The translations under genes were made by a program, and so were the position numbers. The notes beneath the pieces are model-generated. The model searched no databases. It was not told the origin of the DNA and was given only the letters and a program-made list of their open reading frames with translations. Shown here piece by piece: positions 1-34,200 of a DNA stretch of 34,200 nt. This stretch comes from Mustelus asterias (lineage: Eukaryota), in contig NC_135808.1 of the NCBI RefSeq assembly GCF_964213995.1, forward strand, positions 21,576,001-21,610,200, written 5' to 3'. How positions within the stretch are numbered: position 1 is the first letter of the stretch; the number at the start of each line of letters is the position of its first letter.

Positions 1-312
1 TGCACTGCCGGAATGCTAGTCTTGAGTTCGTGCTGCACTGTCAGAGGGTCAGTAATGATGGAGTGCATGACGATTTGGTTAACTTTGGGTTTAATCATGA
101 GGGCAAGCTGTCTACACGTGACTTGTATTCTGAAAGTTTATGGGGTAAATATGGGGTAAAATGTTGAACATTTGCTTGTTTAGAGAGAGAGAGAAACTAT
201 TTCCCTTGCTGTGGAGTGTCCAGTACATTGAGGAATATACTTAAATTTGGAGACATCTATTCAAGGATGTAATTGGGTTACTATTATTTTTATTTATTCA
301 TGTCACAATTTT

Positions 313-1110
313 CATTTGGTTTATTATTGTCACTGTATTAGTATGCAGTGAAAAGTATTGTCTCTTGCACGCTATACAGACAAAGCACACCGTACATCGA
401 GAAGAAACTGAGAGAGTTCAGAATGTAACGTTACAGTCATAGCTGGGGTGCAGAGAAAGGTCAACTTAATGCAAGATAGGTCCATTCAAAAGTCTGACAG
501 CAGCAGGGAAGAAGCTGCTCTTGAGTCGGTTGGTACATGACCTCAGACTTTTGTATCTTTTTCCTGACAGAAGGAGGTGGAAGAGAGAATGTCCAGGGTG
601 CGTGGTGTCCTTAATTATTCTGGCTGCTTTTCCGAGGCAGCGGGATGTGTAGACAGAGTCAATGGATGGGAGGCTGGTTTGAGTGATGGACGGGGCTTCG
701 TTCGTGACCCTTTGTAGTTTCTTATGGTCTTGGACAGGGCAGGGGCCATACCAAACTGTGATACAATCAGAAAGAATGTTTTCTATGGCTCATCTGTAAA
801 TGTTGGTAAGAGTTGTAGTAGACATGCCAAATATCTTTAGTCTTCTGAGATAGTAGAGTTGTTGGTGGGCTTTCTTAACTATAGCAACAGTTTAGATGGA
901 CCAGGACAGGTTGATGGTGATCTGGACTCCCTAAAAACTTGAAGCAGTCGACCATTTCAACTTCGTTCCCGTTGATGTAGACAGGGGCATGTCCTCCACA
1001 ATGCTTCCCGAAGTCGATGACTATTTACTTCATTTTGTTGACATTGAGGGAGAGATTATTGTCATCGCACCAGTTCACCAGATTCTCTGTCTCTTTCCTG
1101 TACTCCGTCT
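313..1110 (-). mobile_element. Rex1/Babar-clade LINE, 5'-truncated 3' fragment
   Basis: Reverse complement matches the copy at 10855-11651 (RT C-terminal region, 3' UTR, degenerate aataataaa/tcaaa tail). Confidence 0.85.
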
Positions 1111-1114
1111 CCCC

Positions 1115-1400
1115 AGTAAGTAATGTAAGCAGGCTTACGTTAACACTGCAATGAAGTTACTGTGAAAATCCCCGAGTCGCCACACTCCGGCGTCTGTTCG
1201 GGTACACTGAGGGAGAATTTAGTATGGCCAATGCACCTACCTAGCACGTCTTTCAGACTGTGGGAGGAAACCGGAGCACCCGGAGGAAACCCACGCAGAA
1301 AGTATAAACTCCGCACAGACCGTTACCCAAGCCGGGAGTTGAACCCGGGTCCCTGGCGCTGTGAAGCAGCAGTGCTAACTACTGTGCCACCATGCTGCCC
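1115..1400 (-). mobile_element. HE1-type tRNA-derived V-SINE, variant with a different 3' tail
   Basis: tRNA-like head and V-domain core (gggtttcctccgggtgctccggtttcctcccaca) on the minus strand; the tail lacks the CR1-type end of the other copies. Confidence 0.85.
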
Positions 1401-1419
1401 TGAGTGAAGACCTGAAACT

Positions 1420-1615
1420 TTCTCCCCTAAGGTCTGTGGATTCTGGGAGTGAATTTTAGAGCTTTCGAGACTGACATTAGTAATTTGTAGTTTGGTGATG
1501 GCATCGAGGGATCTGGAGTAAATTTGGGAAAATGGAAATGAGTTTCACATTATTTGCGATCACCTTTAATGGTGAAGCAGGTTCGATGGGCTGAATGGCC
1601 TCCTCCGGTTCCAAT
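1420..1615 (+). mobile_element. Old CR1 LINE 3' end fragment
   Basis: Degenerate match to the CR1 end at 7220-7420 (aaatggaaatgag ... gatgggctgaatggcctcctcc). Confidence 0.65.
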
Positions 1616-1867
1616 GGATTCTGTCTCAGTTTCTCTCTCTCCCTATCTCTGAATCAACCATGAAATTTACTTCCAACCATTTCATAAACGGTTTGTGTTC
1701 AGCACCTGTCTGCTGTCCTGCGAGAGGTGTAAGGTCACACTGAATATGATTAATTCCTCAGAACAGTGAGGAGAATCTTTAATTGTCAGACTTATTAACA
1801 CAGTACTGACCTCTCCAGATTGGAGTTACGCCAACGCACACTTAGACTGGTAAACAATAGAAGCCAC

Positions 1868-2182
1868 AGAATTCCTACAGTGCAAAAGGGGGCCATTTGG
1901 CCCATCGAGTCTTCACTGACCACAATCCTATCTCGGCCCTATTCCTGTAACCCCACATATTTACCCTGCTCATCCGCTGACACTCGGGTCAATTTAGCAT
2001 GGCCAGTCACCGTAGCCTGCGCATCTTTGGACTGTGGGAGGAAACCGGAGCACCCGGAGGAAACCCACGCAGACACGGGGAGAATGTGGAAACTCCACAC
2101 AGACAGTGACCCTGGGCTGGAATTGAATCCAGGTCCCTGGTGCTGTGAGGCAGCAGTGCTAACCACTGTGCCAACGAGCTGC
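1868..2182 (-). mobile_element. HE1-type V-SINE
   Basis: Head, core and CR1-like tail match the other copies. Confidence 0.9.
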
Positions 2183-2184
2183 CC

Positions 2185-2322
2185 AACAATCAACAATGGT
2201 CTCATGGGTCATCATTAGACTTTTAACTGCAGACTTTTTTTTATCCACCCTGGTGGGATTCGAACCCAGTTCCCAGAGCATTACCAGCCCAGTGACAATG
2301 CCACCATGCCACTGTCTCCCCT
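2185..2322 (-). mobile_element. Second tRNA-derived SINE family, 5' part
   Basis: B-box-like gggttcgaatccc on the minus strand; similar to 27150-27300. Confidence 0.65.
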
Positions 2323-2370
2323 TAAATCAGTTGGTGTGAAAGACAGAAACCAGAGTAATACAGAACAGCC

Positions 2371-2731
2371 GGGTGATTTGGGATGAGTTAATGTGTGAAT
2401 GTTTAACATAATAAATGATATGTTTATTACGAACTGTGTTTGCAGTTTTCATTTATCTGGGTGATTTGGGATCAGTTAATGTGTGAGTGAATGTTTCACA
2501 TAATGAATGATGCTGTTTATTCATATCTGGATTTGCAGTTTTCATTGAACTGGGTGATCTGGGATCAGTCGTTGTGTGTGAATGTTTAAGATGCTGAACG
2601 ATGTTGTTTGTTAATAACTGTTTCCAATTTTCATTAAACTGGGTGTCTTGCAGTGAGTTAATGTGTGAGAGAATGTTCAACTTAATGAATGATATGTTTA
2701 TCAATAACTGGGTTTCCTGCTTTCATTCATC
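2371..2731. repeat. Diverged tandem repeat, 4 copies of ~90 bp
   Basis: Units begin gggtg at 2371, 2459, 2552 and 2641 and share tgtgtga...gaatgtt...tttcatt. Confidence 0.85.
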
Positions 2732-2756
2732 TCAGTGCTTCAGGATGAGTTTCGTC

Positions 2757-3043
2757 GAACCCCTGCAGTCCAGGAAGAGGCCATTCGGCCCATCCCGCCT
2801 GCATTGACTGCAATCCCATCCAAGCCCTATTCCCGTAACCCCACATATTTACACTGCTGATCCCCTGACGCATGGCCAACCTAATCCGCACATCTTTGGA
2901 CTGTGGGAGGAAACCGGAGCACCTGGAGGAAACCCACGCAGACACGGGGAGAAAGTACAAACTCCACACGGACAGGGACCCGAGGCCAGATTCGAACCCA
3001 GGTCCCTGGCCCTGCGAAGCAGCAGTGCTAACCACTGTGCCAC
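2757..3043 (-). mobile_element. HE1-type V-SINE
   Basis: Core and tail match the other copies. Confidence 0.9.
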
Positions 3044-3539
3044 TGAGCTGTGGTTCCATTTGTGTCACTTGCTCCCAGACTGGGAATGAGACCTTGCAGA
3101 ATAATGGCAACGAGGGAAGGAGAGAAAGAGATGGGGAAGAGCTGAGGAGCGGGAGAATGGGGAAAGAAAGGTGTGCTGCAGCGTTTGTGAATTGTTCATT
3201 GACCGAGCCAGGCGAGTGAGAGAAGTGGAAAAAAAATCTTCTTGACATCTGTGTGTTGTAGGTTACAAAGCCCAACACTAACAGTCACCAGGGAACTGCT
3301 GTCAGAAAGAGATTGGAAACACTGATGACATTATATTGATGTTCCTGTCGCTGGGCAGGAGATGAAGAGAGGGAAATGTTCTTGATGCTCTTTTCAATCT
3401 TCTCTAGTACACAGCCCACTAATTACTGGGAGAGTCGTGACCCCGATCTGACAGGATTTTAAAAACCAGAATGCAGGATTTGACATCCTGTCGATGCCCT
3501 TTGAACTTTGAATCCTTGGAGCAGTGCAGATGGTGTCAT

Positions 3540-3910
3540 CAATCCCACTACGACGCTCACCAGATTTTACAGATGCACCACAGAAAGCATCCTATCCAGA
3601 TGCATCAGAGCTCGGTATGGCTCCTGCTCTAACCAAGACCGCAAGAAATTACAGAGAGTTGTGAACAGAGTCCAGTCCATCACGCAAACCAGCCTGCCAT
3701 CCATTGACTCTGTCTACACTTCCCGCAGCAAGAAGTCTCACAACACCAGGTTGTTTATTAAGTTTATTTGGTAGCACAAGCCACAAGCTTTCGGAGTGCT
3801 CTGAAAGCAATGTACTCTTTGGACGGTATGTTTTGCATGTGTAGAAAGCAAGAGACAATACTTTTCAATGTATTCCAATACATCTGACAATAATAAATCA
3901 AATTAAATCA
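3540..3910 (+). mobile_element. Rex1/Babar LINE 3' fragment with an internal deletion at a Penelope pLTR remnant
   Basis: ORF 3508 contains LTRFYRCTTESILSRCI...QSITQTSLPSIDSVYTSR; tail tgacaataataaatcaa. Confidence 0.85.
3729..3808 (-). mobile_element. Penelope (Neptune-type) pLTR remnant
   Basis: aagaagtctcacaacaccaggtt...tttatttggtagcacaagccacaagctttcggag, as at 16545-16615. Confidence 0.8.
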
Positions 3911-4034
3911 AGTCCCATGAATGAATATAAAAAAATACATCCACAGTGCTGTTAGGAAGGGAATTCTTAAATCTACCTGGTGAAGCCCTGAAGTGGCCAA
4001 TTATTCAGCACTTAAGTCTCCTGTGTCACCATGA

Positions 4035-4390
4035 GGGCAGCACAGTGGCACAGTGCTTAACACTGCTGCCTCACAGCACCAGGGACCTGGGTTCAATTCC
4101 AGCCTTAGATGACTGTCTGTGTGGAGTTTGCACGTTCTCCACGTGGGTTTTCTCCGGGTGCTCCAGTTTCCTCCCACACTCCAACGATGTGCAGTTTGGG
4201 TGGATTGGCCATGCTAAATTGGCCCTTAGTGTCCCAAGATGTGGAGATGAGGGGGAGGAGTGGGATAAATGTGTGAGGTTACGGGAACAAGGCAGCGGGG
4301 ACGGCTTGGGTAAGATGCTCTGTCGGAGAGTTGGTGCAGACTCGATGGGCCGAATAGCTTCCTTCTGCACTAAGGAGGTATTCTATGATA
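4035..4390 (+). mobile_element. HE1-type V-SINE
   Basis: Head ggcagcacagtggcacagtg, core and CR1-like tail. Confidence 0.9.
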
Positions 4391-4469
4391 ATATACTGGC
4401 TGGTGGAAGATGGACTAGATTGGGCAGGCCATAATTTGACCAAAAGGGTAGAAATTAAGGGGTTAGCCC

Positions 4470-4610
4470 CCTTGTGGGATCTTGCTGTGCACAAATTGCC
4501 TGCCGAGTTTCCACATCGGAAAAGTGACCATTCATCAAAAATATTTCTATTGAGGAACGCTGGGACGTCCTGAGGTGATGAAAGGTACTGTAGGTCTGTC
4601 TTCCTCTTCT
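4470..4610 (+). mobile_element. SacSINE1/AmnSINE1-like (DeuSINE) 3' tail
   Basis: ttgtgggatcttgctgtgcacaaattg...gggacgtcctgagg..tgaaagg, recognised as the DeuSINE 3' region. Confidence 0.65.
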
Positions 4611-4714
4611 GTTGACCATTACAATGATTGATCTCCATCAATCGTCCTCTAAAAGCCCAGACAGGAGGTAAGGATAATCCTGGTTCAGGGAGCCATCGGC
4701 CCAATCTTTTCCTT

Positions 4715-4890
4715 TATTTGGTTGTGGTACATGGGCGTCGCTGGCTGGTCAGCGTTTATTGCCCATCCCCAGTTACCCTTGAAATGAGTGGCTTGGAGAC
4801 CATTTCAGAGGGCAGTTGAGGGTCAACTATATCGCTGTGGCTCTGGAGTCACATGTCGGCCAGACCTGGCAAGGACTGACCAGTTCCTCC
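4715..4890 (-). mobile_element. Second SINE family, 3' part
   Basis: tgggcgtcgctggctg...tttattgcccatccc...ctggagtcacatgt matches 26985-27110. Confidence 0.75.
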
Positions 4891-5009
4891 CAAAAATACT
4901 CCACTCTTCACATGTCCTGTCTCCAATGACTCAGACGGTGGAGCCTAAAATGTTATCCTCTGGGAGAAATCTCTCCAATTTACAGTTCAACGAACCAATA
5001 CTAAACAGT

Positions 5010-5178
5010 TCCAAAGATGTGCGGGTTAGGTGGATTGGCTATGCTAAATTGCCCCTTAGTGTCGGGGGGATTTGTAGGGTAAATGCATGGGATTGTGGGG
5101 GTAGGGCTTGTTGTCGGTGCAGGCTCGATGGGCCAAGTGGCCTCCTTCTGCACTGTAGGGATTCTATGATTCCATGAT
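5010..5178 (+). mobile_element. HE1-type SINE, 3' half
   Basis: ccaaagatgtgcgggttagg...ctgcactgtagggattctatgatt. Confidence 0.85.
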
Positions 5179-5184
5179 TAACTC

Positions 5185-5460
5185 CTGCAATCTCCCGAGG
5201 GAGGCTGTTCCAGACACTGACCACTCTCTCAGTGATATTCTTCTCTCCCCGGGTTGGATTTGAAATTTCTCCCTTCAAGTGCAGGCCGTGTCCTCTGGTC
5301 CCTCTGTTCTGGACAAGGTTAGACAGCTGGACATGGCCGACATCATCCAGTCTCTCGGAAATGTTCAGAACAGCTGGCATGAAAGTCGCAAACTGCCTCG
5401 AGCTTCGAAGACAAACAAGGTCGAGGATGTTCAGTGTGAACAACACTGTGATCAGATCCC
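5185..5460 (-). mobile_element. Highly diverged CR1-like ORF2 C-terminal fragment
   Basis: Translation contains RGTRGHGLHLKG...ERVVSVWNSLP, matching TRGHSLRIKG...QRVVGLWNSLP of the CR1 at 6159. Confidence 0.7.
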
Positions 5461-5933
5461 ATCATATCAAAGGATAAAACAAGCAAAGTGCCGTCGCAAC
5501 AGGAGGAAAATGAACGGGGTGAGAAAGTCTGGAGCAGTGACAGAGACATTTGGAAATGTTCATTCAGTCCCCAGGACTGGTTTAGTCGCAAAAGCCCACA
5601 CTCTGTAAATGACCAAACAATCAGTCCGGGGATAAGAAAAGTGAAATGATTGGAGACTCGAGTGGAAACAATTCCAGCGTTTATTAAATTTTAAAAAGGA
5701 TTAGAGATAAATAATGAATAAACTGTGTGTCGAATGCTGTTTGACCTTCAGATCAGCACGACACTGTCTGAGGATTTCACTAAAAAACTTTCATTGAAGT
5801 CTCCAATTGTCTTCCCAAAATCATCAATTTCAGACACAGCTCAAGATTCGGATCCTGAGATCAGAACAGAGGGAAATCTGGACAGATGGTTAACATGTAC
5901 AGGGGAGAAAAACAAGAATTGTATTTCTGTAGA

Positions 5934-7565
5934 GGGCAGTGCGGTTGTTCGCACTGCTGCCTCACTGCGCCACGGACCCGGGTTCAATTCCGGCCTCGGG
6001 TCACTGTCTGTGTGGAGTTTGCTCGTTCTCCCCGTGTCTGCATGAGTTTCCTCCGGGTGCTCCGGTTTCCTCCCACAGTCCAAAGATGTGCGGGTTAGGT
6101 TGATTGGCCATACTAAATTGCCCCTTAGTGTCCCGGGACACTAAGGGGCAATTTAGTAAGGGGAGGTCGTGCCTGACAAACCTGTTAGAGTTCTTTGAAG
6201 AGATAACAAATAGGTTAGACCAAGGAGAGCCAATGGATGTTATCTATCTTGACTTCCAAAAGGCCTTTGACAAGGTGCCTCACAGGAGACTGCTGAGTAA
6301 AATAAGGGCCCATGGTATTCGAGGCAAGGTACTAACATGGATTGACGATTGGCTGTCAGACAGAAGGCAGAGAGTTGGGATAAAAGGTTCTTTCTCAGAA
6401 TGGCAACCGGTGACAAGTGGTGTCCCGCAGGGTTCAGTGTTGGGGCCACAGCTGTTCTCTTTATATATTAACGATCTAGATGACGGGACTGGGAGCATTC
6501 TGGCCAAGTTTGCCGATGATACAAAGATAGGTGGAGGGGCAGGTAGTATTGAGGAGGTGGGGAGGCTGCAGAAAGATTTAGACAGTTTAGGAGAGTGGTC
6601 CAAGAAGTGGCTGATGAAATTCAACGTGGGCAAGTGCGAGGTCGTACACTTTGGAAAAAAGAATAGAGGCATGGACTATTTTCTAAACGGTGACAAAATT
6701 CATAATGCTAAAGTGCAAAGGGACTTGGGAGTCCTAGTCCAGGATTCTCTAAAGGTAAACTTGCAGGTTGAGTCCGTAATTAAGAAAGCAAATGTAATGT
6801 TGTCATTTATCTCAAGAGGCTTGGAATACAAAAGCAGGGATGTACTTCTGAGGCTTTATAAAGCACTGGTTAGGCCCCATTTGGAGTACTGTGAGCAATT
6901 TTGGGCCCCACACCTCAGGAAGGACATACTGGCACTGGAGCGGGTCCAGTGGAGATTCACACGGATGATCCCAGGAATGGTAGGCCTGGCATACGATGAA
7001 CGTCTGAGGATCGTGGGATTATATTCATTGGAGTTTAGGAGGTTGAGGGGAGATCTGATAGAAACTTACAAGATAATGAACGGCTTAGATAGGATGGACG
7101 TAGGGAAGTTGTTTCCATTAACAGGGGAGACTAGGACGCGGGGGCACAGCCTTAGAATAAAAGGGAGTCACTTTAGAACAGAGATGAGGAGAAATTTCTT
7201 CAGCCAGAGAGTGGTGGGTCTGTGGAATTCATTGCCACAGAGGGCTGTGGAGGCCGAGACGTTGAGCGTCTTCAAGACAGAAATTGATAAATTCTTGATT
7301 TCTCGAGGAATTAAGGGCTATGGGGAGAGAGCGGGTAAATGGAGTTGAAATCAACCATGATTGAATGGTGGAGTGGACTCGATGGGCCGAATGGCCTTAC
7401 TTCCGCTCCTATGTCTTATGGTCTTATGGGACGTGGAGGTTAGAAGGATTAGCGGGGTACATATGTGTGATTGTGGGGATAGGGCCTGGGGTGGGATTGT
7501 GGTCGGTGCAGACTCGATGGGCTGAATGGCCTCCTTCTGCACTGTAGGGATTCTATAATTTTATG
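5934..7565 (+). mobile_element. HE1-type SINE split by a CR1 insertion (SINE parts 5934-6139 and ~7428-7565)
   Basis: Head and core precede the CR1; the SINE resumes gggacgtggaggttagaaggattagc after the CR1 tail. Confidence 0.8.
6159..7427 (+). mobile_element. CR1 LINE, 5'-truncated, uninterrupted ORF2 RT/C-terminal frame
   Basis: KGRSCLTNL, LDFQKAFDKV, GVPQGSVLGP, FADD, TRGH, WNSLP; stop at 7348; tail cttatggtcttatgg. Confidence 0.95.
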
Positions 7566-7667
7566 ATAGTTGCACCAACAGAATGTGGCCTGATCACAAA
7601 TCCCTGGATCCCCTTTTTAGGTTCAGAGATAGGAATCTGAAACTGTTTGAGGAATCAAACGGTGACA

Positions 7668-7890
7668 ATTCTCCACGTATCTGCTTAGGTTTCCTCCGGG
7701 TGCTCCGGTTTCCTCCCACGGTCCAAAGATGTGTGAGTTCGATTGATTGGCCATGATAAATTGACCCTCAGTGTTCGGGGTATTAGTAGGGTAAATGAGG
7801 GTTACGGGAATAGGGCCTGGGATTGTGGTCAGTACAGACTTGATGGGCCGAATTGTCTCCTGCTGTAGGGATTCTACCCTATGATTCCAC
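7668..7890 (+). mobile_element. HE1-type SINE, headless
   Basis: Core and tail match. Confidence 0.85.
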
Positions 7891-8575
7891 ATGGCCTTTC
7901 ACAACCACAGCACATTTCATAGTGATTCAGCACTGATGAAAGAGCTTTTTTAAAGTTGAGGCCGCAATTTTATGTGTGTGCCAGTCGCATATCACTCTAA
8001 TCCGGGAAAATTGCGTGTGGGCACCAACACGTTTGCAACCTTCCCAATCCCTTTCTGTTGATGCGAACCGGTTCTCACCCAAAAAGGGCGTGAGGCAGGT
8101 TAACATGAGATTGATTTGATTTCATCCCAGTTTCCGGAATGTTCCCACCTCACTCCCAGCGGGAAATCACACAGGCGCAAATCATTACTGGTCCCTGGAA
8201 GTGTGGTCAAGATGCCATGGATGGGGAGAGAGAGCGGGGAGGCGAGTCCTGCTTAGCGCTAACCTCTAGGGTACAAAAGGGCAAGTCAGCCTCTGCCATG
8301 GTGCGGGGTGGGGGGGCCTTCGCGGGTGCAGAGACGGGAGGGGAGCGTGGGGGGAGGCTTGGCTGGGCTGAAGGTCCACGGGTTAGGGGTCCCACCGCTG
8401 GGTTGGGTCTCATGCGGTGAGTATTCTCACTGGCTACTGAGACGCCCTTGAGAGACTGCCTATGATGTCAATTGCAAAGCCCACTGATGTCACACTGGTT
8501 ACCCTGCTGGATCGGCTCTGTGGTTTCGTTTTTTGACATTCCATCCCAGGCTCCACTAACAGTTACAAACACCAG

Positions 8576-8701
8576 TACCAGAATTTTACCGTCTCGCTCA
8601 TCCCAGGCTCGCAAGATCCCACCCGAGGCCAACGGAGAATGCCATTCTACGAGCCTCGCCCGCCCCGATTCCAGAGCGGGCATGTCGGTAAAATTCCAGC
8701 A
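8576..8701. mobile_element. MITE (probably PIF/Harbinger-type non-autonomous element)
   Basis: TIR core gaattttaccg / cggtaaaattc; 3-bp flanking duplication cag; internal sequence shared with 18664-18776. Confidence 0.7.
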
Positions 8702-9009
8702 CAGGTCTGCCAGTTGTTACCTCAATCAAGGGAGCTTGTCAGAACAATTCTTCATACTGCATCAACTGAAGTGCTTCCGACACTGAGCACCATAATGTCT
8801 AATTGCATGGACGGAGGGTTCTTTCTTCAGTCTGAGCTGCGTGCTATTCCTGGAGGCGGGTTTGCACCAGACGCCCAGTTGGCTACCCCCAGAAGTCATA
8901 CTTCAAGCATTCCCCAAAGAGGGCCTTCTCACAACCACTCTCATTGTCCACATGAGCGCCACAGAACTCAGGCAAATCTCTGCCACACGCTGATGCCAAT
9001 AGCCAAGGT

Positions 9010-9335
9010 TGGCACGGTGGCACAGTGGTTAGCACTGATGCCTCACAGCGCCAGGGACCCGGGTTCAAATCCGGCCTCAGGTCACTGTCTGTGTGGAGTT
9101 TGCACATTCTCCTCGTGTCTGCATGGGTTTCCTCCGGGTGCTCCGGTTTCCTCCCACAATCCAAAGATGTGCCGGTTAGGTGGATTGGCCATGCTCAATT
9201 GCCCCTTGGTGTCAGGGGGACAAGTTAGGGTAAATGCATGGGGTAATGGGGATAGGGTCTGGTGGGATTGTGGTCAATGCAGAGTCGATGGGCTGAATGG
9301 CCTCCTTCTGCACTGTATGATTCTCTGACTTGATT
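9010..9335 (+). mobile_element. HE1-type V-SINE
   Basis: Full head, core and tail. Confidence 0.9.
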
Positions 9336-9767
9336 CTATTCTATGCAGTTGCCGCCCTTGCAGTGTTGGCCTTGGTGACACTCAATGACAGCACTATCCC
9401 CTGCGCCTGAAGGCTGTGGGACTCCTCCAAGTGGCCTTGCAATTACCAGAATGTTGCTGACAACCCTTCCTGAAGTTCCCGGCTCTGCCTCTGCACCTCC
9501 AGCTGCTTTGGGAGAACCTTTCCCAGCTGACCGACACCTGGCTGGGGGCCAGCCATTTCCTGGGAAGCAGAAGACCTCCTCCTGCCTGATCCCCAATCCC
9601 TTGGACCTTCCTGCCTCCACCTGATGTGCAGCTGCGTGGTGCTCACCAGATAGTGACCCTGAAGCCTGTCCGCTAATTCCTCCCACTGAGGCATGTGTCT
9701 TTGCTCAGAGCTTTCCACTGGGTTGCTGCCAGGGGTTGGGGGAGAATGGGGGGATGGGGGTGGTGGG

Positions 9768-10101
9768 GTCTACACTTCCCCCTGTCTCGGCAAAGCAGCC
9801 AGCATAATTAAGGACCCCACGCACCCCGGACATTCTCTCTTCCACCTTCTTCCGTCGGGAAAATAGTACAAAAGTCTAAGGTCACATACCAACCGACTCA
9901 AGAACAGCTTCTTCCCTGCTGCTGTCAGACTTTTGAATGGACCTACCTCGCATTAAGTTGATCTTTCTGTACATCCTAGCTATGACTGTAACACTACATT
10001 CTGCACTCTCTCGTTTCCTTCTCTATGAACGGTATGCGCAAGAAACAATACTTTTCACTGTATGTTAGTACATGTGACAATAATAAATCAAATCAAATCA
10101 A
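9768..10101 (+). mobile_element. Rex1/Babar LINE 3' end
   Basis: Matches 11294-11645; (tcaaa)n tail. Confidence 0.9.
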
Positions 10102-10207
10102 AGGCTTGGGATGAGAAAAATATCAGCCATGATTGAATGGTGGGGTAGACTCGATGGGCCGAATGGCCTAATTCTGCTCCTATGTCGTATGGTGTTAATG
10201 GTCTTAT
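10102..10207 (+). mobile_element. CR1 3' UTR fragment
   Basis: atcagccatgattgaatggtgg...gatgggccgaatggcct...ctcctatgt matches 7350-7415. Confidence 0.75.
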
Positions 10208-10537
10208 AGGCTCAGGGAGTGATGGGAGGGGACAGGACAGATGGCATATGTCAGCACTGTGCCTGGACAGGAATGAGCAGTGACGAGGGATGCCAGAGGG
10301 ATTTGAGAACGATTCCAAGAAGCAATTCTTATTTTTTCCTGGGACATTTCGATACTTTTATTTCTAATCAAAAAAAGCCAATTCAAATTCAGGCCAATCA
10401 TGGTCCCCACAGAAGAACAAACCAGATCCAAGCTGACAAGACAAGACAAGACTTTGCATCCCACCTTGGGCTCGATCCAACAAGATCCAAGCTGACGGGA
10501 TGAGGCATTGCACCCACTCCCGGGCTTGACTTCATTT

Positions 10538-10855
10538 TAGAATCATAGAACCCATACTGTGCAGATGGAGGCCCATCGAGTCTGCACCCACTCTCCAAAA
10601 GAGCATCCCACCCAGGCCCTATCCCCGTAACCCCACATATTTACCCCGCCAATCCTCCCAACATACATATCTTTGGACACTAATTGACAATTTAGAATGG
10701 CCAATCAACCTTTGGACTGTGGGAGGAAACCAGAGCACCCGGAGGAAGCCCACACAGATACAGGGAGAACATACAAACTCCACACAGACAGTGACCCAAG
10801 GCCAGATTGAAACCCATGTCCCGATGAGGCAGCAGTGCTAACCACTGTGCCACCA
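10538..10855 (-). mobile_element. HE1-type V-SINE
   Basis: Core and tail match. Confidence 0.9.
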
Positions 10856-11651
10856 GGAATGGAGAATCTGGTGAACTGGTGCGGCAACAATAATCTCTCC
10901 CTCAATGTCAACAAAACGAAGGAGATTGTCATCGACTTCAGGAAGCGTAAAGGAGAACATGTCGCTGTCGACATCAATGGGAACAAAGTGGAAAGGACTG
11001 AGAGCTTCATATTTTTAGGTGTCCAGATCACCAACAACCTGTCCTGGTCCCCCCATTCCAACACTAGAGTTAAGAGACCCCACCAACGCCTTTACTTTCT
11101 CAGAAGACTAAGGAAATTTGGCATGTTAGCTACGACTCTGACCAACTTTTACAGATGCACCATAGAAAGCATTCTTTCTGGTTGTATCACAGCTTGGTAT
11201 GGCTCCTGCTCTGCCCAAGACAGCAAGAAACAACAAAATGTCATGAATGTAGCCCAATCCATCACGCAAACCAGCCTCCCATCCATTGACTCTGTCTACA
11301 CTTCCCGCTGCCTCAGCGAAGCAGCCAGCATAATTAAGGACCCCACGCACCACGGTCATTCTCTCTTCCGCCTTCTTCATTCGGGAAAAAGATACAAAAG
11401 TCTGAGGTCACGTACCAACCGACTCAAGAACAGCTTCTTCCTTGCTGCTGTCAGACTTTTGAATGGACCTACTTTGCATTAAGTTGATCTTTCTCTCCAC
11501 CCTAGCTATGACTGTAACACTACATTCTGCACTCTCTCAATTCCTTCTCTATGAATGGTATGTTTTGTCTGTATAGCGTGCAAGAAACAATACTTTTCAC
11601 TGTATGATAATACATGTGACAATAATAAATCAAATCAAATCAAAATCAAAA
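10855..11651 (+). mobile_element. Rex1/Babar LINE 3' fragment with open RT C-terminal frame
   Basis: WCGNNNLSLNVNKTKEIVIDFRK...FLGVQITNNLSW...QRLYFLRRLRKF...FYRCTIESIL; (tcaaa)n tail. Confidence 0.92.
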
Positions 11652-12077
11652 CCATGCCAGCCGTAACCAAGAGACTGAGGTTGCTTTGAAAAATTCCATC
11701 AGGTAAAGCCTTGATGGTAACCTCATTGGTGACCCTGATCCTTGACTCTACCCTCGCTGAGTAAATCATAATCACAGGCAACAGCACATTCATAGGGGGC
11801 ATTGGGCAGCAGGGTACATGTATTCATGGGCCTTATGGTTTTTTCCTGCTCCTATTTCTCATGTTCTTATAGAGGCCAAAGTCTTGTGTAGACCGAGACC
11901 ATGTGGCAGGTTCCCTCCCCTGAAGGACATCAGTGAACCAGTTGAGTTTTACCTGGGTCTCCAATGCAATGAGCTAGCCTTATCCCCTTCTTGATTATTG
12001 ACTCACCCCTGCCAGATAAACAGCCAAGAAGCAATACTTGCCCACATTACAAAGTGACGAAGCAAGACTATCAGTTC

Positions 12078-12373
12078 AGAGAATCCGACAGTACAGAAGG
12101 AGGCCATTCAGCCCATCAAGTCTGCACCAACCACAATCCACCCAGGCCCTATCCCCATGCATTTACCCTCACTGGTCCCCCTAAGGGGCAATTTAGCATG
12201 GACAATCCACCTAACCTGCACATCTTTGAACTGTGGCAGGAAACCGGAGGAAACCCATGTAGATACAGGGAAAATGTGCAAACTCCACACAGACAGTGAC
12301 CCAAGCCGGGAATTGAACCCGGGTCCCTGGCGCTGTGAGGCAGCAGTGCTAACCACTGTGCCACCGTGCTGCC
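12078..12373 (-). mobile_element. HE1-type V-SINE
   Basis: Full head, core and tail. Confidence 0.9.
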
Positions 12374-13070
12374 TCAGTTGTTTTAACCTTAGTATTAGCA
12401 ATACAAGGAGAAGCACCTCCTTCTCAGTGTAACTGTGGTTGGGGAATACAAGTCGGATTTTCCAGAGACCCCAACATTTTGAAAATAAATGAAATACGTG
12501 GAACCAATCCCCGTGAATCTTGATCTCTCTCTGACAAACCTGTTAATCAGCAAACCTGCTCCCATCCATCTGCCATTGGGAATTGTAGGAATTTGGAATA
12601 ATGAAGACAAGTGATTGTTATTGGACAGAGTACCAGAATTTTTTATATTTAATGAGACTCAGAGAATCTCACAATGAACTAAAATAATATTTAAATCCTG
12701 TTAGAATCGAACAGTTAGATAAAATCCCAACATGGAAAAATGAAAGCTTCATTAAACTCAGCTAACGGTCTTAATTCTGATTCACTGAGGTTTAAGTTAA
12801 CTAATTTATACAATAAAGTCTTGAGAGGCAGAATCTGTTCTCCTGAGCATTTTATAAATTGCACTGAAATCTATAAACTACATTATCTCCTCATTGAATT
12901 CCTGTAATTATTTCATCCGGATCATTATCCCTGGGACAAGCTATTGAATGTTTAATGAAGGTGATCTATTCACTGTCTGTCCCAGAGCTGAATCAGCAGG
13001 TAGAAATCAAACTCCTTCCAATTAGGCAGAATTCCAGATCACTGGACTGGCTGATGGCGAATTACTGGAA

Positions 13071-13977
13071 TGAGGGGGTGCTGCGCTGTTACAGCATCAG
13101 TACAGAGGGAGTGCCGCAACAGTCAGAAGGTCAGTACTGAGGGAGTGCTGCACTGTCAGAGGGTCAGTACTGAGGGAGTGCTGCACTGTCAGAGGGTCAG
13201 TACTAAGAGTGCCGCACTGTCAGAGGGTCAGTACTGAGGGAGTGCTGCACTGTCAGAGGGTCAGTACTGAGGCGGTGCTGCAACAGTCAGAGGGTCAGTA
13301 CTGAGGGAGTGCTGCACTGTCAGAGGGTCAGTGCTGAGGGAGTGCTGCACTGTCAGAGGGTCAGTACTGAGGGAGTGCTGCACTGTCAGAGGGTCAGTAC
13401 TGAGGGAGTGCCGCACTGTCAGAGGGTCAGTGCTGAGGGAGTGCTGCACTGTCAGAGGGTCAGTACTGAGGGAGTGCTGCACTGTCAGAGGGTCAGTGCT
13501 GAGGGAGTGCTGCACTGTCAGAGGGTCAGTACTGAGGGAGTGCTGCACTGTCAGAGGGTCAGTACTGAGGGAGTGCCGCACTGTCAGAGGGTCAGTGCTG
13601 AGGGAGTGCAGCACTGTCAGAGGGTCAGTACTGAGGGAGTGCCGCACTGTCAGAGGGTCAGTACTGAGGGTGTGCTGCACTGTCAGAGGGTCAGTGCTGA
13701 GGGAGTGCTGCACTGTCAGAGGGTCAGTACTGAGGGTGTGCTGCACTGTCAGAGGGTCAGTACTGAGGGAGTGCTGCACTGTCAGAGGGTCAGTACTGAG
13801 GGAGTGCTGCACTCTCAGAGGGTCAGTACTGAGGGAGTGCTGCACTGTCAGAGGGTCAGTACTGAGGGAGTGCTGCAACAGTCAGAGGGTGAGCACTGAG
13901 AGTGCTGCACTGTCAGAGGGTCAGTGCTGAGGGAGTGCTGCACTGTCAGAGGGTCAATGCTGAGGGAGTGCTGCAGT
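13071..13977. repeat. 33-bp minisatellite, ~27 units (cagtactgagggagtgctgcactgtcagagggt)
   Basis: Direct tandem repetition; 11-aa periodic ORFs in several frames. Confidence 0.97.
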
Positions 13978-14036
13978 GAGGTAAGCTCAGTTCGGATGCA
14001 GTTCTATCTGTGTGAGGGATGGTACTGAGGGGGTGT

Positions 14037-16250
14037 CAAAGAACAAAGAACAAAGAACAATACAGCACAGGAACAGGCCCTTCGGCCCTCCAAGCCTGCG
14101 CCGCTCATGTGCCCACTAGACCATTCTTTTGTATCCCTCTATTCCCAGTCTGTTCATGTGGCTATCTAGCTAAGTCTTAAACGATCCCAGCATGTCCGCC
14201 TCAATCACCGTGCTTGGCAGTGCATTCCAGGCCCCACCACCCTCTGTGTAAAATACGTCCCCCTGACATCTGTGTTGAACCTTGTCCCCCTCACCTTGAA
14301 CCCGTGACCCCTTGTGTTCATCACCTCTGACCTGGGAAAAAGCTTCCCACTGTTCACTCTATCTATGCCCTTCATAATTTTATACACCTCTATTAGGTCG
14401 CCCCTCATCCTTCGTCTTTGCAGGGAGAACAACCCCAGTTTACTCAATCTCTCCTCATAGCTAAGACCCTCCATACCAGGCAACATCCTGGTAAACCTTC
14501 TCTGTACTCTCTCCAAAGCCTCCACGTCCTTCTGGTAGTGCGGCGACCAGAACTGGACGCAGTATTCCAAATGTGGCCTAACCATCGTTCTATACAGCTG
14601 CAACATCATATGCCAACTTTTATATTCTATGCCCCGTCCAATAAAGGCAAGCATGCCATATGCCTTCTTCACCTGTGCTGCCACCTTTAAGGGTCTGTGG
14701 AGTTGTACACCCAGGTCCCTCTGTGTGTCTATACTCCTGATGGTTCTGCCATTTATTTTATAGCTCCCCCTTTCATTAGATCTACCGAAATGCATCACTT
14801 CGCATTTATCTGGATTAAATTCCATCTGCCATTTCTCTGCCCAATGTTCCAGCCTATCTATATCCTGCTGTATTCTCTGACAATGTTCATCACTATCCGC
14901 AACTCCAGAAATCTTCGTGTTGTCCGCAAACTTACTGATCACACCAGTTACACCTTCCTCCAAATCATTTATATATATCACAAACAGCAGAGGTCCCAGT
15001 ACAGAGCCCTGCGGAACACCACTAGTCACAGACGTCCAACCGGAAAAAGACCCCTCCACTGCTACCCTCTGTCTTCTGTGGCTAAACACAGTAACAGTTT
15101 TAACAACACCAGGTTAAAGTCCAACAGGTTTATTTGGGTGCAAATCAAATAAACCTGTTGGACTTTAACCTGATGTTGTTAAAACTGTTACTGCGTTTAC
15201 CCCAACGCCGACAACTCCACATGATGACTTCTATGGCTAAGCCAGTTCTCCACCCATCGAGCTTGCTCACCTTTTATCCCGTGAGATTTAACCTTTTGCA
15301 CCAGCCTGCCATGAGGGACCTTGTCAAACGCTTTACTAAAATCCATCTCAATGACATCCACGGCCCTTCCCTCATCAATCGTTTTTGTCACCTCCTCAAA
15401 AAGCTCAACCAAATTTGTGAGGCATGACCTGCCTTGTACAAAACCATGCTGTCGATCGCGAATGAGATTATTCAGTTCTAAATGCACATATATCCTTTCT
15501 CTAAGAATCTTCTCCAACAACTTCCCTACCATGGACGTCAAGCTCACAGGCCTATAATTACCCGGGTTATCCTTGCTACCCTTCTTAAATAACGGGACCA
15601 CATTTGCTATCCTCCAATCCTCTGGGACCTCACCTGTGTCCAGTGAAGAGACAAAGATTTCTGTTAGAGGCCCAGCAATTGCATCTCTCGCCTCCCTGAG
15701 GAGTCTAGGACAGATGCCATCTGGCCCTGGGGATTTGTCTGTCTTAATGTTTCCTAAAAAACCTAACACTTCCTCCCTTGTAATTGAGATTTGTTCTAAC
15801 GGGTCAACACATCTCTCTGAGACAATACCAGTCAACATGTCCCTCTCCTTTGTGAATACTGATGCAAAGTATTCGTTTAGGATCTCACCTACTTCCTTTG
15901 GTTCTCAGCATAATTCCCCTCCTTCGTCCCTGAGAGGTCCGATTTTTTCCCGAACAACCCTCTTGTTCCTAACGTATGTATAAAATGCCTTAGGATTCTC
16001 CTTAATCCTGTCTGTCAAGGACATTTCATGACCCCTTTTTGCCCTTCTAACTCCCTGTTTGAGTTCTTTTCTACTTTCTCTGTATTCCTCCAGTGCTCCA
16101 TCTGTTTTTAGCTGCCTGGACCTCATGTGTGCCTCTTTTTTCTTTTTGATTAGACCCACAATTTCACTGGTTATCCACGGCTCTCGAATCCTACCTTTCC
16201 TGTCCTTCCTCTTTACAGGCACATGCCTGTCCTGCAGTCCTATCAACTGC
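14037..16250 (-). mobile_element. CR1 LINE, 5'-truncated and decayed, interrupted by a mini-Penelope insertion
   Basis: ORFs with KSPGPDGI, NYRPVSLTS, GRSCLTNL, DFSKAFDKV, GVPQGSVLGP, TRGH; (caaagaa)n tail at 14037-14060. Confidence 0.95.
15086..15227. mobile_element. Palindromic mini-Penelope (two inverted pLTR ends)
   Basis: Inverted arms of pLTR sequence; TSD cttct(g/a)tggctaa at 15073-15085 and 15228-15240. Confidence 0.88.
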
Positions 16251-16504
16251 TCCTTGGTGTCGCAGAGTCAGAGGGCCAGTTCTGGGAGCAACACATTGTT
16301 GAAGGAAGAACACTGAAGGAGTGAAATAGTTTTGAAGAGACAGTTGTGAGGAGTTGTTCCACTGTCAGATTTGAGATAGATAATCTTTCTATGACACATT
16401 GAAGTGCGACTCCACCTGCCCTTTCAGGTGGATTGAAAGGATCCCATGTCTCTGTTGGAATAGAAGCAGAGGGTTCACCTGATGTCCTGGCCAACATTTA
16501 TCCA

Positions 16505-18243
16505 TGATGTGGAGATGGTGGCGTTGGACTGGGGTAAACACAGTAAGAAGTTTCACAACACCAGGTTAAAGTCCAACAGATTTATTTGGTAGCACAAGCC
16601 ACAAGCTTTTGGAGCGCTGCTCCTTCGTCAGGTGAGTGGGAGTTCTGTTCACAAACAGGGCATATAAAGACACAAACTCAATTTACAAAGTAATGGTTGG
16701 AATGTGAGTCTTTATAGGTAATCAAGTCTTAAAGGTACAGACAATGTGAGTGGAGAGAGGGTTTAGCACAGGTTAAAGAGATGTGTATTGTCTCCAGCCA
16801 GGACAGTTCGTGAGATTTTGCAAGCCAATGAAAGTCGTGGGGGTTACAGATAGTGTGGCATGAACCCAAGATCCCAGTTGAGGCCGTCCTCATGTGTGCA
16901 GAACTTGGCTGTCAGTTTCTGCTCAGGTGACTCTGCGTTGTCGTGTGTCGTGAAGGCCGCCTTGGAGAACGCTTACCTGAAGAGCTGAAGTGTTCCCCAA
17001 CAGGAAGAGAACACTGTTGCCTGGTGATTGTCGAGTGGTGTTCATTCATCCGTTGTCATAGCGAATGCATGGTCTCCCCAATGTACCATGCTTCGGGATG
17101 TCCTTTCCTGCAGCGTATCAGTTCAACAATGTTGGCTGAGTTGCAAGTGTATGTACCGTGTACCTGGTGGATGGTGTTCTCACGTGAAATGATGGCATCC
17201 ATGTCGATGATCCAGCACGTCTTGCAGAGGTTGCTGTGGTAGGGTTGTGAGGTGCCGTGGTCACTGTTCTCCTGAAGGCTGGGTAGCTTGCTGCGGACAA
17301 TGGTCTGTTTGAGGTTGTGGGGTTGTTTGAAGGCAAGAAGTGGGAGTGTGGGGTTGGCCTTGGCAAGATGTTCGTCTTCATCGATGACATGTTGAATATC
17401 TCACCAAGGTCATCCCCACACTCCCACTTCTTGCCTTCAAACAACCCCACAACCTCAAGCAGATCATTGTCCGCAGCAAACTACCCAGCCTTCAGGAGAA
17501 CAGTGACCATGGCACCACACAACCCTGCCATAGCAACCTCTGCAAGACATGCCGGATCATCGACACGGATGCCATCATCTTACGTGAGAACACCATCCAC
17601 CAGGTACACGGTACATACACTTGCAACTCAGCCAATGTTGTCTACCTGATACGCTGCAGGAAAGGATGTCCCGAGGCATGGTACATTGGGGAGACCATGC
17701 ATTTGCTACGATAATGGATGAATGAACACCGCTCGACAATCACCAGGCAGGAGTGTCCTCTTCCTGTTGGGGAACACTTCAGCAGTCACGGGCATTCAAC
17801 CTCTGATCTTCAGGTAAGCGTTCTCCAAGGCGGCCTTCACGACACACAACGCAGAATCGTTGAGCAGAAACTGATAGCCAAGTTCCGCACACCTGAGGAC
17901 GGCCTCAACCGGGATCTTGGGTTCATGTCACACTATTTGTAACCCCCACGACTTGCCTGGGCTTGCAAAATCTCACTAACTGTCCTGGCTGGAGACAATA
18001 CGCACCTCTTTAACCTGTGCTTAACCCTCTCTCCACTCACATTGTCTGTACCTTTAAGACTTGATTAGTTGTAAAGACTCGCATTCCAACCATTATTTTG
18101 TAAATTGAGTTTGTATCTATATATGCCCTGTTTGTGAACACAACTCCCACTCACCTGAAGAAAGGGCAGCGCTCTGAAAGATTGTGGCTTGTGCTACCAA
18201 ATAAACCTGTTGGACTTTAACTTGATGTTGTGAGACTCCTTAC
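16505..18243. mobile_element. Penelope-like (Neptune-type) element as a 1.7-kb inverted repeat; each arm is GIY-YIG domain plus pLTR
   Basis: Right arm reads NVVYLIRCRKGCPEAWYIGET (17634-17696) with decay; left arm is its reverse complement; centre ~17385; approximate TSD caacattt(a/g)tcc. Confidence 0.93.
18152..18186 (+). ncRNA. Minimal type I hammerhead ribozyme motif in pLTR
   Basis: CAC-CUGAAGA-A-AGGGC agc GCUCU-GAAA-GA-UU-GUG; core intact, stem III palindrome mutated. Confidence 0.6.
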
Positions 18244-18371
18244 AACATTTGTCCTTCAGTTGACATCACTGGAGTCGATTTGATCACCATCACATTGCTG
18301 TTTGTGGGATCTTTCTGTTCAGACATCGACAGTTGTGTGTTATGCATTACCACAGTGACACAGCCACGCCA

Positions 18372-19035
18372 TAGGATCCCGACAGTGCAGAAGTAGGCCA
18401 TTTGGCCCATTGAGTCTGCACTGACTCTCTGACAGAGGACCTCACTCTGCATCCCACCCCCCCCCTTGCAGCACCTCCCCCCGTCCCCCCCCCCCCCCGC
18501 TCTCCCCCTGCCTCCCCCCCCATCCATCCACACAACATCACACATTTCCCATGGCTAATCCATCTAACCTACACATCTGTAGTGTCAGGGGGACTGGCTT
18601 GGGTAAATGCATGGGGTTATGGGGGATAGGGCCTGGTGTGATTGTGGTTGGTGCAGTCTCAATGGGCGGAATCTTACCAGCATGTCCGCCCGAGGTTCGT
18701 ACGATCCCGGAGAATGCCGTTCTCCGAGCGTCGTCCGCCCCCAGAATCAGGGCAGGCGTGCCAGTAAAATTTGGCCAATGGGCCGAATGGCCTCATTCTG
18801 CTCTGTCGGATTCTATGATTCTGTGATTCTATAAACATCTTGGGACACTGAGGGGCAATTTAGCACAGGCCAATCCACCTAACCTGCACATCTTCGGACT
18901 GTGGGAGGAAACCGGAGCACCCGGAGGAAACCCACGCAGACACGGGGAGAATGTGCAAACTCCACACAGACAGTGACCCGAGGCCGGAATTGAACCCAGG
19001 TCCCTGGTGCTGTGAGGCAGCAGTGCTGACCAGTG
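18372..19035 (-). mobile_element. HE1-type SINE containing a nested opposite-strand SINE tail (~18579-18834)
   Basis: Minus-strand tail 18372-18578 and head 18835-19035; acatct duplicated at both ends of the insert. Confidence 0.8.
18664..18776. mobile_element. MITE, same family as 8576-8701
   Basis: Imperfect TIRs gggcggaatcttacc / cagtaaaatttggcc; TSD aat; interrupts a SINE tail. Confidence 0.75.
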
Positions 19036-19614
19036 GGATCGAGTCAGTTATTCATAAATGGTTCACATAATTACCTTATATTTGAGAAGACTGTGCAATT
19101 TATTCCAGCTTGACGATAAACATGGAGTCCCCCCTTCTTGATAGAAATGTCTGTCAGATTCTGCAATCCGCCAGATTGGGAGTCACTCGCTGATGCTCAT
19201 TGATTTCTACATTCCTCCAAATCCAGGTGCGTTTTCCTCGTGTTAAAACAAAGATAAACCACATTCTCCGACATGTAATTCCCTCACACTCATTAACCCC
19301 AATTAAAATGGAAATCATTCGCTCCCGCCCCGGATTCAGTGTTGTCAATCACCGTCAGTCTAAAATGCTGATCAATACAGATTCTCCTTCATTGTCCGGG
19401 GCACATTCTCTCAAGCTGACCATGTGTGAGAGGCTTGATGCTGCTCTCAATAACATCTCACTCAATGGGCCCTTCCGGCAACTTGCTGCTGCTTTAAGAA
19501 GGAGAGCAGATCCTGGTTAAACACTGAAACCTCTTTCATTGCGGAGAGTTAGAGAGATTGTTTTCCTGGAAATGTTTCATTGAACAGCTTCACCTGAACA
19601 GGGGTTGGGTCAGT

Positions 19615-20590
19615 AGCAGCCGTAGCTCAGGCAGGAACACACCCGCCTCTGAGTCAGAAAGTCGTGGGTTCAAATCCCACTCAAGTGACTTGAGCACCAG
19701 ATCTAGGCTGACATTCCAGTGCTGAGGGAGTGCTGCACTGTTAGAGGGTCAGTACTGAGGGAATGGTGCACTGTTAGAGGGTCAGTGCTGAGGGAGTGCT
19801 GCACTGTCAGAGGGTCAGTACTGAGGGAGTGCTGCACCCTCGGAGGGTCAGTATGAGCGAGTGCCACACTGTCAGAGGGTCAGTACTGAGGGAGTGCTGC
19901 ACTGTCAGAGGGTCAGTACTGAGGGAATGCTGCACTGTCAGAGGGTCAGTGCTGAGGGAGTGCTGCACTGTCTGAGGGTCAGTACTGAGGGAGTGCTGCA
20001 CTGTCAGAGGGTCAGTACTGAGGGAGTGCCGCACTGTCAGAGGGTCAGTGCTGAGGGAGTGCTGCACTGTCAGAGGATCAGTACTGAGCGAGTGCCACAC
20101 TGTCAGAGGGTCAGTACTGAGGGAGTGCTGCACTGTCAGAGGGTCAGTACTGAGGGAATGCTGCACTGTCAGAGGGTCAGTGCTGAGGGAGTGCTGCACT
20201 GTCAGAGGGTCAGTACTGAGGGAGTGCCGCACTGTCAGAGGGTCAGTGCTGAGGGAGTGCTACACTGTCAGAGGATCAGTACTGAGAGAGTGCTGCACTG
20301 TCAGAGGGTCAGTGCTGAGGGAGTGCCGCACTGTCAGAGGGTCAGTGCTGAGGGAGTGCTGCACTGTCAGAGGGTCAGTGCTGAGGGAGTGCCGCACTGT
20401 CTGAGGGTCAGTGCTGAGGGAGTGCTGCACTCTAATCGTGTTTTACTTCAGTCTTTATTTTGAAACTATTTCTTGTCTGCTGTCTCAGATATAAACGATC
20501 CCATGGCAGTATTTCAACAAACAACCAAGGTTTTCTCCCTGATCTCCTGGTCCATATTTATCCCTCAACCAATCACATTTAAACAGATAA
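19615..20590 (+). mobile_element. SacSINE1-like DeuSINE hosting the second 33-bp array
   Basis: tRNA-like head (tagctcag...gggttcaaatcccactc) upstream of the array; gatcccatggca...cctggtccatatttatccctcaacc downstream. Confidence 0.7.
19717..20431. repeat. 33-bp minisatellite, ~21-22 units
   Basis: Same unit as 13071-13977. Confidence 0.97.
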
Positions 20591-20644
20591 AACAATCAGG
20601 AATCATGCGGTTTCATTATTTATGACTGCACTCTCTCACCTGCA

Positions 20645-22286
20645 CAGTAAGTAGTCTCACAACACCAACTTAAAGTCCAACAGGTTTATTTGGTCGCACC
20701 AGCTTTCGGAGCGCTTGCTGCTCCTTCATCAGGTGAGTGAGGCGTTGTGTTCACAAACAGGGCATATGCAGACACAAACTCAATTTACAAGATAATGGTT
20801 GGAATGCGAGTCTTAACAGGTAATCAAGTCTTAAAGTTACAGACAATGTGAGTGGAGAGAGGGTTAAGCACAGGTTAAAGAGATATGTATTGTCTCCAGC
20901 CAGGACAGTTAGTGAGATTTTGCAAACCCAGGCAAGCCGTGGGGGTTACAGATAGTGTGACATGAACCCAAGATCCCGGTTGAGGCCGTCCTCAGGTGTG
21001 CGGAACTTGGCTATCAGTTTCTTCTCAGTGATTCTGCGTTGTTGTGTGTTGTGAAGGCCGTCTTTAGAACGGTTACCCGAAGATCAGAGGCTGAGGCTCT
21101 TGACTGCTCAAGTGTTCCCCGACTGGAAGAGAACACTCCTGCCTGGTGATTGTCGAGTGGTGTTCATTCATCGGTTGTCGTAGCGTCTGCATAGTTTCCC
21201 CAATGTACCATGCCTCGGGACATCCTTTCCTGCAGCGTATCAGGCAGACAACGTTGGCTGAGCCACAGAGTATGTACCGTGTACCTGGTGGATGGTGTTC
21301 TCATGTGAGGTGATGGCATCGGTGTCAATGATCCAGCACGTCTTGCAGAGGTTGCTGTGGCAGGGTTGTGTGGTGTTGTAGTTACTGTTCTCCTGGAGGC
21401 TGGGTAGTTTGCTGCGGACAATGGTCTGTTTGAGGTTGTGCGGTTGTTTGAAGGCAAGAAGTGGGGATGGCCTTGGCGAGATGTTCGGCTTCATCGATGA
21501 CATGTTGAATGCTCCGGAGAAGATGTCGTAGCTTATCCACTCCGGGGAAGCACTGGACGACGAGAGGTTCTCTGTCCGCCGTGTCACCGTTTGTCTTCTG
21601 AGGAGGTCGGTGTGGTTTTTCACTGTGGCGCGTCGGAACTGTCGATCAATGAGTTGAGCGCCATATCCTGTTCTTATGAGGGCATCTTTCAGCGTCTGTA
21701 GGTGTCTGTTGCAATCCTCCTCATCCAAGAAGATCCTGTGTATACGGAGGGCTTGTCTGTAGGGGATGGCTTCTTTAACATGTTCAGGGTGGAAGCTGGA
21801 GAAGTGGAGCATCGTGAGGTTATCCGTGGGCTTGCGGTACAGTGAGGTGCTGAGGTGATTGTCCTTGATGGAGATGTGTGTGTCCAAGAATGCAGCCAAT
21901 TCTGGAGAGTAGCCCATGGTGAGTCTGATGGTGGAACTTGTTGATGTCACCATATAGTTGTTTCAGAGATTGTTCACCGTGAGTCCAAAGGAAGAAAATG
22001 TCATCGATGTATCTAGTGTATAGCATCGGTTGAAGGTCCTGTGCGGTGAAGGAGTCTTGTTCAAACCTGTGCATGAAGATGTTGGCATATTGAGGTCCAA
22101 ATTTGGTCCCCATGGCTGTTCCATGGATGAAGAACTGATTGTTGAAGGTGAAGACATTGTGGTCCACCTGATGAAGGAGCAGCGCTCCGAAAGCTCGGCA
22201 ACCAAATAAACCTGTTGGACTTTAACCTGGTGTTGTGAGACTACTTACTGTGCTTACCCCAGTCCAATGCCGGCATCTCCACATCA
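20645..22286 (-). mobile_element. Penelope-like (Neptune-type) element: truncated RT, GIY-YIG and pLTR, plus an inverted partial pLTR (22165-22286)
   Basis: HGTAMGTKFGPQYANIFM, RYIDDIF, FLDTHI, LYRKPTD, SSFHP, IPY.QALRIHRI; frameshifted; TSD tctcacc(t/a)gca at 20634-20644 and 22287-22297. Confidence 0.95.
22165..22199 (+). ncRNA. Minimal hammerhead ribozyme motif in the inverted pLTR
   Basis: CAC-CUGAUGA-A-GGAGC agc GCUCC-GAAA-GC-UC; 3' strand of stem I damaged. Confidence 0.65.
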
Positions 22287-22580
22287 TCTCACCAGCATGG
22301 CTGACACTAAACTGCCCTCTGAAATGACTGAATTAGCCCCTGCGACATCTTTACATTCTGTCTTAAACTGGAGCGTTGTTTTGCTGAATCAATTTGTAGA
22401 AATTAGACTGGAACATTTCAATGCTTTCTTGTGGGATCTTGCTGTGCACAGATCAGCTCCTAACTCTAGGGCCTGTCATGTAGTAGGAGCTCACCATCAG
22501 TCAGCTCCTGCTGAGAAATCGTAATGCCAAGATTATTTTAATCAGGTTATGTTAATCTAAATCCTGTGAAACAGGATTTA

Positions 22581-22827
22581 TGATGTGGAGATGCCGGCGT
22601 TGGACTGGGGTGAACACAGTAAGAAGTCTCACAACACCAGGTTAAAGTCCAACAGGTTTATTTGGTAGCAAAAGCCACTAGCTTTCGGAGTGCTGCTCCT
22701 TCATCAGGTGAGTGGGAGTTCTGTTCACAAACGGGGCATATAAAGACACAAACTCAATTTACAAAATAATTTGGTTGGAATGCGAGTCTTTACAGGTAAT
22801 CAAGTCTCAAAGGTACAGACAATGTGT
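22581..22827 (-). mobile_element. Solo Penelope pLTR 3' fragment
   Basis: Matches 16505-16748; TSD acaggattta at 22571-22580 and 22828-22837. Confidence 0.92.
22676..22710 (-). ncRNA. Minimal type I hammerhead ribozyme motif (best-preserved copy)
   Basis: CAC-CUGAUGA-A-GGAG cagca CUCC-GAAA-GC-UA|GUG; stem I CAC/GUG; palindromic AGCU in place of stem III. Confidence 0.75.

Positions 22828-34200: not shown

Follow-up and report, generated by a model that had tools for sequence, protein, structure and literature searches.

The minus strand of the window, by which we mean the whole 34,200-nt stretch of Mustelus asterias DNA analysed here, carries at 22676-22710 a complete minimal type I hammerhead without loop 3, embedded in a solo, truncated pLTR of a Neptune-type Penelope-like element (PLE); in the source elements of this family, pairs of such motifs probably cut their RNA in the cell. 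This reading is supported by the anatomy of the motif, by a fixed core with covarying stems, by the presence of two sense motifs in long elements, by an excess of insertions that begin at the predicted cut, and by long insertions that read through it.

Read from 22710 to 22676, the motif is CAC CUGAUGA A GGAG CAGCA CUCC GAAA GC U A^GUG, the caret marking the predicted cut, which falls between 22679 and 22678 on the minus strand, as the first-pass annotation of the window had correctly placed it. The intact hammerhead proposed in that annotation is borne out by direct reading and by a descriptor consisting of a 3-bp stem I, both core boxes, a 4-bp stem II and UH, which has two matches in the window, this motif and one other copy, and none in 200 shuffles. 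Hammerheads were absent among the 18 matches at E <= 1 to the curated covariance models of Rfam; the miRNA matches obtained from the same database were discarded as fold-back artefacts. The monomer fold of the motif is unremarkable (z -0.94), as expected since it is unable to close stem III. The fifth stem II pair, kept in 306 of 323 family copies, has been lost here at a CpG (22691), and this copy, lying in a dead fragment, is likely inert. The features of the motif, of the insertion that contains it and of the related insertions in the window are collected in Table 1.

Table 1. Hammerhead motifs and PLE-derived insertions in the window
Feature	Position	Strand	Basis or remark
Minimal type I hammerhead	22676..22710	-	direct reading; descriptor and shuffles
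Stem I	22708-22710 paired with 22676-22678	-	sequence reading
CUGAUGA box	22701-22707	-	sequence reading
Extra A	22700	-	sequence reading
Stem II	22696-22699 paired with 22687-22690	-	sequence reading
GAAA	22683-22686	-	sequence reading
Palindrome AGCU	22680-22683	-	sequence reading
A17	22679	-	sequence reading
Solo 5'-truncated pLTR with 3' tail and motif, 247 bp, middle-aged 14-nt-linker subfamily	22580..22826	-	
Left target-site duplication ACAGGATTTA	22571..22580	+	
Right target-site duplication	22828..22837	+	repeated again at 22839-22848
Tail between the family's two 3'-end classes	22580..22618	-	3' ends of 201 copies
AAUAAA	22657..22662	-	16 nt downstream of the predicted cut, upstream of both 3'-end classes
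Element B: truncated RT-thumb-endonuclease-pLTR with inverted arm, one target duplication	20643..22287	-	
Element B, main part	20643-22164	-	
Element B, inverted tail-bearing arm	22165-22287	+	
Motif copy with G17 and enlarged loop II, predicted inactive	20697..20735	-	
Motif copy without the 3' strand of stem I, predicted inactive	22165..22199	+	ends GCUC GGC
Element A: two truncated 3' ends folded back head to head, with one target duplication	16504..18243		
Motif copy with G12A, its linker in the exact 7-nt duplication form	16600..16634	-	
Motif copy with broken palindrome (GAAAGAU)	18152..18186	+	
Short fold-back stub, old short-linker (C17) subfamily, 10-bp target duplication	29110..29303		
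Fold-back stub without motif	15085..15226		
Truncated pLTR end with 3' half of motif	3726..3800	-	
Truncated pLTR end with 3' half of motif, CAU/AUG subfamily	33090..33163	-	

On its sequence features the motif would be a further min-HHR, a class known since 2014, when Cervera and de la Pena defined minimal hammerheads without helix III/loop 3 in PLE pLTRs, including those of fish Neptune elements (PMC4209133). As the text of that paper describes it, the class has in common with the present family the type I form, the lack of loop 3, the palindromic 15.2-16.2, the extra base between 9 and 10.1, the G10.1-C11.1 pair and a short stem I, as well as the pLTR location, many sequence families per genome and mostly single dispersed copies; in the present family, stem I measures 3-4 bp and stem II 5-6 bp. 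The hosts named in the text are fishes, coelacanth, Xenopus and reptiles, without sharks, and no evidence of cleavage in vivo is given. The small PLE hammerhead variants of Lunse et al., which cleave as dimers according to PMC6765202, likewise have a palindromic, extremely short stem III. The earlier assignment to the PLE minimal hammerheads thus holds for every sequence feature that could be tested, but its description as "ultra-minimal", taken to mean a form beyond those known, does not, as the 2014 descriptor covers exactly this form. Because the class has been known since then and the copy is a dead fragment, the finding at 22676 is in itself an ordinary one.

Self-comparison and target duplications allowed the copies in the window to be sorted into separate insertions. 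The inverted pLTR pairs reported by the first pass are real for 22165 with 20697 and for 16600 with 18152, but the motif at 22676 is unpaired and has its own target duplication; since they belong to separate insertions, 22165 and 22676 face each other by accident and form no pair. Among the five full-length motifs that had been listed, only 22676 is complete: 16600-16634 (G12A) and 20697-20735 (G17) are as they had been described, but 22165-22199 lacks the 3' strand of stem I and 18152-18186 has lost the palindrome. The AGGGC/GCUCU stem of the latter had been taken for a maintained pairing; an A-U pair at 10.1/11.1 occurs in one of 323 copies, however, so that this stem II represents decay and no covariation. 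The half motifs near 3785, 29165-29216 and 33150 are present, both arms of the stub at 29110-29303 ending inside the motif, and the motif-less stub at 15085-15226 is an addition to the earlier list. The window also contains long arrays of short tandem repeats that are open in several frames (13207-13930, 19807-20463 and 31682-32368), and truncated RT frames, one of 414 codons (6104-7348, 14205-16267 and 24696-25841), which we take to be CR1-like. Within the solo pLTR, the AAUAAA is a possible poly(A) signal, and a TATA-like word lies about 30 nt upstream of an initiator-like CCACTCA adjoining stem I (22712-22744, minus strand).

The host family is abundant in the genome (G000), whose repeats seem to be those of a shark; a 47-nt stretch of the pLTR has 47,139 exact matches there and its reversed control has none. 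Sixty 10-kb stretches chosen by position yielded 56 BLAST matches to the downstream anchor, and the core is perfect in 22 of the 45 anchor matches that passed a stricter parse. A search with the first 70 codons returned at least 150 places; the 60 longest open frames among the matches listed were analysed as long elements and the 30 best-scoring loci were examined separately, the other 60 listed places being left out. In many of the 60 long elements, a unit of 3,005-3,097 bp contains a frame of 892-893 codons without interruption, and 32 units are at least 99.5% identical to one intact copy. The protein, 893 aa from a single open reading frame, matches RVT_1 (E 6e-10) and contains the motifs DKG (297), YIDD (533) and VY..YIG (792), together with a CX4CXXC linker (CHSNLCKTC at 754) between RT and EN; GIY-YIG is absent from its Pfam matches, the C-terminal GIY-YIG-type domain being called by motif, and no solved structure matching the protein was found. 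Partial tandems, an inverted 5' copy and a one-sided tail are all present in the family, which, by the motif definitions given in PMC8557442 and PMC3846280, would be a Neptune-type (Neptune/Nematis) EN+ PLE. As these papers describe them, such EN+ PLEs likewise have partial tandems, an inverted 5' copy, a one-sided tail of 30-40 bp, a TATA/Inr-like pair in the pLTR and a CX2-5CxxC linker between RT and GIY-YIG; the function of their hammerheads is still unclear according to PMC8557442.

A very young branch of the family (L171-L230; for example L192:1501-4179, plus strand) has dozens of intact 892-893-codon frames that are 99.5-100% identical, and is probably still active. At one of its loci, L188, the main unit has clustered A-to-G changes that recur in the inverted arm, as would be seen if editing of the template RNA had preceded insertion. 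Elsewhere in the genome, about 45 near-identical copies of the RT region, spaced at roughly 50-110 kb in both orientations, occupy what looks like a large amplified segment (G000:C10:50.5-54.9 Mb). Contigs from sequencing runs, probably of RNA, of four other organisms contain the family as well, with motif variation at the same free positions, and in one of these organisms a U4C core variant, at the letter corresponding to 22706, makes up about 11% of contig depth.

To follow the motif through the family, 416 copies were picked independently of their likeness to it, and 323 of these contain the whole motif; the table of copies merged identical 150-nt windows, so that young copies are undercounted in the motif, fold and subfamily counts and in the sample of 201 copy ends described below. 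The CUGANGA box and the GAAA-NN-UH box stand in type I order, and each core letter departs from the consensus in 0-7 of the 323 copies, except for G12, a CpG site, which does so in 15. Position 7 varies among A, C and U; 238 copies have U at position 17, 64 have A and 19 have C, and loop II takes more than 10 forms. The pair 2.1/1.1 is C-G in 240 copies and U-A in 69, the pair 10.1/11.1 is G-C in 299 and G-U in 19, and the extra base between 9 and 10.1 is A in 319. The majority sequence of every subfamily has AGCU as its palindromic 15.1-16.1 segment, without loop 3.

Across 27 haplotypes (24 that were recurrent or chosen, together with rarer forms and the 22676 copy), four of nine pairs change on both sides, and paired-change cells number 14 compared with 4.0 in shuffles, a value reached by none of 500; every slid control was lower. 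A conserved core and covariation of stem II were to be expected on the earlier reading, and both are found in the family: the core is fixed, and across subfamilies there is covariation in stem II as well as in stem I, amounting to few events in the tree and, for the change in stem I, to one clade. All core letters are common to the 8-9 subfamily majorities, and 66 of 230 upstream non-coding columns vary. The 47 nt downstream of the motif are likewise conserved (5 of 47 variable), and the conservation of the core could in part reflect other constraints.

The subfamilies differ mainly around the cut, and their order was inferred from a midpoint-rooted tree. The short-linker C17 form has the highest divergence from its own majority (6.6%) and is nearest to the subfamily of 22676 (4-5%). 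The 14-nt linker equals the short linker plus a 7-nt duplication across the cut; the second copy of this duplication was changed in later branches, and the youngest branch gained 2 nt and has U17. Tandem duplications of 7 nt centred on the cut site are visible in the window at 22665-22682 and 16586-16606, and the duplication that founded the long-linker lineages could be the scar of a joining at the cut.

The topology of the motif supports the earlier proposal that AGCU cannot close in a monomer and that the active fold therefore needs two copies. It had further been held that a transcript carries only one sense copy, which is true of the truncated fold-backs in the window but not of the family, as 37 of the 60 long elements (recounted without merging) have two intact sense motifs 2,994-3,358 bp apart, the second lying in the upstream partial tandem; an intact upstream motif is also found in 11 of the 30 best-scoring loci. 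In the computed swapped dimer, the AGCU segments of the two copies pair with each other, and the strands of each stem I come from different copies. Whether carried by one transcript or by two RNAs, a pair of motifs would swap strands in this way, the paired AGCU segments would make a 4-bp stem III, and each core would cut the other after position 17. The dimer fold has -14 to -21 kcal/mol for intact forms and is never better than two folded monomers, the gap being widest in the youngest branch (-16 vs -32), although nearest-neighbour energies omit the tertiary core. This branch combines U17, a poor cleavage base, with a stem I of 3 bp and with a hairpin in which the predicted cut site is buried. 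A conserved "off" hairpin on GAAAGC was also considered but is not supported, its pairing probability being 0-0.5 and the hairpin not being common to the subfamilies. The weak computed dimer fits the weak cleavage of dimers and the inactivity of monomers described in PMC4209133, as well as the protein-assisted cleavage described for PAc, the Anolis Poseidon element of Frangieh et al. 2024 (PMC11167929); too weak alone, the fold would likely need the protein of the element, as reported for PAc.

It is very improbable that the 7-nt duplication instead lets a monomer close stem III and cut at the second site. GCU(H)GUG does occur twice in the long-linker subfamilies, and in the exact form A15.1-G-C is able to pair with the second GCU, but the exact duplication is rare (about 10 of 323 copies), its second copy has decayed in all later branches, and stem I covaries with the first register; on these grounds monomer activity was rejected as a general mechanism.

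Cleavage of a motif pair would yield a 3' product whose free 5' end precedes the internal priming sites by 62-99 nt, and reverse transcription primed at these sites would run off at the cut to give short stubs. The 3' ends of 201 copies form two classes about 37 nt apart, both downstream of the cut and of the AAUAAA, and by likeness to PAc (PMC11167929) these two classes, which bound the tail, would correspond to the two start sites of reverse transcription. Genome-wide, 1,676 insertions of the youngest branch begin at the predicted cut, against 221 at a control position 3 nt upstream and 522 at one 4 nt downstream, the latter drawn from a larger pool of two branches; these counts require the two preceding bases to differ from the family, and the controls comprise these two positions only. 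Corrected for letter frequencies, there are about 3,250 starts at the cut versus 390 and 930, ratios of 8.2 and 3.5. All 12 of the first-listed cut-start loci proved to be true truncations, bordered by foreign DNA or by an inverted arm; most of them are small fold-backs, and the junction often contains a few additional bases.

A second pattern, starts at GUGG, has 867 matches, and all 16 that were inspected are true truncations. This register coincides with the cut for the 14-nt-linker subfamilies and lies 2 nt past it for the youngest, so the branches are mixed: 10 of the 16 have the young-type anchor, and two belong to the subfamily of 22676 itself. The 5' ends of the 201 copies, short and long, form a loose cluster near the cut; in a sample of 105 copies, none begins exactly at the young-branch cut and five begin 2 nt downstream. 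Further 5' ends gather 33-45 nt upstream of the cut; this second cluster, inflated by subfamily mismatch, may mark a transcription start, and since many short copies begin there, RNA may start at the motif. The steep upstream edge and the downstream shoulder of the distribution match what would be expected of run-off at an RNA 5' end, and the excess at the cut, as judged from genomic copies, is likely a fossil record of RNA self-cutting in living cells. A literature search, with figures and some supplements outside its reach, found no report of such a footprint of starts at the cut position.

Two other origins of the excess were weighed. It could mark a 5' end of another kind, for example one where transcription begins or a nuclease acts, in a family whose motif no longer cuts. 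The young-branch site is a U followed by a G, and such a pyrimidine-purine step is typical of Pol II starts. The energetic disfavour of the active fold points the same way, as does the success with which PLEs without hammerheads proliferate, according to PMC8557442. This origin is nevertheless unlikely: the TATA-like box (our own motif assignment), 66 nt upstream of the cut, indicates a start near -37, there is no clear cap-derived G, as a G precedes the start in about 37 of 100 matches listed (counted by eye) with 30% expected, and a core and pairings that were retained while the flanks diverged by 5-18% speak against an idle motif. We consider it less probable again that fold-back junctions, or a reverse transcriptase that stalls at a hairpin, created the excess as an artefact. 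Fold-backs do prevail among the inspected cases, the region is rich in short self-complementary words and 5' ends are dense over the whole motif, but the start is fixed while the partner arm ends anywhere, two of the 12 loci have no inverted arm adjoining the start, and stalling at stem II would be expected to put ends about 8 nt upstream of the cut.

The arrangement resembles that of PAc, as described in PMC11167929, in that the motif lies upstream of two internal priming sites bounding the tail, loci are tandem and long insertions come from uncut RNA. Here the open reading frame begins where the tail ends, 99 nt beyond the cut, whereas that of PAc starts inside stem II, and the present protein, unlike that of PAc, has the Neptune-type Cys linker. 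According to the same account, cleavage was dispensable for PAc in vitro and no RNA reads ending at the PAc cut were found, whereas here genomic copies start at the cut in excess.

Full-length insertions starting at the cut, as in R2, were looked for and rejected, since none of the 60 long elements begins there. Forty-five of the 60 extend upstream of the cut, two of them by only 3 nt. Reverse transcription of such long insertions ran through the site, on templates that were therefore either uncut at that motif or re-joined; the data fit both. The upstream partial copies reach at least 1.5 kb and join the main unit without scars. In 40 elements, 12 private variants (those seen in no other main unit among the 60) are common to the upstream copy and its own main unit, as are 191 minor variants, against 24 polymorphic sites that are discordant and 76 private variants that are not shared; the sharing indicates that the element's own lineage is the source from which the upstream copy is renewed again and again. 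An origin of the inverted arms from two different RNAs was mostly rejected on similar grounds, as the arms share 22 private and 199 minor variants with the main unit, with 22 discordant polymorphic sites (36 elements). In three loci (L191, L207 and L224) the upstream and downstream pLTRs differ in loop II subfamily alleles and share private variants elsewhere, a pattern suggestive of a template switch from one RNA to another.

The last step of the preferred explanation, cutting by motif pairs, can be put in a sharper and compatible form, in which cutting and joining would be the main route: both motifs would cut, ligation would close the 3.0-3.1 kb unit into a circle in which one motif stays idle, and reverse transcription, primed internally and running round this circle, would produce ordinary truncated copies and partial tandems, the unligated units giving the stubs. 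A unit cut at both motifs retains priming sites only near its 5' end, so that it would yield stubs if linear and long copies only if closed; the scarless upstream copies that share variants with their own main unit agree with this, and circles were proposed in 2014 (PMC4209133). The same pattern could, however, arise from pLTR strand transfer, from read-through of homogeneous tandems or from gene conversion. The three chimeric elements, as well as L198 of the youngest set, in which one inherited variant is found in the main unit only, do not favour circles, and Naiad PLEs form the same tandems without canonical hammerheads (PMC8557442), which argues that the motif is dispensable. We therefore regard cutting and joining as the main route only as a tentative proposal.

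Type I hammerheads are also found in non-LTR retrozymes, for which a PLE origin has been proposed and which are described as having a cut-and-circularise cycle, with one chondrichthyan genome sampled (PMC7229834; bioRxiv 10.64898/2026.07.22.740005). Unlike these, which form tandem arrays of short non-coding units with a hammerhead in each, the motif at 22676 lies in the dispersed solo pLTR end of a coding element, with a target duplication and no tandem array. A complete ribozyme cycle in the present family, in which paired hammerheads excise the 3.0-3.1 kb unit, linear units leave approximately 3,000 stubs with their start at the cut and circles are the normal template, is conceivable but doubtful on present evidence; if true, it would explain the internal priming, the geometry of the tail and the self-renewing partial tandems, and the hammerhead would be part of PLE transposition and no passenger.

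The class of motif has already been described, and the new part is the footprint of insertions that start at the cut. Because more than 1,600 insertions mark the cut position, it offers an exact target for end-mapping and circle assays, and the branch so marked consists of copies that are 99.5-100% identical and have intact reading frames. The family thereby provides a handle on whether PLE hammerheads cut in cells, and what for.
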